Assembly: GCA_963675595.2 (NCBI GenBank)
Contig: CAXXLZ010000001.1
Location: forward strand, 1,088,001 to 1,152,000
DNA from: Thermodesulfobacteriota bacterium
GTDB lineage: Bacteria > Desulfobacterota > Desulfarculia > JACQYL01
DNA length: 64,000 nt
Direction: 5' to 3'
Each line of letters starts with the position of its first letter. The stretch's first letter is position 1. This document shows, in pieces, positions 1 through 64,000 of the stretch. The position numbers were made by a program, and so were the translations under genes. The notes below the pieces were generated by a model, which had not been told where the DNA came from, did no database searches, and worked only from the letters and a program-made list of their open reading frames with translations.

Positions 1-1683
1 TACGCCGGCTACGACAAGGTGATTGTCCGCGGTAAGTCCCCCGAACCGGTTTACTTGTGGATAAACAACGACAAAGTGGAAATACGCGATGCGTCTCATT
101 TGCGGGGTAAGGGCGCCATCGAGGCTTCCGAACTCATCGTGCGAGAGTTGAAGGAACCGAAGGCTCAAGTGTCCGCCATAGGCTTGGCCGGTGAAAACAG
201 GGTCTATTTCGCTTCCGTCGAGCAGGGCAGGTCCAGCGCGAGCCGAGGCGGTATCGGTGCCGTGATGGGGGATAAAGGTCTAAAGGCGATCGCGGTTCGT
301 GGAACGAAAGACATCAACGTCGCTCGACCGCAGAGATTTATGGAACTGTGCGGTGAGGTGCTCGAGTATATTCAATTTCGGGAAAAGAATCCAATTAAGG
401 GCGTACCCGCCATCTTGGCCGGGCTCGGATCACCTCAGGAAATGGCCATTCACGATGAACAGTGGCACGCGAACAATTTCGCCTGGGGCAATGCACGACA
501 TCGCATCAAGGATTATTGGACCGAAGAAATCGAAAAGAAGTGGACGAACACCTTGGAAGACGTCCGGCAGCGATTCATTAGTTGCTATAACTGCCCGATG
601 AAATGCGGGGCGACAATCAAGGTTCCGGGGCTTCCCACCTACATGATGAAGTGCTATTCGAAGCTGACCTACACCATGGCCTCCATGACGGACCTGGATT
701 TTGGTTTCAGGATCGCACAGCGTGCCACGGAATATGGAGTGGACGCCTTTTCCGCACCGCAGGTGATGGCTTTTGCCCTCGAACTTTATGAAGCCGGCAT
801 TTTGACCGACGAGGACCTGCCGGGGATGCCCTCCGACAGAGAGGGGAGATTCCTGTGGCTGCTTGACCGAATCGTCCGGCGGGAAGGAATCGGAGATGTT
901 TTGGCCAACGGCACCCATTGGGCGGCCGAACAGATCGGCAAGGGAGCCGAGGCGTACGCTCACAACAACATCAAGAAGCATGAGCAGCTGCCTCTCAAAC
1001 TGGGAATGCTGAATCCCATTTACTTCCTGATGTATTGCACGGGCGAGAAGATCAATATCACCCAGATCGAAGGGCAGTTTCCCCAGGCGCCTTTTGCGCG
1101 AAGAGAAGACAGAGAGGAGTTCGTAAAGGATTGGTTCCAGGTTCCCGACGACAGATTTAAGCAGTATTTCCTGGACTGGGATCCACGAGGCGAAAACTCC
1201 ATTCCGTTTTATCCCTCCGTTCAAGCAACTTGTGAAATCGTCGACTGGCAAGAGAAGATGCACTTCATCGACGATACACTCGGCATGTGTGCCGGATTGT
1301 CGTCCTTTCCTCTGAAACCTCCTTACCACATACACAACTATCCTGAATTTATCTCCGCTGCGACCGGGATCGATATGGACGAAGAAGGACTATCCCGGGC
1401 CGCCAAGAGAAACCGGACTCTCGTTCGGGCCGTCAACGTAAGGAGAGGCATGAGGAGAAAAGACGAGAAGCCCCCTGAGGACCACTGGAAGAAGAGATTT
1501 CCCGAGCTTGAGCAAGAACTTCTGAATGAATACTATCGATTCAAAGGATGGAACAGGCAGGGGATTCCCACCAGAGAGTCTTTACACGAATTGTCTTTGG
1601 ACTACGTTGGAGAGGAATTGGTTCGCCGGGGAATACTATCGGAGGGGGAAGAGATCGCCGGCGAGGAAACCGCGTCGGAATAG
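1..1683 (+). CDS. bamB: Class II (tungsten, AOR-family) benzoyl-CoA reductase catalytic subunit BamB-like, 5'-truncated by window edge
   Basis: Frame is open from base 1 (YAGYDKV...). AOR-family motifs AIGLAGEN and RGGIGAVMG, plus BamB-type segments QEMAIHDEQWH, CYNCPMKC, MMKCYSKLTY and NITQIEGQFPQ. Followed directly by a BamC-like gene. Confidence 0.88.
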   Translation, partial: YAGYDKVIVRGKSPEPVYLWINNDKVEIRDASHLRGKGAIEASELIVRELKEPKAQVSAIGLAGENRVYFASVEQGRSSASRGGIGAVMGDKGLKAIAVRGTKDINVARPQRFMELCGEVLEYIQFREKNPIKGVPAILAGLGSPQEMAIHDEQWHANNFAWGNARHRIKDYWTEEIEKKWTNTLEDVRQRFISCYNCPMKCGATIKVPGLPTYMMKCYSKLTYTMASMTDLDFGFRIAQRATEYGVDAFSAPQVMAFALELYEAGILTDEDLPGMPSDREGRFLWLLDRIVRREGIGDVLANGTHWAAEQIGKGAEAYAHNNIKKHEQLPLKLGMLNPIYFLMYCTGEKINITQIEGQFPQAPFARREDREEFVKDWFQVPDDRFKQYFLDWDPRGENSIPFYPSVQATCEIVDWQEKMHFIDDTLGMCAGLSSFPLKPPYHIHNYPEFISAATGIDMDEEGLSRAAKRNRTLVRAVNVRRGMRRKDEKPPEDHWKKRFPELEQELLNEYYRFKGWNRQGIPTRESLHELSLDYVGEELVRRGILSEGEEIAGEETASE

Positions 1684-1711
1684 TATGGAAACGGGACGGA
1701 TGGAGTGCGCC

Positions 1712-2263
1712 GTGCAGAAAAATAAGAAGAAAGTCGTAAAGACCATAAGAGTCGATGTTGATAAGTGTAATGGTTGTCGGGCGTGTGAAATGGTCTGCTC
1801 CGCCTTTCACGCCTCCCCGAAGTACAGCAGCAATAATCCGTCAAGGTCTCGAATCAGGGTGATCCATGAGCCGTTAAAAGACATCTATGTGCCCGTATAT
1901 GCGGGTGAGTACGCAAATGCGGAATGCAGCGGCCGGGACAAATATACGATTGATGGAAAGGAATACGAGGAGTGTGCCTTCTGCAGAGCATCCTGTCCAT
2001 CCAGGGATATCTTTAAAGAACCCGATTCCGGTCTTCCTCTCAAATGCGATATGTGTGAAAGCGACCCGCCGCTTTCGGCGCCGATGTGCGTTCAGTGGTG
2101 CTTGAACGAGGCGCTGATTTACGAAGAAAGGGAAGAAGAGACGGAGGACGAGCCCGCGCAGGATGAACTGGAACTTGGATTGGAATCATTGGCGGACAAA
2201 TATGGATTGCAGAAGATCATGGATGCCGTTACCCGCATGTCCATGTCCAAAAAGCACTGCTAA
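1712..2263 (+). CDS. bamC: BamC-like 4Fe-4S electron-transfer subunit
   Basis: CNGCRACEMVCSAFH, CAFCRASCPSR and KCDMC...CVQWC motifs match BamC as recalled. GTG at 1712 follows GGAG; alternative ATG starts at 1685 and 1700. Confidence 0.85.
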   Translation: MQKNKKKVVKTIRVDVDKCNGCRACEMVCSAFHASPKYSSNNPSRSRIRVIHEPLKDIYVPVYAGEYANAECSGRDKYTIDGKEYEECAFCRASCPSRDIFKEPDSGLPLKCDMCESDPPLSAPMCVQWCLNEALIYEEREEETEDEPAQDELELGLESLADKYGLQKIMDAVTRMSMSKKHC

Positions 2264-2294
2264 GTTAAGCCGATTCGCTCGATCTCGGTGGAAG

Positions 2295-3716
2295 TCAGTC
2301 TAGTAAGGTTTCCCCTTCCCCACGAAGAGGAATGTTCCACTTCTTCATGTACCTCCAGATCCCCGTACGACTAAGTCCGACCTGGCGGGCGACCTCGGCC
2401 TTGTTCCAATTACAGAGATCTAGCTGCTCGATCAACATTTCTTTGGTCAATTTCTTCTTTCGGGCTGGAAGGAGTCTTGCCGAAGCCGCAGTTTCCGCGC
2501 AATTCGGCGCCCGATCGGGTCGTCGGATTTCAATGGGAAGGTCCATGGATTCGATTATATCTCGGTTGCAGAGCACAAAAGCGTGCTCGATGGCGTTTTC
2601 CAGTTCGCGTACGTTCCCGGGCCAGTCATAATCGATGAACATCCGCATGGCTTGCAGGGACAGGTTTTGGATTTGCTTGCGCGTTCTTTCATTCATCCTT
2701 TTCAGAAAATGGCTCACCAGCAGAGGGATGTCCTTTTTGCGCCGTCGCAGAGGCGGAAGTGAAATAGGAAACACCTTGAGACGGTAATAGAGGTCCTCAC
2801 GAAATCGCCCCTCCCGCACCATGGTATACAGGTCTTGATGAGTGGCGGTAATGATCCGGATATCGATCGGCCGCTTTTTCGACTCTCCCACCCGTTCGAT
2901 CTCTCGTTCCTGCAACACGCGTAGCAGCTTGACTTGGATGAAAGGCGTCAGTTCACCGATTTCGTCGAGAAACAACGTCCCACCGTCGGCCTGCTCGAAC
3001 CGTCCGACACGGTCCCCCACAGCGCCGGTGTAAGCGCCCTTGACATGGCCGAAAAGCTCGCTCTCCAATATGGATTCGGAGAGAACGCTGCAGTTGACGA
3101 CCACCATCGGGGCGTTCTTCCGTTCGCTGTTGTAGTGAATGGCTCCCGCCGCCAACTCCTTTCCGGTACCGCTCTCCCCCTGAATCAGAACGGTGGCGTC
3201 GCTTGCGGCTGCCGCCCGGATCAAGGAAAACACCCGCCGCATGGGTTGGCTCTTTCCGATGAGCTTGTCCATGCGATGCACTTCCGCCAATCGAAGCGCG
3301 ACTTCCTCAGCTTTCTGCCGGGCCGAGTTGAGTTCCGTTAGATCGGTAATGGTTTCAACCACCCCGACAGCTTCACCCATTTGGTTTCGCACCACGCTCG
3401 CGTTCTTGATGACGGGCACCTCACGGCCGTCTTTGTGTCTGATACGGCACTCCGTGGCCTCGGGCGAATCCTTGGCCATAATGCCGCATTCCTGAATGCC
3501 AGAAGGGCAAGTCTTTCCGAAACACTGCGAACATTGGAGCAGTTGACAGGTTAGACCCAGTGATTCCTTTGAATCGTAACCGCTGATGCGCTCCATGGCC
3601 TTGTTCCAGGAGGAAACACGGCCCTCCGGATCCAAGGTAAACACGCCGTCCGCCATGCAATCGAGAATCCGCTTCATGAAACGGACGTCCAAAAGGCCGG
3701 ATGCTTGATCGCTCAT
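2295..3716 (-). CDS. PAS-domain sigma54-dependent enhancer-binding activator (Fis-type HTH)
   Basis: N-terminal Cys-rich PAS, GESGTGKE Walker A, GAYTGA loop, LFLDEIGE, FREDLYYRL, WPGNVRELEN, C-terminal HTH. Confidence 0.93.
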   Translation of the reverse strand: MSDQASGLLDVRFMKRILDCMADGVFTLDPEGRVSSWNKAMERISGYDSKESLGLTCQLLQCSQCFGKTCPSGIQECGIMAKDSPEATECRIRHKDGREVPVIKNASVVRNQMGEAVGVVETITDLTELNSARQKAEEVALRLAEVHRMDKLIGKSQPMRRVFSLIRAAAASDATVLIQGESGTGKELAAGAIHYNSERKNAPMVVVNCSVLSESILESELFGHVKGAYTGAVGDRVGRFEQADGGTLFLDEIGELTPFIQVKLLRVLQEREIERVGESKKRPIDIRIITATHQDLYTMVREGRFREDLYYRLKVFPISLPPLRRRKKDIPLLVSHFLKRMNERTRKQIQNLSLQAMRMFIDYDWPGNVRELENAIEHAFVLCNRDIIESMDLPIEIRRPDRAPNCAETAASARLLPARKKKLTKEMLIEQLDLCNWNKAEVARQVGLSRTGIWRYMKKWNIPLRGEGETLLD

Positions 3717-4184
3717 CGATCTAATTTTTCTACGCCAATGCGTTAAGTTAACGTTACCTTCGAGCGGTCACTTCATATCGGATCAGCGTGTTTCACGCTT
3801 TCAGGTCATCTGACATACTCCATTACCATGGGACGTTGTTTCCGTCCTTCGGACCGCGCCACAGGATTATTTTCCATTTGCCGGCTTTGTTATACATCCG
3901 ATGTTCAGCCTAACGCATACAAGGACCGCACGCAATCCCGAGAACGACCCCTGTCCATGATTTACCGTACCTCGGCTGTCCGAAACGTCCGAAGAATGTA
4001 GCATCTTCAATACATTGTCGCCTCTTGGGCCCAAAGATAAACCATCGGGCATTGTCCTTCCTGGAAGAGCGGTTCGGTCTTTCTCCGCTTATTTCGTTCG
4101 GGGATACCGGCTTTTTGGCGTAATGAAGTGCAGGCTATTCGTTGGGGAAGTCATCGGCATAAGGCCTTGAGTTTTGTTGATGGA

Positions 4185-7100
4185 TTAAGGTAACCCATTG
4201 ATCTCCCGTTTGATTCGCTCCACAAGGATCCGAGCATTCATTTTTTCGGCCAGGGATAGGGACTTGTTCAGATCATTCATGGCGAGCTTGGGACGGCTTG
4301 CCTTCAACACTTTACCTCGTACGTGGAGCGCCATTGCCTCATGCTTCTTTGCACCCATTTTCTTGGCCGAACGAAAGGCTTTTCCGGCAAGAGAAAGAGC
4401 CTTTTCCCTTTCTCCCGTCTTTCGGCGGAGCTCGGCCAGAACAATGAAAAGTCTGGTTTTGTATCGCCATAGGGTATAAGCGATACGTTGTCGGCTGACC
4501 TCCTCCCGGGACTGCCGAAGGATCTTTTCGGCGTCATCCAGCCTGTCCATTTGAATCATGTTCTCGCCGATATTGATTCGGGCGTTGTTGATGGTTTCCG
4601 GGTCTCCGGTCGGCAGGGCTTCCTCCAGGGATTGTCTATTGAATTCCAGCGCCGTCTCAACGTCCCCCTTCTCCGCGAGAACCCACCCTAGTGTGTTCAA
4701 AAGTCTCGGCCGCCAGAACGGATCGCCTCCCGCTTCCAGATGACCCAACCCGGCCCTTAGGGTCTTTTCCGCCTCTTCCAACCGACCCAAAGCGCCGAGG
4801 ATAAGCCCCTGTCTGAAATGAAGCATGACCTCGAAATAGGCGCTGTTCAGCTTCCGGTTGAGTCTGGCGAGCTCCTTGCTGAAGGCGAGAGCTTCGTCGA
4901 AGTCGCCGGTCCAGTTATAGTATTGTATGAGAGAGGCCAGACTCCATGCCCTCCCTTCCGGATCTTTGACCTCATCGGCGAGATCCAGGGTCTCGATAAG
5001 AAGCGGTTTGGCCTTCTTCAGTCTCCCCAGGACGGAGTAAAGTTGTCCGAGGAAGCTGCTTGCCTTCTGATGAATCTCTGAGATGCCCAGGGCTTTGCTT
5101 TGCTCTACGGCTTTGATCAGATAATGCTCGGAGGATCGAGGCCGATGGCTATAAAAGGCGACCCAGCCCAGCCGGAACAGGGCCTCCAGTTCCACCTCGC
5201 GATTTTCCTGTTTTTTGGCCAGCGAAAGCATCTTCTGAAAAGCGAGACGGCTTTTCTCCATTTCCCTCACACAGAAGTGCATGCTGCCGATCCATTTGTA
5301 GAGCAGCATCCCCTCTTTGCCCGTCTGGTCCAAATTTCCTTTTTTCAGGATATCCAATGCCAAGTTGAAGCAGGTCAGCGCCTCCCGACATGAAAAGGAT
5401 TGCCTCGCTCGGTGGCCGGCATCCAAGGTATAGGATAAGGCCTTGGGCCACTGTTCGGCGTGATAGTAATGAAAGGACAAGAAACCCAACTGATTATGAA
5501 GGTTGTCGTGATGGAGTTCTTCAACAGTCTCAGCCACGATACGGTGATAGGTCTTGCGGGACCTATGGAGCAGGCTGTGGTAGGTGACTTGCTGCATCAT
5601 CTGATGCCGGAACGCGTACCGATTTCCCGAATCGGGAGATATTCGATCAATAATTCCCTCGTCCTCGAGAACGGCCAGCCCGTGTTTCATGTTTGCTTCA
5701 TCTTCAACGAGACGTTTCAGAACATCATGGGAGAAGACGCTGCCGATAACGGACGCCAACCGGCAGACCCGTTTTGCCGCCTCGGGAAGGGAATCCAGCC
5801 GGGCGGCCAGCACATCACGAATCGTCTCAGGAATCGCCATATCCTCCAATTCGAGTCGCAGACGGCATTGTTGATCATCGCAGACGACCATTCTTTGCCG
5901 GTTAAGATGCGTTCCCATCTCCACTAAGAAAAGTGGGTTACCTCCCGCACTGGAAATGATCTTCTCCGATGTTGAGGGTTTGAGACGATCCGCCCCAAGG
6001 GCGGCGTTGAATATCTTCAGGGCGTCCTCCGCCCGAAACGGAGCGGGACGAATCACCGAATCAGGCTCGATGGGGCACCAGCGAGTAGATGTCGTCCTCC
6101 CGGAAAGGATTATCAACAGGGGGCCCTGTTGCGTTGATTGATGCAAAAAACCGAAGAATTCCTTTGTTGTTGCATCTACCCACTGCATGTCATCCACCGC
6201 CATGACGATGGGCCTGATGGACATGCATGACCAAAGGAGATCCCGGATTGCCAAAAAAATATCGCGCTTCTCTCCTTCCCTGATCAGTTCGGAACGATCT
6301 TCCTCAGCCCGGATTCGACCAAAAAGAGAAAGGATTCGTTCGAGTTTCGGGAGGAGTTCTTTATCTCTGATCTTCTCTCGGATTCTGCTTCTGATCTCTC
6401 CCAATCCGTCTCTATCCGAAAATTGAAAATAGTGCTTGAACATCTGAGAAAACGGATGAAAAGCCGCAGCTTCGCCATAAGGCTGACAACGACCGGCCAA
6501 GTAGAATACGCTTTCGTGGTCGAGCGAACTTCTGAACTGCTCCAGAAGTCTCGTTTTTCCAATACCCGCCTCTCCTTCCAGGGCTATCACACAAAGCGAG
6601 CCCTTCTGAACCGAATGAAACGCCTTGTCAAGAAGCGCCATCTCCGTCTGCCGGTTGATGAAAGGAATCGGTATCGTTGATGGTTTTACTCGGGAATCGA
6701 TCTCTCTTTTTTCACTCAAAAGGGAAAAGGCCGCTACGATGTTTTCTTTGCCTTTGACCTCGAAGTCCCCAATCTTTCGAAACCGAAAGAATGGTTGGGC
6801 CGCATCTCTGATGGTTTGCGAAACCCATATTTTTCCAGGGGTGGCGATGGATTCCAAGCGCGCCGCCAAGTTGGTCGTGTCTCCCAACGCCGTGTAATCA
6901 AGACGCAAATTGTCTCCGATGGAAGCAACAACCACCGACCCTGTGTTAATCCCAATGCGCATCTTAAAAGAAATGCCGTAGAGTTTGCTCATCTCAGATT
7001 CATATTCTCGCAGGCGGGCTTGAATTCTGAGAGCAACATGGCAGGCGCGTCTGGTGTGATCTTCGTAGGCGATGGGGGCGCCGAAGAGAGCCATAACCCC

Positions 7101-7517
7101 ATCCCCCGTGTATTGATTAATTGTGCCGCCGGCGCCGTGAATCTCTTCACCCAGAATCTCAAAGCAGCCTTCCATGAGGGAATGGACATCTTCGGGGTCA
7201 AGTGCTTCTGCGATGGAGGTGAAATTGGCGACATCGGCAAACAGCACGGTTACGTGTTTCCTTTCGCCTTCCAGAGGACTGTGCCCTTTAAGGACTTTTT
7301 CCACCAGGAATGGAGGGGTGTAGTCAGAGGACGTACGTTTGGCGTAGGTGGGGATATCCGTTCCTTGGTTCAGCGAGCTTCCGCATTGACCACAGAACTT
7401 GAAGTCCAAGGGATTAGCGGCACCACATTTCGGACACTGCAGAGCCAGAGAAGCACCACAACGCCGACAAAATCTCGTGCCTTCCGGATTATTGGATCGG
7501 CAGCTAGGGCATTTCAT
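4185..7517 (-). CDS. Double zinc-ribbon + class III nucleotidyl cyclase + STAND/AAA ATPase + TPR protein
   Basis: Four CxxC pairs at the N-terminus, VTVLFADV...GDGVMALFG...GDTTNLAARLE, GEAGIGKT Walker A, MAVDDMQWVD, GGNPLF, TPR-like helical C-terminus. Confidence 0.9.
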   Translation of the reverse strand: MKCPSCRSNNPEGTRFCRRCGASLALQCPKCGAANPLDFKFCGQCGSSLNQGTDIPTYAKRTSSDYTPPFLVEKVLKGHSPLEGERKHVTVLFADVANFTSIAEALDPEDVHSLMEGCFEILGEEIHGAGGTINQYTGDGVMALFGAPIAYEDHTRRACHVALRIQARLREYESEMSKLYGISFKMRIGINTGSVVVASIGDNLRLDYTALGDTTNLAARLESIATPGKIWVSQTIRDAAQPFFRFRKIGDFEVKGKENIVAAFSLLSEKREIDSRVKPSTIPIPFINRQTEMALLDKAFHSVQKGSLCVIALEGEAGIGKTRLLEQFRSSLDHESVFYLAGRCQPYGEAAAFHPFSQMFKHYFQFSDRDGLGEIRSRIREKIRDKELLPKLERILSLFGRIRAEEDRSELIREGEKRDIFLAIRDLLWSCMSIRPIVMAVDDMQWVDATTKEFFGFLHQSTQQGPLLIILSGRTTSTRWCPIEPDSVIRPAPFRAEDALKIFNAALGADRLKPSTSEKIISSAGGNPLFLVEMGTHLNRQRMVVCDDQQCRLRLELEDMAIPETIRDVLAARLDSLPEAAKRVCRLASVIGSVFSHDVLKRLVEDEANMKHGLAVLEDEGIIDRISPDSGNRYAFRHQMMQQVTYHSLLHRSRKTYHRIVAETVEELHHDNLHNQLGFLSFHYYHAEQWPKALSYTLDAGHRARQSFSCREALTCFNLALDILKKGNLDQTGKEGMLLYKWIGSMHFCVREMEKSRLAFQKMLSLAKKQENREVELEALFRLGWVAFYSHRPRSSEHYLIKAVEQSKALGISEIHQKASSFLGQLYSVLGRLKKAKPLLIETLDLADEVKDPEGRAWSLASLIQYYNWTGDFDEALAFSKELARLNRKLNSAYFEVMLHFRQGLILGALGRLEEAEKTLRAGLGHLEAGGDPFWRPRLLNTLGWVLAEKGDVETALEFNRQSLEEALPTGDPETINNARINIGENMIQMDRLDDAEKILRQSREEVSRQRIAYTLWRYKTRLFIVLAELRRKTGEREKALSLAGKAFRSAKKMGAKKHEAMALHVRGKVLKASRPKLAMNDLNKSLSLAEKMNARILVERIKREINGLP

Positions 7518-7753
7518 AGAATCCTCTTGGAAGACTTTAACGGACTTCCTCAGAGAAGTATAGCAACGACCAACCCGGGCCTTGTGACCCGGCGGCGGAA
7601 AACGGCTCCCGACGTGAGAGGCTATGTGCCGCCCATTTGTTATTGGATATTTTGGTGAACTAAAGACGCTGCTTCATGGCTCCTCGAATACTATCATCAA
7701 ACCATCTCACCGGTTATTTGGCGTTCCATCCTACGTATAACTTTATAGATCGG

Positions 7754-9550
7754 CTAAAAGACTTCTAAAACGTACCCATCCGCATCCCTATAGAGGACCA
7801 TAAGACCCTGAGGAACGTTTAGAAACGCAAAATCCAGCAGGTCATTAGCGAGCATCTTGGACTGCCGACTTTCAACAATCCTCTGACCCAGCCACTTCAC
7901 GCCGACCACCTGGTCACTTCCTTGGGTAGATCCCAGAACCTTTCTCAGGCTGGTTTCCAGGATATCCCCTCCCCGCTCCTTGTAAATAAGAAAGCTCTGA
8001 CCGTCTAATTGGGTTTTCAGCTCGAACCGGCGGGGCGGGTACACTTCTTGATAAGTTTTCTTGTCAAACCCACCGAGGTACAAGTCCTCTCTGAGTTTCA
8101 ACGGGTAGGCGATTTCTCTGAATCTCCCGTAATTACGCATGCCTGAGGCTTCGACTTTTTCTTCGGCAGCCAAATAGCCGTGAAGGTCATTGCCGGCCTC
8201 CAGGACGATCAGTCGTTCGGGATCGTCCGGGACAAGGTTGAACTGATAGATGGAATAAACGCCCCGTGCCGGTTCGTAGGGTTCACCCATTTCCAACTTG
8301 CCTAGATCTTCGTTCCACCGCAGTTGATGAATGGGTCCCGCATACTGCTCGTAGTCACCACCACACTGCGCCAGGGCTACTCGCTCACCTTGGCGATCCT
8401 CGATCACTCTCAAGTAGTACGGCCAGTCCCGGACCAGGGGCTTGAGGCGCCCATCTTCAGAAGTCAGTACAATCGAGCGGAGGCGGTTGTCTTGTTTGTC
8501 CAGGTTCCGAACCGGTTCGGCGAGCGTTACCAAAATTTCGTGCCCGCCGTCGGCGTTCAGGTCCGCCGCATGAAGGTGAAGCGGCCAAATACCGGCTTTC
8601 TCAAAGGGGTAACGTTCCTTTTCGTGCAGTCTTCCCTCTTGGACCTGGTAGATCACCAACGCCCGCTGACCCAGCAAAGCCAGCTCCCACGTGCCGTCTC
8701 CTTCCAGGTCGCACTGGACGACCCGATAAAAAGGTTCTTGCAGACGGTAGAACTCGCTTTTTTCCGACGCTGGTGTGGTATGGAAGCTCATGCCGGAGGG
8801 GAGGGGAGTGGTTAGCGCCGCATTTTCCGGCTCTTGTGGAGGCCTCAACTCCCCCGCCGTACCTGACACTGATGAAGACGCCGAAATGGAGTGCCCCACC
8901 GGAAAGATAGTACGAATCGGGTCTTGGTAGGTTTCGGTTTCGGAGAAGAGGACACGTGCGTTGTCTGCAGTGGTTAACTGGTAGACAAGATGCCCGGGCT
9001 CCGCTTCCAGCCGGAGCACGAGATCCCATGGCCGTAAATCCGCCGTTATGGAATCTCCCGCCACCTCAATGACCTGCATCCCTTTTGCCGGAAGCTCTTT
9101 TAATAGTGTCCGGTAAGGTGGGGCGCCGTGCTTCTTCTCCAGGTTGGTATAAAGGTGAATCGTTGGGGTGGGGGAGGACAGGACCCAGTCTCCTACTTCC
9201 ACCGCGGCCTCTGCGGACTGCTCGATCCGGGCCAGAACCGAGTCGGCGAAGAGCGCCTCCACCTGGATCCAGGCCACTTGACGCTGCAGCGACGGCGAGA
9301 TTCCCTTGCGATGCTCCGTGACCTGAAGCCATTGCCCTTCTTTAAGGGGAACGCTCTCTTTTGTGAACCGGAGCCGATTCCGGGATTGTTCAATCACCCG
9401 GCCGAGCACCTGGAAGGGAGCGGTGTATTGTTTCTCGAAATACTTCATGAGCTTCTGTTCGGGCCTTTCCCCGGCCTCACATGGATTGACGGCCGAACAA
9501 ACGAGGGCTGTACAGAGCCCAAGCCACAAGATGCCGTTCCTGATTTTCAT
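7754..9550 (-). CDS. Secreted protein with FG-GAP/VCBS-like repeats (probable beta-propeller)
   Basis: Signal peptide, DLEGDGTWEL and ADLNADGGHEI motifs, GGAG RBS before ATG 9550. Confidence 0.7.
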   Translation of the reverse strand: MKIRNGILWLGLCTALVCSAVNPCEAGERPEQKLMKYFEKQYTAPFQVLGRVIEQSRNRLRFTKESVPLKEGQWLQVTEHRKGISPSLQRQVAWIQVEALFADSVLARIEQSAEAAVEVGDWVLSSPTPTIHLYTNLEKKHGAPPYRTLLKELPAKGMQVIEVAGDSITADLRPWDLVLRLEAEPGHLVYQLTTADNARVLFSETETYQDPIRTIFPVGHSISASSSVSGTAGELRPPQEPENAALTTPLPSGMSFHTTPASEKSEFYRLQEPFYRVVQCDLEGDGTWELALLGQRALVIYQVQEGRLHEKERYPFEKAGIWPLHLHAADLNADGGHEILVTLAEPVRNLDKQDNRLRSIVLTSEDGRLKPLVRDWPYYLRVIEDRQGERVALAQCGGDYEQYAGPIHQLRWNEDLGKLEMGEPYEPARGVYSIYQFNLVPDDPERLIVLEAGNDLHGYLAAEEKVEASGMRNYGRFREIAYPLKLREDLYLGGFDKKTYQEVYPPRRFELKTQLDGQSFLIYKERGGDILETSLRKVLGSTQGSDQVVGVKWLGQRIVESRQSKMLANDLLDFAFLNVPQGLMVLYRDADGYVLEVF

Positions 9551-9810
9551 GCGCACACTCCTTGACTCGTTCGGTTTCTATAATCCTGGACGATGCCGTT
9601 TTTCCGGCGGAATTGATCCGCCTTGTCCGGAGGAGTTTGCCTCTCTTTGGCTTGATTCCCCCAGCTCAAAGCGCCCGAACAAGCAACCGAACGAAGGTCT
9701 GTTGTGGGCTCGGAAACTCCTTCAAGTTGACCGTTCAGGGGCGACCAGCCACCAGCCGACCACCCCTTCGAGAACCTTTCAATCCGACATCCGCGGCAAC
9801 CTTGCCGATA

Positions 9811-11295
9811 TCACCAAGTCCATTTAAACTCAATGGTATCCAAGAAGGCGGTCTCATCAAAATCCTCGCCCCAGATGTCCTGGATCCCATCGCCCGGATC
9901 GAAAACCGCGAAGGCGTTGCCGACGCTGAAATGCTCATTGAACCTGTAAGTCAGGAGTACGTCGAACTCCATTCCCCACTCATTGTCGATGCTTTTGCCC
10001 TCAAGATCTTCCAGAGCCCCCACATCTTCGAAAGTCATGTAAAGACCTTGAACCTTGTAGGACAAATTTTGATAGGAGCCCTTGAAGCCGATGCCGTAGG
10101 AAACGAGACCCGGACTGTCCCCGGATGAGCTGTTGCCGATTCCGCCATACCCGGGATTCAACGCGACTCCTCTGGATTTCGGGAGCCACTCGGGCGTATT
10201 GCTGTAGAGATGGGTGCCCAAAACGGGTACCAGGCGCGACACAAAGCTGTTCTCCATGCCGAAAGTGGGAGTGTATCGCGCGATATTGGTGATGGCGTTA
10301 AAGGCGTCGATGTTGTCATCGTCGGCATCTCCATCACCGCTGACGAGAGTCGCTCCGATATAGGGTATGAATACGGGCGCAATATCGATGTCGACCGACC
10401 CGTATGCAGCGTAGGCGCTGATATCGTATTCCCGATCGGTAGCGGACCAGCGGTCGGTATCGCCCGTGGCGTAGACAAATTCCAGCCGAGGGGTGAACAT
10501 GCCCAGCTTCCCGTATGCCTCCGCACCCATGTAGTGCACGCGCGCATCGGCGGTCTGACGCTTGCTGTTATCGCTGTAGGCGTAGAAGCCACTGACGACG
10601 AGACCGTTGGGCAGCTCGTATTTCCCCTTGGCCGTGTAAACCCGCCAGTCCAGGCTGTCGCTGTCCAATGGCCCGATGGCCTTCCCATGTTCCATGTTTT
10701 CGATGTCGTCCTGGATGATCAAGTAGAGAATTTCCCAAGAGAACTTGTCCCCGATGCCTCCCTGCAAACCTATGAACGGGTGGTCGTCACCGTAGAGCAG
10801 CCCGCCCGTCGAGATGTCCAGAAAGCGGTCATCCCACCCCGTCTCAAGGGTGAAAGGACCGAAGTTGTATCTCGCTGCAAGTTTCTCGACGCCGAAATCC
10901 TCACCGGTCATTCCGCTGTCCACAGGCGTACTTGCATCCGCTCCTCGGTCCCCATTGCTTTTATTCAGGTTGAAATCAGCCTCCAAAATGATTTTGAAAT
11001 CCCAGTCGTTTCCTTTTCCCAACCAGCCGATGCGCACTTCATTGCGAATACTCGCCCCGTCCATGGGGCCGTTCTCATCAAGTACGTAGTCATACGCGGT
11101 GTCCCGGCTGTTGAAATCGGCATTGCTCAGGAAAGTGGGATAGCTTTTAAGGCTGCCGATGAAGTCAAAAGAAACGTCCTTGCTCCTCAGGCCCATTTGT
11201 CCCATCTCTGCGGAAGCGGATAATGGTAGGATCAAAAGGGTTCCCACCAATCCAACGAGGCTCAATTTTTTCATTTGTTTCCATCGATTTTTCAT
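9811..11295 (-). CDS. Outer-membrane beta-barrel/porin-like protein
   Basis: Signal peptide ending ASA, alternating beta-strand pattern, C-terminal aromatic signature IEFKWTW. GAGGAGG RBS and a sigma54 promoter support ATG 11295 over the track's 11463. Confidence 0.8.
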   Translation of the reverse strand: MKNRWKQMKKLSLVGLVGTLLILPLSASAEMGQMGLRSKDVSFDFIGSLKSYPTFLSNADFNSRDTAYDYVLDENGPMDGASIRNEVRIGWLGKGNDWDFKIILEADFNLNKSNGDRGADASTPVDSGMTGEDFGVEKLAARYNFGPFTLETGWDDRFLDISTGGLLYGDDHPFIGLQGGIGDKFSWEILYLIIQDDIENMEHGKAIGPLDSDSLDWRVYTAKGKYELPNGLVVSGFYAYSDNSKRQTADARVHYMGAEAYGKLGMFTPRLEFVYATGDTDRWSATDREYDISAYAAYGSVDIDIAPVFIPYIGATLVSGDGDADDDNIDAFNAITNIARYTPTFGMENSFVSRLVPVLGTHLYSNTPEWLPKSRGVALNPGYGGIGNSSSGDSPGLVSYGIGFKGSYQNLSYKVQGLYMTFEDVGALEDLEGKSIDNEWGMEFDVLLTYRFNEHFSVGNAFAVFDPGDGIQDIWGEDFDETAFLDTIEFKWTW

Positions 11296-11380
11296 AACCG
11301 GAACCTCCTCCTCAACGTTGCTGGGTGCTCGGAGCCCCGGAAGTCGGCGCTCCTCCAGTTCGGCTCTCAGCTCCCCGCTT

Positions 11381-11396
11381 GGCAAGGGCTGTGCCA
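11381..11396 (-). promoter_or_regulatory. sigma54 (-24/-12) promoter for the porin gene
   Basis: Minus strand reads TGGCACAGCCCTTGCC (TGGCAC-N5-TTGC), about 85 nt upstream of the porin start. Confidence 0.85.
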
Positions 11397-11728
11397 AATT
11401 GATGAAGGGGTTTCCTCGGTTGCCGCTTGCGATGAGGAAATCAAGAATCGGAAGAACCGGCAACCCGCCATGGAGGCGCGTATTGAAATAATCTATGGGA
11501 GGAGGGAATAAACCCGTCCGGCCGTGTCCGAATCCCCGCCGGTCGCATCGCCTCGGAACCCGCCGGCTCCGAAATCACTATCCAAACAACGTCTCCCGTA
11601 TTGGAACAAACTTGGAATGATTAATGAGTTCAGGGCGTTCCAAGCGGGGACGAAAACGCATGGCTGAAACTGATTTTCGAAACGGTTCAGGTACAACGGC
11701 ACCGGCCTGCCTGCAAATCGATGTTTCC

Positions 11729-11760
11729 GTTACGCTTGTAACGTTAACATGTAACGTAAC
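11729..11760. promoter_or_regulatory. Putative enhancer (activator-binding) array
   Basis: GTTACGCTTGTAACGTTAACATGTAACGTAAC contains the palindrome GTTAC-N4-GTAAC and repeated GTAAC half-sites. It lies between two divergent sigma54 promoters. Confidence 0.6.
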
Positions 11761-11898
11761 ACTTAATTCTTCGGCAACCTTGGGTCGTGCCGTCTTCGTT
11801 CCTCCAATACGCCTCAACGCAGTAATCGTTCGCCGCCTCGGAGCGATGCCCTACGCTCCGGCCTACCGTTGCCGGTCAAAAGGCGCTGATTCCCCCAG

Positions 11899-11914
11899 TG
11901 GCATGATGCTTGCT
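11899..11914 (+). promoter_or_regulatory. sigma54 (-24/-12) promoter facing the octaheme cytochrome locus
   Basis: TGGCATGATGCTTGCT, near-consensus with GG-N10-GC spacing. Confidence 0.82.
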
Positions 11915-12087
11915 CCGTTTGGGGGCAATAAGTCCGCGCAGTAACAGGGTATGCATTCACGGAGGGAACTTTTTTCAAACGGTTTCCTCGCCTACCCTGT
12001 GAACAATCACGTAACAGGAGCTTGGGCTTCCTTGCGCTTGGCGGCGCCGGGATATTGATTCTCCGGAAACGAATCTCCCCGTACGGA

Positions 12088-13385
12088 TGTCAAGCCCCCA
12101 GTTTTTGGTCCAGGAGTTATGAGAGTTTTATCATGACTCGCGGTTTTCCATCCCCGGCCCTTGGGGCCTCGGCGAAGCCGAGCTGAGCGAGGCGGAGTCG
12201 AGGCCCCAAGGGCTCGCCGCGAACTGGGCCGGGGTCATGTAATTCAATGCACTGTGCGGTCTTTCCTCGTTATAGGCTTTCCGCCATTTGGCGGCCAGAG
12301 TCTGCGCTTCCTTGATGTTGTTGAAAATTTCCATGTTCAAGAATTCATCCCGAAAACGGCTGTTGAAACTTTCCACGTACCCGTTCTGCCAAGGGGCTCC
12401 CGGCTCGACGAAAAGGGTTCCCACTCCCAGGTCTTTCAGCCAGTTTCTCACCTTTTGGGCTATAAATTCGGGACCGTTATCCGATCGAATGCCCGTTGGA
12501 ACTCCCCGCTCGCCCATCAATCGGCTCAGCTCGTTCAAAACGTCTTCACCCGTAATGGAGCGGTTGATCCTCAGGGCCAGGTTTTCCCGAGTAAACTCGT
12601 CGACAATGGCCAAGCACTTGAACTGACGGCCGTCGACCAAGCGGTCATGAATGAAATCCAACGTCCAGACATCATTTGCAAAAGCCGCCTTACGCTTGTT
12701 GCACGCATTGGCATCAACTCCCAGGAAGCGTTTCTTCTTGGCTTTTCGAGGTACCTTGAATCCTTCCTCTTTCCAAAGTCTATGAATTCGCTTGTAGTTT
12801 ACCGCCCACCCCGCATCACGCAGCAGCCGAGTGATCCTACGGCATCCAAAACGGGGATGTTCTCCAACCAACCGGTGAAGAGCCTTGATCAGTTCCACCT
12901 CATCGTCCCGTTCCTTCGGCTCATAACGTTGGGTGGATCGGTGTTGACCGGCTACGCGGCAGGCCCGACGCTCTGAAGCGGCATGTTCACTTCGAACATA
13001 ATCAACCGCTTTCCTACGACGCGCCGGGCTTAGAAGTTTCCCTCCGCAAGATCCTTCAGCATTGCCTTGTCCAACATCAGATCGGCGACCAGCTTTTTTA
13101 AGCGTGCATTTTCCTTTTCCAGTTCTTTTAGCCGTTTGGCCTCCTCAGCCTTCATCCCCCCATACTGGTTTCGCCACCGGTGGTACGTCGCCTCGCTCAC
13201 CTCCAGCGATTGGCAAACCTGCGCTATCGTCTGCCCTGCCGTCAGACGACGGTCCGCGTCTTCAAGTTTCCGGATGATTTGCTCCGCGCTGTGTCTCTTT
13301 CTCTTGGCCATGCAAAAAGTCTCCTTCCGTTCTTTGGGCATTCAGACTCTCATTATACATGGACCAATTATCGGGGGGCATTCCA
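12088..13385 (-). mobile_element. Complete IS3-family (IS407 group-like) insertion sequence, 1298 bp
   Basis: TG...CA ends with imperfect IRs (TGTCAAGCCCCCAGTTTTTGGTCCAGG / TGGAATGCCCCCCGATAATTGGTCCATG), a 4-bp target duplication CGGA (12084-12087 and 13386-13389), and orfA/orfB organisation. Confidence 0.93.
12131..13311 (-). CDS. IS3 transposase OrfAB (orfA 13030-13311 joined to orfB by -1 frameshift)
   Basis: orfA HTH ends ...EGNF*. Slippery G_GGA_AAC at 13036-13042 on the minus strand. The -1 frame continues LLSPARRRKAV...SERRAC into the DDE domain (WTLDF, SDNGPEF, NGYVESFNSRFRDE). Confidence 0.9.
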
Positions 13386-13593
13386 CGGAGACTAATGTTT
13401 AACAAAGACTTCCTAGGTGCATGTTTTGATCATTAAATAAAAACCTTTCATCCCGTTCTACGCCTGGAGCAGGGTTAAGATGGTCATAAACGGCCTTTAG
13501 CAATGGCTGACTTACTACTCCGGCGAATACATGGGTATTTGTCCTACTTTCAAGTTGGTCCGACGACTTAGCAGCAAAACTACTTTAATTTAA

Positions 13594-15027
13594 ATGGATG
13601 ATGACATGAGACGAGCATACTTAGTTTTGATACTTGTTTGTGTATGGTCTTTGTCAATATGTATAACCTATGCCGGTACTAAAAAGTCTGTTCATAAATC
13701 TGAAGATCCACACAGATCGATGAAAGGCCCCTATCCGGATGGAGTATCCGTCACAAAGGCCTGTCTACAATGTCACGAGGACAAGGCAAAGGAGATACTA
13801 ACGACATCTCATTGGCTTTGGAAAGGACCAAGTCCCAAGGTAGTAGGCCATGAACATAGGATGGATTTGGGAAAGCGGAATATCATAAACAGCTATTGAA
13901 TTGGTATCGGATCCAACTGGTGCAGTTGCACCAGCTGCCATATAGGATACGGTTGGAAGGACGCTTCTTTTGACTTCTCCGACACCTCAAAGATCGATTG
14001 TCTGATTTGCCACGACACGACGGGAAACTATCAGAAAGCACCCAAGGGTTGCGGTAAGGAGAAGGAATGGTTGAACCTGCCCGAGATCGCAAGGAATGTG
14101 GGCATCCCTTCAAGGGCCAATTGCGGAAAGTGCCATTTCTATGGGGGGGGAGGGGATGCTATCAAGCACGGAGCACTTGATTCCACCTTTGAGCAACCGG
14201 ACAGAAAAACTGATGTTCACATGGGAGGGATGGACTTTTCCTGTCAGTATTGCCACCTGGAGAATGGACACAGGATAGCCGGCGGCTGCACAACCTGTGC
14301 AGTGAGTGAAGGCACGGTTTCCTGCTTGGACTGCCACGATGAAAGGCCCCATTATGACGAAAATCCCCTGCTGGCGAAATTAAACGACCACGTCGATTCC
14401 ATCAGCTGTCAGACCTGTCATATCCCGACTTTTGCAAAGAACAAACCAACCCTCATGTGCTGGGACTGGTCAAAGGCGGGGAAAGAAATGGAACCATGCC
14501 CGGTGGATCCACATGCGATTACGATTTGCTCCAAAAAGAAAGGCCTTTTGATAAAGAAGCAAAATCTTACTCCGGTCTATTCCTGGTACAACGGAAAACA
14601 TCATCGATATTTAGCCGGCGATAAGGTAAATCTCAATGGCACTACCTATTTAAACAAGCCGGATGGAAACATTCGGGATCCGAATTCCAAAATAACACCC
14701 TACAAAATATATGAAGGTATTCAACCTGCCGACGACCAATTTGGATATCTCATTGTCCCTAAATTGTGGGGTGGTTTCTGGCGCCATTTTGATTGGAACC
14801 GGGCTGCGGAGGAGGGAATGAATTCGGTGAATCTCAAATATAGCGGCAAGATCAGATTCGTGAAGACGATCATGCATTGGGCAATCAACCATGGAGTGGC
14901 GCCGAAAGAACAAGCGCTGTCGTGTACCGATTGTCACCGTCCGGACGGTGTCATGGACTTCAAGGCCTTGGGCTATAAACGAGACCCGGTGGTTATCGGA
15001 GGGCGGTTTAAGAATGCGCGGCCATAA
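13594..15027 (+). CDS. Octaheme tetrathionate-reductase(OTR)-family cytochrome c with in-frame TGA (probable selenocysteine)
   Basis: Track ORFs 13594-13899 and 14071-15027 are in the same frame, separated only by TGA 13897-13899. Read-through gives 477 aa with a signal peptide and 8 CxxCH motifs (CLQCH, CTSCH, CLICH, CGKCH, CQYCH, CLDCH, CQTCH, CTDCH). OTR motifs include LGKRNIINSY-U, CHFYGGGGDAIKHG, WDWSKAG and INHGVAPK. Confidence 0.88.
13917..13934 (+). promoter_or_regulatory. Putative bacterial SECIS hairpin
   Basis: Stem CTGGTGC/GCACCAG (7 bp) with apical loop AGTT starting 25 nt after the UGA; G followed by U in the loop. Confidence 0.72.
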
Positions 15028-15205
15028 CATCATATCTACCAACCTAACCCGGTTTAACGCCTATGAAAAAAAGAGGCTTGAGAGTCATTTATCCAACAGC
15101 CCTAAAGAGTTAGCTGGAATCAAACAATTGCTCAAGTGACGGCCTGCTTGGAGGGCAAACGGTTTGCGACTTGAAACTAATGTAACGAAGATGGAGGCGA
15201 CAGGA

Positions 15206-16138
15206 ATGGTCGGCTCGAACGATCGGGACAGAAGGGCCACGCTTGAGCGAACGCCCCTTTTCGCGGGGCTGAATCCGGAGCAGCTCTCCGAATTTGCCCG
15301 GGTGGCGCACGAAACCAGTGCGCCGGCGGGGTCCATGATCTTCGAGCAGGGAGACGCGGGTGACGGCTTCTATATTATTAGGTCGGGAAAGGTCCAGGTC
15401 TTCAGAAGAGGGGAGCGAGGCATTGAGACCCAGCTTTCCATCCTGGGTCCGAGGGAGAGCTTTGGTGAGATGGCCCTTCTGACGGGCAACTCCCGTTCCG
15501 CTTGTGTTCGGGCCATGGAAGAGACTCATTTGATTGTGCTGTCCAAGAATGAGTTCGATCGCATACTGAAGGATCATCCCGATGCGTCGTTGTCTTTTGT
15601 AAAACAAATTTCCGAGTGGCTTCTTCGCGATGAGGCCCATTTACAGCAAGCGACGGAACGTATCATGCATCCCTCCCGGATTTCGTGGTCGGACTTCGCC
15701 TTCATCGCGGGTGTCGTCCTTCTCTGCGGTCTCATCTTCAACACAGCTAACCCCTCCGGAATTCGATGGATTCCCAAAGTCTACTCCCATGAATCCATAT
15801 CCTTCGTCGCCGCCGCTGAGGCAATAGCGGCTCGGGCTGAGGGAGCCGTGATCGTGGACGCCCGTCCCTCGAACTTCTACGAAGAAAGGCATATAGAGGG
15901 TGCGATCAGTCTTCCGCTTCCGGTGTTCGACTTCGTCTACATGATGAAATTCGGTGAAATGCGCAAAAACAAGCCCATCATTGTCTATGGACGAAACATC
16001 AGCCGTCGTTATGATTCAGAGGTCGCCTACCGTCTGGTGCTGAGAGGTCACCGGGATGTATCAATCTTAGAGAATGGTGTTTTCGCTTGGGAAAAGCAGG
16101 AGGACGCCATGGAAGCACAGGAGAATTCCGAGTCATGA
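15206..16138 (+). CDS. cNMP-binding domain + TM helix + rhodanese-like domain fusion
   Basis: IFEQGDAGDGFYII...FGEMALL...RSACVRA cNMP motif, then a TM segment, then VDARP...HIEGAISLP...IIVYG...LENGVFAW rhodanese fold. Confidence 0.8.
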   Translation: MVGSNDRDRRATLERTPLFAGLNPEQLSEFARVAHETSAPAGSMIFEQGDAGDGFYIIRSGKVQVFRRGERGIETQLSILGPRESFGEMALLTGNSRSACVRAMEETHLIVLSKNEFDRILKDHPDASLSFVKQISEWLLRDEAHLQQATERIMHPSRISWSDFAFIAGVVLLCGLIFNTANPSGIRWIPKVYSHESISFVAAAEAIAARAEGAVIVDARPSNFYEERHIEGAISLPLPVFDFVYMMKFGEMRKNKPIIVYGRNISRRYDSEVAYRLVLRGHRDVSILENGVFAWEKQEDAMEAQENSES

Positions 16139-16647
16139 AACGTCTCATGGACCTACTGAAACGTCTTGTAGCCAGTCCACACTTGGCCTTGGTGCTCCGG
16201 CTTTACATCGGTGTGGTCTTCGTTTACGCCAGCATGAGCAAGATTCCCCACCCGGCGGAATTTGCCGAAAATCTGATCGCATACAGGCTCTTCCCGTGGT
16301 GGTCCATCAACATCCTAGCCGTATTCGTGCCGTGGCTCGAGTTGATCTGCGGGCTTTTCCTCGTAATCGGGTTGGCCTCCAGGGCGGCGTCTTTCACCAT
16401 TGGCGCCATGCTTCTTGGATTCACCGTGGCCATTGTGATCAATCTGCTACGGGGTTCCAACATCGGTTGCGGATGCTTTGAAGCCGTTGGTGGACAAATC
16501 GGATGGGGGAAAGTGATCCGGGATTTGACTTGGCTGGTGATGACGCTCCAAGTATTCTTCTTTGATCGGATCCTGTTGCTTCGAAGGGGTGGGTTGAGCC
16601 TGAAACCCAGCTCGATGATCGAGGCCTGGGAGGGGGATCGGGTGTGA
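16135..16647 (+). CDS. MauE/DoxX family membrane protein
   Basis: LRLYIGVVFVYASMSKI..P..F, PWLELICG, GCGCF motif. ATGA overlap with the upstream gene. Confidence 0.85.
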   Translation: MKRLMDLLKRLVASPHLALVLRLYIGVVFVYASMSKIPHPAEFAENLIAYRLFPWWSINILAVFVPWLELICGLFLVIGLASRAASFTIGAMLLGFTVAIVINLLRGSNIGCGCFEAVGGQIGWGKVIRDLTWLVMTLQVFFFDRILLLRRGGLSLKPSSMIEAWEGDRV

Positions 16648-16733
16648 ACCGAAAGAGACATTTCAGATCGACGCCGTCCATCATTGTGGTTCTGATTGTG
16701 TTCGTCTGTGCGTGTACTCAGACTATTGGGTGA
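16644..16733 (+). CDS. Tiny coupled ORF with signal/lipoprotein-like N-terminus (29 aa; 38 aa if TGA is read through)
   Basis: GTGA overlap with the DoxX stop. Sequence MNRKRHFRSTPSIIVVLIVFVCACTQTIG*, with a basic n-region, hydrophobic h-region and VCAC. Confidence 0.3.
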   Translation: MNRKRHFRSTPSIIVVLIVFVCACTQTIG

Positions 16734-17092
16734 AAAGGACCGACTGAACCTCACGATTAGATCAATTCGTCTGCCGACTATTTGGGTCGGGAGCCGTTTC
16801 CACTCGTTCTTTCCGAAAGCCGCACCGCTGTAAATTCGCCACTTGGACGAATGTGATATGCTGTCCGGCCACGCTCTTCCGGGACTTCCGCCAAACCGGA
16901 GCGGTCGACGCCGCTTTCTTTGCCAAACCCGTCCTGAAAAATGGTAGGAATCAAACGGCATAGCTGCGGCGTATGTCTCGCGGCGCATTCAGGAGCGAAA
17001 TCCATTGCGGAGCGGCTCACTGTGAATGCCGTATCCGGCATTTCAAACGGGCGACTTTTTCGAGATCACGCTCATTGGGCTGAGGAGGAACC

Positions 17093-17383
17093 ATGCTGGC
17101 GAATTATGGCTATAAGGACGGCTCGGGCGAGTTTTTCATCACCATTGACACGGATCGCTGCAACGGCTGCGGCGATTGTGTGGCGGCGTGTCCGTCCCAG
17201 GTGTTCGTTGTGCTCGATGAAGACCCTTATGATCCTCTTCGCGACGAGCCGGTGGCCGTTGTGGGAGAGGTTCAGCGAAAGAAGCTCAAGTATGCGTGCG
17301 CCCAGTGCAAACCCGCGAAACAGAGAGCTCCCTTGCCTTGCGTGTCCGCCTGTGGACCAAGCGCCATCATCCATTCATGGTAG
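17093..17383 (+). CDS. Small 4Fe-4S dicluster ferredoxin
   Basis: CNGCGDCVAACP and CAQC...CVSAC motifs, GAGGAGG RBS. Confidence 0.88.
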   Translation: MLANYGYKDGSGEFFITIDTDRCNGCGDCVAACPSQVFVVLDEDPYDPLRDEPVAVVGEVQRKKLKYACAQCKPAKQRAPLPCVSACGPSAIIHSW

Positions 17384-17914
17384 TCCGCCGTACAGCCGGC
17401 GAAGTGATGGGGCCGGGCCGGAACCATCGCCGCCGATCGGTTTTTCCAAGCGAATCTTCCGTGCACGGTATGAACGGAAGCGCCGCCGTGCGGCACGGAA
17501 CATGACCAGCAACGTCCCAATGGAGGCGGTTCCGCGGGAAACGACGCCGGATGCCGCTCCAAGAGCGCATATCCCATTTCGACTTTGCATCATCATTCGA
17601 TTTCCGCAGTATCACGCGGGTCCTTAGGGACCGTCTCTGTGTCGTTCGTCCGATGATTACTTCGATAATAAGGGGTGTTATGGATAATAATTAAAGCATA
17701 TCCTATGTGAATATCTTCATGCCGGCAGCGTTGCTCGATTGAAGAGAAACGCATTCTTCTTGCGGGCTATGGGTAGAGTTATTAAAATAAAGGTATTAAC
17801 CCGGATATCGTCCGGGGAGGAATTGTCTGGGAGGGGATGATGGAATTCGTCCTTTCACACGGGACATGTAGTTTATCTTACCGAAATTCCGACACGAATT
17901 TCAAAGAGGGCGGG

Positions 17915-18493
17915 ATGCTTCAGCACGGAAGGGGAGGCAAAGTCAAGGCCTTGACTTTCATGGCTCTTGTGTTCCTCCTTTTATTCTCTTCTTCCAACTC
18001 GGCGTGGAGCCAGACGGTGGAGTTCGACGCCGCCAGAGTGATTCTGCCGCAGGTCGGGGAGACTTTCAACGTTCAGGTAATGATCGAGGATGTCACGAAC
18101 CTTGGCGGGTTCCAAGTTACGTTGGATTACGATCCAACTGTGGTTCAGATATTGGGAACTCCCAGTTCATCGGTTACGTTGGGAAGTTTCATTGGAAGTA
18201 CGGGCAGGACCGTGACCAAGGTGGGCGGGACTCCGGACAACACCGCGGGGACCGTGGCAGTGGGCGCGTTTACGACCGGATCGCAGGCGGGGCCAAGTAC
18301 GCCGTCCGGGACTCCCGAAAATTTGGTGACGATCATTTTCACCGTGCAGTCGCGAGTTGTGAGTGAATTGCTGCTTCACGACATTCGAGTAACGGATACG
18401 TCCGGTGTTCCTTTTCCCGATCCTTCCGATCAAACCGGCAGACTGATTCGCCCTCTGCCCATGGGCATCTTCGCCGTCATCCTCGACGACTAG
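17915..18493 (+). CDS. Secreted cohesin-domain-like protein
   Basis: Signal peptide, GETFNVQVMI...NLGGFQVTLDYDPTVVQ cohesin-like beta pattern, hydrophobic C-terminal tail. Confidence 0.65.
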   Translation: MLQHGRGGKVKALTFMALVFLLLFSSSNSAWSQTVEFDAARVILPQVGETFNVQVMIEDVTNLGGFQVTLDYDPTVVQILGTPSSSVTLGSFIGSTGRTVTKVGGTPDNTAGTVAVGAFTTGSQAGPSTPSGTPENLVTIIFTVQSRVVSELLLHDIRVTDTSGVPFPDPSDQTGRLIRPLPMGIFAVILDD

Positions 18494-18681
18494 CCTCGTG
18501 CGACATCTCGGCTCCCGCCACGAAGGGGGTCTCATTCATGGAGAACTGTTCGGCGTGACACAGCCGCATGAGAGCAGTGCTTAGAACGTGGAGTGCAGGC
18601 GACAATCGACGGACGGGAGAGGGCCGAAGGAGGTCGGGCGGCGTGAAGGGAGGGTAGGGGGGGTTCGACTCCCACGGCCGG

Positions 18682-18930
18682 TTAAGACTTGAAGGCGTTC
18701 AGTACATCGGCCACCACCCTCTCGGCGGCCTCTTTTTCCGATTTTGGGACCCAAACGCCTCCCCATCCTTTACGTGCCACATAAATACCGTCGTAGGCGG
18801 TATCCTGATATCCTTTGACCCATGCCGAGATTCCGGCCTTTTTGAGTGCATCGAGTATTTGGTCCGCTTCGAATTGATTTTCGAGTACATGCACTTTGAC
18901 CATGGGCTCGTCTTCCGGGCGGGACATCAT
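18682..18930 (-). CDS. Small DUF2007-like putative signal-transducing protein
   Basis: ENQFEADQILDALKKAGI...D.AYDG.Y pattern, 82 aa. Confidence 0.65.
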   Translation of the reverse strand: MMSRPEDEPMVKVHVLENQFEADQILDALKKAGISAWVKGYQDTAYDGIYVARKGWGGVWVPKSEKEAAERVVADVLNAFKS

Positions 18931-18952
18931 TTCTCCGTGGAAATCTTGAGAA

Positions 18953-19201
18953 TCAGTGGAGGTTGTTTGTCTCTTCGCTCGACGTCCGTCCCCGTCGGGT
19001 GTAAATCACCTTGAACTCATCCGGCGCGTAAGAAAGGCACGAGGTACACCCGCCTTCCGAGCCCAAGTCCACCGGCTCCAGGCGAACTTCAAAGCCGAGT
19101 TTCCGATATTCTTCGACTACTTCGCTCAAGCGGGGCTCGTTGGTGAGCATTTGACGGACCCACCCCTCTTGGGCAAGCTCTTCTTCCCGGGTCATGACCA
19201 T
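18953..19201 (-). CDS. Small conserved hypothetical protein with CxxC
   Basis: GGAGG RBS, EPRLSEVVEEYRKLGFEVRLEP...CTSC...IYTR, in operon context. Confidence 0.7.
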   Translation of the reverse strand: MVMTREEELAQEGWVRQMLTNEPRLSEVVEEYRKLGFEVRLEPVDLGSEGGCTSCLSYAPDEFKVIYTRRGRTSSEETNNLH

Positions 19202-19300
19202 CCTCCCGAAACATGCCGACCGGCCGGAGAACCCGTAAGAGGCTTTCCGGACCGTGCAGGATTCAACGCGGGGCCAACTTGTAGAAGAGACTTCACAGAG

Positions 19301-19720
19301 TCAGGCGGTGCGGAGCATCTCGGACACTTTGGTCAGCAAGGCGCCGGGATCTAACGGTTTGTCCATGAATTGGTCGCCCGCTATCCCTCCCGCCTTCTTG
19401 GGCGCCTTGGCCTTGTCCTCCAAATCTCTCCGCAAGGAACTGACCATCAGAATCGGTGTGTGGCGGTAGTCGATATACTCGGCGGTCATCTTCAGAGCGG
19501 CGCTGACGGCGAAGCCCTCGAACATGCTGTCCATCATGATGTCCAAGATGATCAGGTCCGGGCTCTCCAGGGTGACCATCTGCAGTCCTTCGGTTCCGTT
19601 CCCGGCGCTGATCACTTCATAGTCGGCGGATTCCAGTATGATTTTCGTTGATTCTATGAAGTCCGGGTCGTCGTCTACGATCAGGATCTTTCGTTTCTGT
19701 TTCAACTGGAGTCCTCCCAT
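19301..19720 (-). CDS. Single-domain response regulator (CheY-like)
   Basis: ILIVDDD, DLIILDIMM, MVSS and KP motifs. Confidence 0.9.
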   Translation of the reverse strand: MGGLQLKQKRKILIVDDDPDFIESTKIILESADYEVISAGNGTEGLQMVTLESPDLIILDIMMDSMFEGFAVSAALKMTAEYIDYRHTPILMVSSLRRDLEDKAKAPKKAGGIAGDQFMDKPLDPGALLTKVSEMLRTA

Positions 19721-20078
19721 CGCTTAGGACACTTTTGTTTGAAAATACATACTGTTACCGATCAAAGTCAAGCAAAATGACGAGGTGCGTTTGTGGCCGG
19801 GAGCCGAGTTCGGGCCGGAGTCCTTACGACTTCGTTTTGGGCTCTGGGAGGGCTTTACTTCCCTCCGGGGTTCGGATATGGACGGAATGAATGCTCGGTT
19901 CGCGCGGGCCGGAGCCGATACCGGTGCAACAAGGCTCCGGCAAACCTGAACTTGATCGGCGTCGAATAAACCGGCATGAGAGAATGCGAAGCGGATATCC
20001 GCTCATTATCGGGTTCGTATATGTGCGTGTATGGAATCGTAATCGTCATCATTCCAAACTCATAACGGTTCGAGGACT

Positions 20079-21596
20079 ATGGCGGAACTGAAATCCATGG
20101 AATTCCAATTTCCCTCAAGGCCCGGGTGGTGGAATGGAGAACGGGTCGGTGCCTTGCTCGGTGGTTTTTCCCGCTGTCGGCTCCTGGTAGTGGGAGACCT
20201 GATGCTTGACCGGTATCTCTGGGGGCGTGTGGATCGCATATCTCCTGAAGCGCCGGTCCAAGTGCTCGACGTCCACCGGGAAACGGATACCTTGGGAGGG
20301 GCGGGAAACGTGCTGAAGAACCTCGTTTCTCTGGGAGCCCAATCCGGTATTTTGAGCGTTATCGGCGAAGACGTTGCCGGAGAACGAGTGTCGGGATTGC
20401 TTGAGTCGTTGAGCGGAGAGGGGGATGGGCTTCTGGTCGATTCTTCCCGGAGGACCACTCAGAAGACGCGCATCATTGCCGAAAACCAGCAGATTCTGAG
20501 GATCGACAGGGAAAACCGGGAGCCGATTTCCAGGGACATGGAAAGCCGACTGTTGTGCTTGGCGGAGGAACAGGCGGACAAGGTGGACGGTCTGTTGGTT
20601 TCCGACTACGGCAAGGGAGTCTTAACCCCCCGGTTGATCCGTGAGCTCATAGTCATGGGGCGACGATGTTCTTTCCCGGTTTTAATCGATCCGAAGGGGA
20701 CGGATTACGAAAAGTATTCCGATGCGACGCTGATAACTCCAAACAAAAAGGAAGCCTCGGTGGCTTCGGGAGTGGAGATTTCCGATCGAGCGTCGCTGCG
20801 TGAGGCGGTGCGGACACTCCGCCTGAAAGTCAAGAATACGGGCATCCTGGTCACATTGGGCAGTGAAGGCATGGCGCTTTTTCCGGCGGAAGGCGGCGAA
20901 ACCTATATTCGAGCCTCAGCGCGGGAAGTCTATGACGTTTCCGGCGCCGGCGATACGGTCCTTTCAGTCCTTGGACTGGGACTGAGCTCCGGCGTCTCAT
21001 TGGAGGAATCGGCGATGTTGGCCAATGAAGCCGCCGGCATCGTCGTGGCCAAGGTGGGCGCCGCATCCGTCTCCCCGGCCGAATTGAGGGAAGCCCTATT
21101 GGGACGAAGCGATCCCTACGAGCGAAAAATTCGCGGTATCGGCAGTTTGGCGGTGGAATTGGACGGGCTGAGGCGTCAAGGCAAGCGAATCGTCTTTACC
21201 AACGGATGCTTTGATCTGCTGCATGTGGGTCACATACAGTTCCTGCAGGAATCGGCACGCTTGGGTGACGTGCTGGTGGTGGCATTGGACGACGACGGCT
21301 CCGTGAGACGATTGAAGGGAGAAGGACGTCCCATCCTCAAGCAGGAGGACCGATTGCGGGTGCTGTCCGCCCTGGATTGCGTGGATTATCTTTGTGTCTT
21401 TTCTTCCCCCGACCTGGACATGCTCCTTGACCGACTGAAACCGGACGTTCTCACCAAGGGGGGAAATTATTCCGAGGAGAAAATCTTGGGGAGGGAAGTG
21501 GTGCTCAGGAGCGGCGGAAAAGTGGTCGCCATCCCACTGGAGGTGGAAGGCTCTATTTCCAGCTTGATCCATCGGATACGTAACGGCGGTGCGTGA
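20079..21596 (+). CDS. hldE: Bifunctional D-glycero-beta-D-manno-heptose-7P kinase / heptose-1P adenylyltransferase
   Basis: GDLMLDRY...RISPEAPV, DVSGAGDT, FTNGCFDLLHVGH. Confidence 0.95.
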   Translation: MAELKSMEFQFPSRPGWWNGERVGALLGGFSRCRLLVVGDLMLDRYLWGRVDRISPEAPVQVLDVHRETDTLGGAGNVLKNLVSLGAQSGILSVIGEDVAGERVSGLLESLSGEGDGLLVDSSRRTTQKTRIIAENQQILRIDRENREPISRDMESRLLCLAEEQADKVDGLLVSDYGKGVLTPRLIRELIVMGRRCSFPVLIDPKGTDYEKYSDATLITPNKKEASVASGVEISDRASLREAVRTLRLKVKNTGILVTLGSEGMALFPAEGGETYIRASAREVYDVSGAGDTVLSVLGLGLSSGVSLEESAMLANEAAGIVVAKVGAASVSPAELREALLGRSDPYERKIRGIGSLAVELDGLRRQGKRIVFTNGCFDLLHVGHIQFLQESARLGDVLVVALDDDGSVRRLKGEGRPILKQEDRLRVLSALDCVDYLCVFSSPDLDMLLDRLKPDVLTKGGNYSEEKILGREVVLRSGGKVVAIPLEVEGSISSLIHRIRNGGA

Positions 21597-21698
21597 CGTC
21601 AAGGAGCGGCGGCATCGCACCGAACGTTCCTCCCGCATCCCATGCGATGCGAATCCGGGCAGGCTGTTTTTCGGGTGGCCCGGTTTCGAGCCCTTGTG

Positions 21699-23075
21699 TC
21701 ACACCTCGAAGTCTCCCAATAGTGCGTTCAGCTTCTCAGGCGCAAGCACACCCTTTCGCAGAACAATTTCACGGATGGTCTCACCGGTTTCGAAGGCCTC
21801 CTTGGCCAGGGCGGCCGCCGAATCGTACCCGATTTCCGGCACCAGATAGGTAGCCAGGGCGAGACTTTTTTCCACCTTTCCGGCGCATCCGGCTCGATCG
21901 GCCCGGATTTCAGCCACGCATTTCCGTGCGAACAGCGAACAGACGCGGCTCAACAAGGTAATGGACTGGATCAGATTGTAACCGATGACCGGCATCATCA
22001 CGTTGAGTTCGAAGTTTCCGCTCATTGCGCCGAAAGTGATGGTCAAGTCGTTTCCCATGACCTGGGCGGCTACTTGAAGCACGGATTCGGGAATAATGGG
22101 ATTGATCTTTCCGGGCATGATGGAAGACCCGGGCTGCAATGCCGGCAGAACAATTTCCGAGAACCCTGCGCGAGGCCCGCATGAGAGCCACCTGATATCG
22201 TTGGCGATCTTGACGAGACCGGTCGCCAGGGTCTTCAATGCGCCGCTGGTTTCCACCGCGGCGTCCCGCGCCGCCTGGGCTTCGAAATGGTCTACCGCCT
22301 CCCGAAAGGCGAAACCGGTTTCTTCGCTGATGCGTTGGATGACCATTCGAGCGAAGGCCGGATGGGTGTTCACTCCGGTGCCCACCGCGGTTCCTCCCAA
22401 AGGAAGTTCCGCCAGTCCGTCTTCCACCGCTCGGATTCTGTCCGCGCCCAATTCCATCTGCCTGGCGTATCCCCCGAATTCCTGTCCGAGGGTTATGGGG
22501 ACCGCGTCCTGAAGATGGGTTCTGCCGATCTTGACGATACCTGCGAATTCCTTCGACTTGTTCCGCAGGGCACCCTCGAGTTCGGCGACGGCCGGAAGAA
22601 GCTCCTTTCGAAGTAAGGAAAAGGCCGCCATGTGAATCGCACTGGGAATCGTATCATTACTGGATTGCCCCAGATTCACGTGATCGTTGGGATGCACCGG
22701 AGACTTGGCGCCCCGGATCCCGGTCAGCAACTCGTTGGCCCGCCCCGCGACGACTTCATTGACGTTCATGTTCGTGGACGTTCCCGAGCCGGTTTGGAAC
22801 ACGTCCACCACAAACTGGTCGTCCAGGACGCCGTTGAGCACTTCCGAGGCTGCGGAGCGTACGGCGTCCGCAATGTTGGTTCCGATCAGCCCCAGCTCAA
22901 GATTGACTTGGGCGGCGTGCTTTTTGATCAAAGCGAGAGCTCGGATGATAGGAAACGGCATTTGGATGCCGCTTACGGGAAAGTTCTCCACGGCACGCTG
23001 TGTGGAAGCGCCGTAATAGGCTTCCGACGGCACCTCCATAGGTCCCATTGAGTCCTTTTCCACGCGGGTTTGCAT
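21699..23075 (-). CDS. fumC: Class II fumarate hydratase
   Basis: Starts MQTRVEKDSMG after AAGGAGG. QTGSGTSTNMN, GRTHLQDA and GSSIMPGKINP signatures. The track's 762-aa N-extension overlaps the upstream gene. Confidence 0.93.
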   Translation of the reverse strand: MQTRVEKDSMGPMEVPSEAYYGASTQRAVENFPVSGIQMPFPIIRALALIKKHAAQVNLELGLIGTNIADAVRSAASEVLNGVLDDQFVVDVFQTGSGTSTNMNVNEVVAGRANELLTGIRGAKSPVHPNDHVNLGQSSNDTIPSAIHMAAFSLLRKELLPAVAELEGALRNKSKEFAGIVKIGRTHLQDAVPITLGQEFGGYARQMELGADRIRAVEDGLAELPLGGTAVGTGVNTHPAFARMVIQRISEETGFAFREAVDHFEAQAARDAAVETSGALKTLATGLVKIANDIRWLSCGPRAGFSEIVLPALQPGSSIMPGKINPIIPESVLQVAAQVMGNDLTITFGAMSGNFELNVMMPVIGYNLIQSITLLSRVCSLFARKCVAEIRADRAGCAGKVEKSLALATYLVPEIGYDSAAALAKEAFETGETIREIVLRKGVLAPEKLNALLGDFEV

Positions 23076-23164
23076 AAGAACCTCCTTGGGTCGGTTTCGA
23101 GCCGAAATCGGGTTCAAGACCCGATCGGAGACGCTTCGGCGCTCCTTACAGCCCGATTCAAAGT

Positions 23165-24124
23165 TCAGTGCGATCTTTCCTTGAGCACGTCGGAAACGCC
23201 TACGACCATGCTGTCCAAAACGACCTGGATGATATGGAACGCCAGAAGAGGGAAGAGGGCGAAAGGATTGCTGTGAGCGAACACCAGGGTCCATACGGTG
23301 ACGGGGACCGTCAACGTCTTTTGAGCGCAAACCATGGATACGGAGCGGACCGCGGCCTCCTCGATGGACAGGAGATGCTTTCCGGCGAAATATCCCACGA
23401 AGAGGACCAGGCCGTGCACAAAAGCGGAAGGAGGAATGTAGGAGGCGAACCGTTCGGGTTTCAAGCTCAGAAGCGCGTCGTGATGCGAGCACAAAGAACT
23501 GTAAATGATCAGACAGAGGGCCGCGGTGGGGACATGCTTGATCAGGGAAGCCAAAGCCCGAGTGCGGTACCGACCGGGGACTCTCCGGTATAGGGCGAAG
23601 CCGATCAGTGCCGGGAGCAGGACCAGGAACGCGAGCTTCACGGCAAGCTTCAAAGGGCTGATGGGTAAGTGGAGCCCCAGTGCCGGCTGCAGGATGAGCG
23701 GATATGTGATCACGGAAGCGAGATTCAAACCGGCGGAAAGAGACAGAGAGACCAGTGGGTCTCCGCCCCATCGACCTGCCAGAACCGGTCCGGAAACCAG
23801 AGTCGGTGCCGCGGCGCAAATCAGAATGAAGCCCACATAGTCGTCTCCGCTCCAGCCCAAAGAACGGCAATACAGAACGGCCACCAGCGGCGCCATCACC
23901 TGAGATAGGACGAAACCCCATGCCAGGCACCGCAGGATCGTATCGGGGCTCTTCAACCGAGAGGATGAGAGGCCGGCGCCTTGGCATAAGAAAATCAGGA
24001 AAATGAGCACGTTGACCACGCCCATGGTCTTGAGCGTTCTACCCGGGCCCGGCAAAAGGAACGCTCCGGTAAGGGCTGCAAGGATCCCTAGGAGAAGGAC
24101 ATTCTGTCTGATCAATCGCGCCAT
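23165..24124 (-). CDS. Bile acid:sodium symporter (SBF-like) family transporter
   Basis: About 9-10 TM helices; PTLVSG, QKTL and FHIIQ motifs. Confidence 0.8.
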   Translation of the reverse strand: MARLIRQNVLLLGILAALTGAFLLPGPGRTLKTMGVVNVLIFLIFLCQGAGLSSSRLKSPDTILRCLAWGFVLSQVMAPLVAVLYCRSLGWSGDDYVGFILICAAAPTLVSGPVLAGRWGGDPLVSLSLSAGLNLASVITYPLILQPALGLHLPISPLKLAVKLAFLVLLPALIGFALYRRVPGRYRTRALASLIKHVPTAALCLIIYSSLCSHHDALLSLKPERFASYIPPSAFVHGLVLFVGYFAGKHLLSIEEAAVRSVSMVCAQKTLTVPVTVWTLVFAHSNPFALFPLLAFHIIQVVLDSMVVGVSDVLKERSH

Positions 24125-24213
24125 GGATCGGGCATTTCTTCAGCGGTTGGGAAGAAAAACAGGGCGTCTCCTTCGGGAAGACGCCCTGACTTCGGTCTTC
24201 AATTCACCGGGTT

Positions 24214-24918
24214 CTATTCTTTCTTTTCCTTTTGGATGGTCTGCTTGAGCGTGTTGATGCATTTGGTGACCGGGATTTCCTTGGGGCAGACGCGGGTGCA
24301 TTCGAAATGATTCACGCAGGACCACACTCCGTCGGGACGGTCCAACTCGGAGAGCCGTTCCGACCGTCTTTCGTCACGGGAGTCGAACACATAGCGAAAA
24401 GCCCAGACAAGGGGAGCGGGCCCGACATACTCCTTGTTCTCCAGAGTCACGGGACAGGCGGCGACGCAGGATGCACAAAGAATGCAGCGGATGACCCGGT
24501 CCAGTTTCTTCATGTCTTCGGGACTCTGGATTCTTTCCCCGTCCGCCGGCGCCTCTCCGGCGGTCAAATAGGGGCGGACTTCTTCAATGCGTTTGAAGAA
24601 CGGTTCCATGTCCACAATGAGGTCTTTCAGCACCCGAAAGGACGGCAAAGGCTCGATGAGAATCCGGTCCCCTCCACAATCCTTCACCAGGGTTTGGCAG
24701 GCCAGGGCACAGCGGCCGTTGATCTTCATGCCGTCCGAACCGCAAACTCCGTGGGCGCAGGACATGCGATAAGCCAGGGTTCCGTCCTGCTCCCAACGAA
24801 TTCGATTCAGACAATCCAGAACTCGTTCTTGAGGTTCCGCGTCGACCGTGTATGTACGGTAATAAGGTTCCGTGTCCACCCCGGGATCGAAACGGAAAAT
24901 CTTCAGGCGTATTTCCAT
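24214..24918 (-). CDS. sdhB: Succinate dehydrogenase/fumarate reductase Fe-S subunit
   Basis: SCAHGVCGSD, CILCASCVAACP, CVNHFECTRVCPK. Confidence 0.93.
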   Translation of the reverse strand: MEIRLKIFRFDPGVDTEPYYRTYTVDAEPQERVLDCLNRIRWEQDGTLAYRMSCAHGVCGSDGMKINGRCALACQTLVKDCGGDRILIEPLPSFRVLKDLIVDMEPFFKRIEEVRPYLTAGEAPADGERIQSPEDMKKLDRVIRCILCASCVAACPVTLENKEYVGPAPLVWAFRYVFDSRDERRSERLSELDRPDGVWSCVNHFECTRVCPKEIPVTKCINTLKQTIQKEKKE

Positions 24919-24919
24919 A

Positions 24920-26641
24920 TCAGTACACCCTGGGTTTGGGTTCGAATCGTTTAAGGTTCACCGATTTGGAGGACAATTCCGGACCATCCCCACCCTTGTG
25001 CACAAGGGTATGCTTCAACCATCGATCATCGTCCCTTTCCGGGAAGTCTTCCCGGAAATGCGCACCCCGGCTTTCCTCCCTGGCCAGAGCGCTCGAAAGG
25101 ATGACTTCGGCCAGACCGAGCAGTCCTTCCAGTTCCATGGCTTCCAGGAGATCGTAGTTGAAGGCTTCACCCCGATTTTCGACTCCCACGTCCTTGTACC
25201 GATCCATCAAGCCCCTCACCGCCGAAAGGGTCTTTTCCAAGCCTTCGCGGTTCCGGAAGACGGAACAATGGTCGGTCATGGCTTGTTGAAGCTCCTTCCT
25301 CAGCAGGCCGGCGCGTTCGTTCCGTCCCGTCCTCTTAAGACGCTCCACACGCTCTTGACTTGGCTGCACCGGGTCCGACGGGAGGTTCGAGAAAGACAAT
25401 TTCCCCACTTCCGCTGCGATCTTCTTTCCGGCCCTTCGGCCGAACACCACGAGGTCCAGCAAGGAGTTGCAGCCAAGTCGGTTGGCCCCGTGCACGGATA
25501 CACAGGCACACTCTCCAGCCGCATACAGGCCCGGAACGATGCCGTTGTGTCCGTCGAGAACCTCGCCGTCCACACTGGTGGGAATGCCTCCCATCATGTA
25601 ATGGCAGGTAGGCTGAACCGGAATGGGCTCCTTAGAGGCGTCGATTCCGCGATAGATCTTCACGAACGAAGCTATGTCCGATAATTTTTCCGAGATGCGT
25701 TGGGCGCCGATATGCGTCAGGTCCAGGTGTACGTAATCTTTGCCGTCGATTCCCCGGTCTTCTCTAATTTCCGTCAGGATGGCCCTGGAAACCACGTCGC
25801 GTGGCGCCAAGTCCTTTATGGTCGGGGCGTATCGTTCCATGAAACGTTCCCCGAGTCGGTTCCGGAGGATCCCTCCTTCGCCGCGCGCGGCTTCACTGAT
25901 GAGCACTCCGAGTCCATAGATTCCCGTGGGATGGAATTGGATGAATTCCATGTCTTCGAGGGGCATTCCGGCGCGATAGGCGAGATACACCCCGTCTCCC
26001 GTGTTGGCGAAGCAATTCGATGTGGTCTTGAAGAGCTTTCCGAACCCGCCCGTGGCCAGCATTACGACTTTCGCGTGGATGACCTGGAGCCGTCCGGTGG
26101 CCAGTTCGTAAACCACCACTCCGCCGATGCCTTCCTTGGTCCGAACCAGGTCGACCATTTGGTGCTCGGGATAGACGCGTACGCCCTGCCTGACCGCCTG
26201 TCCATACAGCGTGTCCAGAATCACGCGCCCGGTCCGATCCGCCGCGTGACATGCCCGCTTCACCGCCGCTTTGCCGAACTCACGCGTGTGCCCGCCGAAC
26301 GCCCGTTGGGCGATCTTGCCTTCGGGCGTCCGATTGAAGGGAACGCCCATGTGTTCGAGTTCATAGATGGCCCTGGGCGCGTCCCGGGTGAGCACCTCGG
26401 CCACGTCCTGATCGGTGAGATAGTCCCCGCCCTTCACCGTGTCGTACATGTGCCATTCCCAGGAATCCGGCTCTTCGTTGCCCAAAGAGGCGGCAATGCC
26501 TCCCTGGGCGGCGCCGGAATGGGATCGGGTGGGGTAGACTTTGCTGATCAACGCCAAGTCCGCCTTGCCCGCGATCTCCACGGCGGCTCTCAAGCCGGCG
26601 AGTCCGGAACCCACGATGACCACGTCGTGTTTTTGAGTCAT
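24920..26641 (-). CDS. sdhA: Succinate dehydrogenase/fumarate reductase flavoprotein
   Basis: [16 protein letters not shown] (covalent FAD His), QFHPTG, HYMMGG, HGANRLG. ATG 26641 follows GGAG. Confidence 0.94.
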
Positions 26642-26679
26642 GAGACTCTCCGTTTCTTGCATCGGCAGGCCCCGAATGA

Positions 26680-27861
26680 CTATGGGCGCTCCGTAACGGA
26701 CTGATAGAGACATCCCGTCAAACCGCAGTACTCTCCCACGTATTCAGCCTTCGGACGATACAGGGCCGGCGTGCCCTGAGCTTCGGCGAACTTTTCTTCT
26801 ATGGCGTGGGCGCACCAACCGGAAATCCGGGACATGGCGAAGATCGGCGTCATCAAGTCACGGGGAATACCCATCATGTGATAGACGGATGCGCTGTAGA
26901 AATCCACATTGGGCTTCAGCTCCGTCTTTCCCCGTTTTTCGAATTCATCGAGCACCGTCTCTTCGATCTTCATCGTCATCAAAGGCCATTTTTCCAGGCC
27001 GGTCTTCTTTCCAATACGGAGGGCCATTTCCTTGAGTATTTTGGCTCTCGGGTCCATGGTCTTATAGACCGCGTGCCCGACTCCCATGATCCGGTTGCCC
27101 GCGTCCAGTTGGCGAATCACCCAGGCGGGGAGATCCGGTTCGTTTTCGATTTCCATGAGCATTTTCATCACCCGGGCATTGGCGCCGCCGTGCAGACTCC
27201 CGGAGAGAGCTCCCACACCGGCCGCCACGCCCGCGTACATATGGGCTCTTGTGGAAACCACTTCGCGGCACGCAAAGGTCGAGGCGTTGAATGTGTGGTC
27301 TGCATGCAGGACCAGACAGACGTCCAGATCCTTCGCAACCTCGGGGTCCGGCTTGGTTCCGTGAAGCATCCAAAGAAAATTGGCCGCGTGGGGCAGGGTA
27401 TCGTCGGGAGGAAGAGGTTCCAGTCCGTTGCGTATCCTGTGCCATGCCGCCACCACCACGGGAAGACGGGCGATAAGACGGACGGCCATGTCAACGTTGC
27501 CTTCCCGGGTTTCATCTCCCAGGTTTGGGTCCGCCGTAGCCAGCATGGGCACGGAAGCCTGAAGCACGTCCATGGGGTCGGCGCTCTTCGGCCACGTCTT
27601 GAAACTGTCGAACACGAATCCCGGAACTTCTCTTTCCCGCTGGACCCTTGCTGCGAAAGCTTCCAGTTCTCCTTTCGTGGGGAGGTTGCCCATGAGCAAA
27701 AGATAAGCCGTCTCCATGAAGTCCGAATGGGCGGCCAGTTCCTCGATGCGAAACCCCCGGTAGATCAAGATTCCCTGAGTCCCGTCGATGAAACTGATCT
27801 TGGTGTCGGCCACGGTCACTCCGCGGAGTCCCATGTTTTTCACTCGCACCGTGTCTGCCAT
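26680..27861 (-). CDS. gltA: Citrate synthase (Si-type family)
   Basis: [44 protein letters not shown] follows GGAGG. Confidence 0.9.
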
Positions 27862-28051
27862 ATATCCCTCCGTGCTTAATAGCCCGTTGCAAAATTCCGT
27901 ATGCCGTAGACCGGTGAAAAACCGCGACACGCAAAGCCCGCCGATCCTGAAAAAGGAGGCGTACATGGAGCATGTCGCGGCAAGTGGAACGTCGCGCAAT
28001 CCGCCTGTTGAGGGCGGATCGGGTTTCTCACCGGGGTGTTGTTCCGGCGGG

Positions 28052-29989
28052 TTACCCCGTCACTTGCTGCTTGACATAGTTGAGCGCGCCCCCCGCCAGA
28101 AGGAACCTACGCTGGCGGGGTGATACTTCAAGTCGAGCCATAACGGGTTTTCCATCCACTTCCGCCGTGATCTCCGTATCGCCTTTTTCCACTTTGTGTC
28201 GCACGTCCCGGATGGTCAAGAGGGCGCCGGGTGCGCAAAGGGCATAGTCGTCGGGGTTCACGAAGGTCAACGGGAGGATCCCGAAGTTGCACAGATTGGC
28301 TTTGTGAATCCGGGCGAAGCTCTTGGCCAGCTTCACCCTGACGCCCAGGTACCTCGGGGCCAGCGCGGCATGCTCCCTGCTCGATCCCTGACCGTAATTC
28401 TCTCCTCCGATCACGGCGACCACGCCGGCTTCTTTGGAGCGTCGGGGAAAATCAGGGTCCACCTGGGTGAACACGTAGGTACTGATGGCGTCGATGTTCG
28501 ATCGGAGAGGAAGAATCTGACTCCCGGCCGGCATGATGTGATCCGTGGTAATGTTGTCTTCCACCCGCAGCGTGATGCGCGCTTCCAACGTCTCCGGGAG
28601 CGGGTTCATGGCGGGCAGGGGACGAATGTTGGGGCCGCGGAGCACTTCCACGTCACGCTTGCCTTTGTCGGGAAAGATCAGGGAGGATTCGTCGATGAGG
28701 TACTTTTCCGGGTCTTGAATCCTCGGATAAGCCATTTCCTTTCCCAGGTCTCGCGGGTCCGTGATGACACCGGTGAGTGCCGCGGCGGCCGCGGTTTCGG
28801 GCGAACACAAATACACCTTGTCGTCCTTGGTGCCCGACCGTCCGGGAAAGTTGCGCGGAAACGTGCGCAGACTGACCTGCCCGCTGCCGGGAGCCTGACC
28901 CATGCCGATGCATCCCAGGCATCCGGATTCGTGAATCCGTGCGCCGGCCAGGAGCAGCCACAAAGCGCCGCCCTGAACCGCCACGTTTTCCATCACCTGA
29001 CGGCTGCCGGGGTTAATGTGGAAAGAAACCTCCGGATGCACGTGCCGATTTTCCATCACTTTGGCCGCGACCATGAGGTCCCGAAAAGACGAATTGACGC
29101 TGCTGCCCACAATGACCTGATGCACCTTGACGCCTGCCGTCTCCCTCACCGGAACCACGTTTCCCGGAGAAGAGGGGCAGGCGATGAGGGGCTCCAGGGT
29201 GGAGAGGTCGATGCGGTCCTTTTCATGGTAATCCGCATCCGGGTCCGGAAGCAGTTCCACCCAGTCCTCGCCCCGTCCCTGGGATTCGAGATACTTGCGG
29301 GTATTGTCGTCCGAAGGGAAGACCGTGCTCGTGGCGCCCAATTCGGTGCCCATATTCCCGATGGTTTCGCGGTCCGTGGCCGACAGGCTCATGAGTCCGG
29401 GGCCGTGGTATTCCACGACTTTGCCGACGCACCCCTTAACCCCGTAGCGTCTCAGCATCTCGAGGATCACGTCCTTGGCACTGACCCAATCGGGTAATGC
29501 TCCCACCAACTCGATGCCCAAAACTCGAGGGCAGGGGATATAGTAGGCTCTTCCCGCCATGGCCATGGCCACGTCGAGGCCTCCGGCGCCCACGCCCATC
29601 ATGGAGACACCGGCGGCGCCCGGTGTGTGGCTGTCCGCTCCGATGACCGTCTTTCCCGGAATGCCGAAACGTTCCATGTGCACCTGATGCGAAATCCCGT
29701 TGCCCGCCGGGCTGTAGGTGATGCCGTATTTGGCGCAGGCCGTGCGCAGGAATTGGTGGTCGTCGGCGTTTTTGAAATCGGTCTGAATGATGTTGTGATC
29801 CACGTACTGCACCGCGGTTTCGATGGAGACGGATTCAAGGCCCATGGCTTCAAATTCGAGCATGGCCATGGTGCCGGTGGCGTCCTGGAGAAGGGCGTGG
29901 TCGATCCGAATTCCGATTTCCTCCCCCGGTATGAGTTCGCCTTCCACGAGGTGATTTTCCAGTATCTTGTAAGTGAGAGATTTACCCAT
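28052..29989 (-). CDS. Aconitate hydratase
   Basis: QDATG, GADSHT, GCLGCIGMG, RTFPRNFPGR, ITTDHIMP, NYGQGSSREHA. Confidence 0.93.
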   Translation of the reverse strand: MGKSLTYKILENHLVEGELIPGEEIGIRIDHALLQDATGTMAMLEFEAMGLESVSIETAVQYVDHNIIQTDFKNADDHQFLRTACAKYGITYSPAGNGISHQVHMERFGIPGKTVIGADSHTPGAAGVSMMGVGAGGLDVAMAMAGRAYYIPCPRVLGIELVGALPDWVSAKDVILEMLRRYGVKGCVGKVVEYHGPGLMSLSATDRETIGNMGTELGATSTVFPSDDNTRKYLESQGRGEDWVELLPDPDADYHEKDRIDLSTLEPLIACPSSPGNVVPVRETAGVKVHQVIVGSSVNSSFRDLMVAAKVMENRHVHPEVSFHINPGSRQVMENVAVQGGALWLLLAGARIHESGCLGCIGMGQAPGSGQVSLRTFPRNFPGRSGTKDDKVYLCSPETAAAAALTGVITDPRDLGKEMAYPRIQDPEKYLIDESSLIFPDKGKRDVEVLRGPNIRPLPAMNPLPETLEARITLRVEDNITTDHIMPAGSQILPLRSNIDAISTYVFTQVDPDFPRRSKEAGVVAVIGGENYGQGSSREHAALAPRYLGVRVKLAKSFARIHKANLCNFGILPLTFVNPDDYALCAPGALLTIRDVRHKVEKGDTEITAEVDGKPVMARLEVSPRQRRFLLAGGALNYVKQQVTG

Positions 29990-30383
29990 GAAATACGCTC
30001 CCTGAGTTTCTGTGTTGCAGAGGTCGTTTCGCCGTTCGTCCCATACAAATAGGCGAAAACCGACCTAGGATTAAGAATGGTATCGAAAAGAAGGGTTCAT
30101 TTCATCCACTTTCTCCCGGACCCCGTCGCCGGACGGGCCATGGAACCCGGTGGCGTGCACCATGGGAGACATTTCAAGGCTTGCGCGGTCTCATTCCATG
30201 ATTATTTTCACATCCGGGTAAATGAAGGGACACTGCACGGTGTGCGCGGCGTTTCGAGCGCCGGCGCCCGTGAGCAGATTCCTTGACCCGCGTGGAACTT
30301 CACTATATGTAACCCAACGTTGATCGTGCGTAGTACTCCCACCGGTATCTTCTAATTTCACTCTTTCCGTCGAGGGGAAAAGA

Positions 30384-30707
30384 ATGGCTTACACAAGCGC
30401 CGAAGAAATATTCTCGCAAGTAGAAAATAAGTTCAATGCGGACAAAGCGAAAGGCCTGAGTGCGGTTTTTCAGTTCAACATCACCGGGGACGGCGGAGGC
30501 AAGTGGTACGTGATCGTGGACCAGGGAAGTTGCACCGTTCAATCCGGCATGCACGCCAGTCCCAACGTGAGTCTGACCATGGACGCTCCCACATGGGTGG
30601 GCATGGTCAACGGCGACGTTAGCGGGATCCAGGCGTTCATGAGCGGTAAGCTCTTTGTGAACGGCGATCTCAACCTGGCGCAGAGTATTCAGGACCTGTT
30701 CAAATAG
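30384..30707 (+). CDS. SCP2 sterol/lipid-binding domain protein
   Basis: FQFNITGDGGGKWY...AFMSGKLFVNGD. Confidence 0.88.
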   Translation: MAYTSAEEIFSQVENKFNADKAKGLSAVFQFNITGDGGGKWYVIVDQGSCTVQSGMHASPNVSLTMDAPTWVGMVNGDVSGIQAFMSGKLFVNGDLNLAQSIQDLFK

Positions 30708-30830
30708 AGACCATTCACAGTTGGGGGAAAGTGGGCGATCGCACTTCCCGTGTCTCGCAGGGGCCGAATGAACAAGCCGGTGCCGGGCGATCCCCTCTTG
30801 TGACTCTCAGTACGCAGGAAGGCACTTTTT

Positions 30831-31229
30831 ATGATCGGTCTTCTCGTTCGATGGGTGATCGTCGCGGTGGCCATTGTGCTCGCCGCTTATCTCGTGGACG
30901 GTATTCAGGTGAAGGGGTTTTTCTCGGCCTTTTTCGCGGCGGCCATGTTGGGCATACTCAACGCCTTTTTCCGGCCCATCCTTCTGATTCTCACGTTGCC
31001 CGTGAATATTCTGACTTTCGGGCTTTTCACCTTTGTCATCAACGCCATGATGCTCAAAATGGCGTCCGCGGTCATCCCCGGTTTCCAGGTCGTGGGTTTT
31101 TGGGCGGCGGTGGGCGGGTCGCTCATCGTGAGCGTGGTGAGCTGGCTTCTCACTTCGTTCATCAACGAGCGAGGCCGGGTGGAATATATCGAGCTCCGCA
31201 AGAAACAGGACGGCACCTGGGATCGCTAG
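30831..31229 (+). CDS. YvlD-like 4-TM membrane protein (phage_holin_4_2 family)
   Basis: NAFFRPILLILTLPVNILTFGLFTFVINA motif. Confidence 0.85.
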   Translation: MIGLLVRWVIVAVAIVLAAYLVDGIQVKGFFSAFFAAAMLGILNAFFRPILLILTLPVNILTFGLFTFVINAMMLKMASAVIPGFQVVGFWAAVGGSLIVSVVSWLLTSFINERGRVEYIELRKKQDGTWDR

Positions 31230-31627
31230 CGGACCGGTGAACCAGGCGGTCCAAGGCGTTACGCCTCCTCCCTCGTCACTTCCCGTAGACGGCCCTTCGC
31301 GATGATGCCGAGCACTGCGTCGCTTGCGGGCGTTTTCGAATCTCCGCCTGACACGACCTTTCAGGTTTGTGCCCATCGGTTCGTCCGGATTTGCGGAAGG
31401 ATGAGAGGCCTACCCAGGTACCGGAAATGCCGCGTGCACGTTTGCACGGGAGTTGCTGAGAACGCCGAGCCCCGGCTCGGCGCTACTCCGGGCGATGCTT
31501 CCACTCGAATGCACCCTTGGAATGATTCGGCGCCACGGAAATTCGAGTCCATACGGGCGTGCTTGAAAGTTCCGCGGGACAAGTCCGGGAGGGTACGTTC
31601 AGCGGACAGGCGTGAATCGGAGCGGTT

Positions 31628-32098
31628 CTACTCCAACAGGTTGGCGTCGTCGGCCGGAGTGAGGAGATCATCCAAGGCTTTGCTTTCCCCCGGCCCCCGA
31701 TCCGGTTCCGTGATCATGCGGCAGAACCCGTGCAGCAGGGCCCCCTTTTCCATGGTGAGAATCCCCGCCTCGATATCGCCGTGCACCTTGCCGGTGCTCC
31801 CGATGTCCAGTTGCTTCAGGGCGGAGATGCTTCCCATGACTTCGCCGTTCACCACCACGTGGTCCGCGATGATGTCCGCTTCCACCAAGCCTTTCCTACC
31901 CACCACCACGGATGACTTGGATTCGATTCTTCCCTTGAAGCTGCCTTCCACATAAACGGAATTTCTCAGGAAGAGCATGCCCTGGAACACGCTGTCGGGT
32001 CCGATGACCGTATCCAGACTATGCGTGGTTTTGAGCTCACGCTCCGCTTTGGAGAACAGCTTGGGCATGAGGGATATTCCCGGGATCGCGTGAGACAT
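31628..32098 (-). CDS. Bactofilin (polymer-forming cytoskeletal protein)
   Basis: TVIG...G.IEA beta-helical repeats, e.g. VEGSFKGRI, VVNGEVMGSI, GKVHGDI. Confidence 0.88.
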   Translation of the reverse strand: MSHAIPGISLMPKLFSKAERELKTTHSLDTVIGPDSVFQGMLFLRNSVYVEGSFKGRIESKSSVVVGRKGLVEADIIADHVVVNGEVMGSISALKQLDIGSTGKVHGDIEAGILTMEKGALLHGFCRMITEPDRGPGESKALDDLLTPADDANLLE

Positions 32099-32116
32099 AA
32101 GTCAAAAGGGAGGTGC

Positions 32117-33199
32117 TCACCTCAGGTTGGACAAGTGGGTTTCGTCGCCCCCTCCGCCCACGTGCAAATACATGGGAGCGAGGGTATGATTGCGGAATGT
32201 GAAGTCCCAGATGTAGCCCGTGGGATCTTTGTAGTGTTTGTTCTCAATGACCGAATAATGCAGGTGCGTTCCCGTGCTTCGGCCCGTATTGCCCATGTAG
32301 CCGATGACCTGTCCGCGCTTGACGAATTGTCTTTTCTTCACGTTGACTTTGTTGAGATGCCCGTAAAGCGTTTCGATGCCGGACCCGTGATTGATTCTGA
32401 CCATCCTGCCCATGAATCGGTCGGTCTTGGTTTCCACCACTCTGCCGTCGGCGGGCGCGAGAATCTCGTCATTGAGGGCGCCGGCCACGTCCAGACCGTT
32501 GTGGTAGGCTCTTTGCCCGGTAAAGGGGTCTCTCCGCCATCCGAAACCCGACGAAACCCACAAGGCGTCTCCCCGCACGGGAAGGATGGACGGCATCTTC
32601 TTGAATCGGGCTTGCTGTTCGTCGAGAAAATCGAGGACTTCTTCGGTGCGTTCGTCAATAAGGCCGGCATAACGGTAGAGACTGTCCGTTTCCCGATCAG
32701 CGGAGGGAACGTACCATGTGGGTCCGCCTGAATCGAGGCCGGCGGGCATGGTGGCCGCGGGGGGCATACCGCCCTGGTGTGAATCCCGAAGCGGCGTGAA
32801 TTCGTGGGTTTCCAGCCCCAGGTATTGTCTTATGCGGATGTCGAACTCGTTGATCTCATCCAACTTGACCCTGATTCTGTCGAAACGATCCGAGAGCTCG
32901 TCGATTTTCCTTTGTCGTTCCTCGAGATCGGCCTCTTTGCTGGAAATGATCCGATCTTGGTTTTCGAGTTGGCTTTTCAATGAATGGTTCAACTGACTCA
33001 GGTGCCGGCTGCGTGCATGCGACACATACACCACAACGCCGAAGGTCAGCGACAGACTCAACCAGACACCCAATCCCACGACGAGCCATTTGGGAACCGA
33101 GATTGTCCGCGTCGTTCGGTTCGGGCCCCCTACCAGCAGTACGGTGATCTTCACGGCTCTTCCCCTGGTGTGCTCAGCAGGTGTTGACTCGGAACGCAC
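32117..33199 (-). CDS. Membrane-anchored M23 peptidase with coiled coil
   Basis: N-terminal TM, coiled coil, HNGLD and HLHY Zn motifs, GNTGRSTG. Confidence 0.9.
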   Translation of the reverse strand: MRSESTPAEHTRGRAVKITVLLVGGPNRTTRTISVPKWLVVGLGVWLSLSLTFGVVVYVSHARSRHLSQLNHSLKSQLENQDRIISSKEADLEERQRKIDELSDRFDRIRVKLDEINEFDIRIRQYLGLETHEFTPLRDSHQGGMPPAATMPAGLDSGGPTWYVPSADRETDSLYRYAGLIDERTEEVLDFLDEQQARFKKMPSILPVRGDALWVSSGFGWRRDPFTGQRAYHNGLDVAGALNDEILAPADGRVVETKTDRFMGRMVRINHGSGIETLYGHLNKVNVKKRQFVKRGQVIGYMGNTGRSTGTHLHYSVIENKHYKDPTGYIWDFTFRNHTLAPMYLHVGGGGDETHLSNLR

Positions 33200-33709
33200 A
33201 ACTCATAGACCGCATTGTACGGAAACAACGGGAACTTCATGAGTGACCGGGATCGATCACGGATTCTTTCGGGGACGACTCCACGGCTTTTCGGCCGTCC
33301 GCCTGAGACGATACGCCACGACGCATCACCGAAGGCATCGGCCGTTCGGCGGATTTCCTTGACACGCCGTTGCGTTCAGGCCGTCCTCGGGCCGCACCAC
33401 AACCTGCGACTTGCTCCCAACCCGTGCCGTGTCAAAGTACCCTTGTATATTCGGTACTTAGGAAGAAACGAGATCAATTTGTGACCCTATATCACAAGGG
33501 CCGGATCAAGTCAACGGGGAAAGAGGGAGTAGGGAAGAGCGCGGACATCGGCCGGAATCGGGTTCAGGAGAGGGCCGTTCCCGCTTGCCGCCACCGGCCC
33601 GCAACCCGGCCGGCACAAAAGAGGAGAGGAGGGGCGACACGGAACAGGGCCTAAGACCGGGGCGCGGGCACCCTCGGTCCGGGGTGGGCTGGGGACACGC
33701 CCGGAAACG

Positions 33710-36700
33710 TCATCCTCCAAAGCGCCCCATCCATTGCGCCGCGTGTTCGGCCAGGTCCCGCCGGCCCAACCGGAGGAACCCGTCCCTGGATCGTTGCAGG
33801 ATTTCCAGACCTTGCTCCCGATGCCCGCCGCCGCAGAGGATCGGCCCCAGGTCCAGGCCCACGGCACAGATTCCGTCCAGGCGACCGAGTTTCATGTAGA
33901 TATGGTAGGATTCCGACAGCCGGTCATAAGCTCTTTGGTGCTCTTGTTTTTCGGCATCCATGCGGGCCATGCTCCACAGCGTGTAGGCCACGCCGTCCGG
34001 GTCGCCCAGCTCCTGGAAGACCTCAAGCCTTTCCTCATGTAGCTTGAGAGCGTCGTCCACCTCCCCTTTGGAAACCTTGATGCGAGCGATGTCGCCCAAG
34101 GTCACGGCTCTTTCTCGCCGGTCGCCCAGCTCCTGGAAGACCTCAAGCCTTTCCTCATGTAGCTTGAGAGCGTCGTCCACCTCCCCTTTGTCCACCTTGA
34201 TGCGAGCGATGTCGCCCAGGGTCACGGCTCTTGATCGCCGGTCGCCCAGCTCCTGGAATACCTCAAGCCTTTCCTCATGTAGCTTGAGAGCGTCGTCCAC
34301 CTCCCCTTTGTCCACCTTGATGCGAGCGATGTCGCCCAGGGCGATGAGTTGGTCCCTTTGGGCGCCCAAGGCGTCGAATCTTCGTTCCGCGTCCGTGAAG
34401 CTCTTCTCCGCCTCGTCCAATGCACCCTGTTGTTGCTTGAGCCGTCCCCGGGTCAACAGAATGGAGGCGTAGGTGAAATTCTCCCCGGTCTTTGCCTTTT
34501 CGTCGGGCGCTCCCAAGAGGGCGAGGGCCCGTTCCACGCAATCCGCGGCTTGTGGGACATGCCCCGTGGCCTGTAGGACCTGTCCGGCCTGGTGATAAAA
34601 GTCCGCGGTTCCTTGCGTTCCGGATTTTTCCAGCAAGGCGAGGCAGTCCACGGCAAAGGCGGACGCTTGGCGGTGTTGGAACCGGCTTTCCAGAAAACCA
34701 ATCGCGTCCGCGGCGGTGTGCGCCGCGACTTCCGCGGATTCGGCGGCGAGGGCCAATCGGGCCAACTCCCAATCCGCGGCCGGGGGGCGACGGGACCCGT
34801 CCCTTCCGCCCCAGGCCCGAAACAGGGAGCCCACCACCCGGGAAGCCAATGTTCGGACTTCGTCGTGGGACAATGGGCGTAAACGCGCCGCGACCAGGGG
34901 GTGGACCGCCGCGGCCATCTGCCCGCGGTCCACCGGGTCTTCAAACCGCGACCAGAGTCCCAGTCCGAAAATCCGAACCCCCGTGGGTTCGCCGGCGGCG
35001 TACCCGCACTCCTTAGCCACCATCTCCAGCACCTTCACAGGCACGGGGAGTTGAAACAGGGTCGAAGCCCGGAGCAGTTCCGTTTCTCCCTCGCCGAGCA
35101 AACCCAGCATGCGGTCCACGGCGAGGTTTTCGAGGAATTCCTGAAGTTCCCCGGCCCGCGGCGGCGCGCCGCCTTGAAGAAACGCCTCCATGGCCTCGAG
35201 GGTATCGTTCAATACACGGAACGTGTCCGCCGATTCTTCCGCATGCGGTCCATGCTCCTTTTGGGCCTGCAGAAACATGCGAAAGAGCAGGTCCTGCAGT
35301 CCCGGATTCCCCCGAGCCGCTGAAACGATCCGCTCGGTGATCGCGGGTTTCAGGGTTTCCGGCGCCACGCCCGCCGCCCGCGATTTGGCCTCCATCTGCT
35401 TGACACCGTCGTGGGCTTCCATGGGGTTGAGGGAGAGGGGGAAGAGGGCTTCGGCCAAGTCCTTTTCCCCATGGGGTTTCAATTGAAACGTGTAGCGGGA
35501 GGTGAAGATCAAACCCGAGCGCGTGCCGCTCCCGGCGCGTTTGAAGGCCCGGATCACGGAACGGATGGTTTCCCGGTAGTCGGGATGCACGGGGTGGGGG
35601 AAAGGGGTCTCGGTGAGCAGGGCTTGTTCGAAATCGTCGATGATCAGCAGCATCGGCGCGGGTTCCCGGCCGTCGCCTTGAGCTCGGTCACGGCAGGGTC
35701 CGGTGAGGATTTCGTGCAACGTTCGCTCAAGAGCCTCCGGATCGTCGTTCACCGAGTCCCTGTATCGCGTCGCGATATCGGCCACCGGCGCCGTGGGGAA
35801 GGCTTCGGCCACGGCGGACAGCACGGCCGGAGCATCGTATCGCCCGAACACCACCGCGGTGCGATGTCCATACAGGCCGTGCAACCGGTTGGCCACGCGG
35901 GCCGCCAGGCTGGATTTCCCCTGCCGCCCCAATCCGTGGATCAACACGCCGGCGTATTCATCCCCTTGCAGGGCTTTCAAGACCTTCTGTATCTCCCGCC
36001 TGCGGCCCACGAATTCCCATCGTCCCGCAACCGGAATCCGTCTCTGGGTGTCCAGGAATTCCTTGACTCCGCTGTCGGCTCCTCCGGGCCGCGCCATGCG
36101 GTCCCCGCCGCAAACCGGTCCCCCGCCCTTGGGTCCCAGGTAGACCCGGGCCAGGTGCCAATCCCTGGAAGGTGGGGCTTCACGCGCTTGGGCTTCGGGA
36201 GAGAGCAGCCCGTGCCGGGCGTAAGCCGTGGAAGTCTCCAGGTCGTGTTTGCGGCTCAGGGATCCGTACAATTCTTCCGCGAAACGGGTGGCCTCCGCGT
36301 CTTGCACCGTTCCGCTCCATCCCAGCACCGTCGGCACGCCTCTGCGCACCAGGTCGCAGGCAAAGGAGTTCATGACCTTGTCGCCGGTCTCGCCGGTCCT
36401 GCACGCCGAGGCGAAAAACAGGCGGGGCCCGACCTGGCCCAATTCACGGCTGAAGGCTTCCGGACCGGCGAAGTGGGGGGCCCCCTCGTCCGTTTCCAGA
36501 ATCAGCACGGGTTGTCCGTCTCTGATGTCCCCGTGACAGGAAACGTGCAGCACAAAGGGGTCGGACGCCCGCGAAAGGGTTTCCGCGAGTCCCCGAAGCG
36601 TGCCGCTTTCTTCCACGGTGAGGTCCATGCCCAGGTTTCCCGTGGCCTGAAACACGGCGCGTTCCTCGTCTTCAAAGCGCAAAGGTTGCGCCTCCGATAC

Positions 36701-37174
36701 GGAAGGGGAGGCCGCCATGAAGGCGAGGGACAGTCGTTGGGGACCGCACGGGTCCGGCTCCATCGGGTCGCCGATGCGGCGCACGGGACAGTAGAGCACA
36801 TGGCCGTCCCCCGCGAGATGGCCTTTGTGGTCGGCGGCCAGTTCCCAGGGCACTTCCAGAAAACGGAGCATGGGGTCCGTGGGGTCCCGGGGCACGCGAA
36901 ACTCCACGATGAAGGGCACGGACCGATGCTCTTTGAGTCTGGAAAATGAGTTATCGTGCCGGTCCAGCCATTGGACTATTTCCCGTCCCAAAGAGAGCAG
37001 GTCCTCGGCCGGGTCCGGCTTGAAAAGGGCCCTGCGGTAGGCGCGGATCCAGGCTTCGAATTCTTTCGGTTCGTCCGGTTGGATCGGTCGGTCCCGAAGC
37101 GTGCGGTCGCCTTCCCCGCATTCCAGGTACAGATTCCCACCGACGCTTTTCAAGAAAAAGTAAGGCCGGTCCAT
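33710..37174 (-). CDS. CHAT (caspase-like) protease + STAND NTPase + TPR repeat protein
   Basis: LEVPWEL, VLHVSCHG (His), FFASACRTG (Cys), GLGRQGKSS Walker A, LLIIDDFE Walker B, RGNPGL, 40-aa TPR-like repeats. ATG 37174 follows GGGAG. Confidence 0.88.
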   Translation of the reverse strand: MDRPYFFLKSVGGNLYLECGEGDRTLRDRPIQPDEPKEFEAWIRAYRRALFKPDPAEDLLSLGREIVQWLDRHDNSFSRLKEHRSVPFIVEFRVPRDPTDPMLRFLEVPWELAADHKGHLAGDGHVLYCPVRRIGDPMEPDPCGPQRLSLAFMAASPSVSEAQPLRFEDEERAVFQATGNLGMDLTVEESGTLRGLAETLSRASDPFVLHVSCHGDIRDGQPVLILETDEGAPHFAGPEAFSRELGQVGPRLFFASACRTGETGDKVMNSFACDLVRRGVPTVLGWSGTVQDAEATRFAEELYGSLSRKHDLETSTAYARHGLLSPEAQAREAPPSRDWHLARVYLGPKGGGPVCGGDRMARPGGADSGVKEFLDTQRRIPVAGRWEFVGRRREIQKVLKALQGDEYAGVLIHGLGRQGKSSLAARVANRLHGLYGHRTAVVFGRYDAPAVLSAVAEAFPTAPVADIATRYRDSVNDDPEALERTLHEILTGPCRDRAQGDGREPAPMLLIIDDFEQALLTETPFPHPVHPDYRETIRSVIRAFKRAGSGTRSGLIFTSRYTFQLKPHGEKDLAEALFPLSLNPMEAHDGVKQMEAKSRAAGVAPETLKPAITERIVSAARGNPGLQDLLFRMFLQAQKEHGPHAEESADTFRVLNDTLEAMEAFLQGGAPPRAGELQEFLENLAVDRMLGLLGEGETELLRASTLFQLPVPVKVLEMVAKECGYAAGEPTGVRIFGLGLWSRFEDPVDRGQMAAAVHPLVAARLRPLSHDEVRTLASRVVGSLFRAWGGRDGSRRPPAADWELARLALAAESAEVAAHTAADAIGFLESRFQHRQASAFAVDCLALLEKSGTQGTADFYHQAGQVLQATGHVPQAADCVERALALLGAPDEKAKTGENFTYASILLTRGRLKQQQGALDEAEKSFTDAERRFDALGAQRDQLIALGDIARIKVDKGEVDDALKLHEERLEVFQELGDRRSRAVTLGDIARIKVDKGEVDDALKLHEERLEVFQELGDRRERAVTLGDIARIKVSKGEVDDALKLHEERLEVFQELGDPDGVAYTLWSMARMDAEKQEHQRAYDRLSESYHIYMKLGRLDGICAVGLDLGPILCGGGHREQGLEILQRSRDGFLRLGRRDLAEHAAQWMGRFGG
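34001..34341 (-). repeat. About 2.85 near-identical 120-bp tandem repeats encoding 40-aa TPR units
   Basis: Units start at 34001, 34121 and 34241 (GTCGCCCAGCTCCTGGAA...). Differences are confined to a few codons. Confidence 0.95.
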
Positions 37175-37197
37175 GGCGCGCTCCCGTGTGGCGAGGT

Positions 37198-37617
37198 TCA
37201 GGTCTTCGAGGGGTGTGAGTCCGTCTTGTCGGACAGTTCCGCAAAGGAGGCCTTTTCGATTTCCCATTCCATCTTGCCGATGCGGAACCGGATCGTGGTA
37301 ATGCGTTTGATCTTCTTCAGGTTCCCGCCTTGTTCGAGCAGTCGTTCGAAGCGGCGTTTCTTGTCGAGACGATCCTTGATTTCAAGGGCCGTCAGCAGGG
37401 CGGCCGGAATGGCCAGAACAGCGGCGGCCAGGCTTGCCGCCGCATCGATCAGGGCCGGGTCCCACTTGGTCCCCGGTTCTCCCCGCGCGGATCCTTCGTT
37501 GTGAGTGAATCTTTCGGGCCGGGTTCCGAATTCCGCGCGGATGATCTCGGAAAGCGCATCCGCGGCTGCTTCGGCATCCTCACCAATGATCTCGATCCAG
37601 ATTTTTTCTTCGCTCAT
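37198..37617 (-). CDS. Small protein upstream of the CHAT gene, EACC1-like architecture
   Basis: 139 aa with acidic N-terminus, a GEPGTK linker, a hydrophobic helix (AAASLAAAVLAIPAALLTAL) and a basic C-terminus. Ends 23 nt before the CHAT start. Confidence 0.6.
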   Translation of the reverse strand: MSEEKIWIEIIGEDAEAAADALSEIIRAEFGTRPERFTHNEGSARGEPGTKWDPALIDAAASLAAAVLAIPAALLTALEIKDRLDKKRRFERLLEQGGNLKKIKRITTIRFRIGKMEWEIEKASFAELSDKTDSHPSKT

Positions 37618-37985
37618 GACGCGGCATCCATCGGGTTGCGGCGACGGACCGGGAAAACGGGGCTGCATTGACCGCATGGACCACGGTCCGCCCGGGTGAC
37701 AAGGTCGCCGCGGCCTCCGTGAATCGGGTTGAAGCGTAAATACGGGAGTGATGATCTTATGGGGCAATTATACAGGAACGGGGCGAAAAGAAAAGACGTG
37801 AGAGGACTCCGTATCCGTTTTCAGGGTCAGGCACGGCCAAGCCTGCCGGTTTGCGCCGGAAGGGTCCGAGGTTCCCGAGTCCCGCCGCTCGTTCGGAGGA
37901 ATCCGGGATACGCCGTTCCCCCGGCGGACCGCCCCATGTCGGGCGCGTTTGGATGGAGACGCCCAAGCCCGAAGCACCGGATGCT

Positions 37986-38852
37986 TCAGGAAAAATTGGC
38001 GTAATGATCCGGGGCTTCTCCCTCGGCCCGGATAAAGGCGCTGCGGCAGGCGCCGCATGAGGTCCCGGACCATATCTCGCTTTCCAGTTCCCGGAAAACG
38101 GTCAAATCGAATCGACACAGACCGGCCTCCAGGAAGCGACGTTCCTCTTGGTCGATGGTTGCGAGATACTGGTCGAAGCCGGTCACCGGTCCGTTGAGGC
38201 ACATGGAAACCAGGTTCACCGTATCCGCTATCTTTCGGGATCGTGATTCGACACTTTCCAGGTATTCATCGGTCATGCGGCCGCCCGAGCGCAGCGCCTC
38301 CATGAGGGTCGGCACGATGGGCTTCTCTTTCACCTCGTTGATGGTGTTTCTTTGAAGCCACCAAACGACGTTTTCGTGCCCGGCCCGATCTCCGAACTGC
38401 ACGGTCATGGGCTCATGACGTCTCTTTTTGACCGGCGCGCTTTGCCCCGCGATATGAACCATGATGGTCCTTGGATTGAACATCAGGTCCCCGACCTGCC
38501 TCAGCATGCCGTTGTCGGCGCAGTTGCCGGCGCTGAACAGGGCAAGCTCCATGATTCGGGCCAGGGTCAACCAGTAGAAATTCCCCATCCATTCACGGGA
38601 TATCCGGGGACCCCTTTTGAAAGAGGTTTTGCCGGACTTCTTGAGCGGGTGGCTCGCGCGTGTTTTTTCGGCCCCGTGAATCCCTGCGAAATTCCCATCG
38701 GTGTGCGCCGCCGCGTCCAGTTCCGCGACGCGGGCCGCCAGCCATGCTTCTTCCATCACATGGAATTGTGCGCCCCGTTCCAGTTCCCTGTGAAAAGACC
38801 GGGCCCACACGATTTCCCGGGGGATGTCGGAGAGCCTGTACAACCTGCCCAT
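37986..38852 (-). CDS. Hypothetical protein
   Basis: 288-aa ORF with AAGGA RBS; no recognised motif. Confidence 0.6.
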   Translation of the reverse strand: MGRLYRLSDIPREIVWARSFHRELERGAQFHVMEEAWLAARVAELDAAAHTDGNFAGIHGAEKTRASHPLKKSGKTSFKRGPRISREWMGNFYWLTLARIMELALFSAGNCADNGMLRQVGDLMFNPRTIMVHIAGQSAPVKKRRHEPMTVQFGDRAGHENVVWWLQRNTINEVKEKPIVPTLMEALRSGGRMTDEYLESVESRSRKIADTVNLVSMCLNGPVTGFDQYLATIDQEERRFLEAGLCRFDLTVFRELESEIWSGTSCGACRSAFIRAEGEAPDHYANFS

Positions 38853-39197
38853 ATTTCGAGATCCTTACTTATGTCAGTTTCGACATATATACAGGAACAC
38901 CGAGGCTTCGCCAACAGAGAAAATATCGGTGAAAGTTCGTGAGCGTTCAGGGGGGTTCCCTCGGGCTCCTTGCGAAAAACTTCAGGTATTTTAATTCGTT
39001 GTACGGCACATGCCGCACGTTTTGCGAATCCCGTACGCGATTCTCAGAAGCGCAACGGGGAGTCCGGAGGGCCATGGGTCCCCCGGTAGATGAATACAAG
39101 TCTCTTGTTCATCGATGTTTCTGCGAGGGCGCTCGACGCAATCCGACGGGCTACGCGCAGAACGGGCGGGGATGATGCCGGAATTGGTAATCGGCGT

Positions 39198-39977
39198 TCA
39201 GGTTTTTCGGGATTTTCGGCCCAGGCTCAGGCGCATGAAGAAGGCGCGGAGTTCCTCGTCGAACAGCCAGAAGGCCAGACCCAGGAGAACCGCCGCGGCG
39301 AAGACCACCTTCGCGGTCAAGGGTTCCGAGTCCAAACCGGCTCCGGCAAAGGTGAGCACCGCCATTCCGGGCAGGCGCCCGAGGAAGCTCACGCCCAGCA
39401 GTTTCCACAGGCTCAGGCGGGTGAGCCCGGCGATGAAACACACGGCGTCGTCGGGAAGGGCGGGAAGAAGAAAGATCATGAAGAAGTTCTCCAGTCCTCC
39501 TCCGTTGATCAGGCCGTCGAAACGGGATTGCAGGTCGGCGGGGACCAGTCGTCGGATCAGGGCCTTGCCGAACAAACGGCCCAGGACCATGGCCAGGGCG
39601 GACCCGATGGTGAGTCCCACCATGCACAGGAACAGTCCCTTCCAGAATCCGAAGAGCATGCCCCCCGCCAGACCCACGAGCTGTCCGGGGATGGGCGCCA
39701 GGAGCACTTGCAGGACCTGAAGGCCCATGAAAAGATAAGCCTCGCTTTTGCCGTAGGACCTGAGGTATTGGAGCAGTCGGTCCTTGCCGGCTGCCGGCTC
39801 TCCCCGTTCGGCGGCATGCAGCGCCTGTTGCAGAGGCTCGGGCAGGTGGGGAAACAGGAAGTGGATCGCCACGGACAGCAGCAGTGCCAGAATCAGGGCT
39901 CCGGCGAGGATCAAACCGACGGAGATCAGTTTGGACTTGAGACGCTCCTTGAAGCGTTTGCCGTAAGCGGCGGCCAC
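39198..39977 (-). CDS. TVP38/TMEM64 (DedA/VTT) family membrane protein
   Basis: LQVLLAPIPGQ, GMLFG..G, FLLPALPDDAVCFIAG. GTG follows AAAGGAGG. Confidence 0.85.
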   Translation of the reverse strand: MAAAYGKRFKERLKSKLISVGLILAGALILALLLSVAIHFLFPHLPEPLQQALHAAERGEPAAGKDRLLQYLRSYGKSEAYLFMGLQVLQVLLAPIPGQLVGLAGGMLFGFWKGLFLCMVGLTIGSALAMVLGRLFGKALIRRLVPADLQSRFDGLINGGGLENFFMIFLLPALPDDAVCFIAGLTRLSLWKLLGVSFLGRLPGMAVLTFAGAGLDSEPLTAKVVFAAAVLLGLAFWLFDEELRAFFMRLSLGRKSRKT

Positions 39978-40195
39978 GCGGGTCCTCCTTTCGGATCGGG
40001 GAGGCCATGGGAACATTCGACGAGCATCCCGCCGGGCGCCGAGGTTCCGGGGCCGCGGGGACTTATGCTCATAGCACGTCCTTGGACCGATCTCCAGGTG
40101 AAACGAGGAACTTGGGGCGGCTTGCGGGCGGTCTTAAAGGAACCGATCCGGGAAGACCCCGGAGGGGAGGGACGTTTGTTCATGGAGCGGAATGT

Positions 40196-41164
40196 ATGAC
40201 CAGGGTTTCGGGATCGAGAAACGCCCGACGGCTCATCCGCCGCACGCACCGGTTTCGCTTTGACGGACTGGTGCGGTGGAAAGGGCTGCACGATCCCTTG
40301 GACTGGGAGGAGATATTTCATCGGGCGGCCCCACGGGTGCTCGAGATCGGATTCGGTCGCGGGGACTACCTGCGATCCGCGGCGGCGGATGATCCCTCCA
40401 CGGACTTCATCGGTGTGGATACGCATTGGAGTTCGGTGATCGAGGCTCTGGCGGGTGTGGAACGGGACGACCTGGAAAACGTACGGCTCCTGCAAGGAGA
40501 CGCGCGGGTGGTGTTGAGCCGTTTGTTCGAACCCCGCTCGCTGCAGGCCGTGATCGCGTTGTTTCCGGTTCCCTGGCCCAAGGAACAAAAATCCAAGAAC
40601 CGGCTGTTTTCCGATTCCTTCCTGCGGTTGGCCAATTCCAGGCTCGTGAACGGCGGGACCCTTCGGGTGGTTACGGACTACGCGCCCTATGTAAAATGGA
40701 TTCTGAAGCAGAACCACGACACGGGATTCGTGCTGCGGCACACCCGCATAACTCGTACCTACGGCACCCGATACGAGTCCAAATATTACCAGAGGGGACA
40801 ACGGGAGTTCGACGAGCTGCTGTTTACCAAGGAAACACATCGGGACGTTCCCGTGGAGAAAGGAGTTCCGTTGGGGGAATATCGACTGGAAGGGTTCGAC
40901 CCCGACAGGTTCCGGCCCGAGGGCGGTCGATTCGGGGAGATCACCTTGGCCTTCAAGGACTTTCTGTATGATCCCGTTCGCCGCAAAGGCATGGTCCGAG
41001 TGGTGGTCGTGGAGGGTTCCCTGGTGCAGAGTATCTGGATCGAGATCGTATTCAAGGAAGGCGCGTGGCGCGTCCGTTCGACTCCGGATTGCGGAGTGGT
41101 CCCTTCGGAGGGGGTCAATCGGGCTCTGGAAATCGTGCGGGACGCCGCACAAGCCGGGGCGTGA
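40196..41164 (+). CDS. trmB: tRNA (guanine-N7)-methyltransferase-like protein with C-terminal extension
   Basis: LEIGFGRG, FP.PWPK, VVTD and GTRYESKY motifs. Confidence 0.78.
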   Translation: MTRVSGSRNARRLIRRTHRFRFDGLVRWKGLHDPLDWEEIFHRAAPRVLEIGFGRGDYLRSAAADDPSTDFIGVDTHWSSVIEALAGVERDDLENVRLLQGDARVVLSRLFEPRSLQAVIALFPVPWPKEQKSKNRLFSDSFLRLANSRLVNGGTLRVVTDYAPYVKWILKQNHDTGFVLRHTRITRTYGTRYESKYYQRGQREFDELLFTKETHRDVPVEKGVPLGEYRLEGFDPDRFRPEGGRFGEITLAFKDFLYDPVRRKGMVRVVVVEGSLVQSIWIEIVFKEGAWRVRSTPDCGVVPSEGVNRALEIVRDAAQAGA

Positions 41165-41372
41165 TTGAAGAGTTTGGTTGATGTGTTCGCTGCAACCGGC
41201 AGCCGGACCACATGTTTCGAAGTTCGTGGGGCGCAAAAAAAGAGCCCCGCCGTGGGAAACGATTTGCCTCTTGCGGCGGGGCGAAATAACCCCCCTTGCG
41301 GTTTAGGCAAGTGCTGATATAGAAAAGGTGGAAGGAGAAAAGTTTAGATAATCGGTAAGGGGGATACGCGCA

Positions 41373-42161
41373 TCAGGGTACGTACCCGTATTGGGAGAAG
41401 TGGCTGGCGCCCCCGATCTGCCCCGAAATTTCCGCGCTCGCCTCGGCCATGAGAAACAAGGCCAAAGCGGCGGATTTCTCCGGAGGGTTCAGTTCGCCTC
41501 GATCCTTGTAGCCTTCGAAGATTTCCAGGTTTTCTTCCCCTAAACGGGATACGTCCGTTGTTCGTATGGACGTCTGCATGTCGGTGTCCATCACTCCGGG
41601 GTCCAGACCGTAAACTCGAATGGCGTAGGGGGCCAGTTCCTGGGCGAGGTACAGGGTCAGGGTGTTCAAACCGCCCTTGGCCGTGCTGTAAACGGAAAAT
41701 CGGGGCAGCACGAAACGGGCGAGCCCTGAAGTGACGTTGATGATGCAGCCGCCGGCGCCGTCCATCATGGAGGAAAGGCTTTCACGGGCGCAGAAGTACG
41801 CTCCGTTGAGATCGACGTTGATGGTGTTCCGCCATTCCTCGGGATCCAGGTCCGACACGATGCCGATGGGCTGTACCGTGGCCGCGTTATTCACCAAGCC
41901 GTCGATTCGTCCCCATTCGGAATGAATGCGTTGGAAGGCGCTCCGCACGGCCGGGTAGTCGCTTACGTCGATAGGGAGAAGCAGGGGCGGGACGCCCGTG
42001 ACGTCTTGGACTTCCTTCTCGACGGAGGCCAGTTTTTCAGCGTCGCGCGCCAACAGCGCCAGACGGGCTCCCTCCCGGGCGAACGTAAGTGCCATGGCTC
42101 TACCGAATCCTCGGCTTCCGCCTGTAATCACGATACGTTTTCCCTCAAGCCTGCGCTGCAT
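41373..42161 (-). CDS. SDR family oxidoreductase
   Basis: TGGSRGFG, VNNA, YSTAK. Confidence 0.92.
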   Translation of the reverse strand: MQRRLEGKRIVITGGSRGFGRAMALTFAREGARLALLARDAEKLASVEKEVQDVTGVPPLLLPIDVSDYPAVRSAFQRIHSEWGRIDGLVNNAATVQPIGIVSDLDPEEWRNTINVDLNGAYFCARESLSSMMDGAGGCIINVTSGLARFVLPRFSVYSTAKGGLNTLTLYLAQELAPYAIRVYGLDPGVMDTDMQTSIRTTDVSRLGEENLEIFEGYKDRGELNPPEKSAALALFLMAEASAEISGQIGGASHFSQYGYVP

Positions 42162-42269
42162 GAAGCCTCCGACGGAGTCCGGGGCGTTTGCGCAATATTC
42201 CCGAGCACCTAAATCATCTTACCCCAATTCGGGGCTCACGGCAACGCGTAACTCACGGCAGGCCGGTCC

Positions 42270-42689
42270 ATGGCTTCCTATGTACTGTACCTGGAACTCG
42301 CCGTTCCCCGCACTCTGCGCGTGGGGGCCCTGGGCGACGTTGTCTTCGAGAAGGGCGGGTATCTCTACGTCGGCTCCGCCAAACGCAACCGGGACGCCCG
42401 AATCCGACGCCACCTCGCTCGCACCAAGAAGGTTCGTTGGCATGTGGATTATCTGACGGTTCTTGGCGACGTGGCCATCGAGCAGGTTTGGATTGCCGAC
42501 GGAGTGGAGGAATGCGCCGCCGTTCAGGCGTTATTGAGCGTCGACGGCGTCTCTCCCGCGGTTCGGGGCTTCGGGTCCGGGGACTGCCGTCGCTGTCCCG
42601 CGCACTTGTTGCGGGTTTCCTGCGGCGGAGCATTGCCGTGCCGAGTGCTCGACCGGCTGGGGTATGTAGCGTGGAAAGATAAGCATTGA
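42270..42689 (+). CDS. GIY-YIG (DUF123/Uri-like) nuclease family protein
   Basis: SYVL...YLYVGSA...RIRRH...WHVDYL...FGSGDC..C..HL. Confidence 0.82.
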   Translation: MASYVLYLELAVPRTLRVGALGDVVFEKGGYLYVGSAKRNRDARIRRHLARTKKVRWHVDYLTVLGDVAIEQVWIADGVEECAAVQALLSVDGVSPAVRGFGSGDCRRCPAHLLRVSCGGALPCRVLDRLGYVAWKDKH

Positions 42690-42721
42690 CGGGGGAGGAC
42701 TTTCGGGAAAGTCCTCCCCCG
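42690..42721. repeat. Perfect 15-bp inverted repeat (REP-like element or terminator)
   Basis: CGGGGGAGGACTTTC-GG-GAAAGTCCTCCCCCG immediately after the stop codon, between convergent genes. Confidence 0.75.
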
Positions 42722-43011
42722 AACCCCCAAAGCACGTTGGACGGGCCTCACCACCTTCGGCGGAGAGGCTGAGGAAGAATCGGGATTCCTCACTTATTCC
42801 CAACGGTCCCTGCAGTTGCTGGATCGGCAAAGAGGCTCCCGGGTTCGGCTTCGTCCCGAAAGGGATGGAGCCCTCATACAAGGGGGGCCGGGGCGATGTC
42901 GTTCTCCCGGGGAACCAATCGAGAAGCTCCTCCCCTGAATGATTACGCGGCGGGATCCCGATGCGGGAGAATGCCCCACGGTTTACAGAGGTAGGCGTTT
43001 TTCACGGAGTT

Positions 43012-44139
43012 TCAGTTCGTGGGTTCCCCTTCACTCGGCCCTTCGTTTGAAGGGGCTTCTTCGTCGGAGGTCCCTCCTGCGGTCTTGCGTAGGACGGGCA
43101 ACGCCAGGTCGATGAGACTCTTGATGAGCGATACGATGGGAATGGCGAAAAGAACGCCCCAGAATCCCCATAGGGCGCCGCAAGCCAGGATGGCGAACAC
43201 GATGGCGGCCGGATGCACGCGAACCGAGCTTCCCAGGATCACGGGGGCCAGGATGTTCCCGTCGATGATCTGGAGGACTCCGTAGGCGATGCCCATCTTG
43301 AGCAGCTCGACGCCCCATCCCCACTGTACGTAGGCCAGGGCGAGCACGGGAATGGTGACGACCGCCACGCCGATGTAGGGAACGATGGTCGATAATCCCG
43401 TGAGTATGCCCAGCAGGACCGCGTACTGGGAACCCAGAAACCAGAACACCGCCCACGTGGCCACCGTCATGATGATGATTTCCAGTGATTTGCCCCGGAG
43501 CAGGTTGCCGATTTGACGGTCCACATCCACCAGGACGCTGAACAGGAGTTCACTGGAATTGGGTACGAACTGCCGCAGCCATTTCAGGATTTCCTTCTTG
43601 TCTTTAAGCAGGAAGAAAACCAGGAACGGGACCAAAACGAGGTAAATGGTGAGGCCCAAAATGTCGGGGATGTACATCAACGTCTTGCCGGCCAAGGAAC
43701 CCACGAAGGCCTCGAGCCTCTCCGCCAGCCTGGGGATGACCTTCTGCAGATACTGGGTTTCGGCTCCGGAGAAGTAGCGTTGCTGCAGAGAAGCGATGAG
43801 ATGCTGTGACTCGGTGACCATGGTGGGCACCTCCGACAGCAGCTGAGTGAGCTGTTTGGTGATCAACGGCATCAGCAGGATGAAGATGCCCAGGACGGAC
43901 AGGAAGAAGAGGCTGAAGACCAACGTGGCCCCCACGATACGGGGAATGCGCCTTCGCTCGAGCAGTCTTACCAGCCCGTCCAGGAGGTACGCGATAATCA
44001 CGGAAGCGAAAAAAGGAGCCAGCGCCTTTCCAAGGTAGGCGATCACCAGAACAAGGAAGGTGAGTACGGCGAACAGTATGATGAACTGCTTGTGGGGCAA
44101 CCATGCCCAACGTGGGCGAGGCTTTGCGTTATTTTCCAT
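43012..44139 (-). CDS. AI-2E (PerM) family transporter
   Basis: PFFASVIIAYLL, FFLLKD, VPYIG, QIIDGNILAP...VHP...WGFWG. Confidence 0.9.
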   Translation of the reverse strand: MENNAKPRPRWAWLPHKQFIILFAVLTFLVLVIAYLGKALAPFFASVIIAYLLDGLVRLLERRRIPRIVGATLVFSLFFLSVLGIFILLMPLITKQLTQLLSEVPTMVTESQHLIASLQQRYFSGAETQYLQKVIPRLAERLEAFVGSLAGKTLMYIPDILGLTIYLVLVPFLVFFLLKDKKEILKWLRQFVPNSSELLFSVLVDVDRQIGNLLRGKSLEIIIMTVATWAVFWFLGSQYAVLLGILTGLSTIVPYIGVAVVTIPVLALAYVQWGWGVELLKMGIAYGVLQIIDGNILAPVILGSSVRVHPAAIVFAILACGALWGFWGVLFAIPIVSLIKSLIDLALPVLRKTAGGTSDEEAPSNEGPSEGEPTN

Positions 44140-44433
44140 TGATGCTCCAAGGACGCGATGGAACCGGACGAACCTATCGAGCGTTTACATGAAGCTTTGG
44201 TTCATTTCAAGATCATCTCGCGGCGGTTCCTTAATCGGATCCCCCCGAGGTTGCCGCTCGTGAGCCGAGAAGGGAGACACTCCGGGGAGGTCCGGGGATG
44301 AAGTGTCGAGGAGTCCTTCATCGTATAGTGAACATGGAGTCCTTCGGCCGGGCTCAAGATCGTCGAGCAAGACGTCTCCCCGGAGGGCGAAAAGAGCCTT
44401 CTCAGGGGTCCGTGGGCGGAACCGGCCGAGATG

Positions 44434-45000
44434 TTACTTTTTCTCCCACCAATGATCATGGCCTCGAAACCACCAGTCCTTGTGGTCTCGTTCGAGAATT
44501 CTTTGGGCCAGTTCCTTGCCGTGGGTTGTCTGAAGGCGTTTCAGCAGATTGGGAATCCAGTCTTGAGCGTAGCGGTTTCCCATGTCGAGTTCCATCTTCA
44601 AAGTCAAAAGCAGGTCCAGTTGATCGGCATCGTGTGCCAGTCGGGCTTCGAGGGACTCTCCACGCTCGTATTCCTCGATGAATTCCTTGATCTCCTCACC
44701 GAAAGGAAGGTCCCGGACCATATCGTCGGTTGCTTTATTGCTTAGAGCGGTGACGTATTGCTTGTATACGTAGTTCAGGTCTCCCGTACGAGCCTCGGGC
44801 AAGTCGTGGAAGAGGGCAAGCATGAGAAGTTTCTGCGTATCTGCTTCAGGCTCCAGCCTTCCCAAAACGAAAGCAATGACAGTGGCTCTGAACGAGTGCT
44901 CGGAGACAGATTCATTCCCGCTTCCGAGAAAGCGATAACCGGACCTCGGAGTTTTATGCAGGAAACCGACTTCGAAAAGGAAATCAGCGATAGAGAACAT
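44434..45000 (-). CDS. HD-domain hydrolase (YfbR/5'-deoxynucleotidase-like)
   Basis: PRSG, ESVSEHS, FHDLPEARTGD, DADQLD. Confidence 0.88.
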   Translation of the reverse strand: MFSIADFLFEVGFLHKTPRSGYRFLGSGNESVSEHSFRATVIAFVLGRLEPEADTQKLLMLALFHDLPEARTGDLNYVYKQYVTALSNKATDDMVRDLPFGEEIKEFIEEYERGESLEARLAHDADQLDLLLTLKMELDMGNRYAQDWIPNLLKRLQTTHGKELAQRILERDHKDWWFRGHDHWWEKK

Positions 45001-45044
45001 GGTTGGTCCTTGAAAAGCAGTTGGTTGACGTGAAGCGAAAAATA

Positions 45045-45125
45045 CTTGTAGCAGGCGGAGTAATGTAAGTCAAAGGGAGTGACACAAAAAAACAATTTGA
45101 CATGAAAATAGGGACCTGTTACGTT
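45045..45125. promoter_or_regulatory. Divergent sigma70-type promoters
   Basis: Plus strand TTGACA-N17-TACGTT (45097-45125); minus strand TTGACT-N17-TACAAG (45073-45045). Confidence 0.5.
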
Positions 45126-45196
45126 GAATTTCGTAGTGTCCTATACTGATTAACGGCAACCGAGTTGTAGTATGGGATTTAAGGCTTAAAAAGGTC

Positions 45197-46863
45197 CCTG
45201 AATCAGTGAACTAATTTCGCTGTGAGCTGTTTGCACAGTTCTGAGCGCATTTTTTCGGATGATTGCCCCGGTCTGATGGGCGCTCAAGAACGTATTGATG
45301 CCGTCATCATGCCTTCAGCTGCCGATTGTGGCCAAACGAGCAGTTTTTCAGCGGGTCAGGACATGGCTATCCTTTCAAGCCCCAGTTTCGGCCACGGAAC
45401 GGGTCATCAGGACCCGGATTATCCGGGAGACAGCCGCGAATGCACATCCACAAACGCCTCATAGGCAGGACAATGGCGACCCAGGCGCAGGATCAGCCGA
45501 CGTCCCGTCCTGATGAATCGACCCGCAATCGTCATGAGCTCCTGAATGACGGTGCGGATGCGGCGGCGTTTGGCCGGATGCCGCACCGGAGAACGGTCGC
45601 CGAGCAGTCCAAACTGACCGATAATACGCAGGATATTGTAGACCATGCCTGCGCACGTCAACACCAGGGCGTTGGTGGCGAACTTGCCCGACGGCAGCCG
45701 TTCCATATCCAGATCGGTCTTGATTTCGCTGTGAAACTGCTCGCTCGTCCCATGCTTCTCGTACAACCGGATGATCCGTTCCTCGGGCAGAACCAGGTTG
45801 GTCCACCATCCTTCCAACGTAACCTCCGGCAGCAACAGCCGTTGCCCGTGCCGATCCACGGTGCGCTCCGTCACCCGCATCACCCGCATGAATCGCATCT
45901 TCTTCCCTTGGACCTCATACGTCTCATGCACCGTCATCACGGCCACCTTCTTGCCCGGTCGCGGCACACTCACTTTGCCTTCGGCGAAGATTCGGTCCCG
46001 CCAAGCCAGAGGGTCCTCTTTCCGGGGATTCCACTTGACCACGAAGAAGACCTTCCTGTGTTGACGGAGCGCCGCCAAGGTCTCCAACGCGCAGTGGGCG
46101 GCATCGAGGCGCACCAAAAGGCTTTTTCCCGTCAACTCCCGCGCCCGTCGAATCACCCGAGCCAAGAAGGGAAGAAATCCTTTCTGACTATGTTGGCTGC
46201 CTTCACGAAGCTCAAGACCGATGCACCAACCTTCTTCGCCAAGGTACGCCGCTATGGGCGCATACCCGTCATAGCCCTGGTAGGTTCGGGAAACCCCTTC
46301 TTTCTTGGTCTCCGAGTTGTCCATGGGAAACACGTCGATATCGAGAGGAACATGTCCCATAGATCCGGCGGTAACCGGCGCCTTCACCGCTTTGAGCATC
46401 TCGATGGAACTCCCGTTGACGAGTTCCTTAAGCACCGCAGCGTTCTTGTCCAAACGCTGCCGCAAGGTCTCTTTGGACGGCACCTTCCGGATATCCAACG
46501 CCGTTTTGAACCAATCATTGCTCCGCATCCCGGCCACCGCCTCGAAATCGCTTTTGCCGATGCAAAGCAATCCCAGGTAGCTCTTCAACACATCCGAATG
46601 AGACACGCTCGGCATGCCGGGTACGGCCAAATCCGCCTTCCGACACAACTCCGTGTGGTGGTTGATCAAGAGTCCAGCCAGGGACAGTCCGGAATGCGCC
46701 GTATAGAACTCGGTCTCCGACCTTTCGATGGTAATCTTCCGCATAGCCTTCACCTGTTGAGTGAATCGATAACAGGCAACACTATTACAGAAATAACTCA
46801 ACCTATCAACTAGTTACGCGATAAGTTCCAGAAATCGCATAGTCGTCGCTTCACGGATTCAGG
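45197..46863 (-). mobile_element. Complete IS1380-family insertion sequence, 1667 bp
   Basis: IRs CCTGAATCAGTGAA / CCTGAATCCGTGAA with 5-bp target duplication AGGTC (45192-45196 and 46864-46868). Confidence 0.92.
45419..46744 (-). CDS. IS1380-family DDE transposase
   Basis: LDIDVFPMDNS..KKEGV, VRLDAA, HGTSEQFHSEIKTDLD.ERLPSGKF..N. Confidence 0.92.
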   Translation of the reverse strand: MRKITIERSETEFYTAHSGLSLAGLLINHHTELCRKADLAVPGMPSVSHSDVLKSYLGLLCIGKSDFEAVAGMRSNDWFKTALDIRKVPSKETLRQRLDKNAAVLKELVNGSSIEMLKAVKAPVTAGSMGHVPLDIDVFPMDNSETKKEGVSRTYQGYDGYAPIAAYLGEEGWCIGLELREGSQHSQKGFLPFLARVIRRARELTGKSLLVRLDAAHCALETLAALRQHRKVFFVVKWNPRKEDPLAWRDRIFAEGKVSVPRPGKKVAVMTVHETYEVQGKKMRFMRVMRVTERTVDRHGQRLLLPEVTLEGWWTNLVLPEERIIRLYEKHGTSEQFHSEIKTDLDMERLPSGKFATNALVLTCAGMVYNILRIIGQFGLLGDRSPVRHPAKRRRIRTVIQELMTIAGRFIRTGRRLILRLGRHCPAYEAFVDVHSRLSPG

Positions 46864-46906
46864 AGGTCCGCAAAGGATTCATTCAACGGCCTCAAGAACG
46901 ACCGGT

Positions 46907-47656
46907 ATGACGACTAGGGAACGGATTCGGCGATTATGCGACATGATTGCCTCCGCGCGCGGCATCGCGGCGCTCACCGGTGCGGGCGTTTCCGTGGAGA
47001 GCGGGATTCCGGATTTTCGGGGTGCGCGAGGATTGTGGCGTAAGTACGACCCCATGGAGTATGCTCACATCGATGCTTTGCTGTCGGACCCGGACAAGGT
47101 CTGGAAGATGCTCGTTGAGATGGACCGACTGATCTCTTCAGCCAAGCCCAATCCGGCCCACTATGCCCTGTCGAGACTTGAGTCTTTGGTATCCTTCCAA
47201 GCCGTGATCACTCAGAACGTGGACAACCTGCATCAGGAAGCCGGCAGTAAGCGGGTGATCGAGTTTCACGGCAACAGCGCGCGCATGCGGTGCATGGGGT
47301 GCGAGGGCGTGTTCTCGAGGGAACGGGTGAAGCTGCTCCGGATTCCCCCCATGTGTGAGTGCGGAGGGCTGATTCGTCCGGACGTGGTGTTTTTCGGGGA
47401 GCCGATCCCCATGCAGGCTTACGTCGAGGCTTGCGCCGAAGCAGAGAGTTGCGATGTCATGCTGGTGATCGGGACGTCCGCCACCGTGGCGCCTGCGAGT
47501 GAAATTCCCCGGCTGGCCAAACGGAGCGGGGCCAAAGTGGTGGAAATCAATCCCGAGGCGACTCATTTGACTTCCGAGATATCGGACCTTTCGATCCATG
47601 ATTCCGCGAGTGTGGTCCTACCTGCGGTGGTGGAAGCCCTTGAGGGCGTGAGGTAG
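46907..47656 (+). CDS. cobB: NAD-dependent deacylase (sirtuin)
   Basis: TGAGVSVESGIPDFRG, TQNVDNLH, FHGN, RPDVVFFGE, IGTS. Confidence 0.92.
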   Translation: MTTRERIRRLCDMIASARGIAALTGAGVSVESGIPDFRGARGLWRKYDPMEYAHIDALLSDPDKVWKMLVEMDRLISSAKPNPAHYALSRLESLVSFQAVITQNVDNLHQEAGSKRVIEFHGNSARMRCMGCEGVFSRERVKLLRIPPMCECGGLIRPDVVFFGEPIPMQAYVEACAEAESCDVMLVIGTSATVAPASEIPRLAKRSGAKVVEINPEATHLTSEISDLSIHDSASVVLPAVVEALEGVR

Positions 47657-47801
47657 TTCATCGTTGACTTCGTCACGGACGGTGAGTATTTTGCCGACGG
47701 GTCGATTTCTTCTCTAAACCTAAGTCCTTCATGACGGTTCGATATTACCAACCGTTAACCGAATCAGGGTCCATTGCCTGGTCCCGACGGGTTTACATCC
47801 A

Positions 47802-48575
47802 ATGCCGATTTTCAACTTGATTACTCCTCGTGTTCAAACGGGTCTTGACGTGGGGCTGGAGACGGACGTGGTGCAGATGGTTGTGCACGCGGGCCCCATG
47901 GTGAAGTTTATTCTTTTCATACTGCTTCTGTTTTCGGTGGTTAGCTGGGGCATCATTTTGTATAAGGCTAGAAGCATCCGTCGCGCGCAGATCGAGAATA
48001 AAATATTCTTGGAGTTGTTCTGGGCCGGCGGGAGTATGTCCAACATTTATAAAGAGAGCAGGCAGCTGGAACGAAGTCCGCTTGCCGCGTTGTATCGCTC
48101 GGGTTTCATGGAACTCAGCAAGGTGAAGAAAGATCAGAGCCGCACCTCTCCCGGGTTTGAAGGAGCCGGAGAGAGTCCCCGACCCGCGGATTCCATCGGA
48201 GTGGATAACACACGGCGAGCCCTCCACAGGGGTAAGCTCTCCCAGATGTCTCGGTTGGGCAAAGCCCTCAGTTTTCTCGCCACCACGGGCAACACCGCAC
48301 CTTTCATCGGGCTCTTCGGCACGGTGTGGGGCATTATGGCGTCTTTCCGGGGAATCGGGTTGAAAGGTTCCGCCAACTTGGCGGTTGTGGCACCGGGCAT
48401 TTCCGAGGCGCTCGTCGCCACGGCTGCGGGTCTGGCGGCCGCGATTCCGGCAGTGGTTTTTTTCAATCATTTCAACAGCAAACTCGGGTACATGGACGCG
48501 GAGATGGACAACTTCATCCTGGACTTCCTTAATATTCTTGAACGGGAGGCCGCGAGGAGGACTCCGGAGGTCTAG
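47802..48575 (+). CDS. tolQ: TolQ (start may lie further downstream)
   Basis: LATTGNTAPFIGLFGTVWGIM, VAPGISEALVATA. Confidence 0.93.
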   Translation: MPIFNLITPRVQTGLDVGLETDVVQMVVHAGPMVKFILFILLLFSVVSWGIILYKARSIRRAQIENKIFLELFWAGGSMSNIYKESRQLERSPLAALYRSGFMELSKVKKDQSRTSPGFEGAGESPRPADSIGVDNTRRALHRGKLSQMSRLGKALSFLATTGNTAPFIGLFGTVWGIMASFRGIGLKGSANLAVVAPGISEALVATAAGLAAAIPAVVFFNHFNSKLGYMDAEMDNFILDFLNILEREAARRTPEV

Positions 48576-48607
48576 TCCCACGGACTCGAGGGAAGCGAAT
48601 TCAGGCA

Positions 48608-49018
48608 ATGGTTACGGGCGGCAACAAAAGATATATGAGCGAAATCAACGTGACGCCGTTGGTCGACGTCATGTTGGTTCTGCTGATCATTTTCATGGTT
48701 ACGGCTCCCATGATGAAGCACGGAATGGACGTGTCTCTGCCGCAGACATCGGCCCAGACCATTCCGAGCGAAGAAGAACGTTTGGTCATCACCGTAAACC
48801 GCGACGGCAAGATATTCATCGACGATTTCGAGACGGACCTGGACTCCTTGAAGCAAAAGCTTGAGTACATCTACCAAACCCAAGAACATCGTGAAGCGTT
48901 TCTGAGAGCGGATGAGACCATTCCTTACGGGTTTGTGGCGAGGGTCATGGCGGAGGTGAAAGCGGCCGGGATCACCAAGCTGGGCATGGTGACCGAACCC
49001 TTGTCCGATAAGAAATGA
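48608..49018 (+). CDS. tolR: TolR
   Basis: SEINVTPLVDVMLVLLIIFMVTAP, LRAD. Confidence 0.93.
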   Translation: MVTGGNKRYMSEINVTPLVDVMLVLLIIFMVTAPMMKHGMDVSLPQTSAQTIPSEEERLVITVNRDGKIFIDDFETDLDSLKQKLEYIYQTQEHREAFLRADETIPYGFVARVMAEVKAAGITKLGMVTEPLSDKK

Positions 49019-50112
49019 GATATCGAGCCAACTCCTATCCGGACCCCGCCGGCGAAAAACTCCTGAACTGGATGATTCTCATCTCGTTCGGGCTGCACAT
49101 AGTGTTGTTTCTCGTATTGCTTCTGACTCCCGGTTTCAATTCCGGTTCCAGGACAATTGCCCCTGTTTACACCGTGGATTTGGTGAGCATTGCCGCGCTG
49201 AGCGGTGGGGGAGCTCCCGCTGTGAAGCCGGCGCCTCAGCCGAAAGAGATCAAGACCATCGTACCGTTGCGGCAGGCCGAGAAAATTCGGATTTCAGCCC
49301 CTCCGGAAACCGTGGACGCGAAAACGAAGGAGGAAGTGGTTGAGGAATTGCCGGTGTTGACTCCGGAACCGGTCGTGAAGGTCAAGATGGCGGCGGCCCC
49401 GAAAATTCCGTCCATCGATTCGGCACTCAAGAAGATCGAAAAGAAGAAGGTAGTCGAAAAGGCGAAGATCGAAGAGACACGCCAAGAGCAGCTTCGCCGT
49501 GCTCGGGAAGACGCGCTGAAGGCGGAGGAAGAGGCGCGCAGGCAGAGAGCCGAACAGGCGCGAATCGCGCAAGAGGAAGCGCAGCGGAAACGGGTGCGGG
49601 AGCAGGCGGCCCGAAGGGCTGCTGCGGCCCGTGCCGAGAAAGAGCGTCGGGAAAGGGCAAACCTTCAGCAGGCCTTGAGTAGTGTGGAAGCGTCGGTTCG
49701 AGAGACGCAAGAGGAATCTCTGAACCAGGCTCTTCAGGAGGTTGCCGAGGGCCATGCCGGGGGAGGGGTCGCCGGAGAGGACTTGGGCGGCGACGCCGGC
49801 GGCGCTCCCGTGGGGCTCCGCCTTCAAATCTACAAGACGAACATTTGGAACAAAGTCCGGAACAACTGGTCTTATCCCGAGATTTTTGGGCGTGGTAACA
49901 GCCCGGAGGCTTTGGTTCGATTGAGAGTGCGTAACGATGGATCCATTGTCCGGTTCGGCCTGGTCAAGAAGTCGGGAAATCCGGTATTCGATCAGTCGGT
50001 GCTTCGGGCGGTGCAGCTTTCCGATCCGCTGCCGCCCTTTCCGGAAGGCTATGTCAAATCATACGAAGAAATTGAGTTGAGATTCAGCCTGAGCGATCTT
50101 GCCACGGGCTGA
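49015..50112 (+). CDS. tolA: TolA
   Basis: TM with S...LH, long E/A/K/R helix, TonB_C-like domain with SG...FD.SV.RAV. Confidence 0.85.
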   Translation: MRYRANSYPDPAGEKLLNWMILISFGLHIVLFLVLLLTPGFNSGSRTIAPVYTVDLVSIAALSGGGAPAVKPAPQPKEIKTIVPLRQAEKIRISAPPETVDAKTKEEVVEELPVLTPEPVVKVKMAAAPKIPSIDSALKKIEKKKVVEKAKIEETRQEQLRRAREDALKAEEEARRQRAEQARIAQEEAQRKRVREQAARRAAAARAEKERRERANLQQALSSVEASVRETQEESLNQALQEVAEGHAGGGVAGEDLGGDAGGAPVGLRLQIYKTNIWNKVRNNWSYPEIFGRGNSPEALVRLRVRNDGSIVRFGLVKKSGNPVFDQSVLRAVQLSDPLPPFPEGYVKSYEEIELRFSLSDLATG

Positions 50113-50146
50113 CCTCCAAACCATTTGGAAGGAAGATTAGCAGGCC

Positions 50147-51481
50147 ATGATGATTTCAAGGCGAGTATTCTTTGCGGTTCTCGTGTTTGCATTGGGCATG
50201 AGCTGGTCGTCGATCTTTCCGACGCAACAGGCTTTCGGTGCGATTCGTATCGACATCAATTCTCCCGGTCTCACGAAGTACCCCATTGCGGTTCCCGAAT
50301 TCAAAACCGCCTCGAAATCCGTCGAGGAAAGCGATCTAGCCCGGTCGCTCCCCGAGGAATTGACACATGATTTGGACTACACGGGCTACTTCCGAGTGCT
50401 GAAGCCGGAAGCGTCGCTGCAGGATGTCTCTCTGACGGGAATCACCAAGAAGGACATTCAATTCAGGGCGTGGTCCATCATGGGGGCCGAAATGCTTGTC
50501 ACCGGGGGCATTCGGGTGATGGGACGGGAGCTGGAGTTGGAACTCAGGCTGTTCGACGTCATCCGTGGAGAACGCCTTCTGGGCAAGAAATACACGGGCG
50601 ACCTGAACACGGCCGAGTTGATGATTCACCGATTCGGGAATGAGATGATTTCGCTGCTCACGGGATTCAAGGGATACTTCGGGTCCAGGATCGCGTTTGT
50701 GAGGGGAACGGGGAGGACGAAGGAAATATACCAGATGAATTTCGACGGCAGAAAACCACGACCTTTGACCAACTACGGGTCTTTGTCTCTGACCCCCAGG
50801 TGGTCTCCTGACGGGAACTGGCTTGCTTTTATTTCGTATAAGGAGGGAACTCCTGAGATTTTTCTGCGTTCCATGTCTTCCGATTTGCTGAAACGCATCT
50901 CGCTCCGCAAGGGACTGAACATTTCTCCGGCATGGGCTCCGGACGGCCGCAGGCTCGCGGTGACCGTAACGGATAAGGGGCGCGAGAACATCTTTTTGGT
51001 GGATATGGACGGCAACGTGGAAGGCGCCGTGACCGATCGATGGGGGATCAATGTGTCGGCGACCTGGAGTCCGGACGGTGACGACATCGCTTTTGTATCC
51101 AATCGTGCAGGAAAACCTCAGATTTACGTGAAGAACCTCAAAAACAACGATACCCGGTTGCTGACTTTGGAAGGAAAACAGAATTTGGACCCGGCGTGGT
51201 CTCCCAGAGGGGATCGTATCGCTTTTGTGCGGAACGTGGACGGGGATTTCCACATCTTCACCATGAACCCTAAGGGAGAAGACGTTCAACGGCTCACGTA
51301 CAGCGGAGGTTTGAACCTTTCTCCCGCTTGGTCTCCGGATGGGACCATGATCGCTTTTTCTTCGGATCGTGATGGAGAACTGGCGATTTATGTGATGAAC
51401 GCCAACGGGGTGAACCAGAGGCGACTCACCTTCATGAAGGGCACCCAGGAAAGCCCTTCCTGGTCTTCCGTCGGCTTCTGA
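50147..51481 (+). CDS. tolB: TolB
   Basis: Signal peptide, TolB N-domain, repeated P.WSPDG (PD40) propeller blades. Confidence 0.93.
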   Translation: MMISRRVFFAVLVFALGMSWSSIFPTQQAFGAIRIDINSPGLTKYPIAVPEFKTASKSVEESDLARSLPEELTHDLDYTGYFRVLKPEASLQDVSLTGITKKDIQFRAWSIMGAEMLVTGGIRVMGRELELELRLFDVIRGERLLGKKYTGDLNTAELMIHRFGNEMISLLTGFKGYFGSRIAFVRGTGRTKEIYQMNFDGRKPRPLTNYGSLSLTPRWSPDGNWLAFISYKEGTPEIFLRSMSSDLLKRISLRKGLNISPAWAPDGRRLAVTVTDKGRENIFLVDMDGNVEGAVTDRWGINVSATWSPDGDDIAFVSNRAGKPQIYVKNLKNNDTRLLTLEGKQNLDPAWSPRGDRIAFVRNVDGDFHIFTMNPKGEDVQRLTYSGGLNLSPAWSPDGTMIAFSSDRDGELAIYVMNANGVNQRRLTFMKGTQESPSWSSVGF

Positions 51482-51565
51482 CCGGAGTGGGATCGTCGGA
51501 CGGCAATTAAGGAACCGGTTTCGGATTTAAGTCATTTCGATTGTCAGGCCTGAAAGGAGAGGGAA

Positions 51566-52525
51566 ATGAGGAAGCAAGGTTTATTGACTTGGGCTTTGAT
51601 TCTTGTTTGCTTGATGAGCCTTACCATGTTCCTCGCATGTTCGAAAGAAGCGTTCAAGGAAACACCAGGAGTGCCGCAACTCAAAGGGTTGGGGTCGGAA
51701 GAGATGGAGGCCGAGCGTGTGGAGGCCCCGGATGCGGTTTCCATGGTGGCGCAGGCTGAAGAAGGAAAGGATTCGGAGGCTGCGGCGGCTGAGGCTGAAG
51801 CCCGGCTTCTGTCCGATGAGGAGGCCGCCAAGCAGGCTGAGCTGGAAGCGCAGCGCAAGGCCGAGGAAGAAGCGGCCCGTGCCGCCGAGATGGAAGCGCA
51901 ACGACTGGCGGAAGAGGAACGTCAGGCCGCTCTGCGTGAGAAGGCGTTGGCGGAACAGGCTGAACGGGAGCGAATCGCACGGGAATCGGCGGAAAGCGCT
52001 CGAGAGGCCGAACGGATGGCCCGAGAAGCCGAGCGGATGGCGCAGGAAGCGGAAGAAATGGCCGTTAAGGAGGAGCCTGCCGGTGGAGACACCATGATGA
52101 TGGCGCGTGCCGAAACCGAGGCGGCGGCTGAGGGAGAGGCGTCCAAAGCGGCACAGGCGGAACCGGAAAAAGTTCCTGAAACCGTACGCACCGGGATCGA
52201 GGACGAGAAGGTCTACTTCGACTTCGATTCCTCGGCTTTGACCGAGACCGCCAAGTCCGTACTTCAGCGCAAGGCGGAGTTTCTGAAAGAGCGTGCCGAA
52301 ACAGACGTACTGATTGAAGGTCATTGCGACGAGAGGGGCAGTGTCGAGTACAACTTGGCCTTGGGACAAAGACGAGCGGAAAGCGTCAAACGTTACCTGG
52401 TTCTGCTGGGAATTTCATCGGAACGTCTCCGCACCATCAGCTATGGAAAGGAACGGCCTGCAGATCCGCGCCATACGGAAGAAGCCTGGGCAAAGAACCG
52501 CAGAGCCGAGTTCGTCATTGATTGA
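51566..52525 (+). CDS. pal: Peptidoglycan-associated lipoprotein with long N-terminal helical linker
   Basis: Lipobox FLAC, VYFDFDS, EGHCDERG..EYNLALGQRRA, SYGKERP, NRRAEF. Confidence 0.9.
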   Translation: MRKQGLLTWALILVCLMSLTMFLACSKEAFKETPGVPQLKGLGSEEMEAERVEAPDAVSMVAQAEEGKDSEAAAAEAEARLLSDEEAAKQAELEAQRKAEEEAARAAEMEAQRLAEEERQAALREKALAEQAERERIARESAESAREAERMAREAERMAQEAEEMAVKEEPAGGDTMMMARAETEAAAEGEASKAAQAEPEKVPETVRTGIEDEKVYFDFDSSALTETAKSVLQRKAEFLKERAETDVLIEGHCDERGSVEYNLALGQRRAESVKRYLVLLGISSERLRTISYGKERPADPRHTEEAWAKNRRAEFVID

Positions 52526-52598
52526 TCGATCCAACCAAGAATGGCGAGGGGCCGCACGAATGGACGGGGGCTCCTCGGACCACCATAGGGAAAAGCCA

Positions 52599-54002
52599 AT
52601 GTCGGCACGCAGTTTATCTCGGACTCTATTTGGTCTGCTGATGATTGCGGCGATCTCCGCCTCTTTCGTCGGCTGCGTCGCATCCGAATCGAACGTGAAA
52701 GACGTTCGCGACGATATGGACGACAGGATCTCGAATCTGGCCATCGAGGTGGATCGCCTCAAACAGGAAAGTCGTTCGACTTCTCGCCTCGATCCCGCCA
52801 AGACGTTGGCTCCCATCCAGGAGAAGATAGAAGCGAACCGGGCGAGTGCGGAGACTCTGGACTCCCGTTTGCGCACTCTGGAGCTCCAGGTGGAAAGCCA
52901 TTCTTCGGACTTGGGCATCGCAAACGAGAATCTTTCGAGCCAGGCGGCGAATCTCAAGGCTCTGAACACGAACATCGAGGCGGTGAACAAGAACATTGAA
53001 ACGGTGAACGGCAAATTAGGGCAACTTTCTTCGGATCTGGCCGATGTCGCCGCTCGGCAGGTGGAAGGGAACATCAAGCTGGACACGGTCGGCAAGAGTC
53101 GGGACAAGGTTGAGGCGTCTTTAGAGGAAATACGCGGGCGACAGGCTGAACTGCAGGTCGATCTGGACGACGTTCAGGTTCAAAGTCGTCAACGAGGCGG
53201 AGAACTGGAAAAGGAGATCGTCCAACTTCAAAGAGACCTTCAAGAGTTGCGGAAGATGCTCGGGGAGATGGATTCCAGAGACACTTCCGGGCTCGAGAGA
53301 GCTCAAGACGAAACGGATCGTAAGTTGGTCAAGGTCGGTGAGAATGTGTCCAAACTTGGTGATCGTCTGAGCAAAGTGGAAGCGGCGCTCCTGGCCATGG
53401 CCAAAGTGCGGCAGAGCAGTGCGGCAGGGTCCGCGATTTCGGTGCCGAGTCCGGCCGCTCCTTCGGTGGTCGCGCCGGTTCCCGCGGCTCCATCGACCCC
53501 TACGCCCTCTCCGGCTCTCACCGCGAGGTCTTCCGAACCCGTCGCTCCGCCAAAGCCGACGGCGGTTGAGGAACCTGTGAAGGCCGTGACTCCACGGTCC
53601 GATGAAACAGCCGACGCCACGGAAATCACGGACCCGAACGAGCTGTATAAGACGGCCATGAACCTCTTTAGAGAGAAACGTTACAAAGAGGCGAGAAGCC
53701 TTTTTTCAACGTTTGTCGGCAAGTACCCCAACCATCCGGTAGCTGATAATGCCCAGTTCTGGGTGGGAGAGACCTATTTCAAAGAAGGCTCTTTCGAGGA
53801 TTCCATCCTTGAATACCAGAAAGTGATCCAGCGATACGCCACGGGCAATAAGGTCCCGGATGCTTTGCTGAAACAGGCAATGGCTTTTCAGCGGTTGGGG
53901 GACAATACGAGCGCACGCATCCTGTACCAGAAGCTGGAAAAAGACTATGCCGAGAGCCCTCAAGCCGGTACGGCCATGAATGAACTCATGAAGATGAAGT
54001 AG
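52599..54002 (+). CDS. cpoB: CpoB/YbgF with long coiled coil
   Basis: Lipobox FVGC, long coiled coil, C-terminal TPR with NAQFWVGE and KVPDALLK; follows pal. Confidence 0.85.
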   Translation: MSARSLSRTLFGLLMIAAISASFVGCVASESNVKDVRDDMDDRISNLAIEVDRLKQESRSTSRLDPAKTLAPIQEKIEANRASAETLDSRLRTLELQVESHSSDLGIANENLSSQAANLKALNTNIEAVNKNIETVNGKLGQLSSDLADVAARQVEGNIKLDTVGKSRDKVEASLEEIRGRQAELQVDLDDVQVQSRQRGGELEKEIVQLQRDLQELRKMLGEMDSRDTSGLERAQDETDRKLVKVGENVSKLGDRLSKVEAALLAMAKVRQSSAAGSAISVPSPAAPSVVAPVPAAPSTPTPSPALTARSSEPVAPPKPTAVEEPVKAVTPRSDETADATEITDPNELYKTAMNLFREKRYKEARSLFSTFVGKYPNHPVADNAQFWVGETYFKEGSFEDSILEYQKVIQRYATGNKVPDALLKQAMAFQRLGDNTSARILYQKLEKDYAESPQAGTAMNELMKMK

Positions 54003-54029
54003 GCGGGGATACGGCGTACGTGACTGAAC

Positions 54030-54067
54030 GGCCGGGAGAACGGCGAACTCCCGGCCCTTCTTATTTC
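54030..54067 (+). terminator. Intrinsic terminator candidate after the tol-pal operon
   Basis: GGCCGGGAG/CTCCCGGCC stem followed by CTTCTTATTT. Confidence 0.55.
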
Positions 54068-54117
54068 CCGGTTGACGGCCGGAAGCCGGGGTGCCGGTTT
54101 TCCGTAGGTGAATCGAA

Positions 54118-54309
54118 ATGACTCGTTTTTTCCTTTGCGCCCTAGGCCTTATGTTGATTTTTGAGGGCTTGCCTTATTTCGCGGTTCCGCACCGACTGAA
54201 ACCGTGGCTCGCGAAAATGTCGGAATTGGATACGGCTACCTTGCGTATGCTGGGGATTGCCGGTATGAGCATAGGTATGCTGCTCGTTTACCTCTTTCGT
54301 CCCATCTGA
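54118..54309 (+). CDS. DUF2065-like small membrane protein
   Basis: ALGLMLIFEGLPYFAVP...LRMLG. Confidence 0.8.
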   Translation: MTRFFLCALGLMLIFEGLPYFAVPHRLKPWLAKMSELDTATLRMLGIAGMSIGMLLVYLFRPI

Positions 54310-54367
54310 GCGCACTCCGAAAACAATTGACTAATCGGTCTCTTTCCGTTTATGGTTCCCGAGCTTT

Positions 54368-56547
<2,180 letters not shown>

Positions 56548-56548
56548 C

Positions 56549-56932
56549 TTGTTGGCACTAGCTTGGGCAGTCGATGGTGGGGGGGCCGGGTCGGGCGGAT
56601 CCGGGTTTACGGCGTTTATACCACTCGTTTTGATGTTCGCCATTTTCTACTTTCTGTTGATCAGGCCTCAGCAGAAGAGGCAGAAACAGCACAAAAGCTT
56701 GTTGGCGAATCTGAGAAGGGGCGATAGCGTAATTACCCAGGGCGGTATTCATGGGAAGATTACCGGTCTCACGGAATCCGTGATTACTCTGGAGATCGCA
56801 CCGGGCGTTCGAGTGCGCGTATCGAGGAGCTTTGTCACCGGACTGAATACTCCGCAACAGGCCCCGCAAGCCGCTCCCCCGAAAGAAAAGGGAAAAGATT
56901 CGAAAGAGGAAAAGAAAGAAGCCGAAGGCTGA
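56549..56932 (+). CDS. yajC: Preprotein translocase YajC
   Basis: FYFLLIRPQQK, GDSVITQGGIHG. TTG start follows GGAGG. Confidence 0.92.
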   Translation: MLALAWAVDGGGAGSGGSGFTAFIPLVLMFAIFYFLLIRPQQKRQKQHKSLLANLRRGDSVITQGGIHGKITGLTESVITLEIAPGVRVRVSRSFVTGLNTPQQAPQAAPPKEKGKDSKEEKKEAEG

Positions 56933-57279
56933 TTTCGATACCGAGGCGCCGAGGCAATCGGGAGTGCGACAGTCGGAAAAGCTGCTTTTCTTGCTGTGTG
57001 GAAACGAAAGCCCGGCCCTTTCTTTTTCTCCCGCGAGGATTCCCATAAGGGGTGAGATTCTCCGGTACCGGTTGTCAAGGTGCTGAAGAATACGCCGGAA
57101 CGTGGAGAAATCGCGGATCTCGGCAAGCCGCAAGCGTTCGAAACGGACTCTGCCGTGCGCACGGGCGGCTGCTCGTGCGCGTGTATCCGTCGCTTGCCGG
57201 GATTCTCCGCAGCCCTCCAGGGCGCTTTTCGAGTTACGCCCGGCACCCTCATAGAAGCTGAGATAGAAAGGAGCATTAC

Positions 57280-58881
57280 GTGAAAGGCAGTCTAGGCTGG
57301 AGGGGAATCATTGTACTGGCTGTGCTGGTCCTGTCTCTAGTGTACCTAACGCCTTCGATGGTTGGGGAGCCCCCCCTTTGGTGGAGTAATCTGCTCCCTT
57401 CCGACCAGGTGCAACTCGGCCTTGACCTGCAGGGCGGGATGCATCTTGTCCTCGAGGTGGAGGCAAGCAAGGCGGTGGAATCCCAGCTTGATATTTTGAG
57501 TGAGGAGATCAAGCGTTCGTTGCGCGATGAACGGGTATGGGTATCCAAGACGCGGGTGGTGGCTCCCGATGGGTTGGAGATTGACTTGAAACAGCCCGAA
57601 GGAGAGGAGAATCTTCAGAAGCTGCTTGAAAAAGAGTATCCGGACTTGTCGGTCGTCCGATCGGAACCGTTTGAAGACGGATTGAAGATTGTACTCCAAA
57701 TGGCGGCTGAGGAAGTGAAACGGGTCAAACAGTTCGCGGTTTCCCAAGCTTTGGAGACGATCCGAAACCGTGTGGACCAATTCGGAGTAAGTGAGCCGGA
57801 CATACGGCCCCAAGGCGAAGACAGGATCCTCATCCAATTGCCGGGAATCAGTGACCCCGATCGCGCCATGAAACTGATCGGAAAAACGGCGCTCCTGGAA
57901 TTCAAACTGGTGGACGACACGGCGGACTTGAGAAAAGCGGAAGCGGGCGATTTGCCTCCGGGGCGACAGTTGCTTTACGAGGTCCAGGTGGATCGGGAGA
58001 CGGGGCGCAAGAGCCGGATTCCCTATGTTGTCGAAAAGCGAGCCGTGCTCACGGGGCAGTATGTATCCGACGCGCGTGTGCAGATCGATAATCAGTTCAA
58101 CGAGCCTTATGTCACGTTGAAGTTCAATTCGAAGGGAGCACGAATTTTTGAACGTGTAACCGGCGACAATGTCAAGAAAAGGCTCGCCATCGTGCTGGAC
58201 AACGTAATCAATTCGGCGCCGGTTATCCAGGAACGAATCCCCGGTGGTGAAGCCCGAATTACGGGAAGTTATACCATGGAAGAGGCCAGGGACCTGGCAA
58301 TCGTTCTGAGGGCGGGTGCCTTGCCGGCACCGGTGAAGGTGCTGGAAGAACGGACGGTTGGTCCGTCTCTGGGGAAGGATTCCATACGAAAGGGCTTCCT
58401 TTCGATGATTATCGGCGGTATCATAGTAATTTTGCTGATGGCCGCCTACTATCGGTTGGGCGGACTCATCGCGGACTTCGCGCTGTTGTTGAACGTGGTG
58501 CTCATTATGGCCGCGTTGGCCGCTTTCGGAGCCACCTTGACCCTCCCGGGCATCGCGGGCATCATACTGACAATCGGTATGGCCGTTGACGCCAACGTAC
58601 TGATCTTTGAACGAATACGCGAGGAACTCAGACTGGGCAAGACGCCGAGGGCTGCTGTGGAAGGCGGTTTCGGCAAGGCCATAGTCACGATTCTCGACGC
58701 CAACGTGACGACCTTGATCGCCGCCTTGGTGCTCTTTCAGTTCGGAACCGGGCCCATCAGGGGGTTCGCGGTGACCTTGAGTATCGGTATTGTTGCCAGC
58801 ATGTTCACCGCCATCTTCGTTTCTAGATTGATTTTCGACTATCTCCTGCTGAAAGTGCAGATGAAACAGATTCCCGTGTGA
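57280..58881 (+). CDS. secD: Protein translocase SecD
   Basis: LGLDLQGG, RVDQFGVSEP, GMAVDANVLIFERIREE. Confidence 0.96.
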   Translation: MKGSLGWRGIIVLAVLVLSLVYLTPSMVGEPPLWWSNLLPSDQVQLGLDLQGGMHLVLEVEASKAVESQLDILSEEIKRSLRDERVWVSKTRVVAPDGLEIDLKQPEGEENLQKLLEKEYPDLSVVRSEPFEDGLKIVLQMAAEEVKRVKQFAVSQALETIRNRVDQFGVSEPDIRPQGEDRILIQLPGISDPDRAMKLIGKTALLEFKLVDDTADLRKAEAGDLPPGRQLLYEVQVDRETGRKSRIPYVVEKRAVLTGQYVSDARVQIDNQFNEPYVTLKFNSKGARIFERVTGDNVKKRLAIVLDNVINSAPVIQERIPGGEARITGSYTMEEARDLAIVLRAGALPAPVKVLEERTVGPSLGKDSIRKGFLSMIIGGIIVILLMAAYYRLGGLIADFALLLNVVLIMAALAAFGATLTLPGIAGIILTIGMAVDANVLIFERIREELRLGKTPRAAVEGGFGKAIVTILDANVTTLIAALVLFQFGTGPIRGFAVTLSIGIVASMFTAIFVSRLIFDYLLLKVQMKQIPV

Positions 58882-58893
58882 CAAGGAGCTCCT

Positions 58894-59961
58894 ATGGAAT
58901 TATTGAAGCCGGGCCTTAATATCGATTTCGTGGGGAAGCGGAAGATCGCGTATTTCCTGTCCGGGGCTTTGATATTGATCACCATCGTTTCGCTGGTTAT
59001 AAAAGGTGGACCCGATTACGGCATTGATTTCGTCGGAGGGGTTCTCGCGCAGGTCAAACTTTCGAAAGATGTCTCGACCGGAAAGATTCGCGAGGCTCTT
59101 GAGCAGGGCGGAATCAAGAAAGCCACGGTTCAGGATTTCAGCATCGAAGCGGGAGCTGAGTATCTCATCCGGATTGATCAGGAAGGGATAGAGCTGACGG
59201 GTTTCCGGAACAACCTCGAAAACCTGCTGAAAAATGCTCTAGGAGACAATAACGTCGAGGTTCGCCGCATCGAAATGGTGGGTCCCAAGGTTGGACACGA
59301 TTTACGCCAGAAGGCATTGTTTGCGATCTTCTACGCGTTGTTGTTCATCGCCATCTATATTTCGGGTCGATTCGAACTGAAATGGACCATGAGCATCATC
59401 ATGGCCCTCGCTCTGATGTTCGCGGTATACGTGGCTTCACTGGCGGGCATCAGTGTGACGTGGTTGATTATCCTGGCTTTGCTGATTACTCTTGTACTAT
59501 GCTGGATATTGAACCTTAAATTCGCACTGGGCGCGATCGTGGCTCTATTGCACGACGTCACGATTACGTTGGGAGCGTTTTCCTTGTTCAACAAAGAGAT
59601 CACCTTGCCCATTGTTGCGGCGCTCCTCACCATCATCGGGTACTCGTTGAACGATACGATTATCGTTTTTGACCGGATTCGCGAAAACCTCAGAAAGGGG
59701 AGGCGAACGGACCTGGGCAAAACGATAAACACGAGCATTAATGAAACCCTGTCGAGAACCATCATGACCTCCGGCACCACGTTGATCGTTGTGGCGGCGC
59801 TGTTTATTTTCGGCGGGGGAGTCATTCATGATTTCGCATTTGCATTGTTGATAGGCATCGTAGTGGGAACTTACTCGTCGATATACGTGGCTAGTCCGAT
59901 TCTATTGTCGATGCCGAATAACCAGGCCCGGCAGGGCGTTCGAACGAAATCCAAGAAATGA
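58894..59961 (+). CDS. secF: Protein translocase SecF
   Basis: [29 protein letters not shown]. Confidence 0.95.
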
Positions 59962-60011
59962 TTCTTCGTCGTAAGTCGATACCTATCCCATAGAGAGGGC
60001 CGGCGCCGCTC

Positions 60012-61160
60012 ATGGTCGTGTCCCTCTCCATCTCGGAAGACCTACTTTGCTGCCTGGCCCTCCACTTGACACCGGGTATGGGCCACGTCACCTGCAAGCG
60101 ACTGCTCGAAACGTTTGAGTCGCCCTCGGCCGTCTGTAATGCTTCGGACCTTGAACTGATGAAGGTGGGGCGGGTGCGTTCCGAATTGGTCCGAAGCCTA
60201 CGGAATACGGTGAAGGATCCAAGGATACCCAAAGAGGTCGACCGTGTTAAAGCCTTCCGTGCCGGCTTGATCGGTATGCATGAGAACAATTATCCTGCGC
60301 TGCTGAGGGAAATCCATGATCCACCGATCCTGCTTTACACGCAAGGCGATCTGATGCCGCAGGATGAGTACTCGGTGGCGGTGGTGGGCACACGCACACC
60401 TACACGGTACGGTCTGGAAGTTACGCGCAGGCTTTGTGCCGGATTGGCGGAGTATGGAGTCACTGTGGTCAGCGGGCTTGCCCGTGGGATCGACGGCAAG
60501 GCTCACAGGGCTTGTTTGGACAGCGGCGGAAGGACCATTGCCGTGTTAGGGTCGGGATTGGATGTGGTGTACCCGCGGGAACACGAGACTCTTTGTCGGG
60601 AGGTTTCAAAGAGAGGTGCCGTGGTGAGCGAATTCCCCATGGGTACCGGGCCGAAGGGGGCGCATTTTCCTAAACGCAACCGGATCATCAGTGGTCTTTC
60701 TCTCGGTACGGTGGTGGTCGAAGCCGCGGAGAGGAGCGGCTCCCTGATTACCGCTCAAATGGCGCTTGATCAGAACCGCGAGGTTTTCGCAGTGCCTGGG
60801 TCCACCGGCTCCATGTTCAGCCGAGGAACGAATCGCCTCATCAAGCAAGGGGCCAAGTTGGTGGAAACGGCTGATGATATTATTGAAGAACTCCGCCGGC
60901 CCGGACCGCGTAAACCGTCCCAACAGAGTTTTTCCTGGAAGGATGAAAAGGCGGATCAAGAGGCGAACATTTTCCTGTCGAACCTCCCACCGGAGGAACG
61001 TTTGGTCTATGACGTAATGGCCTCCGATCCCATACATGTGGATGAAATTGTACGACTGTCCGGACTTGCGGCGGGAGCTGTGGCGGCTCATCTGCTTTCG
61101 CTCGAGCTGAAGAGTCTGGTTGAGCAGGTTTCCGGAAATACCTATTCAAGGAAAAGATAG
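60012..61160 (+). CDS. dprA: DNA-processing protein DprA
   Basis: VVGTR, SGLARGID, FPKRNRIISGLS, SGSLITA. Confidence 0.95.
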   Translation: MVVSLSISEDLLCCLALHLTPGMGHVTCKRLLETFESPSAVCNASDLELMKVGRVRSELVRSLRNTVKDPRIPKEVDRVKAFRAGLIGMHENNYPALLREIHDPPILLYTQGDLMPQDEYSVAVVGTRTPTRYGLEVTRRLCAGLAEYGVTVVSGLARGIDGKAHRACLDSGGRTIAVLGSGLDVVYPREHETLCREVSKRGAVVSEFPMGTGPKGAHFPKRNRIISGLSLGTVVVEAAERSGSLITAQMALDQNREVFAVPGSTGSMFSRGTNRLIKQGAKLVETADDIIEELRRPGPRKPSQQSFSWKDEKADQEANIFLSNLPPEERLVYDVMASDPIHVDEIVRLSGLAAGAVAAHLLSLELKSLVEQVSGNTYSRKR

Positions 61161-61161
61161 T

Positions 61162-63552
61162 ATGCCCAAGTCGTTGGTTATCGTTGAGTCACCCACCAAG
61201 GCGGCCACCATCAAGAAATATCTGGGTCCCGAGTTCGAGGTGAAGGCATCGGTGGGACATATTATGGACTTGCCGGGCAGCAAGCTCGGCGTGGACGTCG
61301 GTGGGGACTTCACTCCCCAATATCAAGTGATACCGGGAAAAGAAAAAGTCATCAGCGAACTGAAGAAAGCCGCTAAAAACGCGAAGGCCGTCTACCTTGC
61401 GCCTGACCCTGATCGCGAAGGAGAGGCCATCGCATGGCACATTGCCGACACCTTGGGAAAGAAAGAGGGCATGTACCGGGTCTTGTTTCACGAGCTGACC
61501 CAACGAGGGATCAGCCAGGCCATGGAATCGCCCGGAATCCTGGATCGAAACAAATATGAATCTCAGGTGGCTCGGCGCGTTCTGGACAGACTGGTCGGGT
61601 ACCATCTGAGTCCTTTGCTTTGGAAGAAGCTGCGCTACGGTTTGAGCGCCGGCCGTGTCCAGTCCGTGGCCTTACGTTTGATTGTCGACAGGGAACGGGA
61701 AATTCAGGCCTTCATTCCCGAAGAATACTGGTCCATCACCGCCCACCTCGATGGCCCGACTCCGCCGACGGTGGAAGCGCGCCTGGTGCGTCACAAAAAC
61801 AATTCCCTGAAGATTGAGAATGAGGAACAGTCGGACGCCGTGTTGGCCGACCTCAAAGGCTGTGAGTATCGGGTTCATGCCATCACAAAAAAGAAGCAAA
61901 ACAGGAAACCGGTGGCCCCGTTCACCACAAGCACGCTTCAGCAGGAAGCGGTCCGGAAGCTGCGCTTCAGCACCAAGAAAACCAATATGCTTGCCCAAAG
62001 ACTCTATGAAGGGGTCGAATTGGGTAACGAGGGACAAATCGGTCTGGTGACCTACATCAGGACGGATTCGACCAGACTTTCGCCCGAAGCTCAGGCCGAG
62101 GCCAGGACATTCATTGAAGGGCAGTACGGCAAAGACTACGTGCCCAACAAACCGCCGGTATACAAGAATCGAAAACACACCCAGGATGCCCATGAGGCCA
62201 TTCGTCCCACGGATCCCATGCGAACGCCCGACATGGTCAAAGCGCATCTTGACGAGGACCTGTTCAAGCTCTACGAATTGATCTGGAAGCGTTTTGTGGC
62301 CAGTCAGATGAAGCCGGCCGTAATCGATTTGACTTCCGTGGACATTGCGGCGGGTGACTACGTCTTTCGCGCCGGCGGGTCCGTGGTTCGCTTTCCCGGT
62401 TACATGGCGGTGTACACGGAAGGCCGGGATGAAGTCTCCGAAGACGACGACAACCGCAGACTTCCCGCCCTGGAAGAAGGAGAGGTGCTGAATCTGCAGA
62501 AGATCGTGCCCCTTCAACACTTTACCAAGGCTCCGCCGCGATACGGCGAAGCCTCTTTGGTCAAAGAGCTGGAGGAGAAGGGAATCGGTCGGCCCAGCAC
62601 ATACGCTGCGATTCTTTCCAACATTCAGGAAAGAAATTATGTCGAAAGGCAGAAGGCACAATTCAGACCGACGGAATTGGGCTATCTGACCAACGATTTG
62701 TTGGTGGACAGCTTCCCGGACATCATGAACGTTCGCTTCACCGCCCGGATGGAAGACCAACTAGATCAGGTGGAAGAGGGCAAGGTGAAGTGGAACGAAC
62801 TCCTTCAAGCCTTTTACGAGCCCTTTGAGAAGGATCTGGAGGCCGCGGAAAAGAAGAAGAAACGAGGCGCTCCTTCGGGCGTGATCTGCGAACTCTGCGG
62901 TAAGGAAATGGAAATCAAGATAGGCAAGGCCGGTTCCTTTCTTGCCTGTCCAGGATACCCGGACTGCAGGAATACCAAGAACTTCAGCCGTGATGAAAAG
63001 GGACAGGTGGTTGTCGTCGAAGAGGAAGAAGTGCAGGCCGAGGAGAAGTGTCCCGAGTGCGGCAGCGACATGGTGGTAAAAAGGGGACGCTACGGGGCGT
63101 TTCTTGCCTGCAGCAAATATCCTGAATGCAAAACCACCCTTCCATTAAACAAAGACGGCAAAGCCGCCAAGGAGCCGCCTGAGGAAACGGACGAAGTTTG
63201 CGATCGATGCGGCGCTCCCATGGTGATCAAGACGAGCAGGTTCGGAAGTCGTTTTCTTGCATGCTCGGCCTATCCGAAGTGTAAGAACACCAAACCCATA
63301 GGTTTGGGACTTCCGTGTCCGGTAGAAGGTTGCGACGGTGAGCTAAGCGAACGAAGATCCCGTAAAGGGCTCTTCTACGGGTGCACAAAATACCCTGAAT
63401 GCAAGTTCGCCACTTGGAGCAAGCCGGTTGCCGAGCGGTGCCCTGAATGCAACTCGCCGATTCTTATTGAGAAATTTTCCAAGAAGAAAGGCCCCTATCT
63501 GGCCTGTCCCAGAAAAGAGTGTGGTTATACCAGGACGTTGCCCCAAGAGTGA
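61162..63552 (+). CDS. topA: DNA topoisomerase I
   Basis: LVIVESP, DPDREGEAIAWH, SAGRVQS, TYIRTDS, C-terminal Zn ribbons. Confidence 0.96.
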   Translation: MPKSLVIVESPTKAATIKKYLGPEFEVKASVGHIMDLPGSKLGVDVGGDFTPQYQVIPGKEKVISELKKAAKNAKAVYLAPDPDREGEAIAWHIADTLGKKEGMYRVLFHELTQRGISQAMESPGILDRNKYESQVARRVLDRLVGYHLSPLLWKKLRYGLSAGRVQSVALRLIVDREREIQAFIPEEYWSITAHLDGPTPPTVEARLVRHKNNSLKIENEEQSDAVLADLKGCEYRVHAITKKKQNRKPVAPFTTSTLQQEAVRKLRFSTKKTNMLAQRLYEGVELGNEGQIGLVTYIRTDSTRLSPEAQAEARTFIEGQYGKDYVPNKPPVYKNRKHTQDAHEAIRPTDPMRTPDMVKAHLDEDLFKLYELIWKRFVASQMKPAVIDLTSVDIAAGDYVFRAGGSVVRFPGYMAVYTEGRDEVSEDDDNRRLPALEEGEVLNLQKIVPLQHFTKAPPRYGEASLVKELEEKGIGRPSTYAAILSNIQERNYVERQKAQFRPTELGYLTNDLLVDSFPDIMNVRFTARMEDQLDQVEEGKVKWNELLQAFYEPFEKDLEAAEKKKKRGAPSGVICELCGKEMEIKIGKAGSFLACPGYPDCRNTKNFSRDEKGQVVVVEEEEVQAEEKCPECGSDMVVKRGRYGAFLACSKYPECKTTLPLNKDGKAAKEPPEETDEVCDRCGAPMVIKTSRFGSRFLACSAYPKCKNTKPIGLGLPCPVEGCDGELSERRSRKGLFYGCTKYPECKFATWSKPVAERCPECNSPILIEKFSKKKGPYLACPRKECGYTRTLPQE

Positions 63553-63892
63553 TGGATATGGGGGCGCTTCGAAGGGTAGAGCCCGGCCGGGTGTTTTTCC
63601 TCGGCGGTCCGGAATTTTGAGGACTCGTCCGCATGCCGTCGGGTGACTTCACGGGACCCGGCCTCGGCTTCTCCTTGTTGTGGCAACGGGCCTTTCGCAG
63701 CGGGCCGTAGGGAAGGGGAGTCCCATCGCGGTTCGCCTGGACGAGTGAAGGGGCCCAAACCCACTGTGACTTGTAGGGTGCTCCACCCCGTTCAGGCGCC
63801 GGAACGCCTTCCCGATCGTGAGGTACCCGCCGCCCCCAGCCTCGCCTCGAACCATTGAGAAACTAAACGAAAATGAACAAACGAGTTTTTGG

Positions 63893-64000
63893 ATGAAGTC
63901 CCAAACGGTCACTGTCATCGGAGGAGGATTGGCGGGCTCGGAGGCGGCGTGGCAGGCTGCGGAAATGGGCGTCCCCGTCAGACTCTTCGAGATGAAACCC
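63893..64000 (+). CDS. trmFO: tRNA (uracil-5)-methyltransferase TrmFO, 5' part (runs off window; absent from ORF track)
   Basis: [36 protein letters not shown]; conserved dprA-topA-trmFO order. Confidence 0.88.

Follow-up and report, generated by a model that had tools for sequence, protein, structure and literature searches.

Positions 13594-15027 of the window, by which we mean the whole analysed stretch of 64,000 nucleotides, hold two open reading frames, 13594-13899 (101 aa) and 14071-15027 (318 aa, TTG start), which share one frame on the forward strand. A TGA at 13897-13899 is the sole stop separating them. The question raised by this locus is whether it represents a gene broken by mutation, two separate genes, or one gene in which UGA is translated. 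A preliminary description had favoured the last possibility, proposing an octaheme cytochrome of the OTR family with selenocysteine (Sec) at the UGA, on the column of a conserved Cys, and a SECIS-type hairpin downstream; the alignment, the Sec machinery of the genome and the conservation of the hairpin support this proposal. We put the probability at roughly 0.9 that 13594-15027 encodes one periplasmic octaheme cytochrome of the OTR family (TIGR04315) with codon 102, UGA, decoded as Sec. Judged from its sequence, the gene is most likely a real selenoprotein gene and not a pseudogene.

One reading frame with eight heme motifs

When the TGA is read through, 13594-15027 of the forward strand yields a product of 477 aa with Sec at residue 102 (U102) and eight CxxCH motifs, starting at residues 57, 112, 136, 177, 217, 244, 272 and 444. 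All eight are obtained only by read-through; CTSCH (residues 112-116) and CLICH (136-140) lie outside both open reading frames. The single frame, the lone TGA and the eight motifs, including the two found in neither frame, had been described before and were all recovered. The gene has the following features.

13594-15027, forward strand: complete coding sequence of a putative Sec-containing OTR-family octaheme cytochrome c (477 aa; TIGR04315, 1sp3_A)
13594-13674, forward strand: probable Sec-type signal peptide MDDDMRRAYLVLILVCVWSLSICITYA, recognised by eye (basic residues, then a hydrophobic stretch)
13606, forward strand: alternative start ATG
13762-13776, forward strand: heme motif 1, CLQCH
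13873-13875, forward strand: codon AAG of K94, aligned with Lys56 of OTR (heme 2 axial ligand)
13897-13899, forward strand: UGA, putatively read as Sec (U102), aligned with Cys64 of OTR
13918-13935, forward strand: SECIS-type hairpin of class A, 7-bp stem CUGGUGC/GCACCAG, loop AGUU
13921-13923, forward strand: codon TGC of C110, contributing to the hairpin's 5' arm, two residues ahead of the heme-2 motif
13927-13941, forward strand: heme motif 2, CTSCH (heme 2, catalytic in OTR), with the 3' arm of the hairpin in its first three codons
13999-14013, forward strand: heme motif 3, CLICH
14122-14136, forward strand: heme motif 4, CGKCH
14155-14166, forward strand: D188-A-I-K191, aligned with Asp150 and Lys153 of OTR
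14242-14256, forward strand: heme motif 5, CQYCH
14323-14337, forward strand: heme motif 6, CLDCH
14407-14421, forward strand: heme motif 7, CQTCH
14923-14937, forward strand: heme motif 8, CTDCH

The read-through product matched TIGR04315, the model of tetrathionate-reductase-family octaheme cytochromes, with 510.1 bits against a cut-off of 375, over model positions 6-440 of 440. This was the only match in an NCBIfam scan of the protein (E <= 0.01), which gave none to NF040886 (MccSep/ExtKL). Residues 38-466 matched Shewanella OTR (1sp3_A; E 4e-132), with 50% identity to the solved structure. By counted chain positions, K94, U102, D188 and K191 align with K56, C64, D150 and K153 of 1sp3_A. 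U102 lies eight residues past K94, the spacing already remarked upon for the GK lysine and the TGA, and ten residues ahead of the heme-2 CxxCH; the D-x-x-K pair said to be kept is indeed present as D188/K191. We take Cys64, Asp150 and Lys153 to line the substrate pocket of Shewanella OTR, around a catalytic heme ligated by Lys56. A search of open papers returned none with both Cys64 and tetrathionate, and the OTR passages of PMC7096707 and PMC8840924 hold nothing on a substrate pocket. Heme 2 of OTR is attached at C74xxC77H78 and ligated by Lys56 (PMC3769277). By alignment with Lys56, K94 is predicted to be the lysine ligand of heme 2 in the window protein as well.

Could UGA nevertheless be a true stop, with a 101-aa monoheme protein followed by a heptaheme or hexaheme protein that starts just past it or at TTG 14071? 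In many relatives the codon after TGA is ATG or GTG, which gene callers choose as start, and 24 of the 26 fragments retrieved begin 0-3 residues past the column. In the window, however, this codon is ATT, and the next start, TTG 14071, forfeits two CxxCH motifs. Moreover, the K94 ligand and its heme (C112-H116) would sit on separate polypeptides. Heme attachment in cytochrome c maturation is carried out by periplasmic machinery, and a signal peptide is required for it; the product downstream of the TGA has none and would therefore be unable to reach this machinery. We regard such a split as extremely improbable.

Recurrence of the UGA codon and the Sec machinery

The column of U102 was mapped across relatives by tblastn. 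Among 218 distinct rows, a set deliberately enriched in TGA, 59 had TGA and 157 had Cys at the column of Cys64 of 1sp3_A, so the proposed correspondence of U to the conserved Cys of OTR homologs holds. The window protein lacks this conserved non-heme Cys, its codon being TGA; we regarded the mismatch as variation within the family, not as a ground for excluding the protein from it, because Sec is a chemically conservative replacement that occurs in those 59 rows. TGA was present at the column in all four closest relatives of the genome collection (60-65% identity), from a set of 81 rows with 76 Cys, 4 TGA and 1 Thr, and in 26 of 87 rows of targeted scans. Evenly sampled across the phylum, 401 genomes gave 70 OTR-family matches, in 62 of them. 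Thirty of these matches contained an in-frame TGA, and 28 of the 29 sequences retrieved had it at the Cys64 column. For the even sample together with the window gene, TGA at the column amounts to 29 of 70 matches and 27 of 62 OTR-bearing genomes.

In the FastTree tree, the Sec-type genes separate into two clades, whose conserved hairpins differ. That all of them go back to one origin was rejected in an AU test with 48 rows (p 1.5e-5), the group having been named after the tree was seen. As the relatives are kin, the counts across them overstate independence, and effectively represent two lineages.

The genome also possesses what is needed for Sec insertion: selA (621 bits), selB (404 bits), selD (386 bits), which has an in-frame TGA of its own, and tRNA-Sec (selC; 77 bits, anticodon tca by ARAGORN). 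Two cytochrome c assembly proteins are encoded as well. A sequencing error in place of TGC or TGT had been considered a possible objection. The TGA at 13897-13899 is no such error: the independently assembled run X3, which comes from a different study and bears a different organism label, contains a contig of 23,949 nt that spans 13400-14103 and retains the TGA, the 4 substitutions and 2 insertions between it and the window all lying elsewhere. Nine runs were found in total, none of them listed as RNA, and the four compared with the window consisted of contigs.

As for the possibility of a pseudogene, a TGC- or TGT-to-TGA nonsense mutation might have killed a Cys-type OTR gene, perhaps in connection with an insertion upstream. 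Indeed, the end of an IS3-family element lies some 190-250 nt ahead of the start, and the element could have severed the native promoter. Furthermore, the genome retains two paralogs of Cys type, L024 and L025, both free of stops, and gene callers give fragments only. On the other hand, TGA recurs at the same column in 59 distinct rows, which derive from numerous genomes and metagenomes and contain no other stops. The eight heme motifs, K94 and D188/K191 are all intact and the Sec machinery is in place, and the distribution of the hairpin described below is also at odds with a dead gene. We therefore consider a pseudogene hardly credible.

A conserved hairpin downstream of the UGA

The hairpin CTGGTGC-AGTT-GCACCAG lies at 13918-13935, with its stem beginning 18 nt and its loop 25 nt past the UGA; the 7-bp stem and GU-containing loop reported earlier are thereby confirmed. 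Taken singly, it is unremarkable: folding of 64 nt of the window alone gave z = -0.82, and 38 of 200 shuffles folded equally well or better. A scan of 13700-14100 against Rfam gave no match at E <= 10, Rfam apparently having no usable bacterial SECIS model. The significance of the hairpin comes instead from comparison across relatives. A stem of at least 7 bp was found in the same interval after the UGA in 6 of 6 Sec-type rows versus 6 of 97 Cys-type rows. Two classes of hairpin were distinguished, and the core motif of one or the other occurs in 57 of the 59 Sec rows and in none of the 157 Cys rows. A check for orthologs with TGA and a conserved hairpin had been suggested; the two are in fact shared among relatives, and the motifs are absent from Cys rows. 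Such a distribution argues against a chance nonsense mutation.

In class A (17 distinct sequences), to which the window gene belongs, 95.8% of cells pair, as against 16-53% in slid controls. Both sides have changed in two pairs (C-G to U-A and G-C to A-U), which puts covariation at 3 cells in 2 pairs; a further two have wobble changes. Class B (12 sequences) has a different 7-bp stem, which is invariant and hence without covariation, and a loop about 19-20 nt past the UGA. Since the stems overlap codons of conserved residues, part of their conservation reflects constraint on the protein. Synonymous variation is suppressed within the stems of both classes. In class B, a single codon was used at 5 of 5 amino-acid-invariant degenerate codons in the stem versus 4 of 181 outside (Fisher 7e-8), and in class A at 1 of 3 in the stem versus 0 of 122 outside.

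The layout of the window hairpin resembles that of the genome's own selD element, an in-genome control in which the UGA is followed by a 7-bp stem starting 12 nt on, with loop GUGAU. Like the SelB-dependent SECIS of E. coli fdhF type, it is located within the coding sequence a short way 3' of the UGA and has a 7-bp stem and a small loop containing G and U. The bSECIS model of Zhang and Gladyshev from 2005 reportedly places the loop 16-37 nt from the UGA, a range that includes the loop distances of both class A (25 nt) and class B (about 19-20 nt). The stems of the two classes are unrelated in sequence. We propose that the 7-bp hairpin 18 nt downstream, inside the coding sequence, would recruit SelB with Sec-tRNA(Sec).

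It might be argued that UGA is read through without selenium (as Cys, as Trp or by a near-cognate tRNA), or serves mainly as a regulatory stop that depends on selenium, so that the mature enzyme would usually be of Cys or Trp type. Cys and Sec do alternate at the column within the family, and some selenoproteins are reported to take up Cys at UGA when selenium is short. Yet the genome maintains a complete system devoted to Sec, with a SelD that itself contains Sec, and the geometry of the hairpin matches that of its selD element. In addition, conservation of the hairpin at synonymous sites is what a SelB-binding element predicts, which speaks against selenium-free reading. This explanation appears very unlikely, and decoding of the UGA as Sec is retained below.

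Possible chemistry, significance and known systems

Sec at U102 would take the place of the conserved non-heme Cys64, close in sequence to catalytic heme 2. Its selenolate might act as a nucleophile on an S-S, S-Se or Se-O bond of a substrate at this heme, while the remaining seven hemes would supply electrons. Candidate substrates include tetrathionate, polysulfide, thiosulfate and selenite; by analogy, our best guess is sulfur-sulfur or selenium compounds. A Cys at +8, the position of C110, is present in 39 of 59 Sec rows versus 0 of 157 Cys rows and is specific to class A. There it may, speculatively, resolve a selenenyl-sulfide intermediate; just as well, C110 may be kept only because its codon helps to build the hairpin stem. 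Since C110 is missing from class B, not all Sec-type OTRs can rely on a Sec-Cys pair.

Genomic context touches on the same question. The neighbours of the gene in the window (adenylate cyclase-TPR, FG-GAP, IS3 orfA/orfB, cNMP-rhodanese, MauE and cohesin genes) are absent from the flanks of loci L054-L057, L032, L024, L066 and L076, which include the closest Sec-type loci. Within the window, no electron-donor partner, sulfur-handling operon or operon partner adjoins the gene. Among relatives, 9 of 13 class B loci have a gene for an NrfD-like membrane subunit upstream in the same orientation, and 3 of 32 Sec-type loci have a DsrE-like gene downstream; these neighbours would suggest a sulfur context there.

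The same selenoprotein might instead be mainly a reductase of nitrite, hydroxylamine or nitrogen oxides, in which Sec protects or tunes the enzyme and is no chalcogen nucleophile. In vitro, Shewanella OTR is able to reduce both nitrite and hydroxylamine (Atkinson 2007, as cited in PMC13510729 and PMC3769277), which leaves room for a nitrogen substrate, and its fold family includes NrfA and HAO (PMC8840924). However, alternation of Sec and Cys usually marks a redox-active nucleophile (PMC13188914), MccSep, the only characterised multiheme selenoenzyme, is active on polysulfide and selenite and inactive on nitrite and nitrate (PMC13510729), and the NrfD-like and DsrE-like neighbours in relatives point the other way. 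We consider a mainly nitrogen-directed enzyme unlikely, though far from fanciful.

In vitro, OTR accepts tetrathionate, nitrite and hydroxylamine as substrates. The replacement of exactly Cys64, its conserved active-site Cys, by Sec in a large share of Desulfobacterota homologs is a strong natural hint of a redox nucleophile, and points toward sulfur or selenium substrates. If the reading proposed here is true, OTR would follow MccSep (2026) as a second family of multiheme selenoenzymes. The literature searched, mostly openly available papers, contained no biochemistry of a Sec-type OTR.

There are consequences for annotation as well. When UGA is read as a stop, the larger fragment is left without its signal peptide and two heme motifs are lost, which makes the gene look broken. 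It had been anticipated that the gene would be hidden and taken for a pseudogene by standard pipelines. In part this is so: a large protein collection stores the window gene as a 318-aa fragment, and many relatives as N-truncated forms of 300-392 aa. The family itself is less hidden than supposed, and Sec-type TIGR04315 is not fully new, since Table 1 of a 2026 review already lists TIGR04315 as a GenBank-annotated selenoprotein family, with WP_331457571.1 as example, '-' as Sec motif, 'GA' as reference and no function in that entry (PMC13188914). Because Sec-type genes are often stored as N-truncated fragments lacking the signal peptide and at least one heme motif, heme counts and inventories of respiratory proteins come out too low for sulfate reducers and related bacteria. 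Both hairpin motifs, with the distribution given above, could serve as simple and specific markers for re-annotation.

Among known systems, OTR of Shewanella oneidensis (SO4144, PDB 1SP3) is close in architecture: both proteins have eight CxxCH motifs, a Lys56 equivalent (K94), the equivalents of D150/K153 and identical spacing from the lysine to Cys or Sec. Unlike Shewanella OTR, the window protein would have Sec for Cys64, and it has C110 where OTR has Pro72 and a SECIS-type hairpin within the codons for N108-S114. The annotated selenoprotein WP_331457571.1, compared by its table entry alone, likewise belongs to TIGR04315 and has one Sec per protein.

MccSep of Geobacter sulfurreducens (GSU2937-2936, ExtKL family NF040886) is a pentaheme selenoprotein and polysulfide reductase that also reduces selenite. 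Its gene was split by UGA in older annotation, a SECIS-like stem-loop lies within 30 nt of the UGA, and Sec-type and Cys-type homologs occur across Desulfobacterota (all PMC13510729). Like MccSep, the window protein is predicted to be a multiheme cytochrome of c type in the periplasm, with a single Sec close to catalytic heme 2. It belongs to another family and has eight hemes instead of five, and is thus an analogue of MccSep and not a member of its family. Furthermore, the active heme of MccSep is His/Cys-ligated whereas heme 2 of OTR type is Lys-ligated, and Sec of MccSep is residue 325, in another sequence context than U102.

A broader scenario may be entertained, although we hold it for somewhat doubtful as a whole: Sec-type OTRs might constitute a second widespread multiheme selenoenzyme family in which Sec was gained or lost at least twice with different SECIS elements, each built from the codons just before the CxxCH of the catalytic heme, and in which constraint on the RNA created a catalytic C110. 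In class A, the 5' arm of the hairpin would fix C110, and U102, C110 and Lys-ligated heme 2 would together form a Sec-Cys-heme site. Such a site could cleave S-S or Se-S bonds via a selenenyl-sulfide, converging on the mechanism proposed for MccSep.

Reading frame and protein family

The segment 13594-15027 (+) forms one reading frame whose sole interruption is the TGA at 13897-13899. We consider it to be most probably a real selenoprotein gene (probability about 0.9), judging from the sequence comparisons below. With translation table 11, gene calling splits it as follows:

13594-13899, +, ORF 1, 101 aa
From TTG 14071, +, ORF 2, 318 aa
13918-13935, +, inverted repeat CTGGTGC-AGTT-GCACCAG, located between the two ORFs

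When the TGA is read through, a product of 477 residues with eight CxxCH motifs is obtained, of which CTSCH (residues 112-116) and CLICH (136-140) fall between the two ORFs. The preliminary description had given this same picture of a single frame, eight motifs (two of them in neither ORF) and an inverted repeat, and all its coordinates and spacings for the gene proved correct; its reading of the gene is likewise supported.

The read-through protein scores 510 bits against TIGR04315, the model of the octaheme tetrathionate reductase (OTR) family (cut-off 375), and Pfam matches comprise a C-terminal Cytochrome_cB domain and multiheme domains. Its only solved relative is OTR of Shewanella oneidensis (1sp3_A; E 4e-132, residues 38-466). 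In this alignment, with chain positions counted, K94 lies opposite OTR K56 and U102, the residue at the TGA, opposite C64, while C112-H116 face C74-H78 and D188/K191 face D150/K153. This numbering is fixed by PMC3769277, which names C74xxC77H78 and Lys56 as ligands of heme 2. For cytochrome c assembly, the genome encodes two proteins that pass the Pfam cut-off. Cys64, Asp150 and Lys153 reportedly line the pocket in the 2004 OTR structure paper; no confirmation of this role was found in the open papers searched.

Judged by eye, the N-terminal residues resemble a Sec signal peptide. In sequencing run X3, a near-identical strain carries a 1-nt insertion right before the first ATG (window 13592-13596) and an in-frame GAT insertion within the MDDD stretch, so that the N-terminal acidic stretch is variable. 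Translation may really begin at the second ATG (13606).

Recurrence of the TGA at the Cys64 column

The TGA is not an accident, as it recurs at the column of OTR Cys64 in every set examined. Among 61 kin genomes, the only other OTR homolog with an in-frame TGA (L032) has it at exactly the same column. In a species-genome collection (81 rows), TGA stands there in each of the four nearest relatives, L054-L057 (60-65% identity), besides 76 rows with Cys and one with Thr. The 120 best matches from a large protein collection included 38 short forms of 300-392 aa, none of which covered more than 79% of the query; 24 of the 26 fetched begin 0-3 residues past the Sec column and two further on, and such starts are the expected leftover of a gene caller stopping at TGA. 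The window's gene, earlier described as hidden, is split erroneously by such gene calling; this collection stores it as a 318-aa fragment. Targeted scans with fragments as queries yielded 26 more TGA rows out of 87.

For an unbiased estimate, 401 genomes were drawn evenly from the phylum and matches were accepted at E <= 1e-60. Matches were present in 62 genomes (70 matches, 30 with an in-frame TGA). In 28 of the 29 fetched TGA matches from outside the window, the TGA occupies the Cys64 column; L224 (G123:C3:5239-6525) has Cys there and its single TGA elsewhere. With the window's gene counted, Sec-type genes account for 29/70 matches and 27/62 genomes. Of the two in-frame TGAs in the match L223 (G260:C3:5171508-5172782), one falls on the Cys64 column.

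Over all distinct rows (n=218), the column holds Cys in 157, TGA in 59, Thr in one and Phe in one, a tally which is not a frequency because TGA rows were deliberately enriched in it. The TGA thus falls on a column that is mostly Cys, as anticipated. The Thr (L113) and Phe (L044/L052, G044:C278, one place fetched twice) homologs represent rare natural variants with neither Cys nor Sec at this position.

Sequencing error had been named as a possible refutation. In run X3, from another study and with another organism label, a 23,949-nt contig covers 13400-14103 and differs from the window by four substitutions and two small insertions near the start codon, none at 13897-13899, so the TGA is kept. 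Run X1 is identical to the window throughout and may be its source.

Hairpin classes and decoding machinery

The Sec-type genes split into two sequence classes, each with its own hairpin; the window's gene belongs to class A.

Sequence classes of Sec-type OTR genes
Class A: S-N-W-C-x-C-x-x-C-H; stem CUGGUGC/GCACCAG; loop AGUU, AGGU or GGGU
Class B (L032 type): S-N-E-A-R-C-T-S-C-H; stem GCAACGA/UCGUUGC, loop GGC; stem begins 13 nt after UGA

Exact matches to either core motif occur in 57/59 Sec rows and 0/157 Cys rows; the exceptions (L141 and L235) are both class A variants. The 3' arm triplet TGC ACC AGC occurred in 16/86 Cys-type rows with CTSCH versus 5/5 of the first class A rows. In 17 distinct class A sequences, pairing was found in 95.8% of cells, falling to 16-53% when the partner was slid by 1-3 columns. 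Two-sided pair changes were observed (C-G to U-A in L139/L134, G-C to A-U in L141), together with wobble changes at two pairs, and the U-A variant was found again in L222 and L223. The class B stem is invariant across 12 sequences and therefore yields no covariation. Since the stems overlap conserved codons, we compared synonymous sites, using codon columns with an invariant, degenerate amino acid in the stem versus the rest of the gene. In class B (11 sequences), a single codon was used at 5/5 stem columns versus 4/181 elsewhere (Fisher 7e-8); in class A, at 1/3 versus 0/122, the two varying stem columns being the compensated and wobble cases. Kinship weighs equally on both kinds of column, because the same sequences provide both. 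Taken singly, the hairpin was not significantly stable, and it had no match in Rfam. In runs X1, X3, X7 and X8, around window 13912-13977, other contig ends show TGA followed by class A or B hairpin context, so that those samples contain more than one Sec-type OTR gene, indeed several.

The 6.8-Mb genome contains the complete Sec machinery, which we had set out to confirm: selA (621 bits), selB (404 bits), selD (L010, G000:C2:3335545-3336462; 386 bits) and tRNA-Sec (77 bits; ARAGORN anticodon tca). The organism is thus predicted from its gene content to be able to read UGA as Sec. SelD, its selenophosphate synthetase, is a selenoprotein too, with one in-frame TGA, and a 7-bp stem with loop GUGAU begins 12 nt after that UGA. 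This element shows what a working SECIS of this genome looks like, and the OTR-gene hairpin (7 bp, loop AGUU, beginning 18 nt after UGA) is of the same build; together with the distribution of the core motif, this agrees with the earlier proposal of a bacterial SECIS and of a hairpin conserved among TGA-bearing orthologs.

A further Cys at +8 (C110), opposite Pro72 of OTR, was present in 39/59 Sec rows and 0/157 Cys rows. Its TGC codon makes up the loop-proximal end of the 5' arm, where it pairs with the codon of the first heme-2 cysteine. The pattern would fit C110 being imposed by the RNA, as an arm complementary to TGC ACC AG spells N-W-C in frame; it would likewise fit a cysteine that resolves a selenenyl-sulfide. 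As C110 is absent from class B, not all Sec-type OTRs require it.

Evolution, neighbourhood and function

A FastTree tree was built from 182 complete rows (rows with incomplete coding sequence, <45 upstream codons or N were dropped). Classes A and B came out as separate clades (support 100 and 99, respectively). Class B is nested among Cys-type rows, one of them the genome's own paralog L024, and the Sec/Cys state needed two changes. A single grouping of all Sec rows was rejected by the AU test (p 1.5e-5; 48-row subset, group chosen after the first tree). The tree, being unrooted, fits gain of Sec as well as its loss. The window's genome also encodes two Cys-type paralogs without stops (48% and 36% identity), L024 (G000:C2:2381589-2382806), which groups with the Cys-type rows nearest class B, and L025 (G000:C2:1338198-1339463).

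Neighbours of the cytochrome gene
12131-13341, -, IS3-family element (orfA and orfB), directly upstream
13030-13341, -, IS3 orfA, HTH_Tnp_1
12131-12898, -, IS3 orfB, rve/rve_3
15164-16138, +, downstream protein with cNMP-binding domain, hydrophobic stretch and rhodanese domain (active-site loop without cysteine, by eye)
16087-16647, +, MauE/DoxX membrane protein, overlapping the preceding gene
4185-7517, -, 1110-aa signalling protein with double zinc ribbon, adenylate/guanylate cyclase domain, AAA_16 ATPase and TPR repeats

The IS3 element ends ~190-250 nt upstream of the gene start and may have replaced the native upstream region. Neither the upstream nor the downstream neighbours were found beside the nearest Sec-type loci. 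The neighbourhoods of 32 Sec-type loci were compared, with Pfam applied to a single representative of each blastp cluster. In 9/13 class B loci, an NrfD-like membrane subunit is encoded upstream in the same orientation, and in 3/32 loci a DsrE/DsrF-like sulfur-carrier gene follows directly downstream (two class A, one class B; e.g. L134 1619-1999). A PAS-sigma54 activator adjoins 4/19 and a family-5 solute-binding protein 5/19 class A loci. Class B proteins are extended at the N-terminus, where they carry four additional CxxCH motifs (e.g. L032, L172, L173, L179, L184, L191). The class B loci with the NrfD-like subunit suggest a quinol-linked respiratory module, and the NrfD and DsrE links, a feature of the relatives and not of this gene, agree with a periplasmic enzyme that reduces sulfur compounds and is fed by quinol.

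Going by established SelB-dependent decoding, the hairpin would recruit SelB with Sec-tRNA to the UGA. The selenolate might then act as nucleophile on a chalcogen-chalcogen or Se-O bond beside Lys-ligated heme 2, which would pass on electrons from the heme chain; this role is proposed because of the Sec/Cys alternation and the precedent of MccSep (PMC13510729). Tetrathionate, polysulfide, thiosulfate or selenite is our best guess for the substrate, at roughly even odds, and a nitrogen oxide instead is a live but rather improbable rival.

The TIGR04315 family is already recorded as a selenoprotein at the annotation level: Table 1 of a 2026 review (PMC13188914) lists it without a Sec motif and marks it 'GA' (GenBank annotated) where a literature reference would stand. 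The literature searched contained no statement of Sec on the Cys64 column beside a Lys-ligated heme, no description of two SECIS classes of OTR genes or of a class-specific extra cysteine, no report of a high Sec-type share in the phylum and no biochemistry of a Sec-type OTR. The finding is of interest mainly because it points to the OTR cysteine as catalytic and extends multiheme selenoenzymes, a newly found class, to a second, widespread family. The closest functional analogue of the Sec-type OTR is MccSep, the pentaheme selenoprotein of Geobacter sulfurreducens, which belongs to a different family (NF040886) and has five hemes, including a His/Cys-ligated one.
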